NCBI GenBank assembly: GCA_963664405.1
Contig: OY761158.1
Location: 800,001-864,000 of the forward strand
Reading direction: 5' to 3'
Origin: Thermoanaerobaculia bacterium
GTDB taxonomy: Bacteria; Acidobacteriota; Thermoanaerobaculia; Multivoradales; Multivoraceae
Length of the DNA: 64,000 bases
Below the pieces are notes generated by a model, which searched no databases, was not told where the DNA came from, and worked only from the letters and a program-made list of their open reading frames with translations. Every line of letters begins with the position of its first letter. Positions within the stretch are counted from its first letter, which is position 1. Shown here in pieces: positions 1-64,000 of this stretch. The position numbers and the translations under genes are program-made.

Positions 1-340
1 CAATCGCCTTCTTGCCCCAAGAGCCGGTGAGGATGTACTGCGCGGCGGATTGCCGACCGCGAAGCAAGTTCATGGCGATCATCGAGAACTGCAAGCGGGC
101 GCCACCTTGCATGAACAGAACGCGGTAGTCGGCAGGGATCGAGAGCAGACGACGGAGATTTTCCTCGGCTTCCGCCAAGATCTCATCCATCGTCCCCGAG
201 CGATGACTGATCTCGAGAACAGACGCACCGGCTCCTGGATACGAGAGTAGATCTCGCTGGATCTCCCTCAGCACCGGCAGCGGCAGCGCCGCGGGCCCGG
301 GCGAGAAGTTGTATACGCGCTCGAGGGCCTTGTCGTGCAC
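1..340 (-). CDS. serC: Phosphoserine aminotransferase, 5' part (runs off window start)
   Basis: Not in the ORF track. Manual translation from GTG at 340 (GGAGG SD upstream): MHDKALERVYNFSPGPAALP...VLEISHRS...YRVLFMQGGARLQFSMIAMNLL...YILTGSWGKKAI, all hallmark SerC motifs. Confidence 0.93.
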   Translation of the reverse strand, partial: MHDKALERVYNFSPGPAALPLPVLREIQRDLLSYPGAGASVLEISHRSGTMDEILAEAEENLRRLLSIPADYRVLFMQGGARLQFSMIAMNLLRGRQSAAQYILTGSWGKKAI

Positions 341-386
341 TCGCTTACCTCCAGGCACGAGAGAGTATAGGAGAGCGGACCGGGGT

Positions 387-1469
387 TCAACGGCCTTCGA
401 GCTGGGAAAACGGAACCCGCTCTTCCAAATTCGCACGACGCTCCTCGCGGTCGAGTTTGGAGAGATCACGGACGCCGGCGTAGAAGCCCTCGAGATCTCC
501 TCCGTAGCTCTCGAGCAGCGCCTCGAAAGCGGGCACCAATTCGCTATAGGCGCCTACCGAAGCGAGGTGAGCGTTGTTGAGATCCCGAGCGAACCAGCTG
601 TCATAGCCGGCATAGTCACCCCAGCTCGCGCGAAGCTCCGCGTACTCTTCTTTCAAGGCGGCGAAGACATCCTGCTTGCCGGCCCTCTTGGCGTCCTCAG
701 TCGACTCCATCGAGTAGAGACTCTCCAGCCTCGCTCGATGAGCTAGCACCAACTCGGAGAACTGGCGTCCTCGCTCGCGCCGCTGGCGCGACTCGGCGAG
801 CTCCGCGAGCGCACCCCTCTGTCGCAGATAGCGCTCCAACCCTTCCAGCTCGACGGCGGTGGCAAAAGACTCGTTGAAGGAGGTATCGCCCTTGACATAG
901 ACCACTTGATGGGCGAGCTCGTGAAATATGAGACCCGCCAGCCGGGCTTCGTCCCAATGAATGAAAGTGGAGAGAAGAGGGTCGCGAAACCACCCCAGGG
1001 TCGAATAGGCAGCGATCCCCTCGACCGAGATGTCGTGTCCTGTCTTTGTGAGCTTGGCAGCGAATCGCTCTGCGCCGCGACGCGAGAAGTAGCCCCGGTA
1101 CGACACGCAGCCCGCCACCGGGAAGCACCACACCACCGGATTCACCGACAGCTCGGGCGCGGCAACCACATTCCACACCGCAAAAGGCCGGTCGAGCTCG
1201 ACGAAGCCTCGATAGCTCCCGTTGTCGGGCAAAGCGAGCTCCGCAGATGCAAAGTCTCGAATCTCGAGTGCTTGCGCGAGCTTCTTACGGGTCTCGGCCT
1301 CCACCGACTTGTCGTCGATCACCGATTCGAGCGACTGGCGCCGCAGGACCATGCCGAGCTGTCCTCGAATCGACTGACCGTAGAAACGGACACTCGAGCA
1401 GCTGAAGGCAAGAGCAGCAAGAGCAAGGGCAGCGGCTAAGAGCGTGCGCGGCAGTCGAGTCGTCACCAA
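387..1469 (-). CDS. Putative zinc aminopeptidase (lipoprotein-like)
   Basis: 360 aa; N-terminal signal with Cys; [28 protein letters not shown]...FNESFA gluzincin motif. Confidence 0.85.
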
Positions 1470-3649
1470 CGATCGACTCCAGGCCTCCCCTCGCCCGCCG
1501 CGGGCTCGAGCAGGGCAATCTTCTCCGCCAGCTGATCAGGATCCGAGATCGGAAGCTCGCAGACGTAGTCGTGGCAGAGATATGCCGTGGCCGGCTCCGT
1601 CACTACGAGCTCTTCAAAGACCGCGAGTCGGCGAGCAAGGTATGACTGCCCCTCGCCCCCGTCCGCCAGCAGTACTACCCGCTGAGGCATCAGACGGCGC
1701 CGCAAGACAGCGAGCAGAGCGGCGGTCGAGTCCGACTCGGCGGCTCCCACCACAATCACCTGTATCGGTCGAGCGAGAACCAGGTCGAGGCCGACGAGCA
1801 TTTGAGGCACCGCGTGGGGGGCCTGATCGAGTAGGGACGAGGCTGCGGCGACGATCTCGGCTCCGCGATCACGCCACTCGGCTCGGCCAAGCATCGAGGA
1901 GAGCCGCAGCAGATTGAGCACGGAGATGGCGTTCCCAGAGGGCTCGGCGCCGTCATAGAGGTCCCTCGTACGCAGCAAGATCGAAGGGTCTTCGGCCGAG
2001 TCGAAGAAGGCGCCGCCTTCAGGATCTGAAAAGAGCTCTATCTGGACCTCCTGCAGCTCTTCGGCCCACTGCAACCAGGCGACGTCGAAATCGCTCTCAT
2101 AAAGGTCGAGCAGTCCCTGGACCAGGAAGGCGTGGTCATCGAGCTGCGCAGAGAAGCGCGCCTCGCCGTCGCGGAAACGGCGAAGCAGTCTCCGCTCCTC
2201 CGCTCGCCACAGATGCTGACGTAAGAAGAGCGCAGCATTGCGCCCCCCCTCCAGATCCTCCGCCCGGCCAAGAGCCTGATAGGCACGAGCGAAGGCCGAG
2301 ATCGTCAGGCCATTCCAGGCACTGATGACCTTGTCGTCCGAATAGGGTCGAGGACGCTGAGCTCGAGCTTCGACCAGCGTCTTCCGGCCGGCCTCGAGGC
2401 TGCCCAGAACCTCCTCCTCCGCGATGCCATGCCGCTCCGCCACCGTGCCCGCATCGCTTGCCATATACAGCACGTTGCGAGTGCCGAACTCTTGCTGAGG
2501 ATCCTGGATGGTGTTGCCTGCGGCACTAACGCCGTAGGTCTCGCAGAAAATCTCGCTCGCGTCTCCCAGGAGACCTTCGACCTCACTGCGCTCCCAAAGG
2601 TAGAAGGCACCTTCTTCCTTGTCGTCGGGGCGCTGCGGATCGGGCGCACTATCGGCATCCTCCGCGGAGCGAAAGCCTCCGCCGGTTGCTTGCATGTCGC
2701 GCCGTAGATAGTCGAGCACCTCTGTTGCCACTCGGGCGAAGAGAGGGTCGCCACAGATCTGGTAGGCCTCGATGAAAGAGATCCCCAGCTGCGCCTGGTC
2801 GTAGAGCATCTTCTCAAAATGGGCGACACGCCAGTAGGCGTCCACCGAGTAGCGATGGAACCCTCCACCCAAGTGGTCATAGATACCCCCCGCCCACATC
2901 TTACGGAGGCTGTCGACCACGATCTCGAGAGCGTCGCCGGCGCCTTCGCCTCCTCTCAACCCATAGCGAACGAGAAAGCCGAATGTCGAGGGCCGAGGGA
3001 ACTTGGGGGCGCTGCCGAAACCTCCCAAGCGACGGTCCCAAGTGTCGCGAAAGTGCCGAAAGCCGGCCTCCAGCGGCAGCGCGGAGGGCTCCTGAGCGGT
3101 CGATTCTCCGGCTGCGCTTTGAGAACGAAGGGCCTCGACGATCTGCTCTGCAGACTCCGTCACCCGCTGAGGCTCCTCGCTCCAAAAGCGATGGAGCCGA
3201 CGGAGAATCTGAGGAAAACCGGGGCGCCCATGACGAGGCTCCGGCGGAAAATAGGTGCCGGCATAGAAAGGCTTGCGCTCTTCGGTGAGCCATACCGACA
3301 GCGGCCAACCGCCACTCCCGGTCAGAGCCTGCACCGTCGACATATAGACGCGGTCGACGTCGGGGCGCTCCTCTCGATCGACCTTGATGTTGACGAAGAG
3401 CTCGTTCATCAGCGCGGCGATCTCGGGGTTCTCGAACGACTCCCTCTCCATGACATGACACCAATGACACGTCGAGTAACCGATCGAAAGAAAGATCGCT
3501 TTGCCCTCCTCTCGGGCGCACGAGAAGGCCTCTTCTCCCCACGGATACCAATCCACCGGATTCCAGGCATGCTGCAAGAGATACGGGCTCTTCTCCGACG
3601 CGAGCCGGTTGGCGGTGCGCTGCGAAGACGTGGAAGATGAGGAGGCCAT
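1463..3649 (-). CDS. Thioredoxin-domain protein, YyaL/SPATA20 (DUF255) family
   Basis: [54 protein letters not shown]. Start uncertain (3649, 3676 or 3697). Confidence 0.93.
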
Positions 3650-3748
3650 GGCCTGGCACCTACGGTGCGGCGTCATTGTAGCCCGCGCGGAGACCATGGC
3701 CGGCGCGGGGTCGACCGGCTGCTAGTATCGCCTTTTGCGGAGGCTGGC

Positions 3749-4981
3749 GTGATCTGGAAGCTCAAACTGCACTGGCAGGTCTTCATCGGGATGGGGGCCG
3801 GCGCCTTGGTCGCCATCTTCCTGCCCGATTTCGCCGGTCCCGCCGGCAAGCTCGGCGAGATTTTCCTCCGCCTGCTACGGATGGTGATCGTGCCCTTGAT
3901 CTTCACCTCCATCGTCACCGGCATATCGGGCATCGGCGACCCCCGGACCCTGGGCCGCCTGGGACTCAAGACGCTCGCCTACTACATCACCACCAGTCTC
4001 CTGGCTATCCTTCTCGGCCTGGGTCTGGCCAATATCCTCCAGCCGGGCCGCGGCATGGAGGTGGCGCCCGGCAGCGAGATCAGCGCCGACGAGCTCGAGC
4101 GACCTGGCTCTGTCGCCGAAGTGCTGATCCGGATGATCCCAGCGAATCCCGTTCGGGCGGCGACCGACGGAGACATTCTAGGCCTTATCTTCTTTGCCCT
4201 CGTCTTCGGGCTCGCCATCACCTTCTTACCCGAACGACCTCGCACCTTCTTGACCGACGGTTTCAAAGCCGCTTTCGAGGCCATGATGATCATGACCTCA
4301 GGCATCATCCGGGTCGCCCCGATCGGCGTCTTCGGTCTCATCGCCGGCGCTCTCTCGACGATGGGCTTGAGCGTCTTCGAGCAGGTGGGAAAGTACATGC
4401 TAACCGTCGCCCTCGGTCTGTTGCTCCACTTTGGCGTGATCCTCCCTGCCCTTTTCTTTCTGCTGACGCGAAGAAACCCCCTCGAGCACTACAGAGCGAT
4501 GTTCGCGCCGATGCAGCTGGCCTTCTCCACTAGTTCTTCGTCAGCCACCTTGCCGGCGACCATGAGAGCAGTCGAGACCAACGGAGGCGTCTCCAACAAA
4601 GTCGCCAGCTTCGTGCTCCCGTTGGGAGCCACCATCAACATGGACGGTACGGCCCTCTACGAGTGCGCCGGAGTGCTCTTTATCGCCCAGTCTCTCGGCG
4701 TAGATCTCACCGTCGGCCAACAGATATTGGTCGTGGTCACAGCCCTTCTTGCCTCGATCGGAGCGGCCGGCATCCCTTCGGCGGGCCTGGTCATGATCTT
4801 CATCGTCCTCGATGCGGTGAATCTCGATACCCCAGCCGCCTTCGCCCTCGTCGGCCTCATGCTCGCGGTCGATCGCCCGCTCGACATGTTCCGCACCGTG
4901 GTCAATATCACCAGCGATTCGATCGGTGCGGCCGTCATCGCCCACTCCGAGGGTGAGACGCTGCATTACCGGGATCCGTAG
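3749..4981 (+). CDS. Dicarboxylate/amino acid:cation symporter (DAACS family)
   Basis: AFSTSSSSATLP, LPLGATINMDGTAL, DRPLDMFRTVVNITSD; GTG start at 3749 follows GGAGG. Confidence 0.93.
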   Translation: MIWKLKLHWQVFIGMGAGALVAIFLPDFAGPAGKLGEIFLRLLRMVIVPLIFTSIVTGISGIGDPRTLGRLGLKTLAYYITTSLLAILLGLGLANILQPGRGMEVAPGSEISADELERPGSVAEVLIRMIPANPVRAATDGDILGLIFFALVFGLAITFLPERPRTFLTDGFKAAFEAMMIMTSGIIRVAPIGVFGLIAGALSTMGLSVFEQVGKYMLTVALGLLLHFGVILPALFFLLTRRNPLEHYRAMFAPMQLAFSTSSSSATLPATMRAVETNGGVSNKVASFVLPLGATINMDGTALYECAGVLFIAQSLGVDLTVGQQILVVVTALLASIGAAGIPSAGLVMIFIVLDAVNLDTPAAFALVGLMLAVDRPLDMFRTVVNITSDSIGAAVIAHSEGETLHYRDP

Positions 4982-4993
4982 GAGACCATAACC

Positions 4994-5857
4994 ATGCCCG
5001 ATCTCGACGACTTTGATCTCCGGGACTCCGACCCGCCGGAATCGCAACTCGAGCAGCCCACAGCGGACAACGACGGGCCTCAGCGCTCCAGCCGGATGCT
5101 GGTGGCGGGGGGAATCGGCATCGTCATCGTAGTCATTGTTGCCTTCTGGGGACTGTCGCGGACAGTCGAGACTCCAGTACCGGAGCAAGTCGTGCGGCCT
5201 GCTCCTGTTGCAGAGCCCACTCCGGCCCCTCCCCCGCGAGTCGAGGTGGCCGCGGCGGACGAAGGACCGCTCCCCGACCTGGAGGACAGCGACGGCCTGG
5301 TAACCGAAATACTTCGGGGCCTTTCGAGCAGTTCCGCCCTCCTTCGCTGGCTCACCGAACCTGGCCTGGTCGAGCGTTTCGTCGCCAGTATCGAAAATGT
5401 CAGCGTGGGCTCCAGCCCCCGCTCGAACCTATCGGCGATGGCGCCCCGGGGGAAGTACCAGGTCCGAAACCGCGACGGTGTTCTCGAGACAGATCCCTCG
5501 AGCTACCAACGCTACAACGTCGTCACTCAAGTCTTCACCAGTCTGAATCCGCAAGCGACGGCGGCGGTATACAAGCGCTTGCGACCGCTCCTTCAAGAGG
5601 CCTTTTTGGACCTCGGCTATCCCGGTCAGGAGTTCGAGGACATTCTCGCTGAAGCCTTCAACACCCTCCTGGAAACTCCCATCCCGGCGAGTCCACCGAC
5701 GCTCGAAGGCAGTGTCGGCATCTACCACTACGCCGACGACGAGCTCGAATCGTCACTCCCTGCCCAGAAGCTGATGTTGCGTATGGGGCCCGACAACCAG
5801 CGACAGATCAAGGCTCAGCTGCGCCGCTTAGCCGCCGCTATCGGCCTCGAGCTCTAG
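4994..5857 (+). CDS. DUF3014-like single-pass membrane protein
   Basis: One TM helix, Pro-rich linker, PLPDLEDSD, SYQRY, LGYP, AQKLMLRMGPDN motifs. Confidence 0.8.
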   Translation: MPDLDDFDLRDSDPPESQLEQPTADNDGPQRSSRMLVAGGIGIVIVVIVAFWGLSRTVETPVPEQVVRPAPVAEPTPAPPPRVEVAAADEGPLPDLEDSDGLVTEILRGLSSSSALLRWLTEPGLVERFVASIENVSVGSSPRSNLSAMAPRGKYQVRNRDGVLETDPSSYQRYNVVTQVFTSLNPQATAAVYKRLRPLLQEAFLDLGYPGQEFEDILAEAFNTLLETPIPASPPTLEGSVGIYHYADDELESSLPAQKLMLRMGPDNQRQIKAQLRRLAAAIGLEL

Positions 5858-5884
5858 AGCTCGGGCTTCCGGGAGGGGAAAGAC

Positions 5885-7795
5885 GTGACGGATCGCAAAG
5901 AAGCGACTCGCTTTACGGAGCAGGCAAACTCGGAGGTCCTCGGAGACTCCGACCTGGACTGGACCGACTCGCGCGATTTCGACTTCGCGAACCGGGGTCT
6001 GGTCTCGCGGGTCGAGAACCTGCGGATCGAGGGAGCTCGAGGCCGAACCGTTTGGAGCCTCGACGACTATGCCTTCCTGGAGCAAGAGGAAGCCCCGCCA
6101 TCGGTCAACCCGAGTCTGTGGCGCCAAGCGCGCCTCAACATGATTCACGGCCTCTTCCAGATCCACGAGCGTATCTACCAGGTTCGCGGCCACGATCTGT
6201 CGGTCGTCACTTTCCTCGTCGGCGACAGCGGTCTGATCGTCATCGACCCGCTGATCTCCGCCGAGACCGCTCGCTCGGCCCTGGCGCTGGTCACCGACCA
6301 CCTCGGCGATCGGCCGGTGGTGGCGGTGATCTACACCCACTGTCACGTCGACCACTATGGCGGCGTCGAAGGAGTGACGACGCGAGAAAATGTGGCCGCA
6401 GGGAGAGTTCGAGTGCTCGCCCCCGAGGGATTCACCGACGCGGCGATCTCTGAGAACGTGATCGCCGGCAACGTGATGACCCGCCGGGCGATGTACATGT
6501 ACGGCAACCTGTTGCCGAAGGACGAAAAAGGCCAGGTCGATGCGGGCCTGGGCAAGACGACTTCGATGGGCAGCGTCTCGCTAATCGAGCCCACCGAATC
6601 GATCGTCGAGACCGGCACCACCAAGAATATCGACGGCATCGAGATCACCTTCCAGGTGACCCCGGACACCGAAGCGCCGGCGGAGATGAACTTCTTCTTT
6701 CCCCAGTTCAACGTCTTGTGCATGGCCGAGAACTGTTCTCACAACCAACACAACCTCTATACCCTTCGTGGTGCACAGGTACGCGACGCTAGAGCCTGGT
6801 CGCACTACATGAACGAGTCGCTCGAGCTCTTTGCCGACCGCTCGGACCTGGTCTTCACCAGTCATCACTGGCCGGTATGGGGAAAGAGTCTCGTGCGCGA
6901 GTACCTCACCAAGCAGCGCGACATGTATCGCTACCTCCACGATCAGACTCTACGTCTGGCCAATCACGGATTGACCATGGACGAGATCGCCGAAGAGATC
7001 GAGCTACCACCGAGCCTCGCCGGCGAGTGGTACAACCGCTCCTACTACGGCAGCGTCAACCACAACTCCAAAGCGGTGTATCAGCGCTACCTGGGGTTTT
7101 TCGACGGCAACCCGTCGAACCTGCATCGGCTGCCGCCGGAGGAAGCAGGCAAGAAATACGTCGAGCTCGCCGGCGGGCCTAACGCTCTTCTCGACCACGC
7201 GCGAGAGGCCTTCGAGCAGGGGCAGTACCGCTGGGTTGCGGAAGTCACCAACCACCTCGTCTTTGCCGACCCTGCAAACGCGGAGGCCCGCAACCTCGCA
7301 GCCGATGCCCTGGAACAGCTCGGTTATCAGGCGGAGCCGGCGCCTTGGCGCAACTTCTATCTCACAGGTGCCCAAGAGCTGCGCGCCTGGGTTCCGCGTG
7401 AGAGCCAACCCTCGAGGAGCGCCCCGGCAAGCAGCATCGTCCGCTCGATGAGTCTCGAGCGTCTCTTCGACTATCTCGCCGTGCGTCTCAACGGCCCCGA
7501 CGCCGAAGGCAAGCGGATCGCAATCGATCTCGAGCTCACCGACACTGGTGAGCGGGCAGGTATTCTGGTCGAAAACTGTGTGCTCAACGCCTCGATCGAA
7601 ACTCTAGGGGGAGCCGCAGACGCGGCGCTGGCCTTGACCCGGCCGGTACTGAACGAAATCGTTCTCGGTCGTACGTCGCTGAGCGAGAAGATCGAGGAGG
7701 GCCAAGCGGCGGTCAACGGCGATGCGGGAAAAATCGAGGACTTCCTCTCCTTGCTCGACCGTTTCGATCGTCACTTCGCCATTGTCACGCCCTAG
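5885..7795 (+). CDS. Alkyl sulfatase (SdsA1/BDS1-like; MBL fold, dimerisation and SCP2 domains)
   Basis: VNPSLWRQARLN, THCHVDH, TPDTEAPAEM, HNLYTLRGAQVRDA, SHHWP, YYGSVNHN. Confidence 0.93.
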   Translation: MTDRKEATRFTEQANSEVLGDSDLDWTDSRDFDFANRGLVSRVENLRIEGARGRTVWSLDDYAFLEQEEAPPSVNPSLWRQARLNMIHGLFQIHERIYQVRGHDLSVVTFLVGDSGLIVIDPLISAETARSALALVTDHLGDRPVVAVIYTHCHVDHYGGVEGVTTRENVAAGRVRVLAPEGFTDAAISENVIAGNVMTRRAMYMYGNLLPKDEKGQVDAGLGKTTSMGSVSLIEPTESIVETGTTKNIDGIEITFQVTPDTEAPAEMNFFFPQFNVLCMAENCSHNQHNLYTLRGAQVRDARAWSHYMNESLELFADRSDLVFTSHHWPVWGKSLVREYLTKQRDMYRYLHDQTLRLANHGLTMDEIAEEIELPPSLAGEWYNRSYYGSVNHNSKAVYQRYLGFFDGNPSNLHRLPPEEAGKKYVELAGGPNALLDHAREAFEQGQYRWVAEVTNHLVFADPANAEARNLAADALEQLGYQAEPAPWRNFYLTGAQELRAWVPRESQPSRSAPASSIVRSMSLERLFDYLAVRLNGPDAEGKRIAIDLELTDTGERAGILVENCVLNASIETLGGAADAALALTRPVLNEIVLGRTSLSEKIEEGQAAVNGDAGKIEDFLSLLDRFDRHFAIVTP

Positions 7796-7820
7796 GGGCG
7801 TTTTCCAAGGGAGCGACCAG

Positions 7821-8183
7821 ATGAAAGAAAGCCTGCAGATCGGCCTCAGCGGCGAGAACACCTACACCATCACTGACGACATGGCTCCCCCTCATCTACC
7901 TGCGAAGGTGTTGTCGACGCCGGCCATGGTCGGTCTCATCGAAGGCACCTGCCTGCAGACTGCCCAAGCCCATCTCGACGAGGGCGAGACCACCGTCGGC
8001 GTGCACGTGAACGTCTCCCATACCGGCCCCGCGATGTCCGGAGAGGAAGTGACGGTGAAGGCCAGACTCTCGGAGCTGGACCGGCGGCGTCAGACCTGGG
8101 AGATCGAGGTGCTCTCTCCGCGAGGCTCGATCAGCGAAGGTACCCACAAGCGGGTGGTCGTCGACACCAGCCGCTTCGGCTGA
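7821..8183 (+). CDS. Hotdog-fold thioesterase (FlK-like)
   Basis: VLSTPAMVGLIE, TTVGVHVNVSH, GTHKR; ATG at 7821 after GGGAG. Confidence 0.85.
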   Translation: MKESLQIGLSGENTYTITDDMAPPHLPAKVLSTPAMVGLIEGTCLQTAQAHLDEGETTVGVHVNVSHTGPAMSGEEVTVKARLSELDRRRQTWEIEVLSPRGSISEGTHKRVVVDTSRFG

Positions 8184-8218
8184 GCCAGTCGTTCATCAAG
8201 CTTGTTACCATTCGCCCT

Positions 8219-8719
8219 GTGGAGCATGAAAAGCGGGAGATCCTCCGCCACTTCCTTGCCGCCCTGGCGTACAGAACTCAGAAGGCAGTTCGAGATGCCC
8301 CCGCCTCCTATGCTTCCTTCGAGGCCGGACGAGGGGTTCGCACGCCGCACGACCTCGTGGTGCACATGGACAGCGTGCTCGGCTACGCCCGCACCTTCTT
8401 CATTGGAGGGAGCTATCGCCCTAAGCGAGTTCAGGACTTCGAGGCCCAGGTTCGCCTCTTCCACGACATGCTTCGGAGCCTCGCCGACCACTTGGAACAA
8501 GGCACCCCCTTTGGCGACACAACCCCGGAACGGATGCTCCAGGGACCTTTCGCCGATGCGATGACCCACGCCGGCCAGCTCGCGATGCTGCGGCGTCTGG
8601 CTGGAGCTCCGATTCCGCCGGAGAACTTCATTCTCGCGGCGGTCGAGGCCGAGAATCTGGGTCCTGATCAAGCTGCGCCGGTGGCTCCGGACAAAGTCTG
8701 GCCGGAACGAGACCTGTGA
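8219..8719 (+). CDS. Hypothetical protein, DinB-like four-helix bundle
   Basis: RHFLAALAYRT...LQGPFADAMTHAGQLAMLRRLAG; overlaps the next gene by GTGA. Confidence 0.7.
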   Translation: MEHEKREILRHFLAALAYRTQKAVRDAPASYASFEAGRGVRTPHDLVVHMDSVLGYARTFFIGGSYRPKRVQDFEAQVRLFHDMLRSLADHLEQGTPFGDTTPERMLQGPFADAMTHAGQLAMLRRLAGAPIPPENFILAAVEAENLGPDQAAPVAPDKVWPERDL

Positions 8720-9966
8720 GCGAAACCCGACTCTCCCTCTCGCGCGGGTCCGAGGCAGTATTCTTAGTCCTAGCGACACTGATCTGCGTAGGCGCCCAGG
8801 CCGAGGACTGGCCTCAATTCCGCGGACCCACCGGGCAGGGGCACTCGACCGAGACCGGGCTCCCGACCGAGTGGAGCGAGTCGCACAACATAATCTGGAA
8901 GACCGAGGTGGTGGGATCGGGGTGGTCGTCGCCGGTCGTCGCGGACGGACGGATCTGGTTGACCACGGCGGTCGAGGCGGGAGGCGTGTCGCTGCGAGTG
9001 CTCGCCTTCGACGTCGATACCGGCAAGGAGGTCGCGAACCGCGAAGTCTTCAGGCTCGAGGATGCCAAGCTCCTCAACCCAAAGAACAGTCATGCTTCGC
9101 CGACGCCCATTGTCGAAGCCGACTCGATCTATGTTCACTTCGGCGCCGACGGCACGGCGGCTCTGACCACAGCCGGCGAGGTTCTCTGGCAGACCCGCCT
9201 TCCCTATCGCTCGCAGCACGGCAACGGTGGATCCGCGACCCTCTACAAAGACCTCCTGATCGTCAGCTGTGACGGCAGCGACACCGCCTTCGTTGCCGCT
9301 CTCGACAAGCGGACCGGTGAGATCCGCTGGAAGACACCGCGCCGACACCCCATCGCCCAGGCCTACTCGACACCGCTGGTGATCGAGGTTGCGGGGAAAG
9401 ACCAGGTCGTCAGCGTCGGAGCCTTTCGCGTCACCGGCTACGACCCCGCTTCAGGCGAGGAGATCTGGCGCGTGGGCTACAGAGACGGCTTTTCCAACGT
9501 GCCCCGCCCCGTCTACGGCCAAGGCCTCGTTTACATCGCCACCGGCTTTCAGATACCCACGCTCCTGGCCATTCGCCCGGATGGCGAGGGCGACACGACG
9601 AAGACGCACGTCGCCTGGACCCTGAAGCGAGGGGCTCCGCATACCCCTTCCCCGCTCCTTGTCGGCAAGGAGCTCTATGTCGTCAGCGACATGGGCATCG
9701 CCACCTGCCTCGACGCGAAGACCGGGGAAACCCATTGGCAGCACCGGCTCGGCGGCAATTACTCTGCATCGCCGGTCTATGCCGAGGGGCGAATCTACTT
9801 CCAAAGCGAAGCTGGCGCGACGATGGTGATCGAACCAGGCACGACCTTTCGGCAACTGGCGAAGAACGAACTCGACGATGTGACACTCGCCTCGATGGCA
9901 GTCTCGCAGGCGTCGATTTTCATTCGATCTCGCGCTCACCTCTACCGCATAGGAACGCAGAGATAG
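8716..9966 (+). CDS. PQQ-like beta-propeller repeat protein (secreted)
   Basis: Signal peptide, DWPQFRGP, WSSP, repeated D..TG...W blades. Confidence 0.88.
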   Translation: MSETRLSLSRGSEAVFLVLATLICVGAQAEDWPQFRGPTGQGHSTETGLPTEWSESHNIIWKTEVVGSGWSSPVVADGRIWLTTAVEAGGVSLRVLAFDVDTGKEVANREVFRLEDAKLLNPKNSHASPTPIVEADSIYVHFGADGTAALTTAGEVLWQTRLPYRSQHGNGGSATLYKDLLIVSCDGSDTAFVAALDKRTGEIRWKTPRRHPIAQAYSTPLVIEVAGKDQVVSVGAFRVTGYDPASGEEIWRVGYRDGFSNVPRPVYGQGLVYIATGFQIPTLLAIRPDGEGDTTKTHVAWTLKRGAPHTPSPLLVGKELYVVSDMGIATCLDAKTGETHWQHRLGGNYSASPVYAEGRIYFQSEAGATMVIEPGTTFRQLAKNELDDVTLASMAVSQASIFIRSRAHLYRIGTQR

Positions 9967-10061
9967 CCGCCCAACCGCGATCCGCGGGTGGTAACGTACC
10001 GCCGCTGACGGCTGCAGTGTGTCTCGAGGCAAAATAGCCTCGGTCGAAGAGGAGAAAAAGC

Positions 10062-10337
10062 ATGAATCGATACATCATCGAAAGAGACATTCCCGCAATC
10101 GGAAGCGCCGAACGCGACGACCTACGAGCCGCGGCCCAGAAGTCGAATGAGGCCCTCGCCGAGCTCGGTCCCGACATTCAGTGGGCCGAGTCCTTCGTGG
10201 CCGGCGACAAGACCTTCTGTGTCTATCTGGCGAAGGACGAAGCGATCATCCACGAGCACGCGAGAATCAGCGGCTTTCCGGCTACCAAGGTGACCGAGAT
10301 CCGCAAGATGATCGATCCCACCACCGCCGAAGGCTGA
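10062..10337 (+). CDS. DUF4242 family small protein
   Basis: MNRYIIERDIP...IQWAESFV..DKTFCVYLA...HARISGFPA; strong SD (GAGGAG). Confidence 0.85.
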   Translation: MNRYIIERDIPAIGSAERDDLRAAAQKSNEALAELGPDIQWAESFVAGDKTFCVYLAKDEAIIHEHARISGFPATKVTEIRKMIDPTTAEG

Positions 10338-10479
10338 GCCACAGGCATCAACGAGCCCTTCGAAACAGGATCGAGCCTGGAATCGTCCTAACTCCCTAGA
10401 GGGGTGTTCTAGACTCTCGATTCGACTTTTCCCACCGAAGTCGAACTTCGCTCCCTGATCTGCGTAAGAAAGTTCGTCG

Positions 10480-11601
10480 ATGAAAAGGCTGCTCCTTACA
10501 GCGCTGCTCGTCTGTACCCTCCCCTCCTGCGCCAAACGCGAAGCGGAGGGCATCGACAGTTTGATGAAGGAGGACGTCTACGGGGGCGCCATCCCCGTAG
10601 AGACCTTGACTCTGGTGCCGCGAACCTTCGAGGATCGCTTCGAGGCCGCCGGCGTCATCGAAGCCGAAGAAGAAGTCACGGTCAGCGCGGAGATCGCACA
10701 TGCTATCTCCAAGATCCACTACGAGATGGGCGACAAGGTCCACCGTGGCGCCCTGCTCGTCAACCTCGACGACAGCGAAGTCCGCGCCCGCATCAGGAAG
10801 ATAGAAGCCCAGCTTGCGCGCACTCACACCCAGCTGACCTGGGCCTTGAAGGACCTCGACCGTCAGGAGCGCCTCTTCGCGACCGAGGTTGCGGCGGAGC
10901 GCGCCTTCGACGAAGCCAAACGGATGGTCGACACCAGCCGGGACGAAGTGGCGGCCGCCGAGGCGGATCTCGAGATCGCTCAGGTCGAGCTCTCCCGCTG
11001 CCAGATCAAGAGCCCCATCTCCGGCACGATCTCGCAGCGTTACGTGGCTTCGGGAGAGTACGTGAGAGAGGGCACGGAGCTCTACGACATCGTGGCCACC
11101 GACCGGGTCAAGTTCGTCTTCTCGCTGGCGGAGCGGGACATCACCGCCGTGAGCCGAGATCAGATCCTTCCTGTACGCATCGACGCCCACGACGAAGAAG
11201 CGTTCTCGGGACCGATTCGTGCGATCTCTCCGGCAGGATCGAAGCAGACCCGCACTTTTCGCGTCGAGATCGAGATCCTCAACGACAACGAAGCTAGACT
11301 CCTGCCTGGCATGTCAGGACGCACCGATGTCGTCCGGCGCAAGTTTGCCGATGTCTTCCTGCTTCCGGAAGAGGCCATTCTGCGCGACGAGGAGGGCAGC
11401 TACGTCTACCTCGCGGCCGACACGGAAGCGAAGAGAGCCGTCGTGACCATCCTCTCGCAGGTCGGTGACAAGGCCGTCGTCGCCAGCTCTCTCGGCGGCA
11501 GCCTCGACTGCATCATCCTCGGTCAGTCGGCAGTCGAGCCTGGATCGACGATCCGGGTCCGCCGCCGACACCAGGACATCCCGGAAGTTCGCTTCGACTG
11601 A
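10480..11601 (+). CDS. RND efflux periplasmic adaptor (MFP) lipoprotein
   Basis: Lipobox-like LPSC, alpha-hairpin, IKSPISG, TRTF, LLPGM. Confidence 0.92.
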   Translation: MKRLLLTALLVCTLPSCAKREAEGIDSLMKEDVYGGAIPVETLTLVPRTFEDRFEAAGVIEAEEEVTVSAEIAHAISKIHYEMGDKVHRGALLVNLDDSEVRARIRKIEAQLARTHTQLTWALKDLDRQERLFATEVAAERAFDEAKRMVDTSRDEVAAAEADLEIAQVELSRCQIKSPISGTISQRYVASGEYVREGTELYDIVATDRVKFVFSLAERDITAVSRDQILPVRIDAHDEEAFSGPIRAISPAGSKQTRTFRVEIEILNDNEARLLPGMSGRTDVVRRKFADVFLLPEEAILRDEEGSYVYLAADTEAKRAVVTILSQVGDKAVVASSLGGSLDCIILGQSAVEPGSTIRVRRRHQDIPEVRFD

Positions 11602-11606
11602 GACAC

Positions 11607-14600
11607 TTGGCCATGGCAAGCGCGGCTAGTTTCTCCGTCAAGCGACCGGTCCTGATCAACCTGGTCGTGATTCTGCTGGTCATCGGCGGTGCCGTGAGCT
11701 ATCGCCAGATGGCGCAGGAGCAGTTCCCCGACATCGACAGCGAAAGGGCCCTCATAACGACCGTCATGCCCGGTGCATCCCCCAAAGAGATCGAGCAGCT
11801 CATCACCATCCCGATGGAGGAGGAGCTCGCCAAGATCGACGATATCGACGAGATGCAGTCCACTTCGAGCGACTCGATGTCGACCATCTTGATCTTCTTC
11901 CTACCCGGCGTAGATATCTTCGAGAAGACCACCGAGATCCAGAATCAGATCGAAAAGGTCGAGCGCTTCCCCGAGGAGGCCGAAAACCCCATCGTCGTCG
12001 AGGCCAGGCCCAACTTTCCGGCCATTGCGGTGTCGGTTGTCGGCAGCTCGCCGGAGCCGGAGGTCAAGGCCTTCGTCGATGACTTCGAAGATGAGCTCAA
12101 GAGCCTAGCCGGCGTCGATGAGATCCGAATCGCGGGGGTGCGCGAGCGCGAGATCTGGGTCGAAGTCGACCCTCTGCGACTCCAAGGCTACGGGCTGTCT
12201 CTGAACGACGTGGCGACGGCTCTGGGAAAGCGAAACCTCAACCTCCCCGGCGGTTTGATCCGCATGGATCGGGGCGAGTTCAGCGTGCGCACCGAGGCCG
12301 AGTTTCAGAACGTCGAGCAGATACGCGACACCATTCTGCTCGGCGACCGCGACCAGGGCTACGTCTTCGTTCGCGATGTGGCGGAGGTCAGTGACCGCTG
12401 GGAGGAGCAGAACTCTCTGGCACGCCTCAACGGAGCGCCCGCGGCCACCTTGACCATCACCAAGGGCGAAGGCGTCGACGCCCTCGACCTGGTCAAGCAA
12501 ATCAAGGCGAAGATCGCCGAGTTCGAGCCGCGCCTTCCCGCCGGCAGCCGAATGCGCATCACGGATGACATTTCGATCGAGATTCGGAGCCGCCTCTCGG
12601 GTCTGTACAGCAACATGTTCGTCGGCCTCCTCTTGGTCATCGGATCGTTCACCCTGTTCATCGGTTGGCGCCCGGCCCTGATGGTCGCGGCCGGGATTCC
12701 GGTGGCTTTCCTCACCACCTTCATCCTGCTCCACGCGTGGGGCTCGACCGTCAATATGCTGGTGCTGTTCAGCCTGATTCTGGTCCTGGGCTTGATGGTC
12801 GACGACGCCATCGTCGTCTGCGAGAACGTGTATCGCCACGTCGAGAAGGGCATGCCGCTGCGCCAAGCCGCGATCCACGGCACCGAGCAGATCACCTGGC
12901 CGGTGCTGGCCACCGTGATGACGACCGTCGCAGCGTTTCTCCCTCTTCTGCTCATGACCGGCATTCTCGGCGAGTTCATGAAGACGGTCCCGATCGTGGT
13001 GACACTCGCGCTCCTCGCCTCCCTCCTGGAGGCCTTCTTCATCCTTCCTTGCCACATCTCGGAGTGGGGAGGGCGCCAGGGACGTGTCGCCGCACGTCGA
13101 GAAAAGGCTGCGCGACCGTGGCTGAAGAGCATGGAGCGGGCCTATCGGCGCCTCCTGGGCTTCTTTCTACGCCATCGCTACCGGACCGTCGCCGCTACCC
13201 TTCTGGGTGCCTTTCTCACCCTCAACCTCGCCTACAGCCGGATGGAGTTCGTTCTGCTGGGTGGCCAGGATCTCGAGGCTTTCGCCGTCGCCATCGAAGC
13301 TCCCACCGGTGCCTCGCTGAAGGAGACCGAGCGGATCGTGAAAGAGGTCGAGAGCCAGGCTCTCGCGCTGAGCGAGGAGGCCTCCGATATCGAGAATGTG
13401 CGCTCCGAGGTCGGCTCTGTGGGTCGCCGGGACTTCGAGCGTCAGGTCGGCTCGCATTTTGGAGAGGTCTCGGTGGATCTCAGTCTCCTGCACAACCGCC
13501 AGCAGTCCGGACACGAGGTGAAAGACCTGCTCCGCAGCCGACTTCAAGACGTCGCGGGTGCGCGTACGATGAGCTTCGAAGAGACCCGCACCGGCCCGCC
13601 TGTCGGCGCACCGGTAGCGGTGAATATCAAAGGCGACAATTTCGCCACCCTCAAGACAATCAGCGAGGAGATCAAGGACTTTCTCGCCTCGATTGACGGA
13701 GTCAAGGACATCATCGACAACTTTCCGCTCGGCAAGGATGAGGTGCGACCCGAGCTGGATCTCGAGAAGCTCGCTGCCCTCGGTCTCGACGTGCAGACAG
13801 TCGCCAGCGAGATCCGTGGAGCCTTCGAGGGCATCGAAGCCACCCGCATCTACGATGGCAACGAAGAAGTCGAGGTGATGGTCAAGTTCAACGACGCCCA
13901 CCGGCGCACCGTCTCGGGACTCCAGGAAATGCAGTTCGCGACCCCGAACGGACTGGTGCCGTTCAGCAACATCGGTCGAATGGTTCGTCTGCCTGGCTAC
14001 TCCCAGATCACCCACCACGACCAGAAGAGAACCATCCAGGTCACAGCAGCCGTAGTCGAAGGAGTGGCCAACTCCCGCCGCGTCAACGAAGCCGTGTTCG
14101 CCGAGTTTTCGGATCTCGGCGAGCGCTACCCCGGCTACAACCTCGATCTTGCCGGCGAGTTCGCCGACACCCAAGAGTCGATCGCCTCGATGATCCGCGC
14201 CTTCTCGATCACCCTCATTCTGATCTACGTCATCCTCGGCGGTCTCTTCCAGTCGTTTCTGCAGCCGCTGATCGTGATGTTCGCCGTTCCGCTCGCCTTC
14301 ATGGGAGTGATCATCGGCTTCTTCATCACGGGGCACTCGCTCGGACTGTTCTCGATCATCGGAACCATCGCCCTCGCCGGAATCGTGGTCAACGACTCTC
14401 TTATTCTCATCGACTTCATCAATCGCGAGCGGACGAGAGGTCGCGGCCGCGACCGCTCGGTGCTTCTGGCCGGAGCCGCCCGCCTGCGTCCGATCATTCT
14501 GACCTCGGTCACCACCATCCTCGGGTTGCTGCCGATGTCGATCGGCCTCTTCGGCGTCGACCGCTTTCTACAGCCGATGGCGATGGCGATCGCTTGGGGC

Positions 14601-14768
14601 CTGACCTTCGCGACCGCCCTGACACTGATCGTAGTCCCCTGTGTGTATAGAATCTTCGACGACATCTCGATGCTCGTCATGAAGCGACCCCTGGCGGCCA
14701 ACCTCACACCGGGGCACGATGACGAAGTCGACCCGAGCAGCCGTCTTTTGACGACAGAGGTAGCCTGA
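11607..14768 (+). CDS. RND efflux permease (AcrB/AcrD/AcrF family)
   Basis: 1053 aa; PGASPKEIE, GLMVDDAIVVCEN, GIVVNDS, RLRPIILTS. Confidence 0.95.
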   Translation: MAMASAASFSVKRPVLINLVVILLVIGGAVSYRQMAQEQFPDIDSERALITTVMPGASPKEIEQLITIPMEEELAKIDDIDEMQSTSSDSMSTILIFFLPGVDIFEKTTEIQNQIEKVERFPEEAENPIVVEARPNFPAIAVSVVGSSPEPEVKAFVDDFEDELKSLAGVDEIRIAGVREREIWVEVDPLRLQGYGLSLNDVATALGKRNLNLPGGLIRMDRGEFSVRTEAEFQNVEQIRDTILLGDRDQGYVFVRDVAEVSDRWEEQNSLARLNGAPAATLTITKGEGVDALDLVKQIKAKIAEFEPRLPAGSRMRITDDISIEIRSRLSGLYSNMFVGLLLVIGSFTLFIGWRPALMVAAGIPVAFLTTFILLHAWGSTVNMLVLFSLILVLGLMVDDAIVVCENVYRHVEKGMPLRQAAIHGTEQITWPVLATVMTTVAAFLPLLLMTGILGEFMKTVPIVVTLALLASLLEAFFILPCHISEWGGRQGRVAARREKAARPWLKSMERAYRRLLGFFLRHRYRTVAATLLGAFLTLNLAYSRMEFVLLGGQDLEAFAVAIEAPTGASLKETERIVKEVESQALALSEEASDIENVRSEVGSVGRRDFERQVGSHFGEVSVDLSLLHNRQQSGHEVKDLLRSRLQDVAGARTMSFEETRTGPPVGAPVAVNIKGDNFATLKTISEEIKDFLASIDGVKDIIDNFPLGKDEVRPELDLEKLAALGLDVQTVASEIRGAFEGIEATRIYDGNEEVEVMVKFNDAHRRTVSGLQEMQFATPNGLVPFSNIGRMVRLPGYSQITHHDQKRTIQVTAAVVEGVANSRRVNEAVFAEFSDLGERYPGYNLDLAGEFADTQESIASMIRAFSITLILIYVILGGLFQSFLQPLIVMFAVPLAFMGVIIGFFITGHSLGLFSIIGTIALAGIVVNDSLILIDFINRERTRGRGRDRSVLLAGAARLRPIILTSVTTILGLLPMSIGLFGVDRFLQPMAMAIAWGLTFATALTLIVVPCVYRIFDDISMLVMKRPLAANLTPGHDDEVDPSSRLLTTEVA

Positions 14769-15340
14769 CCAAAGTCCTGACAGTCCTCCTCGCCATAACC
14801 CTGGTCGGTGCCGCTTCGGGAAGTGAGCGAGTCAAGAACCTCGAGATCGTCGATCGAGCGATCGAGTTCCACGGCGGCGACATCTACACCTCCTCGGAGA
14901 CCAGCCTCGATCTCTGTTCGAAGAGCGGCTGCTTCCCCTTCCTCCCCTTCCGCCTAAACGACCCGAGCGTTTACAAGGAAGACCTCGGTCTGGTCCACTG
15001 GGGCGGCCGAGAGCTGCACAAGGTCAAGGTGAGCTTCGAGCCCATGAGCTCCGGCGATGCCACCGACGAATACGCCTATTGGTTCGATCCCGACACGGCC
15101 CAGTTAGTCCTCTTCGCCTACTCTTACGAGGGCAACCCCGGCGGGCTGCGTTTCCGCAAGGCCTTCAACTACCGTCGCGTAGGGGGGATCCTTTTCTTCG
15201 ACCAGGAGAATCTGGGTGTCGACATCGAGGGACTATCGGTCGATCAGATCGACGAGCGCTTCGTCTCGGAGCGGCTCAGGCAAATCTCGACCGTCACCCT
15301 CCAGAATTTTCAGGTGCGGCCACTCGAGGCAAAGGAATAA
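14765..15340 (+). CDS. DUF6503-like secreted protein, probable CTG start, possibly internally deleted
   Basis: The frame of ORF 15029..15340 is open back to CTG 14765, which overlaps the RND stop (CTGA) with GAGG upstream. It gives a signal peptide (M)TKVLTVLLAITLVGAASG, then IVDRAIEFHGG...FLPFRLNDP...GGLRFRKA. Confidence 0.65.
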   Translation: MTKVLTVLLAITLVGAASGSERVKNLEIVDRAIEFHGGDIYTSSETSLDLCSKSGCFPFLPFRLNDPSVYKEDLGLVHWGGRELHKVKVSFEPMSSGDATDEYAYWFDPDTAQLVLFAYSYEGNPGGLRFRKAFNYRRVGGILFFDQENLGVDIEGLSVDQIDERFVSERLRQISTVTLQNFQVRPLEAKE

Positions 15341-15856
15341 GAGCCTCTTCGAGAGGCAGTCCCTTACCAAAAAAGAACCCCTGCGCGTAGTCCACGCCCG
15401 CATCTCGCAGGGACGCCAGCGTCGCCGCGTCTTCGACGAACTCAGCGATGGTCTCCTTGTCGAGAGCCGCGGCGACTTCGACGATAGCCTTGACCAGCGC
15501 CCGGTCCGCCTGATCCAAGGCGAGGCCCCGGACGAAATTGCCGTCGATCTTGAGCAACTCAACTGGCAGCTGTTTCAACCGATAGAGAGACGAGAAACCG
15601 ACGCCGAAGTCGTCGAGCGCGAATCGACAGCCCATCGCGTTCAAGGCGGACATGAAGTCGATGGCAAGGCCCAGATCAGAGATCGCAGCGCTCTCGGTGA
15701 TCTCGAAGATCAAGCGCGAGGCATCGAGCCGATGGTGCACAACGGCGTCTTTGACCAGCTCAACGATCTCTTGCTGGCCGATCGATCGGCCCGACAAATT
15801 GACACCGAGCACCGACGTCGGAGGCAGCTCCGCCCCACAGAGATGCTCCAAGACAT
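15294..15856 (-). pseudogene. 3' half (EAL domain) of IS-interrupted PAS-GGDEF-EAL gene
   Basis: VNLS, FEITE, ALDDFG, KIDG, AEFVE, YAQG motifs; rejoins the 5' half in frame when the insertion and one CAT are removed. Confidence 0.9.
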
Positions 15857-15903
15857 GGCGGATTCAACTGGTCGTCGCAACATCTCGTGATGGAGGTGTT
15901 TCG

Positions 15904-17301
15904 ATGGGAGTTGGCAAGTGTCAGGGTGCGATTCGAGCGATGCGTGGCCAGATGCGGTCACCTGGCCGGCCCTCGACAGCGCGGCGCGAGGACCGGATCC
16001 GGTTCTGGGAGACGATCGCTCGTGGGGCGTCCAGCGAGGACGCCGCAACAGAGGCTGGGGTGTCGCCGGCTGTCGGGTCGAGATGGTTCAGGCAAGCTGG
16101 TGGAATGCGACCTATCTCGTTGGCTCCGGTGTCGGGGCGTTATCTGTCGTTCGCCGAGCGTGAAGAGATCGCCATCCTTCACGCTCAGCATGTTGGGGTA
16201 CGTGAGATCGCTCGCCGCCTGGGTCGTTCACCGTCGACGATTTCGCGGGAGCTGCGCCGCAACGCGGCGACTCGCAGCCGTGCCGTAACTTATCGGGCCA
16301 CGACTGCGCAGTGGCACGCGGAGCGGCGCGCCAGCCGTCCGAAGGTCTCCAAGCTTGCCGCGAACGATGCCTTGCGTGAGTACGTGCAGAACCGCCTCGC
16401 CGGCGTGATCGCAAGGCCTGACGGGGAGCTGGTGCCGGGTCCGGATGTGCGTTGGATCGGCCGTCGGCACGGCCGTCGCCAGGATCGGCGTTGGGCGAAA
16501 TCCTGGAGTCCGGAGCAGATCTCGAACCGGCTTCGGATTGATTTCCCCCATAATGAGTCGATGCGGATCTCTCACGAGGCGATCTACCAAGCGCTCTACA
16601 TCCAAGGTCGAGGAGCCCTCAAACGCGAGCTCGTCGCGTGCCTGCGAACCGGGCGAGCGCTACGAGTGCCGCATGCGCGAACCCGGGGGAGAGGCAAGAA
16701 ATTTGTAACTCCGGAGATCATGATCAGCGAACGCCCCGCCGAAGCCGGCGACAGGGCCGTGCCGGGTCACTGGGAAGGCGACCTGATCGTCGGGCTCGAG
16801 AGCTCAGCGATCGGGACCCTCGTCGAACGCACTACGCGGTTCACGATGCTGCTGCACCTGCCCCGCATGGAAGGGCACGGGACCGAATCGAGGGTGAAGA
16901 ACGGGCCGGCCCTCGCCGGGCACGGCGCCGAAGCCGTCCGTGACGCGATCGCGGTGTCAATCACCACGCTGCCCGAGCAGCTCCGCCGGTCCTTGACCTG
17001 GGACCAGGGCGCCGAGATGGCTCAACACGCTCAACTCCGCGTCGATACCGGCCTCGCGATCTACTTCTGCGACCCGCACAGCCCCTGGCAGCGGGGCACC
17101 AACGAGAACACCAACGGACTACTACGCCAGTACTTCCCGAAGGGCACCGACCTTGTCAGATACTCCTGCGACGACCTCGCCGCGGTCGCGCTCGCACTCA
17201 ACGGCCGACCCCGCAAGACCCTCGGCTGGAGAACCCCTGCCGAAGTCTTCGATGAGCTTGTACACTCTGCTCACCAAGGCAACGCTGCGACGACTCCTTG
17301 A
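15904..17301 (+). CDS. IS30-family transposase
   Basis: GRYLSFAEREEI HTH, WSPEQIS, ISHEAIYQ, PGHWEGDL, TWDQGAEM, SPWQRGTNENTNGLLRQYFPKG; ATG 15904 after GGAGG. Confidence 0.96.
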   Translation: MGVGKCQGAIRAMRGQMRSPGRPSTARREDRIRFWETIARGASSEDAATEAGVSPAVGSRWFRQAGGMRPISLAPVSGRYLSFAEREEIAILHAQHVGVREIARRLGRSPSTISRELRRNAATRSRAVTYRATTAQWHAERRASRPKVSKLAANDALREYVQNRLAGVIARPDGELVPGPDVRWIGRRHGRRQDRRWAKSWSPEQISNRLRIDFPHNESMRISHEAIYQALYIQGRGALKRELVACLRTGRALRVPHARTRGRGKKFVTPEIMISERPAEAGDRAVPGHWEGDLIVGLESSAIGTLVERTTRFTMLLHLPRMEGHGTESRVKNGPALAGHGAEAVRDAIAVSITTLPEQLRRSLTWDQGAEMAQHAQLRVDTGLAIYFCDPHSPWQRGTNENTNGLLRQYFPKGTDLVRYSCDDLAAVALALNGRPRKTLGWRTPAEVFDELVHSAHQGNAATTP

Positions 17302-17308
17302 ACCCAAG

Positions 17309-17722
17309 CAGTACGCCTCGAAGGCTTACCAGGATCGGCTGGCTGAGCTGCGGTTTCGCTGCAGCATGTCCGGCGTCGGAAATTGTTATGACAATGCGGT
17401 CTTGGAGAGCTTCTTCGACAGTCTCAAGACCGAGGTCTGGGACCGACCCTTCGAGACTCGTCAGCGAGCTCACGACGAAGCGGTTTCTTACCTCGAAGTG
17501 TTCTACAACCTGAGACGCCAGCATTCGACGCTCGGATTCCTGAGCCCCGAGGCCTTCGAAGGGGCAGCGTGAACTCACGCGCGACCGGCGGTCGGATCCG
17601 AAGGGAGGCTGCGCTCCCCGAACCTCGCACAGCCTCGTCCGAAGCTGACTACCCGAACTGATGCAGAATAGGAACTGCCCCGATGGGGCTTAACTTGGTG
17701 TCCACGAAACCGTGACCGCTCA
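17309..17722 (+). pseudogene. IS3-family remnant: C-terminal integrase core and right end
   Basis: QYASKAY...SMSGVGNCYDNAVLESFFDSLKTE...YNLRRQHSTLGFLSP (stop 17572), then an IS3-like IRR GTGTCCACGAAACCGTGACCGCTCA ending in CA at 17722. Confidence 0.88.
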
Positions 17723-17800
17723 GAACCCCTGCCGAAGTCTTCGATGAGTTTGTACACTCTGCTCACCAAGGCAACGTTGCGACGACCCCTTGAACCCAAG
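17723..17800 (+). repeat. 78-bp second copy of the IS30 3' end
   Basis: Matches 17231..17308 with 3 substitutions. Confidence 0.92.
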
Positions 17801-19310
17801 CATGCTCCACAACCCAGAAATCGATGTCACGAATGGATCCGAAGCGCTCGGCAAGATCGAGGAAGCTCGCCGCCGGCAAAATCTGGCCGTCGGCGGCGCG
17901 GAGGCGAAGAAGGATTTCATGGAAGAAAAGAGTTCCGTCGTTGACGCTGTAAACCGGCTGTGCGAAAAGCTCGAAGTCCCTGCGGTCGAGAGCCCCCCGT
18001 ACCCGATTCAGCAGCTGCGCGCTCACCTCCTCACTCGCCGCGCCGCCGCTCTCTTCACTAGCGAAGACCGCGAAGCGGTTACGGCCGAGCTCCTTCGCTC
18101 GATACATGGAGAGGTCGGCATGAGCCAAGACATGCTCACAAGAAGTCCCGTGGTCGGGATACAGAGCGACGCCGATGCTGGCGGTAGTCGAGGCGCGCTC
18201 GTCGCCGGTGGCTGCGTAGAGTCGGATCATCGCCAGCAGCCCTCCGGCCACCTCTTCGAAGGAATCCGGACGCGGGCCTTGGAGCAGAACCGCGAACTCG
18301 TCCCCACCGATCCGCGCCACGACGTCCGACTCACGAAAGCGTCGCCGCAACAGCTCACCGAAGCCGGCCAGGTAGGTATCGCCGACCTTGTGTCCAAAGC
18401 GATCGTTCACATCCTTGAAACCATCGAGGTCGATAACGAGGACCGCGCCGCTGGTCCCGTAACGCACCGACTCAGCCAGACTCTTTTCCAGCTGACCCTC
18501 GAAGAAACTTCTGTTGTAGAGGCGTGTCAATGAGTCGTGGGTGGCTCGGTGAGCAAGCTGCTGTTCGCGACGGCGACGATCTGTAATTTCACGAGCGATC
18601 CCTTCGAAGCCCACCACCTGCCCCGCCTCGATGACCAGCTGCACGTTCTGGCCCACCCAGACTTCGTTGCCTCCGCTGGTCGAGACCGGGACTTCGAGAT
18701 AGGTACTCGCGACCCGATCCCGGAGCTGCTGAAAGTAGAAACGACGCACCTCAAAGCGACTGGTCGCGGGTACCAGATCGACGTAGCGACGGTTCAGGAG
18801 CTCTTCGACTGACCATCCCAGGAGATCGGCCGCGGCGGGACTGACATACCTGAGGCCACCTACGGCATCGACCCTAAAAACGATATCAGCGGAGTGTTCT
18901 ACCAAATGCCGCAGACGTCGATTCTCGAAGCGCTCGCGCCTGACCACTTCGAGGCTGTCGTCCTCGAGTGGTGGGTGCAAGACCAGGAGTGCACGACCTG
19001 TCTCCTCAGCTTCCTCTATTGCTGCTAACACCTCGACAACAACGCAGCGCCCGTCTATCGACCGCAGCTCGACCTCTCGCCCCTCGAGATCAGAGAGAGG
19101 GGCGCTGCTCGAGATCAGGGGATCGACACCGGAGCCCTCCGCGAAGAGGTCTCGCAGCGGCATTCCCGCCAGGCTGTTCTGCTCGTCGGCACCGACGAGT
19201 CTAAGCAGGGGCGGGCTGAGCTCGATGACCACGGGCCGTGGCTGTAGAGAAAAGCGCAGCACGCACAGCGAGCTCCACAGATCTCCCAACAACGGACGAG
19301 CCAGCGTCAC
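17801..19310 (-). pseudogene. 5' half of PAS-PAS-GGDEF-EAL c-di-GMP enzyme, IS-interrupted
   Basis: PAS (YVSPA..LLGW), HDSLTRLYNR, RESD I-site, ARIGGDEF, EILLR; reconstituted gene about 689 aa. Confidence 0.9.
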
Positions 19311-19392
19311 AAGTCACAACCTCTCTCCCAACGGAGCCAAGTGAAGAACAGAAAGCGCGACTGTAGCAGAGCTGCACTGGGAAAGGGGGCGG

Positions 19393-20052
19393 TCAGCGGT
19401 CGATCCCGAGCGCAGAAAGGTCTGCCACGACGGCGTCGTGAAAGTTCTCTATCGCCTCTCGCTGACGGCGATTCAGTTTCAGACGCTCGGCGCTGCTGCG
19501 GTCGCTCAGGTACTCGAGGTCGAAGGCCTGTAGCTTCTGGATGACCGCGGTCGCCTGTCGGCGCATCTCCGCCTGCCCCTCCAGGGCCGAGCGAAGACTG
19601 CCTTCTAGAGTGTCGTTGATCGCAGCTGTTTGAGTGCCGATGGAATCGGTGCGAGCCTCGAGACCATCGAGCTTGCTCTGGGCGATCTCGAGCTCGAGAA
19701 GCACCGCATCGTTCTCCTCCCGGAGAACTTGGAAACCTCTACCGAGAAGGTCGCTCACCTCATCCAGCTGCTCCTCCACCACGTCGCGCGCCTCCTCGGG
19801 CACGAGCTCGAGGATCTCCTGACGATCGTCCCGAAACTCCTCGAGAGTCCGTGGAATGACCTCCGCGACCACCTGCTCAATGTTCTGCCACTGCCGGACC
19901 TCGCTGTCATAGCGTTCCTCGCATGAAACGGTCGCTCCCTGCGCAGCCATCTTGTCGGTGCGGCACTCCTCCAGCAACGCCTCAATCTCGGCCAGCTCCG
20001 AGCGGGAAGCACAACCGCCAATGAGAACAAGCACAATCAAAGATCGGACCAT
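19393..20052 (-). CDS. Hypothetical coiled-coil lipoprotein
   Basis: Short signal with lipobox-like IGGC; helical acidic body; GGAGG SD. Confidence 0.7.
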   Translation of the reverse strand: MVRSLIVLVLIGGCASRSELAEIEALLEECRTDKMAAQGATVSCEERYDSEVRQWQNIEQVVAEVIPRTLEEFRDDRQEILELVPEEARDVVEEQLDEVSDLLGRGFQVLREENDAVLLELEIAQSKLDGLEARTDSIGTQTAAINDTLEGSLRSALEGQAEMRRQATAVIQKLQAFDLEYLSDRSSAERLKLNRRQREAIENFHDAVVADLSALGIDR

Positions 20053-20146
20053 AGAGTCACCTCCGCAACAAGCATAACTGAGGAAGACACGGGTGCCGTC
20101 GACCTGGCGGGAGGCCTATACTCCTGCTAGCCTGCCCTCTTTGCCC

Positions 20147-21454
20147 ATGCTTCGACCCCTGGCCCTCCTTCTCCTCTTTTCATCGACTCTCCAAGCGGAA
20201 GAGGCCGCTAGGCCTCGTGCGCTTTTCATTGCCATCGACGCGGTGCCTCACCACATCATGGCGGAGCTGGAACAAGAAGAGACGAACCAATTCTATCGCG
20301 CCCTCGAGGGGCCAACGCCCCTGATCAGCACCTTTCCGTCGACCACCAGCCTGGCGCTCGCGGCCATCCTCGAACCCCTGGGGATCGTGCAATCACCCGG
20401 CTACGAAGCCAAGCACTACAACTGGGAGCGCAACCGAGTAACCGGCGGTGGGCTCTTCTCCTATGAGCCTTTCCCCTGGCGCGAGTCCTTCGACTGGAAG
20501 ATCCACGGTCTTCTGCGCAAGGGACTCAGCGCTCTTCGCCCGATCAAGGCCGCGCGCAAAGACATCCGCCAGTCCCTGCAAGCGTTTCTCGAGTCCGACG
20601 CCCCTACCTTCTTTATCTATTTCGACACCACCGATTCCGCGGGACACCTCAAGAGCCCGGAGGGATTGAAGCCGATTCTGCGGGAGCTCGATCATCGCCT
20701 CTCGGAAATGCGCGAGGACAACCCCGACACCCCCTTCTTCACCGTTCTCTTCTCCGACCACGGTCTCGATGGCGGTGCGCCGCTCACCAATGTGCGCAAA
20801 GGTGTGAAACGCTCGCTGCAGACTCGTGGCTTCCACGTTGGCTCAAAACTCCGCCGAGACACCGATGTCGTCTTCGTACCCTTCGGATTGGTCTCGAGCT
20901 TTGTCGCGTATGTCTCTCCCGGCATTGAGATCGAGGTGGCCAAAGTCATCACCAGCACCGAGGGGGTAGAGCTCTGCGCCCATCCCGAGGCTGAGGGCTG
21001 GCGAGTCGAGGCTTCTCGCGGCAGTGCCGCGATCGAAAGATCGACTGAAGCCCCCTTCCGCTGGCGCTACAGCTGGAGTGGGGAAGATCCCCTCGATCTC
21101 GGAGAAGAGCTCCACAACTCCTTCGCGAACCGGCGCTGGGTCGAAGATGCCGAGGTCTTTCGGGCGACCCACGATCGAAGGTTGCCAGACCCTCTTCATC
21201 GCATCGTAAGGAGCTTCGACCTGGTGGAGAACCCGGCATCCCTGGTCTGCTCTGTCGCACCGGGATTCATGTACGGAAGTAAGTTGACGGTCATAGGCTC
21301 ACGCATGTCCGTCGGCCGGCTCGAATGGACTCACGGCGCACTCGACCGCAGCGCGAGCCTCGGCTTCTTGATGACCGACGTGCCTGGGTGGCAGCCTGAG
21401 GCGGCTCTTCGCTTCGACGAGGCCTTGAAGCCCTTCGCCGATCTCGCGGAGTAG
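20147..21454 (+). CDS. Alkaline-phosphatase superfamily (NPP/phosphodiesterase-like) secreted protein
   Basis: Signal peptide; IAIDAV, STFPSTT, DSAGH, SDHG, THG metal and nucleophile motifs. Confidence 0.78.
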   Translation: MLRPLALLLLFSSTLQAEEAARPRALFIAIDAVPHHIMAELEQEETNQFYRALEGPTPLISTFPSTTSLALAAILEPLGIVQSPGYEAKHYNWERNRVTGGGLFSYEPFPWRESFDWKIHGLLRKGLSALRPIKAARKDIRQSLQAFLESDAPTFFIYFDTTDSAGHLKSPEGLKPILRELDHRLSEMREDNPDTPFFTVLFSDHGLDGGAPLTNVRKGVKRSLQTRGFHVGSKLRRDTDVVFVPFGLVSSFVAYVSPGIEIEVAKVITSTEGVELCAHPEAEGWRVEASRGSAAIERSTEAPFRWRYSWSGEDPLDLGEELHNSFANRRWVEDAEVFRATHDRRLPDPLHRIVRSFDLVENPASLVCSVAPGFMYGSKLTVIGSRMSVGRLEWTHGALDRSASLGFLMTDVPGWQPEAALRFDEALKPFADLAE

Positions 21455-21462
21455 CCACCATC

Positions 21463-22872
21463 GTGAGCTCGTTGTCGCAGCCAAATGTAGACGCCGTCGA
21501 AAAACTGAGCCGCCGTCTCGACCTCGTCGCGGCCCTCGAGCCCTGGAACGACCTCCGCTTCTCAGGCTCCCTCGGAGCGGTGCCTACTCTGGTATTGGAC
21601 GATTTCTCTGCGATCCCCTTTCTGGATGTTCCGGGAGCAGAGGAATATCAGCACCGTGCTCGCGTTCGCGCTGAGAAGGGGCATCTCTACGCGGCGGTCA
21701 GTGCGCCTTGTCCAGGGTACGAAGACTATTGTCGCGACTATCTATCGTTCGGCGAAGTCGAGTTGGTCCGTGCAAGCGCGGACATTGGCCGAATGGCGGT
21801 CGCGAGATCTTGTCTGCTCGAGCCCACCTTCAGCCACCTCATAGACCGCGCCAGGAGCGGCGCGGGTCTCACTCTCCATCCATATATGGGTTTCGAAAGT
21901 GTCTGGGACCTCGCCGAGGCTGTGCGCCGGGAATCCGGAGTCCCGGTCGAGGTACTGTCTCCGCCTCCGCCGGTTACCTGGATCGCCAACGACAAGGGCC
22001 TCTTCAGCGATCTGGTCGCCGCCATGCTCGGTAGCGATTGGATCGTCGATACTCGGCCCTCCGCCGATCCTGATGAGCTCGCAGGGCACCTTCTGAGTCT
22101 GGGAAAAAGGCACTCCGAAGTGGCCCTGAAGAGACTTCGGTGCGCCTCCGGAACGGGCAATAAGGTCTTCGCATCCGAGCGCCTTCGTTCGCTCACGCCG
22201 GCCGAGGTGGCCTGCGAAGTTCGCGACTTCTTGACTCATACGGAGTGGGACGGCGCCGAAAGCGTTCTGGCGGTCGCTTGGGAGCGCAGCCCTCTCTCAC
22301 CCTCCACCCAGATGTGGATTCCGCCCTTCGGCCAGGGCCCGCCGGTCCTGGAAGGGATCTACGAACAGATCTTGCGCGGCGAAGAAGGCACCTTCGTTGG
22401 CAGTCGGCCGTCGACTCTGCCGGCTCGGGTTGATGCCGCCCTGGCCGAGGGGGCCAGGATCGTCGCCTCAGGACTGCAGAGGCTCGGCTACGTCGGACGC
22501 TGCTCCTTCGACCATCTCGTTCTCGGCGACCCGGACGGTGAGTTCGCGATTCGATTCACCGAGTGCAACGGACGCTGGGGCGGGACCAGCATCCCGATGC
22601 GGCTCGTGGATCGCCTCATCTCGGGCCCGCGACCTCCCTACCGAGCTCAGGACGTGATGAGTCAGGCACTGACGGGCGTGCCCTTCGCGGAGATCGTGCG
22701 CGAAATCAACCAACATCTCTTCAACAAGTCAACGGGGCGCGGTGACTTCGTCCTCTACAACCCCGGTCCGCTGGCCCTCGTCGGCAAGATCGACGTCATC
22801 GGCTTCGGGGCGACTCAGCAGGAGGCGGAGGAGGCTGTAGAGGAGCGACTACCCCGGATCCTCGGCATCTGA
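21463..22872 (+). CDS. Pre-ATP-grasp/ATP-grasp protein (PGM1-like peptide ligase family)
   Basis: LHPYMG, ANDK, ASGTGN, GYVGRCSFD, FTECNGRWGGTS. Confidence 0.72.
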   Translation: MSSLSQPNVDAVEKLSRRLDLVAALEPWNDLRFSGSLGAVPTLVLDDFSAIPFLDVPGAEEYQHRARVRAEKGHLYAAVSAPCPGYEDYCRDYLSFGEVELVRASADIGRMAVARSCLLEPTFSHLIDRARSGAGLTLHPYMGFESVWDLAEAVRRESGVPVEVLSPPPPVTWIANDKGLFSDLVAAMLGSDWIVDTRPSADPDELAGHLLSLGKRHSEVALKRLRCASGTGNKVFASERLRSLTPAEVACEVRDFLTHTEWDGAESVLAVAWERSPLSPSTQMWIPPFGQGPPVLEGIYEQILRGEEGTFVGSRPSTLPARVDAALAEGARIVASGLQRLGYVGRCSFDHLVLGDPDGEFAIRFTECNGRWGGTSIPMRLVDRLISGPRPPYRAQDVMSQALTGVPFAEIVREINQHLFNKSTGRGDFVLYNPGPLALVGKIDVIGFGATQQEAEEAVEERLPRILGI

Positions 22873-22877
22873 ACGTC

Positions 22878-22960
22878 CTAGGAGCGTGTCCGAATTCGGA
22901 CAGGCGAGTAGTTCTTAGGGGGGGATGGGCCGGAGAACGGGCCGGAGGCCCGTTTTCCGG
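22878..22960. repeat. Intergenic palindrome and hairpin (possible IS-end scar and terminator)
   Basis: CTAG-GAGCG then perfect 16-bp palindrome TGTCCGAATTCGGACA (22887-22902); 14-bp stem CCGGAGAACGGGCC/GGCCCGTTTTCCGG (22930-22960). Confidence 0.55.
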
Positions 22961-23038
22961 GGCGAGGCTTCCCACAATCGGGTAGCATCGGCGCTCGCGC
23001 CATCGAGCGCAGTCACCGCTGATCAACGGAGGTCCACC

Positions 23039-23866
23039 ATGTACGAAGAACTGATCTACGAGGTCGAAGACCCTGTCGCCACGATCACCCTCAACAGACC
23101 CGAACGGCTGAATGCCCTCACCGGACGGCTTCTGAGCGAGATCAAACACGCCATCGCGACCGCAGAAGCCGATGAGCGTGTGGTTGGAATCATTCTCACC
23201 GGTGCCGGGCGTGGTTTCTGCGCCGGAGCCGATATGGCCGGCCTCCAAGCCTCGGCCAGCGGCGAGGGCCGCCAGGAGCAGACCCTGCTCGAGTCGAGCC
23301 CAGGCGATCCTTCTCTCGGGCCCGACTTCCAGGTCACCTACAGCTATCTCCTCGGAGTGAGGAAACCTCTGATCGCGGCGATCAATGGCGCCTGCGCCGG
23401 GCTCGGATTCGCCATCGCCAGTCTCTGCGATCTGCGCTTCGCGTCCACCAAAGCAGTTTTCACCAGCGCTTTTGTCAACCGCGGCCTCATCGCCGAGCAC
23501 GGTCTGAGCTGGATCCTGCCCCGCCTCGTCGGGCCCGGCCGGGCTCTCGACATCCTCTGGAGCGGACGGAAATTCGACGCGGCCGAGGCTAATCAACTCG
23601 GGCTCCTCAATCGCCTGGTCGAGCCCGAAGATCTTCTCTCCGAGGCTCGCGCCTACATCACCAATCTCGCCGAGAGGTGTTCTCCGACGTCGATCATGAT
23701 CATCAAACAGCAGGTTTACAAGCACTTGATGGCACCCATGGGCGAAGCCATGACGGAAACCAACACACTCATGGCCGAGAGCCTTCAGCGCGAAGACTTC
23801 AAAGAAGGAGTTGCCTCCTTCGTGGAGCGAAGACCTCCTCAATTCAAACGCATCTCCGTCGAGTAG
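23039..23866 (+). CDS. Enoyl-CoA hydratase/isomerase family protein
   Basis: ITLNRPERLNAL, GRGFCAGAD, KPLIAAINGACAGLG, EDFKEGVASFVERRPPQF. Confidence 0.92.
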   Translation: MYEELIYEVEDPVATITLNRPERLNALTGRLLSEIKHAIATAEADERVVGIILTGAGRGFCAGADMAGLQASASGEGRQEQTLLESSPGDPSLGPDFQVTYSYLLGVRKPLIAAINGACAGLGFAIASLCDLRFASTKAVFTSAFVNRGLIAEHGLSWILPRLVGPGRALDILWSGRKFDAAEANQLGLLNRLVEPEDLLSEARAYITNLAERCSPTSIMIIKQQVYKHLMAPMGEAMTETNTLMAESLQREDFKEGVASFVERRPPQFKRISVE

Positions 23867-23963
23867 TTCGGAGTCGTCGACCGAGGGAACTATTCTCAGG
23901 TCGGTGCGTTCTAGGAGGTGTGGAAGACGTTCGAAGTCTGCACCTAACCAAGGAGTCCCAAAA

Positions 23964-24722
23964 ATGAAAGCACCGATCAAAGCCTCTTCACTTCTCCTTC
24001 CCTCCCTGCTCCTTCTTCTCGTCCCGGCTGCGCTGGCGGCGCAAGAGTCGCGGCACAGCGTAAGAACCAAGGTCATCGTCCTCGGCGATGACTCAGGCGA
24101 GCAGAACTGGAGCGCGCGCCACGACCCGGACCTCCAATGCTTCGAAGAGGGCACCCAGAAAGTCTGTGTCGCGCACGCCACTCGGCACGGTGAAGCGGTC
24201 ATGCGCGGATTCCTCGGTGTTCACCTGACCGCGATGACGCCGGAGCTTCGGGCCCATATGGGAGCGCCCGACGATGCCGGCGTACTGATCTCGAAGGTCG
24301 AGGAGGACAGCCCCGCCGCGCTGGCGGGTCTCGAAGTAGGAGACGTAGTCACCGCCGTCGATCAAGAGAGCGTCGGCTCGACGCGAGAGCTACAACACGC
24401 GATCGCCTCCCGGGCGGACGGCGATCTCGCCACCCTGGAGATCTATCGCGACGGCCGCCTGGAGCAGATTACTGCAACGCTTGGCGTTCGCGAGGGGCAC
24501 TCGATGCATGGCAGTATGCGCCTCCACGGGCTCGGCGGTGACCTGGAGAAAGTTCTCGAGCACGTCCACGAATCGATGAGCGAGCTCGACTTCGACTTCG
24601 ACTTCGACTTCGGCGAGCCCGGGGCGAAGATCCACGAGAGTCTGAGTGCGATCGATTGGGAAGCCATCAAGGAGCGAGTCCACGCCGCCCTTTCCGGCCT
24701 CTCCCAGGACGATTCGGAGTAG
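23964..24722 (+). CDS. Secreted PDZ-domain protein
   Basis: Signal peptide; RGFLGVHL...GVLISKVEEDSPAALAGLEVGDVV; no protease domain. Confidence 0.82.
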   Translation: MKAPIKASSLLLPSLLLLLVPAALAAQESRHSVRTKVIVLGDDSGEQNWSARHDPDLQCFEEGTQKVCVAHATRHGEAVMRGFLGVHLTAMTPELRAHMGAPDDAGVLISKVEEDSPAALAGLEVGDVVTAVDQESVGSTRELQHAIASRADGDLATLEIYRDGRLEQITATLGVREGHSMHGSMRLHGLGGDLEKVLEHVHESMSELDFDFDFDFGEPGAKIHESLSAIDWEAIKERVHAALSGLSQDDSE

Positions 24723-24783
24723 GCACGCCCGCTGAGCGCAGTCTCCCTTCGATGCGCTATCATCGGCACGAAGGGGGCTGCCG

Positions 24784-25341
24784 ATGGTGCGACGACAATC
24801 TTGCTGGCTGAGCGCCGCAATCCTTAGCGCTTTCGTTCTGAGCGGTGTTCCCGCGGCGGGTGCAGAAGGGATCCGTCCCGAGCTCGGTAGCGTCGCCCCG
24901 GACTTCACACTCGAGACCGCTTCGGGCACCAGCTACTCCCTGTCGCAGCTCAGCGGAGAAAAGAACGCACTGATTGTCTTCTTTCGCGGCACCTGGTGAC
25001 CTTTCTGCGGTAAGCAGCTCGGCGAGCTGCAAGAGAGCCTGAGCGCGATCCAAGAGCGAGACACCGAGCTCTGGGTGATCAGCCCAGACCCGGCAGACAA
25101 GCTCGTGTCTTTCCAGAAGCAGAAGGGACTCGAGTTTCCCATGCTCAGAGACCCCGACCTGGCGGTGACCAAGGCCTACGGCATCCTCAACGAACAGAAC
25201 GGAAAGATTCCTCACCCGACGGCAATCGTGGTGGACAAGCAGGGCAGGGTGAGCTACTTCCGAGTCGACGAGGACTACAAGGTGAGACCGCCGACAGTCG
25301 GCGAGATCCTCCCCGCCCTCGACGCCGCAAACGCTCCTTGA
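24784..25341 (+). CDS. AhpC/TSA-family redoxin selenoprotein (Sec at TGA 24997-24999; UxxC)
   Basis: ORFs 24784..24999 and 25075..25341 are one frame: APDFTL...VFFRGTW-TGA-PFCGKQL...ISPD...HPTAIVVDKQG; SECIS-like hairpin follows. Confidence 0.88.
25014..25030 (+). promoter_or_regulatory. Candidate bacterial SECIS element
   Basis: GCAGCTC-GGC-GAGCTGC perfect 7-bp stem with G-led apical loop, starting 14 nt after the in-frame UGA. Confidence 0.7.
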
Positions 25342-25416
25342 GCGCGACCGCCAGCTGAGTCCGAGTCGGTCTCGCGTGCGGCTAGTAGGCTTTCTTCAAT
25401 CGCTACGGCGAGCTCT

Positions 25417-26310
25417 ATGACCCTCACTCTCGACTCCACAGCGGGAGTGAAGCTGGCCCTCCACGACCTCGGTGGCAGCGGACCGGCCTTGTTGCTCGCT
25501 CACGCCACCGGCTTCAACGGCCGCGTGTACGAAGGCTTGGCGCACTATCTTCAGGATCTGCGGGTCTGGGCGCCCGACCTGCGCGGGCACGGCGACTCCA
25601 CGGCTCCCGAGGACGGCATCTTCGCCTGGGAGGGACTGGCTGACGACCTCGGGAGGGTCGTGGACGAGCTCGAAGACGAGCTTCCGATCCTGGCATTCGG
25701 CCACTCCATGGGTGCTGCCGTCAGTCTCCTCACGGAAGCTCGAAGGCCTGGTACCTTCCGAGCGATCTACGCCTACGAGCCCATCGTTGCGCCACCGGAA
25801 ATACTTCGTGCGTCCCGGCGCAGCGGCGGCATTCTCGAGAGCACTCGACGACGCAAGAGGGAGTTCGAGTCCGCTGCGGACGCTCTACGCAATTTCACGG
25901 GCAAACCGCCCTTCGACGGTTTCGCAGAGAGCTCCCTGCACAAGTACGTCGAGCACTGTTTCAACCAGCTGGAAAACGGTCGCCTGAGGATCAAGATGGA
26001 CCCGGATAACGAAGTCAAGATGTACGAGATGAGCTCCAAACACCCTACCTGGGATCGACTCCCAGAGGTCCGATGCCCGGTCATGATCGCAAGCGGCCGA
26101 ACCCTTCCAGAGACACCCTCCGAGTGGATCGAGCGGATCGCGCGACACCTGCCCAACGCCCGCACCGCGGTCTACGAAGATCTCGGCCACATGGGACCGT
26201 TCGAGTCGCCCCAACGCATCGCGGTGGAAGTCGTGGCCTTCTTCGGAAGTATCGAGGCCGAAGGCGAGCACAAAGCGCCACTGCACCCTGACCCGCCGCT
26301 ACGAGGCTAG
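25417..26310 (+). CDS. Alpha/beta-fold hydrolase
   Basis: AHATGF, DLRGHG, GHSMG nucleophile elbow, C-terminal GH. Confidence 0.9.
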   Translation: MTLTLDSTAGVKLALHDLGGSGPALLLAHATGFNGRVYEGLAHYLQDLRVWAPDLRGHGDSTAPEDGIFAWEGLADDLGRVVDELEDELPILAFGHSMGAAVSLLTEARRPGTFRAIYAYEPIVAPPEILRASRRSGGILESTRRRKREFESAADALRNFTGKPPFDGFAESSLHKYVEHCFNQLENGRLRIKMDPDNEVKMYEMSSKHPTWDRLPEVRCPVMIASGRTLPETPSEWIERIARHLPNARTAVYEDLGHMGPFESPQRIAVEVVAFFGSIEAEGEHKAPLHPDPPLRG

Positions 26311-27285
26311 CCCTTCGGCGAACAAAACAACCTCTCTGGCAAGGGTCTCGCGATCCTTCAGGGTCACCATCACCGTATTGGTGATCCGTGTCGCCACCCC
26401 CATCTCTTCGATCTCTCTGGCCATCGCGGCATCGGCACGATCCAGAACGAAGCCATCGACAAGCCCACGATCTCGATAGTGACGAGCGACCGCTGCCGCC
26501 GTCGCCGGCACATTCAGCTCCTCCATCATCTTGGCCGCCGGTCCCTTGAGCGCCGCTCCACCTACGATCGGGCTTACCGCGATGACTGGCGCCCTGGAAG
26601 CCCTCAGCTTCGACGCCACGCCGTCGACAGCGAGAATGGGATCGACACTCACGAACGGATTGGACGGACAGATCACCACGGCCGCGAGAGCCTCGTCCTC
26701 AATCGCCGCCGTCAGCCCTGGGGATGGGGCCGCATCTTCGATACCAGCGAAGCGGAAGCCCCGCACCGACGGTCGACAACGCTCACGAACGAAGTAGTGT
26801 TGGAAGGAGAGCTCCTCGTTGCCGCTAAGGACCATCGTCCGCACCGGGTCGTCGCTCATCGGAAAGATGCGAGAACGCACGCCGAGCTTGCGACAGAACG
26901 CCTCGGTAACAGCGCTGAGGCTCTCGCCCTGACGCAGACGCCGGGTCCTCTCTACGTGCAGGGCGAGATCGCGATCGCCGAGTCGAAACCAGGTCTCGCC
27001 ACCCAGCGCCTCGAGAGCCTCGAGAAAGCTCCAGCTCTCCCCCGCCCGCCCCCAGCCCGTATCGGTATTGGCAAGACCGGCAAGGGTGTACATGACCGTG
27101 TCGAGGTCGGGAGCTATATGTAGACCCAGATGCTCGAAGTCGTCGCCCGTATTGGCCACCACTGCCAGCTGCTCCGGCGCCAAGGTTCTTGCCAGCCCCA
27201 GGGCAAGCTTTGCGCCGCCGACACCTCCCGACAGCGCCAGGTACGGCTTCGCCTCGTTGATCGCGGCCGAGCTTGCGCCCGTCAT
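26299..27285 (-). CDS. cofD: 2-phospho-L-lactate transferase (F420-0 synthesis, CofD/FbiA)
   Basis: LSGGVGGAKL, NTGDD, PDLDTVMYTLAG, WFRLGDRD, PMSD, FQHYFV, PSNPFVSV, KGPAAKMM. Confidence 0.95.
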   Translation of the reverse strand: MTGASSAAINEAKPYLALSGGVGGAKLALGLARTLAPEQLAVVANTGDDFEHLGLHIAPDLDTVMYTLAGLANTDTGWGRAGESWSFLEALEALGGETWFRLGDRDLALHVERTRRLRQGESLSAVTEAFCRKLGVRSRIFPMSDDPVRTMVLSGNEELSFQHYFVRERCRPSVRGFRFAGIEDAAPSPGLTAAIEDEALAAVVICPSNPFVSVDPILAVDGVASKLRASRAPVIAVSPIVGGAALKGPAAKMMEELNVPATAAAVARHYRDRGLVDGFVLDRADAAMAREIEEMGVATRITNTVMVTLKDRETLAREVVLFAEGLAS

Positions 27286-28058
27286 CGGAAGAGATCCAGG
27301 CTCTTCGGCCTGATCAGCGCCGCCGCACTGCCATCAGGGTCGTTGCGATGCAGGCCTCGAACCAGCACCACCGGTCTACCCTCACCGGCCTGGCCTTGCA
27401 GAAGTGAGGCCGCGGCCGCGATCTCGTCGCCGAGACCGACCTCGGTCACACGCAGCTCACGGCCGAAGAGATCGTCACAGCCGCGAAGGTCGCTCAGTCC
27501 TTCCACTCCGGCGACCCCCAGTGCCACTCCCACCGTCCCCAGTCGCCAAGCGCGTCCCAAGCTATCGCTGATGAGAATCCCCACCTCGACTCCGACTCGC
27601 TGCTGGAGCGTGCGCCGTAGACGAGAGGCGCTGCCGTCGGGATCCTCCGGCAACAGCAACACTCTCTGCTTTTCACCGTGCTCGATATTCGACTGATCGA
27701 TTCCCGCGTTGGCGAGCACCAAGCCCAACTTATGCTCCACCACCAGCACTCCGGTGCGGTAGCGCACGACCTCTCTGGCCTCCGAGAGAATCACCTCCAC
27801 CAGGCGCGGGTCCTTATCGACCTCGCGGGCCAGCGTCGCAGCATGCTGTGAGGGTGTTACATCGTCCAGGTCGATATAGCGATCCTCGGACTTCGACACC
27901 ACCTTTTGCGCTACCACCAGAATGTCGTCATCCACCAGCCGCTCGCCGGCACGCTCGACCCCTTCGAGAATGAGCGCTGCCAGGTCATCGCCCGGCTCGA
28001 CCATTGGAAAACCGGGAAGGGCTACCAGTTTCAGGCTTCGAGCCTCGGCGCTCGACAT
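27282..28058 (-). CDS. cofE: Coenzyme F420-0:L-glutamate ligase (single-domain CofE)
   Basis: PGDDLA, AQKVVSKSE, ANAGIDQSN, LLLPEDPD, SDSLGRAWR, DEIAAAA, DLFR end. Confidence 0.95.
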   Translation of the reverse strand: MSSAEARSLKLVALPGFPMVEPGDDLAALILEGVERAGERLVDDDILVVAQKVVSKSEDRYIDLDDVTPSQHAATLAREVDKDPRLVEVILSEAREVVRYRTGVLVVEHKLGLVLANAGIDQSNIEHGEKQRVLLLPEDPDGSASRLRRTLQQRVGVEVGILISDSLGRAWRLGTVGVALGVAGVEGLSDLRGCDDLFGRELRVTEVGLGDEIAAAASLLQGQAGEGRPVVLVRGLHRNDPDGSAAALIRPKSLDLFR

Positions 28059-28073
28059 CTCGCCTACCTGCCC

Positions 28074-28754
28074 TCAGCTCGCGGGAGCCGCCTTCGGCTC
28101 GCCGGTGATTCGCAAGCCAGCTCCATCGATCTTGTAGCAGCGATTGATGCCGATGAGAACTGAGGTCAAAGCTTCAGCGACCACTGAGTTGCAGAGGGGA
28201 CCGGCATGCCAGCCGCGAAGGCCCACCGCCTCGACGAGGCGCAAGACTTCTTCTCTCGCTTCGACCGAGTCTCCGAAAACCAGAACATCGCAATCGATCT
28301 CGTGGTTCTCGCGAAGGTGCGCCGCCCCGACGTTTTGGAAAGCCGAGACAACCCGAACACCCTCACCGACGATAGATTGCGCCAGTAGACCCGCCGAGCC
28401 CCCTTCGGGAAGCTGCACTCGTGCCACTTTGGGCGGCATCAGCGGTACCGTCGCGTCGACCAGGATCTTCCCCTGCAGAGCCGGCGCGATCGCTTCCAAG
28501 TTGGGCCGTTGACTCGAGAACGGGACCGTCAGGACCACGATGTCCGCCGCCTCCGCGGCTGCTGGGTTCGGCATTCCCACAACTGCGACCCCCGGTTGCT
28601 CAGCAACAATCGTCGCGACAGCCGCATCGGCCTTCTCCTGTGTCCGCGAGCCGATGATCACGGTGAAGCCGGCTTGCGACCAGCGACGGGCCAGGCCGCC
28701 ACCGAGATCACCCGTTCCGCCGATCACCGCCAGCTTCGGAAGCTCGTTCTCCAT
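28074..28754 (-). CDS. npdG: NADPH-dependent F420 reductase (Fno)
   Basis: IGGTGDLGGGLA, IGSR, DATVPL, VVSAFQNV, EALTSVLI. Confidence 0.92.
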   Translation of the reverse strand: MENELPKLAVIGGTGDLGGGLARRWSQAGFTVIIGSRTQEKADAAVATIVAEQPGVAVVGMPNPAAAEAADIVVLTVPFSSQRPNLEAIAPALQGKILVDATVPLMPPKVARVQLPEGGSAGLLAQSIVGEGVRVVSAFQNVGAAHLRENHEIDCDVLVFGDSVEAREEVLRLVEAVGLRGWHAGPLCNSVVAEALTSVLIGINRCYKIDGAGLRITGEPKAAPAS

Positions 28755-28903
28755 CTCGTGCAATCTCCATCCGGCCGACGCTGCTCGAGTGCCCGGGCCG
28801 GAGAACACGAAGACTACATCGCTCTGTGCAGCCAAGGCCACCCCTCCGGACCTGAGACTTTCGACTACAATCCCTGGACACTGAAATCGCAGGAGACATC
28901 TTT

Positions 28904-29941
28904 ATGAGAATCACTTCCCCGCTACCTCTCGACGATTGGCGTGCGGTGGCGCCAGCGGCAAGGGCGGCTGAAGAAGCCGGTTTCGACGCGGTAGGGAGCG
29001 CCGAGGTCGCCCATGACCCCTTTGCGCCGCTGATTGCCGCATCGCTGGCCACTGACAGGGTCGATCTCACCACCGGAATCGTGGTCGCGTTTCCGCGCAG
29101 CCCGATGGTCGTCGCCAACACCGCTTGGGATCTCCAAGCTCAGTCGGGTGGCCGCTTCAGCCTCGGACTCGGCTCTCAGGTCAAAGGGCACAACACGCGA
29201 CGCTTCAGCGTGCCTTGGGGACCCCCTGTGCCACGCCTAAGGGAGTACATAGAGTCGCTGAGGGCGATCTGGCGCGCCTGGGAGACGAAAGAGCCGCTGG
29301 ACTATGTTGGCGAGCACTACCAATTCACCTTGATGACCCCCGAGTTCTCGCCCGAGCCCTCAGGCCAACCTGCCGTACCGATCTCGATCGCCGCAGTCGG
29401 ACCGGCGATGATGAAAATGGCCGGCCGCGTGTGCGACGGCGTAAAGCTTCATGGCTTCGCCACCCGCAAGTACCTCGAGGAAATCGCGCTGCCCCAGGTC
29501 ATGGCGGGCCTGGAAGACGCGGGCAGAAGTCGGGAGAGCTTCGAAATCTCCGGCGGCGGGTTCATCGCTACCGGGCCCGATGAAGAGAGCGTGGCGAAGC
29601 AGATCGAAGCCATCCGCTACCGTGTCGCCTTCTACGGCTCCACCCGCAGCTACCATGGAGTCTTCGCGGTCCATGGCTGGGAGGACCTCGGCCTCGAGCT
29701 CCATCGCATGTCGAAGGCAGGCGAGTGGAGCAAGATGGCTTCACGAGTGCCCGATGAGGTGGTGCGAGAGTTTGCTGCTTGCGCCACCTGGACCAACCTC
29801 AAAGGCGCCCTCGAAGAGCGTTTCGAAGGCCTGACCGATACCACTGGCCTTGGCTTCCCGGCAGGCACCGACCCGGACCTAGCCAAGGAGATCGTCAAAG
29901 GCATCAAGAGCATCGACTGCCCCTATCGAGGTCGTAGCTGA
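28904..29941 (+). CDS. F420-dependent LLM-class oxidoreductase (TIGR03617-like)
   Basis: EVAHDPF, VAFPRSPM, GLGSQVKGHN, HYQFTLMTPEF, AFYGSTRSY. Confidence 0.88.
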   Translation: MRITSPLPLDDWRAVAPAARAAEEAGFDAVGSAEVAHDPFAPLIAASLATDRVDLTTGIVVAFPRSPMVVANTAWDLQAQSGGRFSLGLGSQVKGHNTRRFSVPWGPPVPRLREYIESLRAIWRAWETKEPLDYVGEHYQFTLMTPEFSPEPSGQPAVPISIAAVGPAMMKMAGRVCDGVKLHGFATRKYLEEIALPQVMAGLEDAGRSRESFEISGGGFIATGPDEESVAKQIEAIRYRVAFYGSTRSYHGVFAVHGWEDLGLELHRMSKAGEWSKMASRVPDEVVREFAACATWTNLKGALEERFEGLTDTTGLGFPAGTDPDLAKEIVKGIKSIDCPYRGRS

Positions 29942-29998
29942 GCTACGGCTTCGCTCATACTATCCAAGACTTCTGAATCTGATCAGACAGGAGAAGAC

Positions 29999-30607
29999 AT
30001 GAAGTTCTACGATTCCAAGGCCGCCCCCAACCCTCGCCGTGTCCGGATCTTCCTCGCCGAGAAGGGAATCGAGGTTCCAACGGTCCAGGTCGACATCGGC
30101 GGCGCCGAGAACCGCAAATCGCCTTACATCGACAAGAACCCGATGGCCGGAGTTCCGATGCTCGAGCTCGACGACGGAACCTGCCTCGCCGAAAGCGTCG
30201 CGATCTGCCGCTATTTCGAGGCCCTGCAGCCCGATCCACCGCTGATGGGCACCGACGCCCAAGACCAAGCCGTGGTGGAAATGTGGAACCGCCGAATGGA
30301 GCAGAACCTCGCCGTGCCGATCATGGACTCCTTTCGCCACGTCCACGAATTCTTCAAAGGAAGAATCGAGCAAGTGCCCGAATTCGGTCAGGTCAGCAAA
30401 AAAAAGGCCCTGGGAATCTTGAGCTGGCTCGATGGCGTTCTCGCCGACCGCGAGTTCATCGCCGGAGACAACTACTCCATCGCCGACATCACCGCGCTCA
30501 TCGGCATCGACTTCGGCAAGGTGTCGAAAATCGGCATCGGAGAGGACCAGGCCAACCTCAAGCGTTGGTACGACGCCGTCTCGAGTCGCCCGAGCGCATC
30601 GGCGTAG
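29999..30607 (+). CDS. Glutathione S-transferase family protein
   Basis: APNPRRVRIFLAEKG, VPMLELDDG, ESVAICRY, SIADIT. Confidence 0.93.
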   Translation: MKFYDSKAAPNPRRVRIFLAEKGIEVPTVQVDIGGAENRKSPYIDKNPMAGVPMLELDDGTCLAESVAICRYFEALQPDPPLMGTDAQDQAVVEMWNRRMEQNLAVPIMDSFRHVHEFFKGRIEQVPEFGQVSKKKALGILSWLDGVLADREFIAGDNYSIADITALIGIDFGKVSKIGIGEDQANLKRWYDAVSSRPSASA

Positions 30608-30630
30608 TCTCGGCGTAAGCAGGAATCGCT

Positions 30631-30704
30631 GTAGGGCGAGTCGGAGCGCAGGGCCCGCACCCAAGGGGGCTCGGGGGCCGTGCTGCTCCGCGCTCCGACC
30701 CTAC
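30631..30704. repeat. REP-like inverted repeat between convergent genes
   Basis: GTAGGG(cga)GTCGGAGCGC ... GCGCTCCGACCCTAC, with GTAG/CTAC feet; includes the TAG stop of the 860-aa gene. Confidence 0.6.
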
Positions 30705-33283
30705 GGTAGTTGATTGCGGTAGCGCCAGATGGTCTTGAGGAGCCCCGAGGCGGAGGTGACTTCGGCGCCGCGTTTCTGGCAGGCGACGCCGATCTCGAAG
30801 GCGAGTCGCCACTGGCGCCGGAGCTTGCTCCAGGCACGAAAGACACTGTTTCGGGGATCATAGATGTCAGTCGACTCGGCAGTGACGCCGTTGAGCTCGA
30901 GGATCGTGAGATTCTTTCCGCATTTCAGATCGTCCAAATCCGGAACGCGGAAGTCGAAGCGGCCAAAGTAAAAACCCTCGAAGCAGCGACTGAGGCGATC
31001 GACCGCCGCAACCAGTTCAGGTGTGCAGTGCGCCGAGCCGTCGAGGAAGAGGGTGCCGCGAGAGTGCGCGCCTATTGCTGTGAGCTCGAGCCTCTCTCCG
31101 GCTGCCGGCACATCGCTCAGCCGCCCCTCTAACTCGCGGCGGTACACGTCGGCGATGGCCACTGCCCGGGGGTCGCGCAAGATGAGATCTTCGAGGCAGG
31201 TCGAGCCATCGCCGACCACCACCGGTTGACGCTTCTCGGTGATCGAAAGCACCTCACCCTGCCGGCCTGGAAAGCGATAGTAGAAAACCCCGAACTCGAG
31301 GCCTCCAACGTATTCCTGCACCAGGGTCGGTAGGGAATGGTCCCGGAAGTACTCGACGGCCTCATCCTCTCCGCTCACGACCTCGACACCTTGGCCGCGC
31401 TGCCCGTGGTCGGGCTTGAGCACGACCGGAAAACCCACCCCGCTCTGGTCGATAAAGGCTCGAAAACAAGCAAGGCGCGTCTCCGCATCTCCGGGTGGAA
31501 TCAGACGCCACAACGGTATCTCGCCGTCCGTGCCGCTAAAGGAGCTGAGGATCTCCGCCTTCGACTCACCGATGAATCCCGCGTCAGGCATCCCCGGGTT
31601 GGCGGCCGTGAAAACCGTCAAGCCTCGAAACCTCACTCCGAGAGCCAGGATGTGGAGCACCACCGGCGGATAGAAGAGCCAGGAGGGCCAGAACTCCCAA
31701 CGCGTGGATCGACGCCAGAGTCCCACCAAGCCTCGTCGACCACGCCAGGTGAGGAGGCGGGGCACGATCCGCATCAGCAGCGTGAAAACAGCGACACCGA
31801 CGACGAATAGAAGCAACAGGTTGTGGCGCAGGGTCTCGAGATGGTCGAGGGCGGCAGTACCGGCGACTCGTGACGACATCACGAGAAGCGGGGTCCAGAT
31901 CGCTACCGCGATCGCCATGTAGAAGGAGAAGTGCAAGAACGAAGTCCGCAACAGGCCGGCGGCGAAGTAGGTGGCCAGGCGAGTGCCAGGCATGAATCGA
32001 CTGATGGTGATCACAATCGCACCGCGCCGGCGAAACCACGCCGAGCTGCGGGCGACAGCCTCCTCTCGCAGCCACCATTTCAAAGGTGGCAAGGCGAGCG
32101 CCGGTCTGCCGAGCCAACGACCCACCCAGAACATAAGTACGTCACCGACGAAGATACCGACCGCGCACGCGATCACCGCGGACGAGAACGGCAAGCGCCC
32201 TTCCGCGACCAGAAGACCGGCGCCAATGCAGGTCAGATCTTCGCTGATCAGAGTCGCCGTAGCGAGCAGAGCCATCATCACCAGCAGAGCCGGGCCCGTC
32301 CAGCGAGGCGCATCTAGAGGGTCGAAGGGTGCCTCCGCCAGGCGTAGACGAGCCGCCTCCGCGCGGCTCCGATCCGGCGCCTCGCCGCGCTCGACTCGGC
32401 TCCAGAACTCACCCAGGCTCGGAGCGATATCCGGTTCCTGGGTAAAGACGAAAAAGTGATTGGCGTCGAGCATCAGGAGCTCGCTGTGAGGCACGATTCG
32501 GTGGTGCTCCAGCGCGGCCTCTCGAGGCACCAGAAAGTCTTCGCGACCGTGCACGATCAGAACCGGCATTTGGAGCCGAGACAAGATTTCGCGGAGTGGG
32601 CGCTGGTCGCTATCGTAGAAGTTGCGCGCGTAGGCGTGATCGAGGGGGAACTGGGAGAGGAGTCCCATATGTGGCACTGCCTCCTGCAACAACCACAGTG
32701 CTCCGACTTGGAGCCCGTGCAGGAGGTGGTTGAGTCGGTAGTTGCCCAGAAGCTCCATCTCCTGTACCCCAATCGAGGACAGCAGCGCCAGAGACATCAC
32801 CCGCTGCGGCACCATTCTCGCCAGTTCCAGAGCTACCCCACCGCCCATGCTGAAGCCGACGAGGTGAAAGCGATCGACTCCGACCTCGTGCAGCCAGTCC
32901 CGTACATAGCCCGCGTGGGCAAGAATCGAATAGTCCGGCAGTTCGCCGCTCGAGGCACCGAAGCCGGGAAGATCGGGGGCGAGTAACCAACGGCCTCCGG
33001 CCAAGGCGGGCGCGAGGCGGCGAAAGTCCCGCAGGCCACCGGGGCTCCCATGCAGAAGCACAACAGGCTCGCCGTCGCGATGCCGAGCCCCCCACTCGCC
33101 CCAGCTCATCTGGACTCGAGCCGCCAACCTCTCCTCCCCGCGGATGGCAGCGAGGCCGATTGACTCAGGACCGGTTGGGGGCGACGATCGCCGACCCCGC
33201 TCGACGAAGTGCGAGAGGCCAAGGAGGGCCAGGTAGAGAGCCAAGACCGACCACAGTCGCAGACGACGTCTACCCAAGAACAT
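30701..33283 (-). CDS. Three-domain fusion: alpha/beta hydrolase + DedA/VTT membrane domain + ATP-grasp ligase
   Basis: HGSPG, GFSMGG (hydrolase); SEDL, GD..MFWVGR, SRFMPGTR (DedA); WEFWP, TAANPG, LKPDHGQRGQGV, QEY, GRFDFR, ILELNG (ATP-grasp). Confidence 0.85.
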   Translation of the reverse strand: MFLGRRRLRLWSVLALYLALLGLSHFVERGRRSSPPTGPESIGLAAIRGEERLAARVQMSWGEWGARHRDGEPVVLLHGSPGGLRDFRRLAPALAGGRWLLAPDLPGFGASSGELPDYSILAHAGYVRDWLHEVGVDRFHLVGFSMGGGVALELARMVPQRVMSLALLSSIGVQEMELLGNYRLNHLLHGLQVGALWLLQEAVPHMGLLSQFPLDHAYARNFYDSDQRPLREILSRLQMPVLIVHGREDFLVPREAALEHHRIVPHSELLMLDANHFFVFTQEPDIAPSLGEFWSRVERGEAPDRSRAEAARLRLAEAPFDPLDAPRWTGPALLVMMALLATATLISEDLTCIGAGLLVAEGRLPFSSAVIACAVGIFVGDVLMFWVGRWLGRPALALPPLKWWLREEAVARSSAWFRRRGAIVITISRFMPGTRLATYFAAGLLRTSFLHFSFYMAIAVAIWTPLLVMSSRVAGTAALDHLETLRHNLLLLFVVGVAVFTLLMRIVPRLLTWRGRRGLVGLWRRSTRWEFWPSWLFYPPVVLHILALGVRFRGLTVFTAANPGMPDAGFIGESKAEILSSFSGTDGEIPLWRLIPPGDAETRLACFRAFIDQSGVGFPVVLKPDHGQRGQGVEVVSGEDEAVEYFRDHSLPTLVQEYVGGLEFGVFYYRFPGRQGEVLSITEKRQPVVVGDGSTCLEDLILRDPRAVAIADVYRRELEGRLSDVPAAGERLELTAIGAHSRGTLFLDGSAHCTPELVAAVDRLSRCFEGFYFGRFDFRVPDLDDLKCGKNLTILELNGVTAESTDIYDPRNSVFRAWSKLRRQWRLAFEIGVACQKRGAEVTSASGLLKTIWRYRNQLP

Positions 33284-33300
33284 GCCAGAGGGATCCTATC

Positions 33301-33711
33301 CTTCGGGAATGATGGGTATCATTCCCTGCGGATAGGGCACATGGCGCCGAGGACGGCGCATCCTGCGGAAATGATGGGTATCATTTCCTCCAGATGCGGA
33401 ACATGGCGCCGAGGACGGCGCATTCCAGACCCTTCGGGAATGATGGGGATCACACTCCCCGGATAGGGAACATGCCGCCGAGGACCGCGCATTCCAGAGC
33501 CTCCGGGAATGATGGGGATCACATTCCCCCCGGACAGGGAACATGCCGCCGAGGACGGCGCATCCTGCGGAAATGATGGGTATCATTTCCTCCAGATGCG
33601 GAACATGGCGCCGAGGACGGCGCATCCTGCGGAAATGATGGGTATCATTTCCTCCAGATGCGGAACATGGCGCCGAGGACGGCGCATCCCGGAGCCTCCG
33701 GGAATCATGAC
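33301..33711 (+). repeat. Tandem array of two-hairpin repeat (6 units plus partial; 62-69 bp period)
   Basis: Palindrome GG(A/G)AATGAT-N4-ATCATT(T/C)CC at 33305, 33367, 33436, 33505, 33569, 33631 (partial 33700), alternating with GCGCCGAGGACGGCGC at 33344, 33406, 33475, 33546, 33608, 33670; units 3-4 degenerate. Confidence 0.93.
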
Positions 33712-33719
33712 CAAGAGGC

Positions 33720-33759
33720 TCCAGGGGAGGGAACGGTACATACCACTCCCTCCCCTGGA
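33720..33759. terminator. Strong hairpin downstream of the Gly-rich gene
   Basis: 13-bp perfect stem TCCAGGGGAGGGA/TCCCTCCCCTGGA; no clear U-tract. Confidence 0.45.
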
Positions 33760-33786
33760 CGTGGGTCGATTCCGACTAGAGGGAGG

Positions 33787-34518
33787 TCAGCCCTGCCGGT
33801 TGTAGACCCTTAGGATCTCGACGCCCGCCATCGGGCCAGTTGAGTTCTTCAACGTCACACTGAGGCTGTCGGCCTCGGGTGAAAGAGTCCAGGTCTCGGT
33901 GAGGCGCGACTTCCGGTCATCCATCTCGACCTTGGTCTGCACCACCAGCTTGCCATTCTTCCAGCGGCTCTTGACCGTCCGCAACGCACCGTTATCGAGA
34001 ATGTCGTCGTCTTCTTTGCCGTCCACGAGGATCTCTCTGCTGATCCCGTCGGCAAAGTTGAATGTCACTGCGTTCCCGGACTGAACGATCTCGACCTGAT
34101 CGGCGCTCAGGAGAGAACGCATCTCGCTCAACCCTGGAGGCCCACCAGGACCGCCGCCACGCCCGCCGCGGCCGCCACCGCCACCGCCTCCACCGCCGCG
34201 GCCACCACCACTGCCGAATCCGCCACCGCCACGACCACGGCCACCGCCGCCACCGCCGGATCCGCCGCCACCGCCACGGCCACGGCCACCTCCGCCGCCG
34301 CCACCGCCGCCGCCGCCGGATCTGGCTTCGCGCATCTTCGCTTGAACGTCGTCGCTCGCCTCGGGGTCGAGCACCCAGCTACCGTTGAGATCCAATGCCT
34401 TTTCTTCGCCGACCGCCGCAGCGGTCACCAGGAACAACGACAGGAGCAGTGCAGAGCACGCGGCCCAGACGAAGCTGGAGCTGGGGGCTCTGCAAGTCTT
34501 CACCGGGACCATGCTCAC
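33787..34518 (-). CDS. Secreted hypothetical protein with long Gly/Arg-rich insert
   Basis: Signal-like N-terminus, DLNGSWVLDPEASD, ~55-residue G/R/S tract, lipocalin-like tail ending RVYNR. Confidence 0.75.
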   Translation of the reverse strand: MSMVPVKTCRAPSSSFVWAACSALLLSLFLVTAAAVGEEKALDLNGSWVLDPEASDDVQAKMREARSGGGGGGGGGGGRGRGGGGGSGGGGGGRGRGGGGFGSGGGRGGGGGGGGGRGGRGGGPGGPPGLSEMRSLLSADQVEIVQSGNAVTFNFADGISREILVDGKEDDDILDNGALRTVKSRWKNGKLVVQTKVEMDDRKSRLTETWTLSPEADSLSVTLKNSTGPMAGVEILRVYNRQG

Positions 34519-35030
34519 TTTTCCTCACCGCCACCGCCCGGACCGCGATGCCCTCTGCCTCCACCTCCACCGCGGGGTCCACCTCTCCGGCCACCCTCGC
34601 GGGATGCCATGAAAGCCTCGTACCTGGCTAGCTGCTCGTCATCGAGAAGGGTAGCAGTGTCTTGCTGAAGCTGCTCCTTTAGGCCCCGCCCCTCCTCGTC
34701 GAGCTGGTGAGAGGAGATCATCGCCTCGCCGACCGTGGTCGCATCCGGAGCTCCGCTGTCGAGCTCCTCCTTGATCAGGGCTCGGAAAGAGCTCATCTCT
34801 TTCATCAGCACTCGCGAAGCCTCGCGCTGATCCTGGTGCAACAGAGTCCACTCCTCCTGCTGTGTCTCGCTGAGCTCGAGGAGCTCGAAGAGAGCCTCTG
34901 GGCCGCGAGGCCGAGGGCCTCCATCACCGCCTCCTCGGCTGATGTGCGTTGGCTGCGCCCCTGCGCTCAGCGAAAGCACGAGTGTCAGGGCACAGGCGGC
35001 CGGAACGATAAGCATCCGGTTCTGGGTCAT
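34515..35030 (-). CDS. Spy/CpxP-family periplasmic chaperone or sensor
   Basis: Signal peptide; LELSETQQ and LLDDEQ (LTxxQ-like) motifs; Gly-rich tail. Confidence 0.78.
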   Translation of the reverse strand: MTQNRMLIVPAACALTLVLSLSAGAQPTHISRGGGDGGPRPRGPEALFELLELSETQQEEWTLLHQDQREASRVLMKEMSSFRALIKEELDSGAPDATTVGEAMISSHQLDEEGRGLKEQLQQDTATLLDDEQLARYEAFMASREGGRRGGPRGGGGGRGHRGPGGGGEEK

Positions 35031-35154
35031 CTTTATCTCCTTTTGCGTCGTCTTTGTCAGTAGCTATCGGTCGCCTCCTAGATCTCTAGGGCGACCTTTC
35101 GACGAAATCGTAGCGGCCCACTCGCACAAAGTCTTCAAGGTGGGGAAAGGACCC

Positions 35155-35169
35155 TGTAAAGAATGTAAA
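35155..35169 (+). promoter_or_regulatory. Candidate OmpR/CpxR-type direct-repeat box
   Basis: TGTAAA-GAA-TGTAAA in the divergent spy/cpxP-kinase intergenic region; AT-rich in a GC-rich genome. Confidence 0.5.
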
Positions 35170-35215
35170 CTTCGCCAAGGCGAGTAGCCCCGGAGAGCTG
35201 GGGCGCTAGACTCCC

Positions 35216-36252
35216 TTGGTTGTGATCCCGACTCCTCGCATTCTGATCGCGGCGGCCGCGGCCACTGCCGCCCTCCTCATCACCCTTGCGGTTCTCCAGT
35301 ACAACTGGATCGGGCAGGTAAGCCGCGCCGAGCGCGAAGGCATGCTAAAGAGCCTCCAGCTGGCCGCCGACGGAATCGTCGAAGACTTCGACTTCGAAAT
35401 CGCGCGCGCCTTCTTCTCTTTCCAGACCCCGCCCTCCCGCGACCTCCAGCCGGCGGAGGTTCTCAGCGAGAGCTGGCGTGCCTGGGAGACAACCGCTCTG
35501 GAGCCGGACCTCGTTGACGGCATCTACTACCTCGAGCAAGCGGACCGTCGCTCAGAGCCGGAGATCTTTCGGCTGGAGCCGCAGACCGCGGTGCTGGTGC
35601 CTCACCCCTGGGACCAGAGGTTGGAGCCGCTGAAGAGGGCCTCAGGCATGCAGGCCTCGGATCCCTCGAGGCGGCCGCCCGGCCGCGCCCGGGGACCGGG
35701 TGCCCGATCAAACATCGTGGCGGAGATGCCCGCCCTCCTATTCCCGGTACCGCCTACTCCACCCCCGGAGCGGTCGGATCGCGAGGCAGCGCGGCGTGGC
35801 TCAGGCACTCGAGCGTGGATCGCGATCAGCTTAGACCGAGGAGTCATCACCGATCGATTGCTCCCCGAGCTGATCGAAGCTCGGCTCGGGCCCGAGCCGA
35901 GAGAAGTCGAGGTGGCAATCCTAGACACCGACGGAAGATCTGCGGTCTTCCGGTCGAGCAGCGCAATCTACCCGGTAGCTCAGGGGGACGTCCACCGGCC
36001 CCTGTTTACACTGCGGTTCTTTCCGGAGCTTCGCGCACAGGGGTTCCAGAGGCTGTTCGACGACCCCGAAGAACGGCGACGCCTCGAGACCATGCTTGGT
36101 GCCGAAGAACGGCGACGACGGCGAGCACCCTTTCCCCGCCTCGAGCAAGACGCAGCCTGGACCCTCGTACTGACGCGAGCCGAGGGGTCCCTCGAAGCCG
36201 CCGTCGCGCGCGTTCGGCGACGCAACCTCGCGGTCAGTCTCGCCGTACTAGT
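35216..36252 (+). pseudogene. Sensor histidine kinase, 5' part (TM1, periplasmic domain, start of TM2), IS-interrupted
   Basis: LAVLQYNWIGQVS...GSLEAAVARVRRRNLAVSLAVLV; continues in frame at 38072. Confidence 0.88.
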
Positions 36253-38065
36253 CCTTGAACAAGCGCTTCCTATGTGGTTGCGATAGCCAGAAAAGGAGAA
36301 AAGCCCCGTTCTTTCAGGTAGTTTCAGGTTGACAGACCCAAAAAACACCGGACGAAAGAGAGGCTTTTCAGGTGAAACAGATTACGGTTGTGCAGAGAGA
36401 AGGTCAAGCGGCGATCAAGGCTCGTTTGGATCCGACCTGGTATCCGGAGACGGATGTCCCGATGCTGTCGGAGGAATCGGTGTATTACCAGATATCGACG
36501 AGGAGCAAGGCGATTGTGTGTGGTGGTCTGGGTCTGGTGCGCCAGCTGGTGAAGCACCTGGGTATCGCCAAGACGTTGGATCGGCGTGTGGAGGTGTTGA
36601 AGCGTCACTTTCCGTACCACGAGTCGGATCACATTTTGAACATGATCTACAACTTGGTTACGGGTGGTTGCACGCTTGAGGACCTGGAGCGACGTCGCCG
36701 CGACCTGGCGTATTTGGACGCAGTGGGTGCGCGCAGGATTCCGGGTCCAACGACCGCCGGGGACTTTCTTCGCCGATTCGACGAAAAGCAGATTGTAGGT
36801 TTGTTGGAAGCGAACCTGGAGATCGGCAAAAGGGCTTGGAAGTGGAAGCGGGGCAAGGGCGAAGCGACGATCGATGTTGACGGGACGATCGCGGAGGTGG
36901 GCGGAGATTGCCGAGAAGGTGCCGACCTGGCGTACAACGGGAAATGGGGTTACGGTCCGTTGCTGGTCACGCTGGCGAACTCCTCGGAGGTGTTGTGGGT
37001 GGAGAATCGCTCCGCCTCTCGTCCTTCTCACGAGGGCTCGGCGGCGGCGCTGGAGCGCTGTGCGCAGGCCGCTCTGGCGCGCGGTTTCAACTCGGTTCTG
37101 TTTCGCGGAGACACCGACTTCACGTCGAGCGCCTCCCTGGATGGCTGGGACCAGAAGGGGTATCGGTTCGTGTTCGGGATGATGGCCCACGCGAAGGCCA
37201 AAAACCTGGCAAACAGCTTGGAAGAGGGGGATTTCAAGCCTTTGAAGCGGCCGGATCGGGTGCCTGCCGGCCTTCGCGCCCGACCGCAGAACCAGCGCCA
37301 GCTGGTGATCTCAGCCAAGGGGTATCTGAACCTCGAGCTCGAAGAAGAGGACGTCGCCGAGATCGAATATCGGCCGAGGAAGTGCCGCCAGAACTATCGC
37401 CTGGTGATCCTGCGAAAAACGATCAAGGTCACCCAGGGACAGCACCTTCTGGAGCCGCAGATCCGCTACTTCTTCTATCTTACGAACCTACCGAAGACGA
37501 GTCACAATGCAGCTGCGATCATTGCCGAAAGCAACCAGCGCTGCGACCAGGAGAACCTGATCGCGCAGCTTAAGAGCCAGATCCAAGCCATGAGGATGCC
37601 GACCAAGAGCTTCCTTGGCAACTGGGCCTACTTGGTGATCGGCTGTCTGGCCTGGAACCTGAAAGCCTGGCTGGCTCTCTCGGTTCCCAAGAAGCTTCGC
37701 CCCTATATCGCCCGCTGCGACTTCCGCACCTTCTACCACGACATCATCCTCGTGCCCGCACAAATCCTCAGGTCCGGACGAAGAATGATCTTTCGCCTCC
37801 TCGGCTTCAGAGACACCGTCCCTTGGCTGCTCGAAGCGCACCACGCCGTCTCATGAAGCTTAGCCCCGACCCACAGCGAAAACCTCCAAGGCCGCCTCGG
37901 TCGACCTGTGTCTCCGAAAGCCTCGATTCCGACCCTCTCCCCACACAAGACCCTGCCGACCGCACCGACTCAGCGTTTCTGCGCCAATTCTTCCCACCCG
38001 AGACGACCTTATGGCCCCTTACATGCGACGAACCGATGCTACAAGCGCGAAGCGCTTGTTTAAGG
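36253..38065 (+). mobile_element. IS1380-family insertion sequence (1813 bp)
   Basis: 17-bp IRs CCTTGAACAAGCGCTTC / GAAGCGCTTGTTTAAGG (1 mismatch); TSD ACTAGT at 36247-36252 and 38066-38071. Confidence 0.94.
36372..37856 (+). CDS. IS1380-family transposase
   Basis: PYHESDH, IPGPTTAGDFLRRF, IDVDGT, FRGDTDF, RCDQENLIAQLK, NWAYLVI..LAWNLK. Confidence 0.93.
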   Translation: MKQITVVQREGQAAIKARLDPTWYPETDVPMLSEESVYYQISTRSKAIVCGGLGLVRQLVKHLGIAKTLDRRVEVLKRHFPYHESDHILNMIYNLVTGGCTLEDLERRRRDLAYLDAVGARRIPGPTTAGDFLRRFDEKQIVGLLEANLEIGKRAWKWKRGKGEATIDVDGTIAEVGGDCREGADLAYNGKWGYGPLLVTLANSSEVLWVENRSASRPSHEGSAAALERCAQAALARGFNSVLFRGDTDFTSSASLDGWDQKGYRFVFGMMAHAKAKNLANSLEEGDFKPLKRPDRVPAGLRARPQNQRQLVISAKGYLNLELEEEDVAEIEYRPRKCRQNYRLVILRKTIKVTQGQHLLEPQIRYFFYLTNLPKTSHNAAAIIAESNQRCDQENLIAQLKSQIQAMRMPTKSFLGNWAYLVIGCLAWNLKAWLALSVPKKLRPYIARCDFRTFYHDIILVPAQILRSGRRMIFRLLGFRDTVPWLLEAHHAVS

Positions 38066-38071
38066 ACTAGT

Positions 38072-38882
38072 ACTGCTTGGAGCGACCGTGCTAGCCCTCT
38101 TCTTCTCCGCCCGTCAGGCCCAAGCTCTAGCTCAACGTCAGCTGGAGTTCGTTACCGGCATCACCCATGAGCTGCACACGCCACTCGCCGCGATCGCATC
38201 TGCGGCCGAGAACCTCAGCGACGGCGTAGTCCGCGATCAGGATCAGATCCGCCGCTACGGCCGGATGCTCAAGGGGGAGAGCGGGAGGCTGAGAAACATG
38301 GTCGGGCAAGTGTTGGATCTAGCAAGCACCGCCCGCGCCCCGGAAAGCATGCAGCCACGAGCCCTGAATGTCGTGACGGTCCTAGAATCGGTCCTCGAAG
38401 AGCACGACTGGACCCTGAGCGAAGGCGCCTTCACGATTGAGAAGAACTTCGAGGAAGGCCTTCCTGCGGCTCTCGTCGACCCCGATGCGTTTCATCGTGC
38501 CCTGCACAACGTAGTCGGCAACGCCATAAAGTACGGCGGCAGGCGGGAGAAGTGGGTTGGCCTGAAAGTCGACCGCGAAGCGGCCGGTCGAGAGGGCCGG
38601 CTCTGCATACGGGTGCAGGATCGAGGGCCGGGGATCCCCCGCACCGAGCAGCGGCGAATCTTCGACCCCTTCTACCGCGGTACCGCCGTTGCAGCGGGCC
38701 ACATCCACGGCACCGGCCTCGGCCTGGCGGTCGCCCGCCGCCTCCTGGAGGCCAATGGGGGCAGCCTCGAGCTCGAGCTGAGCGAGCGCGGCAGGGGCTC
38801 GACTTTCGTTGTTCGAGTACCTCAGGCACCCGACACGGTCCCGCAAGAGGAGAAGATCGAAGATGAAGCATCCTCCGTCTGA
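38072..38882 (+). pseudogene. Sensor histidine kinase, 3' part (HisKA + HATPase)
   Basis: ITHELHTPL H-box, NAIKY, DRGPGI, FDPFYRG, GTGLGL. Confidence 0.9.
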
Positions 38883-39588
38883 CCCCAAGGAGCCGCTAGC
38901 ACAGAGTCCGCGCCGCATCTTGGTGGTCGAGGACGAGGTCAGTCTGATTCTGACCCTCGGCGACAGGCTGCGGAGCGAGGGCTACGAAGTCGAGGCCGTC
39001 GAGGACGGAATCGAAGGCTGGGAACGGGCCCGTACCGGTGACTTCGATCTCATCCTGCTCGACGTCGCCTTGCCTGGGCGCAGCGGGCTCGACGTCTGCC
39101 GCGATCTGCGCCAGGAAGGCGTGGGAACTCCCATCTTGATGCTGACTGCACGGACACAGCTTACCGACAAGGTAGTCGGCCTCAAGATAGGAGCCGACGA
39201 CTACCTCACCAAGCCTTTCGACATGATCGAGCTGCTGGCGCGAGTCGAAGCCCTACTGAGACGCACGGGCCGGCCCCTGGGCGGACCCACGAGCTACGCC
39301 TTCGGCGACATCCGAATCGATACGCGCAGCGCCGAAGTCAAGAGAGGCGGAGAGACGGTGGAGATCTCGAGCCTGGAATTCAAGCTCCTCGCCTACATGG
39401 TCGAGAAACGTGGCGCCGTTCTCTCACGAGACGAGCTACTCGACAAGGTATGGGGCTACGACGCGACGCCGACGACACGAACCGTGGACGTGCACGTCGC
39501 CTCTCTGCGCCAGAAAATCGAGCCTACTCCCTCGCACCCGCGCTACATCCTCACCGTCCACGGCATGGGATACCGCTTCGCCGGCTAG
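38863..39588 (+). CDS. OmpR-family response regulator
   Basis: ILVVEDE, LLDVALPG, GADDYLTKPF, VWGY, RTVDVHV, GMGYRF. Confidence 0.95.
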   Translation: MKHPPSDPKEPLAQSPRRILVVEDEVSLILTLGDRLRSEGYEVEAVEDGIEGWERARTGDFDLILLDVALPGRSGLDVCRDLRQEGVGTPILMLTARTQLTDKVVGLKIGADDYLTKPFDMIELLARVEALLRRTGRPLGGPTSYAFGDIRIDTRSAEVKRGGETVEISSLEFKLLAYMVEKRGAVLSRDELLDKVWGYDATPTTRTVDVHVASLRQKIEPTPSHPRYILTVHGMGYRFAG

Positions 39589-39611
39589 CCGGCCGTCCAG
39601 GGCACCCCTCC

Positions 39612-40403
39612 TCAGAAGCCGGGGTCGTCGGCCCTGTTTTCTGGACTGACTACCGGCACGAACTCGGCGGCGACGAGGGCGCGAAGCTTGCGCCCGAGAT
39701 CTTTGCGGTCGTCGCTCACCGCAGTCTGATCCGAGAAACGTACTGTCGCCTCGAAACGGGATATGCCGATGAGCTGCCAACCGTGGGGGAAGAACGGGGC
39801 ATCACCCCACCAGCAGACTCCGAGATGGGCGGGAATCTCGCCCGCCGGGGTGCGGTAGCCAATCGCGGCGGCGTGAACCGGCTGCGTCTTGCTCACCGGA
39901 AAGGCCAGCAAGCTACTACGGAAGGGAGCGACCACATCCCCTTGTGTACTCGTGCCTTCGCCAAAGAGAACGATACCGAAACCACGGTCTAGCACGTCCG
40001 CGACCAGCGAGTTGACGCGCACGATATCACGGCGCAGCGCGCGGTCGATGAAGATTGTGCCGGCGGCACGGCACAACCAACCAAAAAAGGGCCAGCTCCG
40101 AATCTCGAGCTTGCCGATGAAGTAGGCCTCCACGCAGGAGCCCAGAACCAAAACATCGACGTAGCTGAGGTGGTTGGACACCAAGAAAAAGGGAGCAACC
40201 GGAGGCGTGCCCTCGACTGTCAGTCGCCCTCCCAGAACGCGCAGAGAGGCCCGGGCCCAGTGGCGAAATAGAAAGTTTCGCGCTCGCCTTCGCAGATCCG
40301 CGAACGGCTGCAACAAGACCTGAGCTATCACCATCAAGCTGAAGCTGATGACGTTTACAAACAACAGTAGGAGAAGCCGAAGGGGCTTTCGAAGCGAGCG
40401 CAC
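39612..40403 (-). CDS. Lysophospholipid/lyso-aminolipid acyltransferase (PlsC/OlsA-like)
   Basis: NHLSYVD, FIDR, FGEGTS, CWWGD; start GTG 40403 or CTG 40421 (coupled to the upstream stop). Confidence 0.88.
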   Translation of the reverse strand: MRSLRKPLRLLLLLFVNVISFSLMVIAQVLLQPFADLRRRARNFLFRHWARASLRVLGGRLTVEGTPPVAPFFLVSNHLSYVDVLVLGSCVEAYFIGKLEIRSWPFFGWLCRAAGTIFIDRALRRDIVRVNSLVADVLDRGFGIVLFGEGTSTQGDVVAPFRSSLLAFPVSKTQPVHAAAIGYRTPAGEIPAHLGVCWWGDAPFFPHGWQLIGISRFEATVRFSDQTAVSDDRKDLGRKLRALVAAEFVPVVSPENRADDPGF

Positions 40404-40417
40404 GTCGTTGTGAGAGA

Positions 40418-41209
40418 TCAGTTGAAAAACAGTCGATAGGTTCGCGGGTCGAGAGACTCTGAATCTAGCATCACGAAGTAGTCGATGGTCTTGAACTCTC
40501 GGTCGATTGCCGGAGGAGCGCAGACCAACCCGCCGTAACGAAGATAGGTGGCGAAGAGTTGAGGAAGCTCGACCGAGGGCTGCGACTCGACGTCGACGGC
40601 CGCACACTCGCACGCAACGGCCGACCGAGGCTGCAGCGACAAATTCGGATGCAGCTTACCTTGCTCTCCAAGCTGACGGTAGAGCCGAAGACCCTTGCAA
40701 GGATCTTGGGAAGTGAGCGAGCAGCAGCCGAATAAGTAGCGCTTATCGAAAGCTTGAAGATACCTCGCCAGGCCCCTCCACAACAGAAACAGGACCTGTC
40801 GATTGCGGTGTTCCAACGCAATGCAAGCTCGGCCCACTTCGACCGCCTTGCAGAGCATCTCATCAGGGAGATCCTCGAGACCGAACTCACCCGCGGAATA
40901 GAAGGCGCCTACCTCCCCCGCCATCTCCAAGGTCTGCATACGGTAGGTGCCGATCACTGTCGACGTCGTCCGATCTTCCACCAGCAGGTGGTGGCAAACG
41001 TTGTCGAAACCGTCTTCATCACGCTCGGTCGCAAAAGAGGTATCCAGTCCCTCGCCCAGCTCCAAGTTGAAGACTCTGAAGCGAAGATGCTGGATCTCAT
41101 CCAGCTCGTCTCTGCTGCGTACGAAGCGCAACCGATAGCGCCCCTGCTCGAGTTCCACGCTCGGGGCTGGGAGCAAGGCGGAAACAGTCTGTCCTACGGC
41201 TTCGGTCAC
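40418..41209 (-). CDS. GNAT N-acyltransferase, OlsB-like (N-acyl amino acid synthase)
   Basis: LRFRVFNLELGEG, DEDGFD..CHHL, GTYRM, FYSAGEF, EVGRACI, LFGCCS, PPAIDREFKTID. Confidence 0.88.
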   Translation of the reverse strand: MTEAVGQTVSALLPAPSVELEQGRYRLRFVRSRDELDEIQHLRFRVFNLELGEGLDTSFATERDEDGFDNVCHHLLVEDRTTSTVIGTYRMQTLEMAGEVGAFYSAGEFGLEDLPDEMLCKAVEVGRACIALEHRNRQVLFLLWRGLARYLQAFDKRYLFGCCSLTSQDPCKGLRLYRQLGEQGKLHPNLSLQPRSAVACECAAVDVESQPSVELPQLFATYLRYGGLVCAPPAIDREFKTIDYFVMLDSESLDPRTYRLFFN

Positions 41210-41227
41210 GACTATGCCTTCAGCGAG

Positions 41228-41992
41228 TCAATTCGGTTGCAAAGCGATGTGCTCAAGCTCCGCCTGGAAGATGCGTAGGTCCCCCTGGCGATGGATACGC
41301 CCGCGAAGACGTACCGGTTTCGCGACCCAATCTAGGATCTCTCGGCCCGGAGCCGCTCCTCGAGCATCTTGGAGGAGAAAAATGACGCTCTCACCATCGC
41401 TATTCTCGGCGATAAAGAGAGGCGGTATGCCGCCGCTGATGCAACGCACTGAACAAGAGCGATGGGGCTTGCCTCGGCCCGGCTTCATGACCCCGCTGTA
41501 GCATTTGCTGTCGAGGATTTCGCCCACTAGCTGATACACCCCAAGATCCTCTTCCAACGCGGCATCGACCCTCCCGGCACCCAGATCCATCAGTGAGCCG
41601 GGCTCGATCTCCAGAGTCGCAACCGCGTCACTATAAGCGAGGGCTCCGGCAAGTGACACCCTTCTGCCGTCGAGCCCGCCAACGACAGCCCCAGCGCCGT
41701 GCTTTCCAAAAGTACCGAGAAGAAACGAAGAATGAGCCGACGCCCCTTCGGCCGCAGCCCCGGGGCGATCCACGAGGAGGCGAGGGTAGGGCGCCTCGAG
41801 CAGCGTTCCCGTCCACTCGCGATACTCTCCGTATTCGAAAACAGCGGGAGCGAAAGCACTCTCTCGCGAGATCAAGAGCGAGGCAAGCGCGACGCCGCCG
41901 ACCACCAGACCGAGGGCACAGCGGCGCATCAACCGACCGATGCCTGGAGGCACGTCGAGATAGCCGACGAAGAACTCAGGCTCGGGCTTCAT
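41228..41992 (-). CDS. Hypothetical membrane-anchored protein with Cys/His motif
   Basis: EFFVGYL, one TM helix, GEILDSKCYSGVMKPG..KPHRSCSVRCISGGIPP. Confidence 0.75.
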   Translation of the reverse strand: MKPEPEFFVGYLDVPPGIGRLMRRCALGLVVGGVALASLLISRESAFAPAVFEYGEYREWTGTLLEAPYPRLLVDRPGAAAEGASAHSSFLLGTFGKHGAGAVVGGLDGRRVSLAGALAYSDAVATLEIEPGSLMDLGAGRVDAALEEDLGVYQLVGEILDSKCYSGVMKPGRGKPHRSCSVRCISGGIPPLFIAENSDGESVIFLLQDARGAAPGREILDWVAKPVRLRGRIHRQGDLRIFQAELEHIALQPN

Positions 41993-42005
41993 GGCCCCCC
42001 TCCGC

Positions 42006-43043
42006 TCATACGATCGCAGGCTCCACGTGAGTGCCGGCTGGATTGGGCTGAGGGTGGATCCAAACGCTGCCCTCCTTCACCTTGACCCGAAAGGTCGGAA
42101 TCTTCTCAGTGAAGGGCGGCGGTGAGGCGCCTGTCTCGGGAATGTACTGGTAGCCGTGCCACGGACAGGTCACGCAACCGTCAACGATCTTGCCCTCGCC
42201 GAGGGGACCATTCTGATGCTGGCAGACATTGGAGATTGCAGACAGCTTGCCGTCATAGCGAAAGAGCGCCACTCTCTCTCCGGCCAGGCAAAAGATGCGG
42301 GCTCTATCTTCCGGGACTTCCAGCGGGGTGCAGACCGCTACATACCCCTCCTCGTCGGCGGATGAGATCCCGACCGCACGGTCGCGCCGTCGTTCGCCCA
42401 GAGCTGCCACGAGATGGAGACCGAACACCCAGACCACTCCCAAACCCAGCACCCCCGCCAACACCGGATCGACCTCCATCTGAAGGACGCCGAGGGCTAC
42501 ATGTACTACGAGCAAGCTGTATGCGACATAGACCCCCATATGCAGGGCCTTCCACATCGGCGCGGTCAGGTTGGCGAGCCAGAAGTCGTGACTGGTGGCG
42601 GCCATCAGGAAGAGAATCGTGAGAGCCGCAAGCCCGAGCACCTGAAACGGGAATTGGGCCAGCGAGCCCCAGTCGCCATTGCTGGTGAGAACGCTGAGAA
42701 GGGGGTTGATGTCGCCAACAGCGTGGAACTGGACCATCGAGAAGAGGCCGTGGGCCAAGCCGACGAGAAACATGGTGACGCCGAGATGTCGGCGGTTGTA
42801 GAGCAGCGGGAGAAAACGCGGATCGAGCCGGCTCAGTGGGCCAATCGACAAGATGATGTGGAGGAGCAGGAAGGAGCAGGTGCCCAGAGCGCGGATGAGG
42901 GTCGTCTCGAGCGTCCCGTTAGGTCGCAGCAGAATGCTGAAAACCACAAAGGCGACGAGGTACACAAGCACTCCCCCGAGCAGCACTTGGTCATAGCGCT
43001 TCTTCCATGGGGTCCAGCCAACGCCCCTGTAGCTGACGCTCAT
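42006..43043 (-). CDS. Ferric-reductase-like (MsrQ-type heme b) membrane domain fused to C-terminal Rieske [2Fe-2S]
   Basis: YNRRHLGV, AATSHDFW, WKALH..VY, then CQHQNGPL...CPWHGY; ATG at 43043 overlaps the upstream stop (ATGA). Confidence 0.88.
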   Translation of the reverse strand: MSVSYRGVGWTPWKKRYDQVLLGGVLVYLVAFVVFSILLRPNGTLETTLIRALGTCSFLLLHIILSIGPLSRLDPRFLPLLYNRRHLGVTMFLVGLAHGLFSMVQFHAVGDINPLLSVLTSNGDWGSLAQFPFQVLGLAALTILFLMAATSHDFWLANLTAPMWKALHMGVYVAYSLLVVHVALGVLQMEVDPVLAGVLGLGVVWVFGLHLVAALGERRRDRAVGISSADEEGYVAVCTPLEVPEDRARIFCLAGERVALFRYDGKLSAISNVCQHQNGPLGEGKIVDGCVTCPWHGYQYIPETGASPPPFTEKIPTFRVKVKEGSVWIHPQPNPAGTHVEPAIV

Positions 43044-43501
43044 CCAGCGCCTCCGTCGTCGGACAGCAGCTGGGCACGCCCGAGAACGAGACCATGGCCA
43101 AGGCTGAAAAGAAGAAGCTCGTCTCCAGGAGCGCAACCTCCAGGGAGCGCGAATCGGCGGCGCTCCCCCGGCCGGATGGCGCCGAGGGCCCAGGCGCCAG
43201 TCGGCAAAGACTCTCCCGTCGACGAGCGAGCACAATAGAGAAGCATCTCCGGCGAAACCAGGTCAGGAGAGACTTCGACCGTGACCACAGCCGCCGGCGT
43301 CTCCTCCCACCAGCCCACAACTCCCGATATTGACCAAGCCAGAGGACGGGCGGAGACCTGAGCAGGTGGCGTGAGAAGGCCATCGAGGTCGGCCGCCGGT
43401 ATCGGTGTCCTGGCCCCCAGAGCGAACCCATAGAGAACGGCGACTCCGCAGCCAAGCGTGGCCACCAAGACGCCATGAAGTCTGCGCAGGGGCCGGATCA
43501 C
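43040..43501 (-). CDS. Hypothetical membrane-anchored protein
   Basis: (M)IRPLRRLHGVLVATL...LLLFSLGHG; GTG start overlaps the upstream TGA and its stop overlaps the downstream ATG. Confidence 0.65.
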   Translation of the reverse strand: MIRPLRRLHGVLVATLGCGVAVLYGFALGARTPIPAADLDGLLTPPAQVSARPLAWSISGVVGWWEETPAAVVTVEVSPDLVSPEMLLYCARSSTGESLPTGAWALGAIRPGERRRFALPGGCAPGDELLLFSLGHGLVLGRAQLLSDDGGAG

Positions 43502-43749
43502 CGCCGCACCCGGCCGCGATGGGGGGTCCACTCGGCAGGAGGCCCCTGTCGCCGAATCCAGCGAGCCAGCATCAAGGGCCACAAAGCCACGACTCCTGGC
43601 ACGATGAGGAGCCGAAAGCCCCAGGTGCCTTCGACTGCGCTGGGGTCGATGCGCTTCACCCCACGGGCCACGAAAGGCACAGCGAAGAGAAGGCCGAGCG
43701 CCGAATAAATGCCGACGACCAGCACCAACAGCTCGGGCAAGGTCTTCAC
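43498..43749 (-). CDS. Small two-TM hypothetical protein
   Basis: YSALGLLFAVPF...IDP...GFRLLIVPG..ALWPL; first gene of a coupled operon. Confidence 0.7.
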   Translation of the reverse strand: MKTLPELLVLVVGIYSALGLLFAVPFVARGVKRIDPSAVEGTWGFRLLIVPGVVALWPLMLARWIRRQGPPAEWTPHRGRVRR

Positions 43750-43889
43750 AGAGATCCCAAGCTAGCACAGGCTCGTTGCTCTAGCCGGGAGGCCGTGCTA
43801 GCTTTCGTGTCTGCACAACCGGGACAATCGAAACACAACCGCGCGCGAGAACGCCGTCGACTCCCGGGGCTGCTAAGGGGGTAGGAACA

Positions 43890-45503
43890 ATGCGGAAACA
43901 GAACGTAGCTGTCTGGAGTGAGCTCCCGGATCGCGAGCCGGCACACGCCCTGGTGGAGAACGTCGACCTCGTGGTGGTCCGTTTCGACGACCAGGTCTCG
44001 GTGCTCTATGGGCGTTGCCTGCATCGCGGCGCTCTTCTCGCCGACGGCAGCATCGTCGGAGACGACCTCGTCTGCGGCGTCCACGGTTGGGACTTTCGAT
44101 ACGACACCGGGGTGAGCGCCTACAACCACCGAGAGGTGCTGAACAAGTTCAATGCCTGGGTCGAAGATGGAGCGGTGTGGGTGGATGCGGACGAGATCGC
44201 GGACTGGCAGCGCGAGAACCCGCAGGCCTACGAGCGCGACAGCTACCAGGGTAACTACGCCGACCTCCATGGAACTCCGCAGGAGCCACACACCGGAGTG
44301 ATCCGCGATCTGGCCAACGATGGTCTCTCCAAGGTCGGTCACCATGGGCCGGTTGCCGCGATGGGAGTGCCGCGCCAGGAGCTACCGTCATGGGATCAGA
44401 TTCAATTCGTTACCGGTCAGCTCGCCACCCTGCCCCAGCTCGACGACACCGAAGTCGGATCCGAGCTCGTGATCGGACCCGACGCCAAGAAGCCGCTGCG
44501 TCTGGAGCTCCCTATCTTCGTCTCGGATATGAGTTTTGGCGCCCTTTCGTTCGAAGCCAAGGTGGCGCTCTCCAAGGGCTCAGAGCTGGCCGGCACCGGC
44601 ATCTGCTCGGGAGAAGGCGGCATGCTGCCGGAAGAGCAGGAGGCCTGTAGTCGATACTTCTACGAGCTCGCATCCGCGCGCTTCGGCTACTCCATGGAGA
44701 AAGTGAAACGGGTCCAAGCCTTCCACTTCAAGGGTGGTCAGGGAGCCAAGACCGGCACCGGGGGCCATCTCCCGGGCGCGAAGGTCATAGGCAGGATCGC
44801 CGAAGTCCGCGGGCTCGAAGAGGGGCAATCGGCGGTCTCTCCTCCGCGCTTCCCCGACTGGGACCACGAAGACGACTTCCGCGCCTTCGCCGAAGAGGTG
44901 CGAGAGGCGACCGGCGGCATCCCGATCGGATTCAAACTGTCGGCGCAGCACATCGAAGACGACATCGACGCAGCGCTCCGCATCGGCGTCGACTACATCA
45001 TTCTCGACGGTCGTGGAGGCGGCACTGGCGCTGCCCCACTGCTCTTTCGCGACAACATCTCGGTGCCCACGCTCGCCGCCCTCGCTCGCGCCCGCCGCCA
45101 CCTCGACTGCCTGGGGCGGCGCGAGATCACTCTTATCGTTACCGGCGGCCTGCGAACACCCGCAGACTTCGCCAAAGCCATGGCTCTCGGAGCCGATGGA
45201 GTTGCAGTCTCCAACGCGGCTCTCCAGGCCATCGGTTGCCTCGGTATGCGTGCTTGTCACACCAATAACTGCCCGGTAGGCATCGCTACCCAGCAACCCC
45301 ATTTGCGGGCCCGCCTGCCGGTCGACGAAGCGGCTGAGCGACTGGCGCGTTTCTTTGGAGCTACAGTGGATCTGATGAAGGTTCTGGCTCGCGCCTGCGG
45401 CCACACGCATCTCAACCAGCTGCGCAGCCACGACCTGGTGACCTGGGACCGTGACGTGGCCTATCTCACCGGGGTGACCTACGCGGGAGCAACGCCACTA
45501 TGA
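43890..45503 (+). CDS. Rieske [2Fe-2S] fused to FMN-binding glutamate-synthase-like domain
   Basis: CLHRG...CGVHGW; SDMSFGALS, SGEGG, GQGAKTGTGGHLPG, DGRGGGTGA, C-x5-C-x4-C (CLGMRACHTNNC) [3Fe-4S] motif. Confidence 0.9.
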   Translation: MRKQNVAVWSELPDREPAHALVENVDLVVVRFDDQVSVLYGRCLHRGALLADGSIVGDDLVCGVHGWDFRYDTGVSAYNHREVLNKFNAWVEDGAVWVDADEIADWQRENPQAYERDSYQGNYADLHGTPQEPHTGVIRDLANDGLSKVGHHGPVAAMGVPRQELPSWDQIQFVTGQLATLPQLDDTEVGSELVIGPDAKKPLRLELPIFVSDMSFGALSFEAKVALSKGSELAGTGICSGEGGMLPEEQEACSRYFYELASARFGYSMEKVKRVQAFHFKGGQGAKTGTGGHLPGAKVIGRIAEVRGLEEGQSAVSPPRFPDWDHEDDFRAFAEEVREATGGIPIGFKLSAQHIEDDIDAALRIGVDYIILDGRGGGTGAAPLLFRDNISVPTLAALARARRHLDCLGRREITLIVTGGLRTPADFAKAMALGADGVAVSNAALQAIGCLGMRACHTNNCPVGIATQQPHLRARLPVDEAAERLARFFGATVDLMKVLARACGHTHLNQLRSHDLVTWDRDVAYLTGVTYAGATPL

Positions 45504-45519
45504 GCAGCGGAGCACGATC

Positions 45520-47469
45520 ATGAGCAACACGACCGACGTCGTATGGCACCGCGTTCTCGCTCCCGACGAGCTTCCGGAGGGGCGCGTTCGCGCCGTCGAC
45601 GCCGCCGGCACCAGTCTGGCGATCACTCACTACGAAGGTACCTACTCGGCCCTCGCCAATGCCTGCCCGCACCAGGGCGGGCCCCTCGGCGAAGGCACTA
45701 TCGAGAACGGCTGGCTGCGCTGCCCGTGGCACGGATGGGACTTTCATCCCTGCACCGGGAAGCCCCCGGGCGGCTACGACGACGGAGTCGCGACCTGTCC
45801 GGTCGAGGCTCGGGACGACGGAATCTATGTCGGCCTCGATCCACAAGCGGCCGCTCACCAGCCGACCGTTTCCGATGTCATGGTGGAGACCATGGTCAAC
45901 TGGGGAGTGACCCACGTCTTCGGAATGGTTGGCCACTCCAACCTCGGCCTCGCCGACGCGATCCGGCGCCAAGAGGAAGCAGGCAAGCTAAAGTTCATCG
46001 GCATTCGTCACGAGGGGGCGGCCTCCTTCGCCGCCTCGGCCTACGCCAAGCTGACGGGGCGCCCGGCCGCCTGCTTTTCGATCGCCGGCCCCGGCGCGAC
46101 CAATCTGCTCACCGGGCTGTGGGACGCCAAGGTGGATCGTGCTCCGATCCTCGCTCTCACCGGACAGGTCGACACTCAGGTGCTCGGGCCCGGCGCCTTC
46201 CAGGAAGTCGATCTCTCGGCCGCCTTCTCGAGCGTCGCCGCATGGAGTCAGACCGTGCTCTCTACCAGTAAGCACGCCGAGCTCATGACCCTGGCCTTGA
46301 AGCACGCCACATTGCGCCGCGACGTCTCCCATCTGATCTTTCCCGACGAGGTCCAAACGCTCCCGTTAGAGGGGGCGTCCGCCTCCGGTCCGACCGGGCG
46401 AGTACCCAACCTCGAAGTCGCCCCGCCCGAGGAGTCTCTCGGGCAGGCGGTCGAGCTCTTGGAGAAGGCGCAGCGACCGCTGATCATCGTCGGCCACGGT
46501 GCTCGCTTCGAAATGGACGGCATCCTCGCTCTCGCCGAGCGCCTCCAATGCCCCGTCGTCACCACCTTCAAGGGCAAGGGAATGGTCTCAGACCATCATC
46601 CTCTGGGCTGCGGCGTCCTCGGCCGCTCCGGCACGCCAATCGCGAGCTGGTTCATGAACGAAGCGGACCTTCTATTGGTGCTTGGCGCCTCGTTCTCGAA
46701 CCACACCGGCATCACCGACAAGAAACCGACCATCCAGGTGGACTATGACCCGTTGGCGCTGGGTAAGTTCCATGCCGTGGATGTCCCGGTGCTTGGCGAG
46801 ATAGGCGTCACCTGTCGCCAGCTCTCCGATCGTCTGCCGGAAGGCCTCGCCGCGCTCGATCTACGCGACGAGATCGCCGAGCGCTGGGCTTTGTGGCGTG
46901 CCGAGAAGACGAAGCGGGAGGGTGAAGATCGGGGGCTGGGAGTCTCGTCGGCGAGTCTCTTCGCGGCGCTCAATCGTCAGCTGCCCGAAGACGCGGTCAT
47001 CGCCGTCGATGTCGGCAACAACACCTACTCCTTCGGGCGTTACTTCGAGTGTGCTCGTCAATCGGTGTTGATGTCGGGCTATCTCGGCTCCATCGGCTTC
47101 GGATTCCCGGCCGCCATGGGCGCCTGGGCCGCAGCGCCCGATCGCCCGATCGTCAGCATCTCGGGTGACGGCGGCTTTGGCCAGTACATGGCCGAGCTCA
47201 ACACCGCGGTCAAATACGAGATGAATCTGACCCACATCCTCTTGAACAACTCCCAGTTGGGAAAAATCTCGAAAGAGCAGCGCTCAGGCGCGTTCGAAGT
47301 CTGGCAGACCTCCCTGAGCAACCCCGACTTCTCTCGCTACGCCGAGAACTGCGGCGCCCTCGGCATCCGAGTCACCGACAAGGCCGAGCTCGACAGCGCT
47401 CTCGAGCGGGCTCTGGCCCACGAAGGCCCCGCCCTGGTCGAGATCATCACCGACGCCGAGCTCGTCTAG
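45520..47469 (+). CDS. Rieske [2Fe-2S] fused to ThDP-dependent enzyme (pyruvate oxidase/acetolactate synthase family)
   Basis: CPHQGGPL...CPWHGW; IRHEGAASF, GPGATN, FQE, GDGG...LLNN ThDP motif. Confidence 0.9.
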   Translation: MSNTTDVVWHRVLAPDELPEGRVRAVDAAGTSLAITHYEGTYSALANACPHQGGPLGEGTIENGWLRCPWHGWDFHPCTGKPPGGYDDGVATCPVEARDDGIYVGLDPQAAAHQPTVSDVMVETMVNWGVTHVFGMVGHSNLGLADAIRRQEEAGKLKFIGIRHEGAASFAASAYAKLTGRPAACFSIAGPGATNLLTGLWDAKVDRAPILALTGQVDTQVLGPGAFQEVDLSAAFSSVAAWSQTVLSTSKHAELMTLALKHATLRRDVSHLIFPDEVQTLPLEGASASGPTGRVPNLEVAPPEESLGQAVELLEKAQRPLIIVGHGARFEMDGILALAERLQCPVVTTFKGKGMVSDHHPLGCGVLGRSGTPIASWFMNEADLLLVLGASFSNHTGITDKKPTIQVDYDPLALGKFHAVDVPVLGEIGVTCRQLSDRLPEGLAALDLRDEIAERWALWRAEKTKREGEDRGLGVSSASLFAALNRQLPEDAVIAVDVGNNTYSFGRYFECARQSVLMSGYLGSIGFGFPAAMGAWAAAPDRPIVSISGDGGFGQYMAELNTAVKYEMNLTHILLNNSQLGKISKEQRSGAFEVWQTSLSNPDFSRYAENCGALGIRVTDKAELDSALERALAHEGPALVEIITDAELV

Positions 47470-47594
47470 GCTCCAGAAATGATGGCTATCATTTCCTCCG
47501 CCTAGTTGTCTTTTGGCGCCGAGGACGGCGCACTTGGGCGTTGCTTCCTATTCGCTCACGGAAACGGCTCAGGACGAATACTCGGACACGGCTC
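47470..47594 (+). repeat. Solo copy of two-hairpin repeat with conserved tail, CTAG-flanked
   Basis: GAAATGATGGCTATCATTTCC, GCGCCGAGGACGGCGC, TTGCTTCCTATTCGCTC; CTAG at 47466-47469 and 47595-47598. Confidence 0.8.
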
Positions 47595-47657
47595 CTAGCC
47601 TGGATTACTCATGAAGCTCCTACTACGGTGCCGCAGCTCGGCGGATTCGGCCGCCGC

Positions 47658-47900
47658 TCAGAAGTGGAAGACGACAGCGGCCTCTGGGCCGCTGACGGCC
47701 ACGTCATAAACGAAACGATCGGGCCGGCGACGGTCCAGGCACCGCGAAGGGGGCTGTGACGCGTACCCCTACGACCGGATCGACCCATTCCTTCTCGTCT
47801 TCGAAGCCGGCGCCTGCCGGGCCCGTGGTGGTGACGCGGGCATCGATCGAAAGTAACGCGCGCCGAAGAGCACCTCGACGGCGTCCGACACCCGGATTGC
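47658..47900 (-). pseudogene. Decayed outer-membrane beta-barrel gene fragment
   Basis: Across frameshifts reads VSDAVEVLFGARYF/IDARV...EKEWVDPVVGVRVTAPF/WTVAG/PDRFVYDVAVSGPEAAVVFHF-stop (terminal Phe beta-signal). Confidence 0.6.
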
Positions 47901-47960
47901 TAGACTCCGCAAGATTCTCCGACCTCAGAACAGTCCGAGCGACGCAACTCTGGAGACCCG

Positions 47961-49391
47961 ATGAAAGATCTCATGGCCATGACCCTCACCGCCGTGGTGC
48001 TTCTCGCCTCGAGCGCACACGCGCAGGAGAAGCCAAACATCGTCCTCGTTTTCATGGACAACTTCGGTTGGGGGGAGCCCGGCTTCAACGGCGGCGGGAT
48101 CATTCGCGGCGCGGCGACGCCACGGCTCGACCAGCTGGCCAGCGAGGGCCTGCGCTTGACCAACTTCAACGTCGAAGCCCAATGTACGCCGTCTCGCTCG
48201 GCAATCTTGACCGGCCGTTACGCGATCCGCAGCGGTAATGGAACCGCCCCCCTTGGCGACGGTGTGTACGGTCTGGTGCAGTGGGAGGTCACGATGGCAG
48301 AGATGCTCTCGGACGCCGGCTACAACACCGCTATGTTCGGGAAGTGGCACCTGGGACGCACCGAGGGCAGGTTCCCGACCGACCAGGGTTTCGATGAATG
48401 GTACGGAATCCAGAACTCCACCGACGAGTCGGCCTACCCCGCGCTCGAGGGATTCTCGGACAGCGGAGTGGCAGAGACCTTCGTCCTGGAAGCACGGAGG
48501 GGTGAAACGCCGCGGAGGGTGCGCCCGTGGAACTTGGAGTATCGCCCGCTCATCGATGGCGACCTGACCGACAAGGCGATCGACTTCATGCAGCGTCAGT
48601 CGAAGAGCGAGAAGCCTTTCTTCCTCTACCTTCCCTACACTGCGACCCACTACCCGACGCGCCCGCACCCGGACTTCGTAGGCACCACAGGCAATGGGAC
48701 CTGGGCGGATCTCCTGCACCAGATCGACACCTACAATGGGAGGTTACTGGATGAGATCGAGGACCTGGGTATCCGCGACAACACCCTCTTTATCTTCACG
48801 GCCGACAACGGGCCGGAGGCGCCGCCACCCGGAACTAACACACTGACAGTCGATACTCCCACCCCGGGATCGGCCGGACCTTGGCGCGGCACCCTGTTCA
48901 CCGGTTTCGAAGCCAGCCTGAGGGTTCCCTTCGCCATCCGCTGGCCTGGAAAGATCCCGCCTGGAGCCAGCAATGAAATCGTTCACGAGATGGATCTCTT
49001 CCCCACACTCGCGCGAATTGTGGGTGGAAAGGTGCCGGAGGACCGCATCATCGACGGGGTAGACCAGACCGATTTCTTCCTCGGCAAACAGCAGAAGTCC
49101 AACCGTGAGGGCGTTATTGTCTACATGGGCGACGAGATTTTTGGGGTCAAGTGGCGCAACTGGAAAGTGAACTTCAAAGAGCTCGACACGGTCTTCGGTG
49201 AGACCAAGGAGTACGGAATGCCGCGGGTCTACAACCTTCTCTCCGACCCGCGCGAAAGCGTGAACGTTCTCTTTCCTAATACCTGGGTGCCCAAGGCGGC
49301 TCTGGGGCAACTGGGAGAGCATGTGGCCTCGTTGAAGGAGTACCCACCCATCCCCACCGGCGCGCCGGACCCCTACGAGCCACCCAAGTGA
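47961..49391 (+). CDS. Arylsulfatase (formylglycine-dependent)
   Basis: Signal peptide, KPNIV, CTPSRSAILTGR (CxPxR), GKWHLG, DNG. Confidence 0.94.
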   Translation: MKDLMAMTLTAVVLLASSAHAQEKPNIVLVFMDNFGWGEPGFNGGGIIRGAATPRLDQLASEGLRLTNFNVEAQCTPSRSAILTGRYAIRSGNGTAPLGDGVYGLVQWEVTMAEMLSDAGYNTAMFGKWHLGRTEGRFPTDQGFDEWYGIQNSTDESAYPALEGFSDSGVAETFVLEARRGETPRRVRPWNLEYRPLIDGDLTDKAIDFMQRQSKSEKPFFLYLPYTATHYPTRPHPDFVGTTGNGTWADLLHQIDTYNGRLLDEIEDLGIRDNTLFIFTADNGPEAPPPGTNTLTVDTPTPGSAGPWRGTLFTGFEASLRVPFAIRWPGKIPPGASNEIVHEMDLFPTLARIVGGKVPEDRIIDGVDQTDFFLGKQQKSNREGVIVYMGDEIFGVKWRNWKVNFKELDTVFGETKEYGMPRVYNLLSDPRESVNVLFPNTWVPKAALGQLGEHVASLKEYPPIPTGAPDPYEPPK

Positions 49392-49420
49392 TCACCCCAG
49401 GGGGTTTCGAAGTTCGAAGT

Positions 49421-49697
49421 GGTTCCGGATGCGCCGTCCTCGGCGCCATGTAATCAGAAGCGGAGGAAATGATAACCATCATTTCCGTAGATTCCGGATG
49501 CGCCATCCGCGGCGCCATGTAATCAGAACCGGAGGAAATGATAACCATCATTTCCGTAGGTTCCGGATGCGCCATCCGCGGCGCCATGTAATCAGAACCG
49601 GAGGAAATGATAACCATCATTTCCGTAGGTTCCGGATGCGCCGTCCTCGGCGCCATGTTATCTAGCCGCAGGAAATGATAGCGATCATTTCCGTAGG
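49421..49697 (-). repeat. Tandem array of two-hairpin repeat (4 units, 69-bp period), opposite orientation to the 33.3-kb array
   Basis: GCGCC(GTCCTC/ATCCGC)GGCGC at 49431, 49500, 49569, 49638; GGAAATGAT-N4-ATCATTTCC at 49465, 49534, 49603, 49671. Confidence 0.93.
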
Positions 49698-51622
49698 CTA
49701 GGGGTGTACCAGATGGGAGACGTGTAAGCGCGCTCCTGGTGGCTCATCGGCACCTCCTCCGGCATCTTGATACCGAAGAAGTTCGAGTCGTAGGCCTGCC
49801 AGGTGGGCGTCGGGATCTCCAGCACCCGAGCGTAGTAGACGGCGCGATGATCCGGATTGAAGTCCGGATCGGTCCAAGTCCCCCGCAGTTCGGCATCGCC
49901 GATATTGTTCAGGTAGCTGGCGTCGGCTTCGTCGACCGTGTTTCCGACCGGCTCCCGAGCGCGGCCGTCCGCGCCGATGGCGCGACCGTCGGCGACCGCG
50001 ACGTCGTAGACCCGCTCATGCCGCTCGCCGGAGCCGTCGACCCAGCCTTTGATGATCTGGACACGGTCAAGGTTGCCGGACCACGGGTCCTTGAGCGCCC
50101 CCACCATGAAGACAGGAGCCTTCTTGCCGGCAGGTGCTTCGCGCAGGTCGCCCCCCATGGGAACACCATCTCGGTAGCCGATCGCGACCGCATCGGGCCG
50201 GAACACGTCATCTTCGTCGTAGTCCCAACCGCCGAAGAAACGCACCGTGATGCGGGTACCGGTGGTCGCGTAGGTTTCCTTCTTCTGCATCGCTTCGAAG
50301 AGCGCCTCGCGGGTGTTCTCGCGAGCCCAGACCGCAGCGAGGCCGGAGGCGAGGGTCTCGTACGAATAGGTCGTCAACGCCTCGTCGCCAGCAAGAGACG
50401 CGATCACCACGTGCTCCCAGCGATCGGCAGACGGTTCCATCGTCGGCGTCTTGCTCCAGCTGTTCTCATCCCGGGTGGTGGCCAGCGAGGTGTGCGCGTC
50501 GGTCGACCCGACCATGCCGAACTTGTAAGGGTTGACGCCAAGCTTCTCCTCCTGTTGGAGACCAATCTGCAGCGCGGTGCGCGCGTATTCATACTGAAGC
50601 ATCCAGTCCTCTTTGGGCTTGGCGCCCGCAATGTCGCCCTTGTCCCAGGTGCCGTAATCGGCGAACTCGTCGTTAGGTGACAGGAAGGGATGCGCCTCGC
50701 CGTCGCCCTTCATCTGGGTGACCTCGTATAGCGGCTCCCAACGCATTCGCGTCTCGGCGTACGCCAGGTCGATGGGTTGCCCGTCCAGCCCTTCGAGCGG
50801 AAACATCTGACCATTGGAGACGTTGCCGTTGTGGGCGATGGCGAGAACGCTGCCGCCGGTCTTCTCCTCGTAGGCCGCAAGGTATTCCCACAGATCCTCC
50901 GGATCCGCCGAGTCAGCAGCGCTGAAGGGTAGGACCTGGCCCACCTTGTCGCCGCCGTCCTTGAAGATGACGACCCGATGCAGATTGCCCGGCTTTTCCG
51001 GTTTCGCGATCGATGTCCACTCGAATCCGATCAAGGCGGTGAATCGTCCGGGCTCGTTGTACTGCTCGGCGAAGGCGATCTCCCGATCCCAAACCGTGCG
51101 TGTCACCCTCGGATTGTTGATCGGGTCTACCCCCTTGAAAACGGCATCTGCGATCCACTTCTGGAATGCGCCGCGGCCGTCGCCGGCCTTCACCATGTCG
51201 TGGACCATGCGGCCCCAATCGTTCTTGAGAAGCTCGGAGTTCGACTCTGCGATCATCGGAGCGAGTCCGAGGTTCTCCGCGTGGTCTGCCACCACGAGAA
51301 AGTCCAGGGGGCGGATCAGACGGGCTCGCATTCCGGCGGCAGATAGGACTTCCTCGCCCCTGGCAAAGCGAAATGCCTCTTCAGGCCCCAGCGTGTTTCC
51401 CATCATGCCGGCATCGGTGGAATAGGACGTGTGAAGGTGGGTGTCGCCCCAGTAGACGCCCTCGGCCAAGTTGGCATCGCTGGCCGTCCTTTCGACATAG
51501 GGCGAATAAATCTTCGGTCGCTCGAGTATCTCGTCAGGATTGACGTCCTGCGCAAGCGCGTAGACCGTGGTGCCGAGGACTGCAACCCCGAAGATGGCTA
51601 AGACGCGTGTAATTCTTCTCAT
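49685..51622 (-). CDS. DUF3604 family protein (secreted, PHP-like metal motifs)
   Basis: YWGDTHLHTSYS, DHAEN, NLHRVV, HNGN, QMKGDGEAHP, GSTDAHT, QERAYTSPIWY; ATG 51622. Confidence 0.9.
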   Translation of the reverse strand: MRRITRVLAIFGVAVLGTTVYALAQDVNPDEILERPKIYSPYVERTASDANLAEGVYWGDTHLHTSYSTDAGMMGNTLGPEEAFRFARGEEVLSAAGMRARLIRPLDFLVVADHAENLGLAPMIAESNSELLKNDWGRMVHDMVKAGDGRGAFQKWIADAVFKGVDPINNPRVTRTVWDREIAFAEQYNEPGRFTALIGFEWTSIAKPEKPGNLHRVVIFKDGGDKVGQVLPFSAADSADPEDLWEYLAAYEEKTGGSVLAIAHNGNVSNGQMFPLEGLDGQPIDLAYAETRMRWEPLYEVTQMKGDGEAHPFLSPNDEFADYGTWDKGDIAGAKPKEDWMLQYEYARTALQIGLQQEEKLGVNPYKFGMVGSTDAHTSLATTRDENSWSKTPTMEPSADRWEHVVIASLAGDEALTTYSYETLASGLAAVWARENTREALFEAMQKKETYATTGTRITVRFFGGWDYDEDDVFRPDAVAIGYRDGVPMGGDLREAPAGKKAPVFMVGALKDPWSGNLDRVQIIKGWVDGSGERHERVYDVAVADGRAIGADGRAREPVGNTVDEADASYLNNIGDAELRGTWTDPDFNPDHRAVYYARVLEIPTPTWQAYDSNFFGIKMPEEVPMSHQERAYTSPIWYTPSLRK

Positions 51623-51830
51623 CGCTATTCCTTGACCCCCTGATTGATCCGGCCCGGTGAAACCGCCTTCGTAGAGCCTGGCGAGACTAGCATTACGAGA
51701 GGGTACACAGAAGGCAGACCTCTTATCCATCATCGCTATAAGATGTACGCGAACGGCTGCCTCGAAGTACAAATCGGGACTGTTCTCGCTTGATCAAGCG
51801 AGCGCAGCTCTTAAGAAAAAGGAGGGCAAC

Positions 51831-53756
51831 GTGCCCAAGCAAACAAGTGTGATTCTGAGCGCAGCGCTCTTGCTACTCGTGCCGGTTTCGAATTCGGCCG
51901 CGCAGGACGCCGGCACGCCCGACACGGAGGCGCTGGAAGCGGCGCATTCCAAGCGTCCCTATTCGCCCTACGCGGGCGGAGCGATCCCCAACCAGGTCTA
52001 CTGGGGTGATACCCACCTCCACACCTCCTACTCGATGGACGCGGGGGCCTTCGGGGCCCGAATGGGACCCGAGGACGCCTATCGATTCGCCCGCGGCGAA
52101 GAGGTGGATTCGGCTACAGCAGGTCGGGCCCGACTCGCACGCCCGCTCGACTTTCTCGTCGTCGCCGACCATTCGGACAACATGGGCTGGTTCCCCGATC
52201 TTTTCTCGGGTTCTCCTCGGCTCCTCGCCGATCCCACCGGCCGAGAGTGGTACAACAAAGTGCGAGAAGGAAAAGGCATGGAGGTCGCCCTCGCGGTGAT
52301 CGATTCCTTCTCCCGTGGCGAGTTTCCCGAAGCGATGATGTACTACCCCCACACCAAGCCCTACAAAGAGGCTTGGGGAAGAACCATCGACGCGGCCGAG
52401 AAGTACAACGATCCGGGTCAGTTCACCGCCTTCATCGGCTACGAGTGGACCTCCCAGGTACCACCGGGTCAGAACCTGCATCGGGTCGTCATCTACCGTG
52501 ACAACGGCGACAAGGCGAGCCAGACCGTCCCGGCCACCACCTACCCGCCCTACGGCAGCACCGACCCGGAGTACCTGTGGAAGCTGCTGCAGGAGTATGA
52601 AGACAAGACCGGCGGCGACGTTCTCGCCATCGCCCACAACGGCAACCTCTCGAACGGCCTGATGTTCCCGGTGATCAATCCGGTCGACAACCGGCCCTTG
52701 ACGAAGGAGTACGCCGACACCCGTGCCCGCTGGGAGCCTCTCTACGAGGTCACTCAGATCAAGGGAGACGGCGAGGCCCACCCCTTCCTATCGCCCAACG
52801 ACGAGTTCGCCGACTTCGGTACCTGGGACAAGGGCAATCTCAACCTGAGCGCACTCAAAGAAGACGAGATGCTGCAGCGCGAGTACGCACGCAGCGGTCT
52901 CCAGCTTGGCTTGAGCCTCGAGGAGAAGCTAGGCACCAACCCCTACAAATTCGGAATGATCGGCTCCACCGACAGCCACACCGCGATGGCCACCGCCGAC
53001 GACGACAACTTCTTCGGCAAGCATGCGGGCTCGGAGCCGAGCCCCGATCGCCTGCACCACCCCTTCGCCAAATTCGGTGATCTCGAGATCCTCAACTGGG
53101 AGACCCTCGCCTCGGGATATGCCGCGGTTTGGGCGCCCGAGAACACCCGGAAAGCACTGTTCGACGCGATGGAGCGCAAAGAGACCTATGCCACCACCGG
53201 TCCACGCATGTTGGTGCGTTTCTTCGGCGGCTGGGACTTCACCAGCGCCGACGCCAACACCCGCCAGCCGGCGGTGACCGGTTACAAGAAGGGCGTGACG
53301 ATGGGCGGTGATCTCAGCCAGGCGCCGTCCGACGCTTCACCGTCGTTTCTGGTCGCTGCTCTCAAGGATCCGATCGGCGGAAACCTCGACCGGGTACAGA
53401 TCATCAAGGGTTGGAAAGATGGCGACGATCTGAAAGAGCGGGTCTACGACATCGCGGTCTCCGACGGTCGCACCATCGGCTCGGACGGCCGCTGCAAGAC
53501 TCCTGTCGGCAACACGGTCGACGTCGCCAACGCGACCTGGACCAACACCATCGGTGACAGCGAGTTCGTCGCGGTGTGGAAAGACCCCGACTTCGATGCC
53601 GATCAGCGCGCTTTCTACTACGTCCGCGTACTGGAGATCCCGACACCGCGTTGGACGGCCTACGACGCCAAGTACTACGGTCTCGACGTGCCCGACGAGG
53701 TCCCCATGACCACTCAGGAGCGAGCCTACACCTCACCCATCTGGTACACCCCGTAG
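51831..53756 (+). CDS. DUF3604 family protein (paralog)
   Basis: Same motif series; GTG start after GGAGG. Confidence 0.92.
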   Translation: MPKQTSVILSAALLLLVPVSNSAAQDAGTPDTEALEAAHSKRPYSPYAGGAIPNQVYWGDTHLHTSYSMDAGAFGARMGPEDAYRFARGEEVDSATAGRARLARPLDFLVVADHSDNMGWFPDLFSGSPRLLADPTGREWYNKVREGKGMEVALAVIDSFSRGEFPEAMMYYPHTKPYKEAWGRTIDAAEKYNDPGQFTAFIGYEWTSQVPPGQNLHRVVIYRDNGDKASQTVPATTYPPYGSTDPEYLWKLLQEYEDKTGGDVLAIAHNGNLSNGLMFPVINPVDNRPLTKEYADTRARWEPLYEVTQIKGDGEAHPFLSPNDEFADFGTWDKGNLNLSALKEDEMLQREYARSGLQLGLSLEEKLGTNPYKFGMIGSTDSHTAMATADDDNFFGKHAGSEPSPDRLHHPFAKFGDLEILNWETLASGYAAVWAPENTRKALFDAMERKETYATTGPRMLVRFFGGWDFTSADANTRQPAVTGYKKGVTMGGDLSQAPSDASPSFLVAALKDPIGGNLDRVQIIKGWKDGDDLKERVYDIAVSDGRTIGSDGRCKTPVGNTVDVANATWTNTIGDSEFVAVWKDPDFDADQRAFYYVRVLEIPTPRWTAYDAKYYGLDVPDEVPMTTQERAYTSPIWYTP

Positions 53757-54067
53757 TGGCAGAAGCGGCCTCCGACGGCGCGGAGGCTCTCGAGATCCTA
53801 CGCGCGGGCCAACGTTATTCCGCGATCCTCATGGACTGCCAGATGCCGATCATGGACGGCATCGAGGCCACCCGGGTCATCTGCGAAAGCGGTCTGAGCG
53901 ACGCGCCGATCATCGGCCTGACGGCATACGCCATGCTCGGTGATCGCGAACGATGTCTTGCTGCTGGCATGGTGGACTACACCTCCAAGCCAGTGCAGCT
54001 CGACACTCTGCGTCTGATTCTCGATCGTCATGCACCTCGCCACGGCACTGCCAACGCAGACCGGTAG
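53756..54067 (+). pseudogene. N-terminally truncated receiver (REC) domain of hybrid-kinase type
   Basis: ASDGAEAL...ILMDCQMPIMDGIEAT...PIIGLTAYAM.GDRERCLAAGMVDYTSKP; lacks beta1 and its acidic pair. Confidence 0.72.
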
Positions 54068-55328
54068 AGTCCTCTCCCTGAACCAAACCGGAACTTATCT
54101 CGGCGCCTTTGCGGCTCTGGCAACGTTGACTGCGTCGTCGGCCATCGCACAGTACGAGGAGAAGCACCTCCCCGAGCTTGATGGCGGTGCGTGTCCGCCA
54201 ACTGCCAGCGTTGTTGAAGCGGACGCAGTGAGACTCTTTTCATACGGTGAGCGAGGTCTTCAATTCGACAGCCCGGGGGGCAATAACTCTCTCTGGTTTG
54301 GCGTGCGTCTACAGACGCGGTTTTCCGACGAAGAAGTAGAACAGGACTTGTTGCCTGGGGAGCCGACGGAAACAACTACTGAGACACACGTAAACCGCGG
54401 TCGCTTCAAATTGGGTGGACACCTGATGTCGCCAAAATTGACGGTCTACTCAGAATATGACTTCCCTTCAGATCGATTAATCGATTTGCGAGTGAGCTAT
54501 CAGTTCAATGAACGGTTCAATGTCAGGGTGGGCCAATGGAAGGCCGAGTTCAATCGAGAACGCGTGGACTCTTCCGGTGCTCAACAGTTCGCTGAGCGAT
54601 CGATAGCGACCCCCTGGTTTACTATCGACAGACAACAAGGGGTGGTGGCATCCGGCCGGTTTGCAAACGGCAGCTCCGTCGACTCCAGTTACTGGTTTGG
54701 CTGGCTTAGCGGTGCAGGGCGCGGAGGTTCAACCTCTGACGCTGAAGGTTTGTGGCTGGGGCGCTATCAGTGGAATTTCACCGGTGAATTGCTCGGATTT
54801 AGTCAAAGCGATATCGGTCGGCGAAAGAAGGGTGCCGGTTCCGTCGCCTTAGGCTTGGTTGACGGAAAAACTCAATACACCAGCTTTTCCAGCGCCGGCG
54901 GCGGTCAGCTCCCAGGATTCTCTGACGGCGATTCCGACAGGTATCGTCTTCGTCAGGTAGTTGTGGAGACCGCCTATCAGCGCAATGGTTTCTCCTGGCA
55001 GCAGGAGTGGCATTGGAAGAGCATTGATGATCGACAAACTGGAAGGGAACGGACGATAACCGGCGGCTACGCACAGGCAGGAGTATTCCTCTCCCGCATC
55101 TGGTCTTCGGCCCCAGAGCCCCTGGAATTTGCGTTGAGGGCCGCCACTGTTGATCCGGATTCAGCGATACAGAGGGACTCCGAGCATGAATACTCGCTCG
55201 TAGGCAACTGGTTTTTCAACGGCCACCGCAACAAGCTCACCGCAGATGTTTCCTATGTTGAAAAGAGGTTTGTTCCAGAGACCAATAGTCGAGTGCGTTA
55301 TCGGCTGCAGTGGGATGTCTCGTTTTGA
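54030..55328 (+). CDS. Phosphate-selective porin OprO/OprP-like beta-barrel
   Basis: RLQTRF, RGRFKLGGH, GQWKAEFNRER..SS...QFAERS, C-terminal RLQWDVSF; true start may be further downstream. Confidence 0.8.
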   Translation: MHLATALPTQTGRVLSLNQTGTYLGAFAALATLTASSAIAQYEEKHLPELDGGACPPTASVVEADAVRLFSYGERGLQFDSPGGNNSLWFGVRLQTRFSDEEVEQDLLPGEPTETTTETHVNRGRFKLGGHLMSPKLTVYSEYDFPSDRLIDLRVSYQFNERFNVRVGQWKAEFNRERVDSSGAQQFAERSIATPWFTIDRQQGVVASGRFANGSSVDSSYWFGWLSGAGRGGSTSDAEGLWLGRYQWNFTGELLGFSQSDIGRRKKGAGSVALGLVDGKTQYTSFSSAGGGQLPGFSDGDSDRYRLRQVVVETAYQRNGFSWQQEWHWKSIDDRQTGRERTITGGYAQAGVFLSRIWSSAPEPLEFALRAATVDPDSAIQRDSEHEYSLVGNWFFNGHRNKLTADVSYVEKRFVPETNSRVRYRLQWDVSF

Positions 55329-55805
55329 TCACCAGCTGACGAGGTACTCGACACCGTACTTCTCACCCAAAGCATTCAAGGCCGCAATCAGCGATTCCCT
55401 GTCCCCTGCCGGCTCATCCATGGCCGCGAGTTGATCGAAGAGTCCCTCGATCCCGGCGGGGGCGAAGAAGAACAGCATTCTCGCCACGTCGTTCGAGTTG
55501 TTGCGAAACCGGTGTTTGGCCCCCTTCGGAATATTCAGGTAAGTCCCGGGACCAGCCTCGATCTCACCCTCGTCTCCGTAGAAGGTGAGAGTGCCCTGGA
55601 GAATGTAGAAGGCCTCCTCCTCTCGGGTCTGGATGTGCGGCGGAGGTCCGCCTCCCGGTGGTACCACCGCTTCAACCAAAAAGTACTGCCCATCCGTATC
55701 TGCACCGGTGGCCAAAAAGCGGTACTCATCACCCGCCCCGAACATCACCCTCACCGGATCGTCCGGCCGCACCACCCTGATCTGGGGTCCGCTTCGCTCT
55801 TCCAT
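55329..55805 (-). CDS. Cupin-domain protein (quercetinase-like)
   Basis: PGGGPPPHIQTREEEAFYILQG...IPKGAKHRFRN...PAGIEGLF. Confidence 0.85.
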   Translation of the reverse strand: MEERSGPQIRVVRPDDPVRVMFGAGDEYRFLATGADTDGQYFLVEAVVPPGGGPPPHIQTREEEAFYILQGTLTFYGDEGEIEAGPGTYLNIPKGAKHRFRNNSNDVARMLFFFAPAGIEGLFDQLAAMDEPAGDRESLIAALNALGEKYGVEYLVSW

Positions 55806-56063
55806 TTATCGAGCTCCTTTCCACGAAAACATCCGGGAGCCCGATGTTAGCCGACGGCCGCGTTGAAGACTCTGCCAGCCCTTCCCTCGCCACCGATGTG
55901 GAAAAGGTCAGCCGTCCATGTGCGCTAACATCTGGCACAGAGAACGCAAGAATCGATCCGCGCGGACGGCTGAGGCCGTACGAGGATCAGCTGAGAGTCC
56001 CCTCGCGGGAGTTTTCCGCTTGTCCGATAGGCCCTCGATGCTGGGCGCCGTGGAGGACAGGAG

Positions 56064-56657
56064 ATGGTGGAGCTCGTCAAAATCTCGAAGGTGAGGCCGA
56101 AGGACCAAGAACGGGTCCTTCTAGCCATGACCATGGCCTTCAGCACCGATCCCTTGATGCGGTGGTTCTACCCGGATCCTCACGACTATCTCGAACACTT
56201 TCCGCACCTCCTCCGTGCACACGGAGGCCGTGCTTTCGAGCACGATTCGGCCTATACGACGGCGGACCTCGAGGGCGGCGCATTCTGGCTGCCACCGGGT
56301 GTGGGCCCGGACGAGGAAGCTCTGGGCGAAATCGTCCAGCGAACGGTCGACGAGGAAAAGCGAGAGGATCTCTTCGGCGTGCTGGAGCAGATGGACGAGT
56401 ACCACCCCCACGACAAGGACACCTGGTACTTGCCGGATATCGGGGTCGACCCTTTTCACCAGCGAAAAGGCATCGGCGCCGCGCTTCTTCAGCATCACCT
56501 GCGTAAGTGCGACGAGGCCGGCATCCAGACTTACCTCGAGTCGTCCAACCCCGCCAACATGTCGCTTTACGAACGCCATGGTTTTCGCCTCCTTGGCCGC
56601 ATCGAAGTCGGCACCGCGCCGCCTGTCCACCCGATGTTGAGGCCCATCGGCGGCTGA
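56064..56657 (+). CDS. GNAT N-acetyltransferase
   Basis: AFSTDP, WLPPG, WYL..IGVDP..QRKGIG, YLESSNPAN..LYERHGF. Confidence 0.92.
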   Translation: MVELVKISKVRPKDQERVLLAMTMAFSTDPLMRWFYPDPHDYLEHFPHLLRAHGGRAFEHDSAYTTADLEGGAFWLPPGVGPDEEALGEIVQRTVDEEKREDLFGVLEQMDEYHPHDKDTWYLPDIGVDPFHQRKGIGAALLQHHLRKCDEAGIQTYLESSNPANMSLYERHGFRLLGRIEVGTAPPVHPMLRPIGG

Positions 56658-56721
56658 GCCCAGCCTCCTCCACTTGCTCGGCTGTAGTCCGATCCCACTC
56701 CCCGGTAGAATCGGGGACACA

Positions 56722-57081
56722 TTGACGCCCCAAAGCGAAGACAGCAGCATCGACGACCGTCGCAAAGCGCGTCGAGTACTTTTCGTCCGTTCGGTTCGAC
56801 TGCACTTTGACTCTCACGGGGATGCCATCGAAGCGACAACGGTCGACATCTCCCACGGCGGCATGCTGGTCAAGACCGCGTCCTTCAGGAACCCCGGCAC
56901 CAAGCTCGACTTCACGATCGCCCTCTCTGAGGAGAACGCCTCGATCGAGGGGTCTGCCGAGGTGGTACGCGTTCATGGAGGGGATGAGACCAAGCTCCCT
57001 TCCGGCATGGGAATCCACTTCCTGGAATTACGAGGCGCCAGCGCGAAGCTGCTTCGTAGCGTCGTCGAGGGCGACAGCTGA
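56722..57081 (+). CDS. PilZ-domain protein
   Basis: DRRKARR (RxxxR), DISHGG (DxSxxG), GMGIHF. Confidence 0.85.
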   Translation: MTPQSEDSSIDDRRKARRVLFVRSVRLHFDSHGDAIEATTVDISHGGMLVKTASFRNPGTKLDFTIALSEENASIEGSAEVVRVHGGDETKLPSGMGIHFLELRGASAKLLRSVVEGDS

Positions 57082-57101
57082 GCTCCCGGAGACGGGGGGC
57101 C

Positions 57102-58578
57102 TCAGGGCGATATCTCCACCGTGCTCGAGAAAGTCTTATCGCTCAGCGGGTCGTGAACTGCGATGACGAGCTCGTGCCTTCCCCGGCGTAAAAGGAGCTC
57201 GGTGCTCCACCAGAAGAGCTCGCCGGCCTCGGCGGCCTCGCCCACGATCTCCACCGTATCGACCGAAGACTGGGGAGGACTGCCCTTCTCATCGATGATC
57301 CTGACCACGACCTCTACTTTCCCGGCAAAGCTATCCTGGAAAGGAACCATGGTGATCTCGTCGAGTGGAAAGCCGACGGAGAGGGGGATCGCGACAACCC
57401 CTTTGTGAGGCTTGCCGGTATCGCCGAAACGCACTTCGAGCGGGCGAGTAGACGGTGGGGTGCCGAAGAGGAGTGAGCTCTCGACCATCATCGTCACTTC
57501 CTCCCGCCGAGAGAGATCGACGAAGCCTGCCCGCTGGCGGACGACTACGCCGGGTCTGAGCACTTCCACCTCGACGGTGTGCCGACTGCCGTCGGCCTTG
57601 CGGTCGAGGGTGAAACCCAGCCAGTAGAACGAGCGGATATCTCCGGCAACGGTCTCGAGAGCGCCGAGTCGCTCCTTGTTGATCAGCGCGCGCCCTCCGG
57701 TCTGATCGGCGACCAGCCGGAGGGAGTCCTCTGTACCCTCTTCGCGCTGCTGAATAGGGCCGCCGCCGAGCACAAATCTCGACTTCGCGGCATCTACGCT
57801 CGTGACCGGTGTGACTCCGGGCACATCGACGGGATAGAGAGTGTAGCCAAGTAGATTCGCGGTATCGATGAGAGGGCCAAGGAGGTTTAGGTGGCCGGGA
57901 ATCCCGTGCGTCCCCGCGGCCCTGAACGTAGCATCGGCGATACCCTTGTAGCTGGCCAAGCTGTGCGCCACCGGAGAAATAGGCCAGCCACCCGCTAGCA
58001 CCAGCATTACTCTTCGCCCAGGAGGAGTGGCGAAGCTGCGTAAAGTAGCGGCGGCGGCGCCAACCGCGCGCCCCACCTGCTCCCCGACCTTCATCGCGTA
58101 GTCACGAGCCACCGGAGTGAGGAGGTCATCGAGGACTGCGCTGTTGTCCCGAAAGTAGGCTCGGTCTTCGTCGAATCTTCGCTGCTCCCCAAGTCTCTTC
58201 AGCCCGTCGGCGGGCCGGCCCTTTGCCTGTCTCAGGGCGACCTCGATGGCGCGGTGCTGATGGGTCCAGGTGCTCAGCACCTCGAGGCGCCTGCCATCGT
58301 AGGCCACCACCGCCATGCGATCTCTCGGTCCAAGGAAGTCCAGCTCCGTTGCGAGCCCGTCGAGAACCTTGTTGCGATCGATCCTCTTGGAAAAGTAGTC
58401 GTCGATAAAGAGCAGGTAGCTCGTGCTCGGACCGCCCTCCTCGAGAGCGGGCGCCGCGCTCGGGGCATCGGAGCCTCCTTCAGGCTCGACCACCTCGCCA
58501 CCGAGGATCTCGCTAAAGTAGTCGATAGGCTGGACTTCGCCGTCAACGAGCAGACGAAAGTCTTCCGGGCCAAGACTG
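57102..58578 (-). pseudogene. Acidobacterial-type VWA-domain protein, 5'-truncated
   Basis: LFIDDYFS, DRMAVVAYDG, ANLLGYTLYPVD, ADQTGG, SFYWLGF. The frame extends upstream through LGPEDFRLLVDGEVQPIDYFSE, then becomes unrelated with no start or signal peptide. Confidence 0.68.
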
Positions 58579-58593
58579 TAGGGGGCTCTCGAA

Positions 58594-59537
58594 GTGGAGC
58601 TGCACCTCTCCCACGACGACTACGCCTCGGTCCGATACCCGTTCCGATGGCGTGGGCGACCGCTCTTCGATCTCGACTTCGTGATGCGTCGAGTGGGCGA
58701 CTTTGAAGGGTATGGCGAGGAGACCGCCCATTGCGCCCTCGGGGGTACGGTGCTCGATGGGGAGGGGCAACCGATCCCCGGTGTGCAGATCACCTTCGAA
58801 GAGCCGACCGGATCCGGATCTCGCAGCCTCACGACCAATCGGAAGGGCAAGTGGGAGGCCGTCCTGCTGTCGGCGCCGCTCCTCTACCCCTTTCAATTCT
58901 CGAAGGCCGGCTTCGAGACTCTCGTCCTCGACCTGCAGTTGCGGCGACCCGCCCACCCTCAGCTGATGACCTCCGCCGCCTACGAGATCGTGCTCCCAGC
59001 CGAGGGCACCGGTACTCCGGGCGCTCGAAAGCAAGGCTTCGAAGCCAGCTATCGCCGCGGGGTCGAGGCGTTGGAGCGCGACGACCTGCCGGTTGCCGGC
59101 ACCGAGCTCTTGGCCGCAATCCTGGCACAGCCGGTACCGGGAGCGATGGTGCAATTCTCCGCCACTCGAGTGGAGCCGTACCTACCCTATCTGCGCCTCG
59201 GCACCGTAGACCTCTACCTCGGCCGCTCTACGAGGACGCTCTCCAGGCTTTCGGCAGCGAGGAGCACTACGGTGCCATAACACGCTTCGACAGTGAGCTC
59301 GAGGAGCTGCACACCTTCCGTCGCTTCGCACAGGAGCTGGCCGAGGCGGAGAGGGCGGAACACGAGCAGCGCATCGTCGACCGTAGCCTGGCAGACGCCA
59401 AGACCCTGGAAGAGAAAGGTCGCAGCGAAAAGGCGCTGATCGCGCTAGGGCAGGCACTGGCGGCAAAACCGCACGACCTCCGCCTGAACGAAGCTCGCAG
59501 ACGTCTGGAAGCCCAACTCGCCGAGGGTGCCCGGTAG
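58594..59537 (+). pseudogene. Carboxypeptidase-regulatory-like + TPR-like protein, frameshifted near 59225
   Basis: GTVLDGEGQPIPGVQI...TTNRKGKW..F.KAGFE, EPYLPYLRLG..YLGR, then frame switch to YEDALQAF...ALIALGQALAAKP; no SD or signal peptide at the 5' end. Confidence 0.6.
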
Positions 59538-59584
59538 CACTCACTCGAGACGCGCCTAGACCCTCCCTGCGCTACTGTTGGGCG

Positions 59585-60535
59585 GTGAGCGACAGACCGC
59601 AGGACGCCCCGCCAAGCGAAGGCGCGGTGGCTGCACTCCTGGAGCATCTTCCCGTCGGTTGGAGGGAACGGTTGACCGAGATGGTCGATCTCGACACCGG
59701 GCAGGTCGATTGGCTCGGAGGCGAGTCGGCGCGGGTGGGCGGCAATCTGCTGCTCCTCCTCGACCGGGGGTGGCCCGAGATGGTCGCAGTGGGCGGCCGC
59801 ATGGCCGTCTACGCGGTGACCGGTACGCTGCTGGTCGGAGTGGCAACAGCAGTTTTGGGCTGGGCCCTCTATTTGCTCGTTGCCGGCCGACTACTTAAGA
59901 GAGGCTGGAACACTGGGCGTCTAATTGGCTGCATCGCCGCTACAGCGATCGTCCTCAGCGCTGGTGCCGGGGGTTGCTGGGCGGGTCTGTGGCTCGGCGC
60001 CGGCAGAGCGCTCGAAGAGGCGATCGAGCAGAGGTACGTGGTCGAGAGGATGGCTGCCGCCACCTTTCTGGCCTTCACCCTCGACGAGGGAGAGTACCCG
60101 CAGGGAATCGACACCGACGAGGTCGACGCGCTCCTCGATCGCGCCCAGAGTCGCAGCGCCGAGTCATGGGCTTCTTTTCGGGACCGCGCCGAAGCGGTCG
60201 CGGGCGACGCCGGTTTGGAGCAGCCGGGATGGCTGCCGGCAGATCTGATCGTAGGTGCGGTCCAACGGCTCGGCGGCGGCGGTGAGCCCGACTTGATCGC
60301 CCTCCACGGGGTGCTGTCGACCCCCGAGGTGTCAGACCGTGGAGACGCGTTGCCGCAGACGGCAGGGATCAGGAAGCGTGCGGTAGGGCTATTGCGGGGA
60401 ACTGTCTTCATGCAGGTCGCGACGGGGGTGGGGCTCGGCCTCGTTCTACCGCTCGTCGCCCTCGTGCTCTTCGGCCTGCTCGGTTCCGCCTTTCGTCGAG
60501 GCTCGCGCCCAGCGCATGACACCACGAACCGGTAG
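59585..60535 (+). CDS. Hypothetical membrane protein
   Basis: 316 aa, about three TM helices, host-like codon usage. Confidence 0.65.
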   Translation: MSDRPQDAPPSEGAVAALLEHLPVGWRERLTEMVDLDTGQVDWLGGESARVGGNLLLLLDRGWPEMVAVGGRMAVYAVTGTLLVGVATAVLGWALYLLVAGRLLKRGWNTGRLIGCIAATAIVLSAGAGGCWAGLWLGAGRALEEAIEQRYVVERMAAATFLAFTLDEGEYPQGIDTDEVDALLDRAQSRSAESWASFRDRAEAVAGDAGLEQPGWLPADLIVGAVQRLGGGGEPDLIALHGVLSTPEVSDRGDALPQTAGIRKRAVGLLRGTVFMQVATGVGLGLVLPLVALVLFGLLGSAFRRGSRPAHDTTNR

Positions 60536-60565
60536 AATCTCCGCTCCTCGGAGAAGGGCGAGATC

Positions 60566-63013
<2,448 letters not shown>

Positions 63014-63141
63014 CTTTCGATATCTTTCGGAAATGATGAATATCATTTCCGAAAGATCTTTGTTTTCTGCGCCGAGGACGGCGCTCTTAGGCCTTGCTTC
63101 CTATTCGCTCCGGGGAACGGCGCAGCCCGATTCTGCGAGTC
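63014..63141 (+). repeat. Solo copy of two-hairpin repeat with conserved tail, between convergent stops
   Basis: TCTTTCGGAAATGATGAATATCATTTCCGAAAGA, GCGCCGAGGACGGCGC, TTGCTTCCTATTCGCTC; CTAG 63010-63013 and TTAG 63142-63145. Confidence 0.8.
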
Positions 63142-63624
63142 TTAGGGCCGGCCGGCGCCGAGAACCGAGCCGCTGCGTCTGCGCCATAAGACCCACAGTG
63201 CGCCGAGGGTGCCCAGGCTGAGGACACCGGCGTAGCTCGCGAAGAGATCCGCGAGCGAGAAGTTGCGCCCAGGGATGAGCATCTGGCTCACTTCCTCTAG
63301 CGTTACGAAGACGAGGACCAGGGTGAGTGTGCCGAGGACTCCCAATGGACGACCGAGAACGACGACAGACGAAAGGCCGATCACTACGGCAAGAGAGACA
63401 CTGCCCATGACGACGAAGTGCCCCAGCTTGTCTCCGCCGGGAAGGCTCCACAGAGGCAGGAAGAGATGCGGGTGGGTGCTGGCGACCAGGCTGATCACTC
63501 CAGCGCCGAGGACGGCCAGCCATGCCAACCGCCGCGCCAGCACATCAGACGGTCGTGAAGCGGCCGATGGGTCGGGAGACTGACGAGACACTCCGATGGA
63601 CTCTAGCAGTCCCAGATGCTCCAA
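63142..63624 (-). CDS. VanZ-like membrane protein
   Basis: DKLGHF, EEVSQMLIPGRNFSLADL; start uncertain. Confidence 0.82.
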   Translation of the reverse strand: MEHLGLLESIGVSRQSPDPSAASRPSDVLARRLAWLAVLGAGVISLVASTHPHLFLPLWSLPGGDKLGHFVVMGSVSLAVVIGLSSVVVLGRPLGVLGTLTLVLVFVTLEEVSQMLIPGRNFSLADLFASYAGVLSLGTLGALWVLWRRRSGSVLGAGRP

Positions 63625-63650
63625 TGGGGCGCACGCGCTACAATAGAGCC

Positions 63651-63911
63651 ATGCCTGGCGTAGGAAACACGGTCGGTGGCGGCTTGATCGCCCGCCTGCT
63701 CGGCAGACTGCGCTACCCGCAGCTATTCGCCCTGCTTGCCGGCCTCTTTCTGCTCGACTTTCTCATCCCAGATCCCATCCCCTTTGTCGACGAAGTGGCC
63801 CTGGGTGTGCTCACTTTGATGCTGGCGATGTGGAAAGAGCGGCAGTCGGAGATACCGCTCGTCAAGCCGACCGAGAAGAACGTCACACCGGGGCCGAAGC
63901 GGCAGCGTTGA
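63651..63911 (+). CDS. Small membrane protein (DUF6116-like)
   Basis: LRYPQLF...DFLIPDPIPFVDE..LG.LTL. Confidence 0.75.
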   Translation: MPGVGNTVGGGLIARLLGRLRYPQLFALLAGLFLLDFLIPDPIPFVDEVALGVLTLMLAMWKERQSEIPLVKPTEKNVTPGPKRQR

Positions 63912-63925
63912 AGAGAGTGGCGTGT

Positions 63926-64000
63926 ATGTACCCGCTCACCGAAGCCATCACGACCGTCCTCCTCACGGTCACCGCTTCGGTAGCAGCACCAGCCAGCGAG
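63926..64000 (+). CDS. Possible 5' end of a secreted protein (runs off window)
   Basis: MYPLTEAITTVLLTVTASVAAPASE, signal-like and open to the window end; too short to identify. Confidence 0.3.
   Translation, partial: MYPLTEAITTVLLTVTASVAAPASE

Follow-up and report, generated by a model that had tools for sequence, protein, structure and literature searches.

What do two divergent operons do together when between them they encode three different proteins, each fused to a Rieske domain? A first-pass annotation of the window, the 64,000-nucleotide stretch of DNA analysed here, proposed that they specify a dedicated and undescribed electron-transfer chain, linking 2-oxoacid and amino-acid redox chemistry to a membrane haem b and a periplasmic metal site. 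Our analysis identifies the locus as a modular set of redox genes, conserved in several phyla.

Three Rieske fusions in a divergent locus

Six genes were confirmed, two running rightward and four leftward, the latter closely spaced or overlapping by 4 nt as annotated. Pfam detects all three Rieske fusions, in a glutamate synthase (GltS)-like protein, a ThDP enzyme and a ferric-reductase-domain (FRD) protein. The C-x-H ... C-x-x-H ligand motif is intact in each, and the ligands are conserved in relatives, which upholds the first-pass description on these points. The divergent intergenic region (43750–43889) contains a 16-nt inverted repeat (43759–43774 and 43789–43804). Comparison with four relatives that share the divergent arrangement reveals no conservation of this repeat or of any other motif, and the region yields no Rfam match and no riboswitch.

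The gene at 43890–45503 (+ strand) encodes a cytoplasmic protein of 537 aa, with no transmembrane (TM) segment, that combines a Rieske [2Fe-2S] domain (1.4e-11, residues 5–74) with the FMN/[3Fe-4S] domain of glutamate synthase (Glu_synthase, PF01645; 5.5e-90, residues 194–504). Pfam finds these two domains only; as annotated, the N-terminal Ntn amidotransferase domain is absent from the protein and from the neighbouring genes scanned, and the C-terminal GXGXG β-helix domain was not found in the protein. With both domains missing and a whole-protein score far under the cut-off (NCBIfam PRK11750, 133.4 bits versus 1047), identification as GltB or Fd-GltS was rejected. The window's genome has a separate canonical GltB (1529-aa frame). 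Conservation of the GltS-like protein is high: of 81 homologous ORFs, 80 retain the Rieske ligands C43/H45/C62/H65 and all retain the [3Fe-4S] cysteines C450/C456/C461 (C-x5-C-x4-CP), and 230 of the 537 columns are at least 95% identical across these ORFs. Scoring extended to at least 8000 homologues, and each of the 120 listed, at 74–100% identity, carries Rieske plus Glu_synthase, so that this fusion is no rarity. Some sources transfer to these homologues the names “methylamine-glutamate N-methyltransferase subunit C” or “glutamate synthase-related protein.”

The second rightward gene (45520–47469, + strand) starts 17 nt downstream and encodes a 649-aa Rieske [2Fe-2S]-ThDP enzyme of the pyruvate-oxidase/PoxB group. 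Pfam assigns the Rieske domain (9.5e-18) and the complete three-domain ThDP fold of Pyr, middle/FAD and PP domains (TPP_enzyme_N, 5.5e-34; TPP_enzyme_M, 1.1e-33; TPP_enzyme_C, 4.3e-37). The Rieske ligands C49/H51/C68/H71 are retained in 24 of 27 aligned ORFs, the other three being paralogues of 544–549 aa that have no Rieske domain. Among solved chains the enzyme comes nearest to E. coli PoxB (3eya, 1.7e-71) and to L. plantarum POX, and the best NCBIfam model is the pyruvate oxidase PRK08611 (417 bits, cut-off 742), with PRK09124 at 309 against 792. The alignment covers residues 3–528 of the 572 of PoxB and ends at query residue 645 of 649. It stops about 44 residues before the end of PoxB, and the C-terminal lipid-binding peptide, which we take to be the membrane-binding tail beyond the alignment, has no counterpart in the ThDP protein.

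A self-contained membrane cassette

The leftward operon contains a unit of three proteins, a 2-TM protein, the FRD-Rieske protein and a tandem-OB protein with a Cys3His site, which together form a self-contained cassette. The FRD-Rieske gene (42006–43043, − strand) encodes a two-haem b protein of 345 aa from an MSVSY start, that spans the membrane six times and carries a cytoplasmic Rieske domain at its C terminus (Ferric_reduct, PF01794, 1.2e-11; Rieske, 5e-15). Five segments exceed the hydropathy threshold and the sixth, residues 86–107, was read from the sequence. Positive-inside counts predict an N-in orientation with both termini in the cytoplasm, and a basic stretch follows TM6. The protein displays the features that define the FRD superfamily, namely six TM segments and the histidine pairs H86/H98 and H168/H181 for two b haems. 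These four canonical haem histidines are invariant (27/27), as are H152 and H210 and the Rieske ligands C274/H276/C293/H296 (27/27 in each case). The protein was not accepted as an MsrQ: it scores 32 bits against the cut-off of 130 of the MsrQ model NF003831, its periplasmic partner is the tandem-OB protein, and neither an MsrP-type molybdoenzyme nor an NADPH/FAD domain was detected by Pfam or NCBIfam among the cassette genes scanned.

The 254-aa OB protein (41228–41992, − strand) is predicted to have an N-terminal membrane anchor and two periplasmic OB-fold domains (AF2 model, mean pLDDT 87.9). Structure comparison returned generic OB-fold matches only (Z ≤ 6.9). A helical insert of its second OB domain contains a Cys3His motif, C164...H177-x2-C180-x3-C184, together with M169; all are invariant in 19/19 aligned homologues. 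The N-in anchor and these invariant residues make the periplasmic metal site of the first-pass proposal plausible. The protein has at least 1467 homologues; the 120 listed all lack Pfam domains, and any name given to them is “hypothetical protein.” It is fused to the FRD-Rieske protein in loci L063 and L094, as detected by Pfam, and in a single long ORF in L083 and L084, with the Rieske domain preceding the anchor helix of the OB protein. This fusion order, the N-in six-TM topology and the invariant haem histidines together suggest a transmembrane wire with a cytoplasmic entry.

The first gene of the cassette (43498–43749, − strand) encodes an 83-aa protein with two hydrophobic segments and a basic C-terminal tail. 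Of 13 cassette loci, 12 have it beside the FRD gene, as do all 14 further loci, and its Atlas look-alikes are all “hypothetical protein.” In the window, a lineage-specific accessory gene (43040–43501, − strand) separates the 2-TM gene from the FRD gene; it encodes a 153-aa N-anchored protein with one TM segment and shares 4 nt with each neighbour, at its GTG start and at its stop. Its tblastn matches are confined to L001 and L009, at 30–32% identity. The 2-TM, 153-aa and OB proteins match no Pfam or NCBIfam family.

The modules are linked but separable

The association of the modules is far above chance, yet not obligate. Among the neighbourhoods of 80 GltS-like homologues, the ThDP gene lies in 28, the membrane cassette in 13 and both in eight. 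The 13 cassette loci (within 10 kb of the GltS-like gene) span several phyla and four orientations, and the eight with both partners are spread over a Planctomycetota MAG, Nitrospirales and four alpha- or gammaproteobacterial families. In Roseibium denhamense JCM 10543 (L038), all three genes adjoin one another. In 16 of the 28 nearby cases the ThDP gene is directly downstream of the GltS-like gene (<300 nt, same strand). The two operons thus re-cluster in other genomes rather than rarely co-occurring. The cassette stays together in each of the 14 further loci, and its only other recurrent neighbours, found in the window's lineage, are ornithine-lipid-type acyltransferase genes.

Among 251 genomes of the window's phylum, 28 carry the GltS-like gene, 19 the cassette and 18 the ThDP gene. 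The GltS-like gene is present in 15 of the 18 ThDP genomes and in 8 of the 19 cassette genomes, about two being expected by chance in each case, and all eight genomes with cassette and GltS-like gene also carry ThDP. In a second class sample of 301 genomes, 14 carry the GltS-like gene, nine of them with ThDP, seven with the cassette and six with both; in three of these six, all three genes lie within 7 kb. Each module also occurs without the others, which removes the word “dedicated” from the proposed chain: the cassette lacks a GltS-like gene in 11/19 genomes of the phylum sample and ThDP lacks one in 3/18, the GltS-like gene has neither partner in 13/28, and it stands alone in the complete chromosomes of two MAGs, one from Poribacteria and one from Nitrospinaceae. 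The closest relatives, G196 and G236, belong to the window's own family and have the three genes scattered at distant chromosomal positions.

The 2Fe-2S domain as an exchangeable plug

In GltS-like relatives whose FMN part is 66–71% identical (for example, in L095 and L097), Pfam finds two zf-CDGSH domains in place of the Rieske domain. Because tandem CDGSH replaces Rieske on the same core, the 2Fe-2S domain looks like an exchangeable electron plug. Some ThDP relatives have an extra CDGSH-Fer4_19-CDGSH stretch ahead of their Rieske domain. A third Rieske-tagged flavoprotein, a Rieske+FMN_red fusion, is encoded in L083, where the cassette, 4 kb away, lacks both GltS-like and ThDP partners. This fusion occurs in 9 of the 251 genomes, and four of these nine have the cassette, compared with 19/251 overall, a pattern that fits plug-in cytoplasmic donors. 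A tree of the three Rieske domains of the locus, as suggested in the first-pass annotation, does not group them as close relatives, and the GltS type occupies a long separate branch.

Direction of electron flow

The sequences themselves show the domain content, the conserved ligands, the gene linkage and the exchange of the 2Fe-2S plug, and they give a predicted topology; for the substrates, the direction of flow, the transfer between Rieske domains and the final acceptor, we infer the following scheme. We tentatively read both enzymes as dehydrogenases, a possibility that we place somewhat short of probable, with electrons passing through the Rieske domains to the membrane module and then outward. 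The right operon would supply two iron-sulfur flavoenzymes to the cytoplasm, each equipped with its own one-electron carrier rather than relying on a separate ferredoxin, and the left operon would be the membrane module, composed of a NOX/MsrQ-like two-haem protein, a 2-TM subunit and an anchored periplasmic OB protein. The GltS-like enzyme would convert an amino acid or amine at FMN to an imine and a 2-oxoacid, and the ThDP enzyme would oxidatively decarboxylate a 2-oxoacid. Electrons would leave through the [3Fe-4S] cluster or the flavin to the fused Rieske domains and then to the Rieske domain of the membrane protein, whose two haems could carry them across the membrane to the OB/Cys3His protein or a quinone on the periplasmic side.

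Known systems offer precedents that count for this direction of flow: in arsenite oxidase electrons exit from a [3Fe-4S] cluster to a Rieske center, and in Fre-MsrQ and NOX they move from the inside to the outside. The closest solved relatives of the ThDP protein also favor it, since PoxB and the pyruvate oxidases are flavin-dependent oxidative decarboxylases that export electrons. Other observations count against it. All characterized members of the GltS FMN-domain family known to us are reductive, which favors flow in the opposite direction. The extra cysteine pair that marks high-potential Rieske proteins is absent from the sequences of all three Rieske domains, which are therefore probably of low potential and poor sinks for amino-acid oxidation. 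The distant kinship of the three domains, the separate occurrence of each part, the dispersal of the three genes in the window's own family, and the missing riboswitch or conserved operator weigh on the same side.

Alternatively, although we consider it unlikely, the right operon could be redox-neutral: the ThDP enzyme would oxidize a 2-oxoacid such as pyruvate, and two electrons would pass from Rieske to Rieske to the GltS-like enzyme, which would work in the usual GltS direction and reductively aminate a 2-oxoacid with free ammonia or reduce another imine. The GltS-like system would then be independent of NAD(P)H and ferredoxin, and the cassette a separate or overflow route. Pairing of the GltS-like and ThDP genes, in 15/18 ThDP genomes, is indeed the tightest link observed, with the ThDP gene directly downstream in 16/28 nearby loci and after a 17-nt gap in the window, and the pair occurs without the cassette in 7 of 15 phylum-sample genomes, as well as in G257. 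In known GltS enzymes the [3Fe-4S] cluster receives electrons from ferredoxin or the β subunit, and a fused 2Fe-2S domain would be a natural built-in donor to it; the synthase-site and cluster motifs also align with the solved GltS chains. However, ThDP is missing from 13/28 GltS-like genomes of the phylum and 5/14 of the second class sample, and in two alphaproteobacterial chromosomes (L064 and L079) the GltS-like gene directly follows the cassette in a genome without a ThDP gene. The GltS-like protein also has no amidotransferase partner in a genome that keeps its canonical GltB, and no precedent is known to us for direct Rieske-to-Rieske electron transfer between two enzymes.

It is similarly doubtful that the operons are functionally separate, with the cassette exporting reducing power from any available cytoplasmic donor to the periplasm, for example as a Cu/Fe reductase or in MsrPQ-like repair, and adjacency arising from shared regulation or co-transfer. 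The integrity of the cassette (14/14 further loci), its presence without GltS-like genes (11/19 genomes) and its acyltransferase genes as sole other recurrent neighbours are consistent with such autonomy. FRD proteins elsewhere act as ferric/cupric reductases or MsrQ, as the Pfam and NCBIfam family names reflect, and the invariant Cys, His and Met of the OB protein form a ligand set that would suit Cu(I). Nevertheless, cassette and GltS-like gene are adjacent in 13/80 loci, in four orientations and several phyla, and the second class sample adds three genomes with such adjacency. This recurrence would be hard to account for if the two had no functional connection, and the presence of ThDP in 8/8 phylum-sample genomes with both argues in the same direction. 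That the locus is an already characterized pathway under another name is very improbable: curated NCBIfam equivalog matches all fall far below their cut-offs, and searches of the openly available literature, in its main texts, yielded architecture catalogues and no functional study. The first-pass view that no characterized pathway has this architecture therefore holds within that coverage, and the function of this widespread, highly conserved gene set appears never to have been demonstrated by anyone.

Comparison with known systems

Two of the architectures are already in print, as catalogue entries only. FRD+Rieske is listed as “M4,” with Rieske as an electron-transfer domain, in Zhang et al. 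2013 (PMC3591440). Tandem CDGSH with the GltS FMN domain corresponds to the type 5 CDGSH iron-sulfur domain proteins in Lin et al. 2011 (PMC3174974); these follow the same logic as the GltS-like protein, in that a His-ligated 2Fe-2S module at the N terminus precedes a common enzyme core, whereas the window's protein has a Rieske fold rather than tandem CDGSH.

The GltS/GOGAT α chains (7mfm, 2vdc/1ea0 and 1llw) share with the GltS-like protein the FMN barrel and the [3Fe-4S] motif C-x5-C-x4-CP, and their QGAK..GG.LPG and GGTGA.P motifs align with it along roughly 300 residues (E 7e-37 to 1e-32). In contrast to them, it has an N-terminal Rieske domain instead of amidotransferase, central and GXGXG domains, and no β subunit gene lies nearby (for GltS in general, see PMC8097209). 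Across the three ThDP-enzyme domains, no solved relatives match better than PoxB (3eya/3ey9; 1.7e-71) and Lactobacillus pyruvate oxidase (6.7e-65), but the ThDP protein adds an N-terminal Rieske domain, ends without the PoxB tail and falls under every NCBIfam equivalog cut-off.

MsrQ (YedZ) and bacterial NOX share the six-TM ferric-reductase domain and paired haem histidines with the FRD protein, and in NOX the haems are likewise fed by a cytoplasmic C-terminal redox domain. Unlike in those systems, the partners here are the 2-TM protein and the OB/Cys3His protein, neither of which belongs to a described family. Complex II, the di-haem succinate:quinone reductase, in which a soluble flavoenzyme and an Fe-S chain are joined to a two-haem membrane subunit, serves as a working analogy only; there is no homology, and the corresponding link in this locus would use Rieske domains fused to separate proteins.

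Domain content of the divergent locus

On the plus strand of the window, a 537-aa protein (43890–45503, the GltS-like protein) combines an N-terminal Rieske domain (Pfam, 1.4e-11) with a glutamate-synthase FMN domain (PF01645, 5.5e-90) and carries no amidotransferase or GXGXG domain detectable with Pfam. In the ORF listing its gene is followed after 17 nt by that of a 649-aa ThDP enzyme (45520–47469), in which a Rieske domain (9.5e-18) precedes three ThDP-enzyme domains (Pfam). Four minus-strand genes diverge from this pair across a 140-bp spacer. They encode an 83-aa two-TM protein (43498–43749); a 153-aa anchored protein (43040–43501), whose gene overlaps its neighbors by 4 nt at start and at stop; a protein of 345 aa from a conserved MSVSY start (42006–43043), with a ferric-reductase domain (FRD) and a C-terminal Rieske domain (FRD-Rieske protein); and a 254-aa protein (41228–41992, the OB protein). 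We refer to the two-TM, FRD-Rieske and OB proteins as the membrane cassette; the 153-aa gene was seen only in the window and in two loci from other genomes (L001 and L009). The four minus-strand proteins match no Pfam or NCBIfam family except through the FRD and Rieske domains of the FRD-Rieske protein. The ORF listing and Pfam bear out, gene by gene, the first-pass annotation, which had described three different proteins each fused to a Rieske domain.

Judged by sequence, the parts are members of the PF01645, POX/PoxB-like ThDP, FRD and Rieske families. They fall outside GltB, PoxB and MsrQ proper, scoring far below the cut-offs of the curated NCBIfam models (417 versus 742 bits for pyruvate oxidase, 133 versus 1047 for GltB, and 32 versus 130 for MsrQ).

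Cofactor sites and predicted topology

The Rieske ligands of the GltS-like protein (C43/H45/C62/H65) are kept in 80 of 81 homologous ORFs and its 3Fe-4S cysteines (C450/C456/C461) in all 81. In the ThDP enzyme, the Rieske ligands (C49/H51/C68/H71) are present in 24 of the 27 ORFs aligned; the remaining three are short paralogues without a Rieske domain. Across 27 FRD-Rieske proteins the Rieske ligands are invariant together with H86, H98, H168, H181, H152 and H210, the first four of which would provide the paired histidines expected of a protein with two b haems. Hydropathy and positive-inside counts predict six TM helices with both termini cytoplasmic (the third helix lies under the hydropathy threshold and was read from the sequence), and the Rieske domain of this protein is therefore predicted to face the cytoplasm. 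The OB protein is predicted by the same measures to have its N-terminus inside and its bulk outside.

An AlphaFold2 model of the OB protein built with 19 homologues (mean pLDDT 87.9, pTM 0.77) displays an anchor helix followed by two OB-fold barrels (residues 50–140 and 149–254). In the model, C164, M169, H177, C180 and C184, invariant in 19/19 homologues, are located on a helical insertion within the second barrel. The best match in a fold search had a Z of 6.9 over 78 aligned residues (rmsd 3.0), while Foldseek gave a best E of 8e-4 with a TM of 0.21; the matches are to generic OB folds only (SSB, PriB and potempin, Z at most 6.9), and a function derived from the fold was dropped. At least 1467 proteins belong to this family. 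Among the 120 matches listed, every name given by the source is “hypothetical protein” and none carries a Pfam domain; the nearest Atlas cluster is automatically named DUF5666. In two loci (L063 and L094) Pfam places the end of the FRD-Rieske protein in fusion with the OB protein, and in two others (L083 and L084) the pair forms one long ORF. The two proteins are thus tied together, consistent with the predicted topology.

Spread and gene linkage

Homologues of the GltS-like protein number at least 8000, all 8000 scored candidates being significant; the 120 matches listed are 74–100% identical, and all combine Rieske and Glu_synthase domains. From a scan of species-representative genomes we kept the best 80 loci of at least 600 stretches. 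These best 80 are 68–77% identical and come from Acidobacteriota, Planctomycetota, Gemmatimonadota, Poribacteria, Nitrospinota, Nitrospirota, Chloroflexota, Cyanobacteriota, and Alpha- and Gammaproteobacteria, with many records labeled as marine or sponge MAGs. Because this identity is held across phyla, and because 230 of the 537 columns show at least 95% identity among the 81 homologous ORFs, the sequence conservation suggests that the enzyme carries out an important reaction, at an active site under tight constraint and mostly in bacteria that are marine or associated with sponges, which metabolic maps do not yet include.

A Rieske-ThDP orthologue lies near the GltS-like gene in 28 of the 80 loci (directly downstream in 16 of them), the membrane cassette in 13, in four different orientations, and both in 8. 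Where at least 8 kb were available on both sides (38 loci), the ThDP gene was present in 12, the cassette in 10, both in 6 and neither in 22. Other recurrent neighbors are a Na+/H+ exchanger and a DUF5996 protein, in 12 loci each. Within a sample of 251 genomes from the window's phylum, 28 carry the GltS-like gene, 19 the cassette and 18 the ThDP gene. The ThDP and GltS-like genes coincide in 15 genomes and the cassette and GltS-like genes in 8, against about 2 expected by chance in each case, and all 8 of the latter also hold the ThDP gene. These overlaps were compared by eye and the counts are inflated by kinship; no statistical test was applied, since related genomes are not independent. 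A second sample, 301 genomes from the class of an alphaproteobacterial locus (L064), yielded 14 with the GltS-like gene, of which 9 have the ThDP gene, 7 the cassette and 6 both; in three genomes all three lie within 7 kb, in further gene orders. The first-pass annotation had named rare co-occurrence of the two operons as the observation that would count against its proposal, and the counts in the 80 loci and the 251 and 301 genomes go beyond “rarely,” so that objection falls away.

The cassette itself was intact in 14/14 additional loci, and the set as a whole is modular. Of the 19 cassette-bearing genomes in the phylum sample, 11 lack the GltS-like gene, and of the 28 genomes with the GltS-like gene, 13 have neither partner, as is also the case for the complete chromosomes of one Poribacteria and one Nitrospinaceae MAG. 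In two alphaproteobacterial chromosomes that have no ThDP gene, the GltS-like gene comes directly after the cassette, and in the window's own family (G196 and G236) the three genes are megabases apart.

A 1195-aa public protein record (P0241), the sole long homologue found, was considered as a Rosetta-stone fusion of the GltS-like and ThDP enzymes; we read it as a read-through of adjacent genes due to a frameshift in the source contig, because a stretch of about 150 Arg/Pro/Ala-rich residues between the enzyme parts looks out-of-frame. A complex prediction for the GltS-like and FRD-Rieske proteins gave no answer (score 0.00) and counts neither for nor against binding.

Exchange of the 2Fe-2S domain

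Several genomes of the phylum match the GltS-like query from about residue 127 onward only (66–71% identity), and two loci encode relatives in which two N-terminal zf-CDGSH domains replace the Rieske domain (L095, 5992–7515, minus strand; L097, 5986–7794, minus strand). Tandem CDGSH domains joined to a GltS FMN domain are the “type 5 CISD” architecture of Lin et al. 2011 (PMC3174974), which Sengupta et al. 2018 (PMC5859297) mention as well. Some ThDP orthologues, such as one of 884 aa (L099, 4998–7652, minus strand), carry CDGSH-Fer4_19-CDGSH ahead of the Rieske domain. Two genomes checked for the CDGSH forms of the GltS-like and ThDP proteins (G002 and G039) have no membrane cassette. The FRD+Rieske combination corresponds to bacterial architecture M4 of Zhang et al. 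2013 (PMC3591440).

One cassette, which lacks GltS-like and ThDP partners, lies 4 kb from a gene for a 381-aa fusion of a Rieske domain with an NADPH-dependent FMN reductase (FMN_red; L083, 13740–14885, plus strand). Orthologues of this fusion are found in 9 of the 251 phylum genomes, with the cassette in 4 of the 9 and the GltS-like gene in none, though the numbers are small.

In a quick tree (114 columns, many open forks) made with the 13 ThDP rows that passed a length filter and 23 GltS-like rows from loci with the ThDP gene or the cassette, each Rieske type forms its own group, with a long branch leading to the GltS type. The tree gives no support to a recent common ancestor for the three Rieske domains, and the separate groups suggest that the fusions are old and independent. 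Three near-identical small Rieske ferredoxin genes were also seen in the genome (G000:C1, 394514–394768, 3756802–3757071 and 3983582–3983848), one with an in-frame TAG in its tblastn match.

Intergenic region and surrounding genes

The divergent intergenic region contains a 16-nt inverted repeat (43759–43804; 88% complementary, 14 nt between the arms), which is not conserved in L001, L004, L009 or L037. With no motif common to the five intergenic regions, the idea of a shared operator was set aside. Scans for sigma-70 promoters and terminators were at background level. Rfam had no match in the intergenic region and two weak ones elsewhere, which we take as chance: skipping-rope in the OB-protein gene (27.1 bits, gathering score 36.7) and Burkholderiales-2 (E 0.82).

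On the same strand, 18 nt after the OB-protein gene, lies an OlsB-like GNAT gene (Acetyltransf_5, 40418–41209), followed by an OlsA-like PlsC-type acyltransferase gene (39612–40613, minus strand). Such genes adjoin the cassette also in L001, L004, L009, L081, L082, L091 and L092, and L083 has a 753-aa acyltransferase-GNAT fusion beside it; no proteobacterial locus has this adjacency. It may reflect lineage synteny or a tie of the cassette to aminolipid synthesis. Upstream of the acyltransferase genes (38088–39588, plus strand), the translations look like the C-terminal part of a histidine kinase and an OmpR-type response regulator. The gene immediately following the ThDP gene encodes a secreted sulfatase (47961–49391, plus strand; PF00884, 2e-52); a 52%-identical sulfatase lies near the module in L056 and not elsewhere. 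Between the sulfatase gene and a 695-aa ORF is a tandem repeat (49421–49697; 69 bp, 4.0 copies, 93% matches), which accounts for repetitive ORFs on both strands.

A model for electron flow

The module joins, by gene linkage, two cytoplasmic flavoenzyme cores, each with a fused His-ligated 2Fe-2S domain, to a transmembrane protein that has two haems and, on the cytoplasmic side of its predicted topology, a Rieske domain, and to the periplasmic Cys3His protein tied to it. We tentatively propose, as a reading that falls somewhat short of an even chance, that the enzymes are dehydrogenases feeding electrons outward via the membrane Rieske/haem module. The fused clusters would be their electron exits: from an amino acid or amine the GltS-like enzyme would produce a 2-oxoacid, from a 2-oxoacid the ThDP enzyme would produce an acid and CO2, and the electrons would pass to the membrane protein's Rieske domain and on across the membrane. 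NOX and Fre-MsrQ are precedents for inside-to-outside electron flow, and arsenite oxidase is one for electron exit from a 3Fe-4S to a Rieske cluster. These favor the outward direction, as does the fact that the ThDP enzyme aligns to PoxB up to a point about 44 residues short of the PoxB C-terminus.

Against the outward direction stands the reductive working, to our knowledge, of the known GltS-family enzymes, and the ThDP enzyme may instead feed the GltS-like enzyme for reductive amination. We consider this unlikely; the cassette and the GltS-like gene are paired also where a ThDP gene is absent, which again favors outward flow. The disulfide cysteines that mark high-potential Rieske proteins are missing from the Rieske motifs here, and many genomes hold one part only; both weigh against outward transfer. 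The cassette could also work independently of the two enzymes, an improbable arrangement in our view.

Outward transfer could extend to a new class of plug-in respiratory-type dehydrogenases, a proposal we regard as rather doubtful. The common connector would be a His-ligated 2Fe-2S domain fused to different soluble flavoenzymes, such as the GltS-like FMN/3Fe-4S enzyme, the PoxB-like ThDP enzyme and, in other genomes, the FMN reductase. Its docking site would be the cytoplasmic Rieske domain carried by a NOX-like membrane wire with two haems. Electrons from amino-acid and 2-oxoacid oxidation would then go directly outward to a periplasmic protein that has a Cys3His metal site and represents a new family, bypassing NAD(P)H and free ferredoxin.

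If the enzymes are wired to the transmembrane haem module, they would provide a new connection between periplasmic redox chemistry and the central metabolism of amino acids and 2-oxoacids; if they feed each other instead, a new mode of ammonia assimilation would result. In either case, thousands of genes named “glutamate synthase-related,” “thiamine pyrophosphate-binding” or “hypothetical” would gain functions, and the type 5 CDGSH proteins would be explained too. The first-pass annotation knew of no characterized pathway with this architecture, and our literature search, which covered sources other than subscription journals and supplementary files, likewise found no functional study. We would describe the module, which is real, widespread and uncharacterized, as a variant of iron-sulfur flavoenzyme and haem-wire systems already known.
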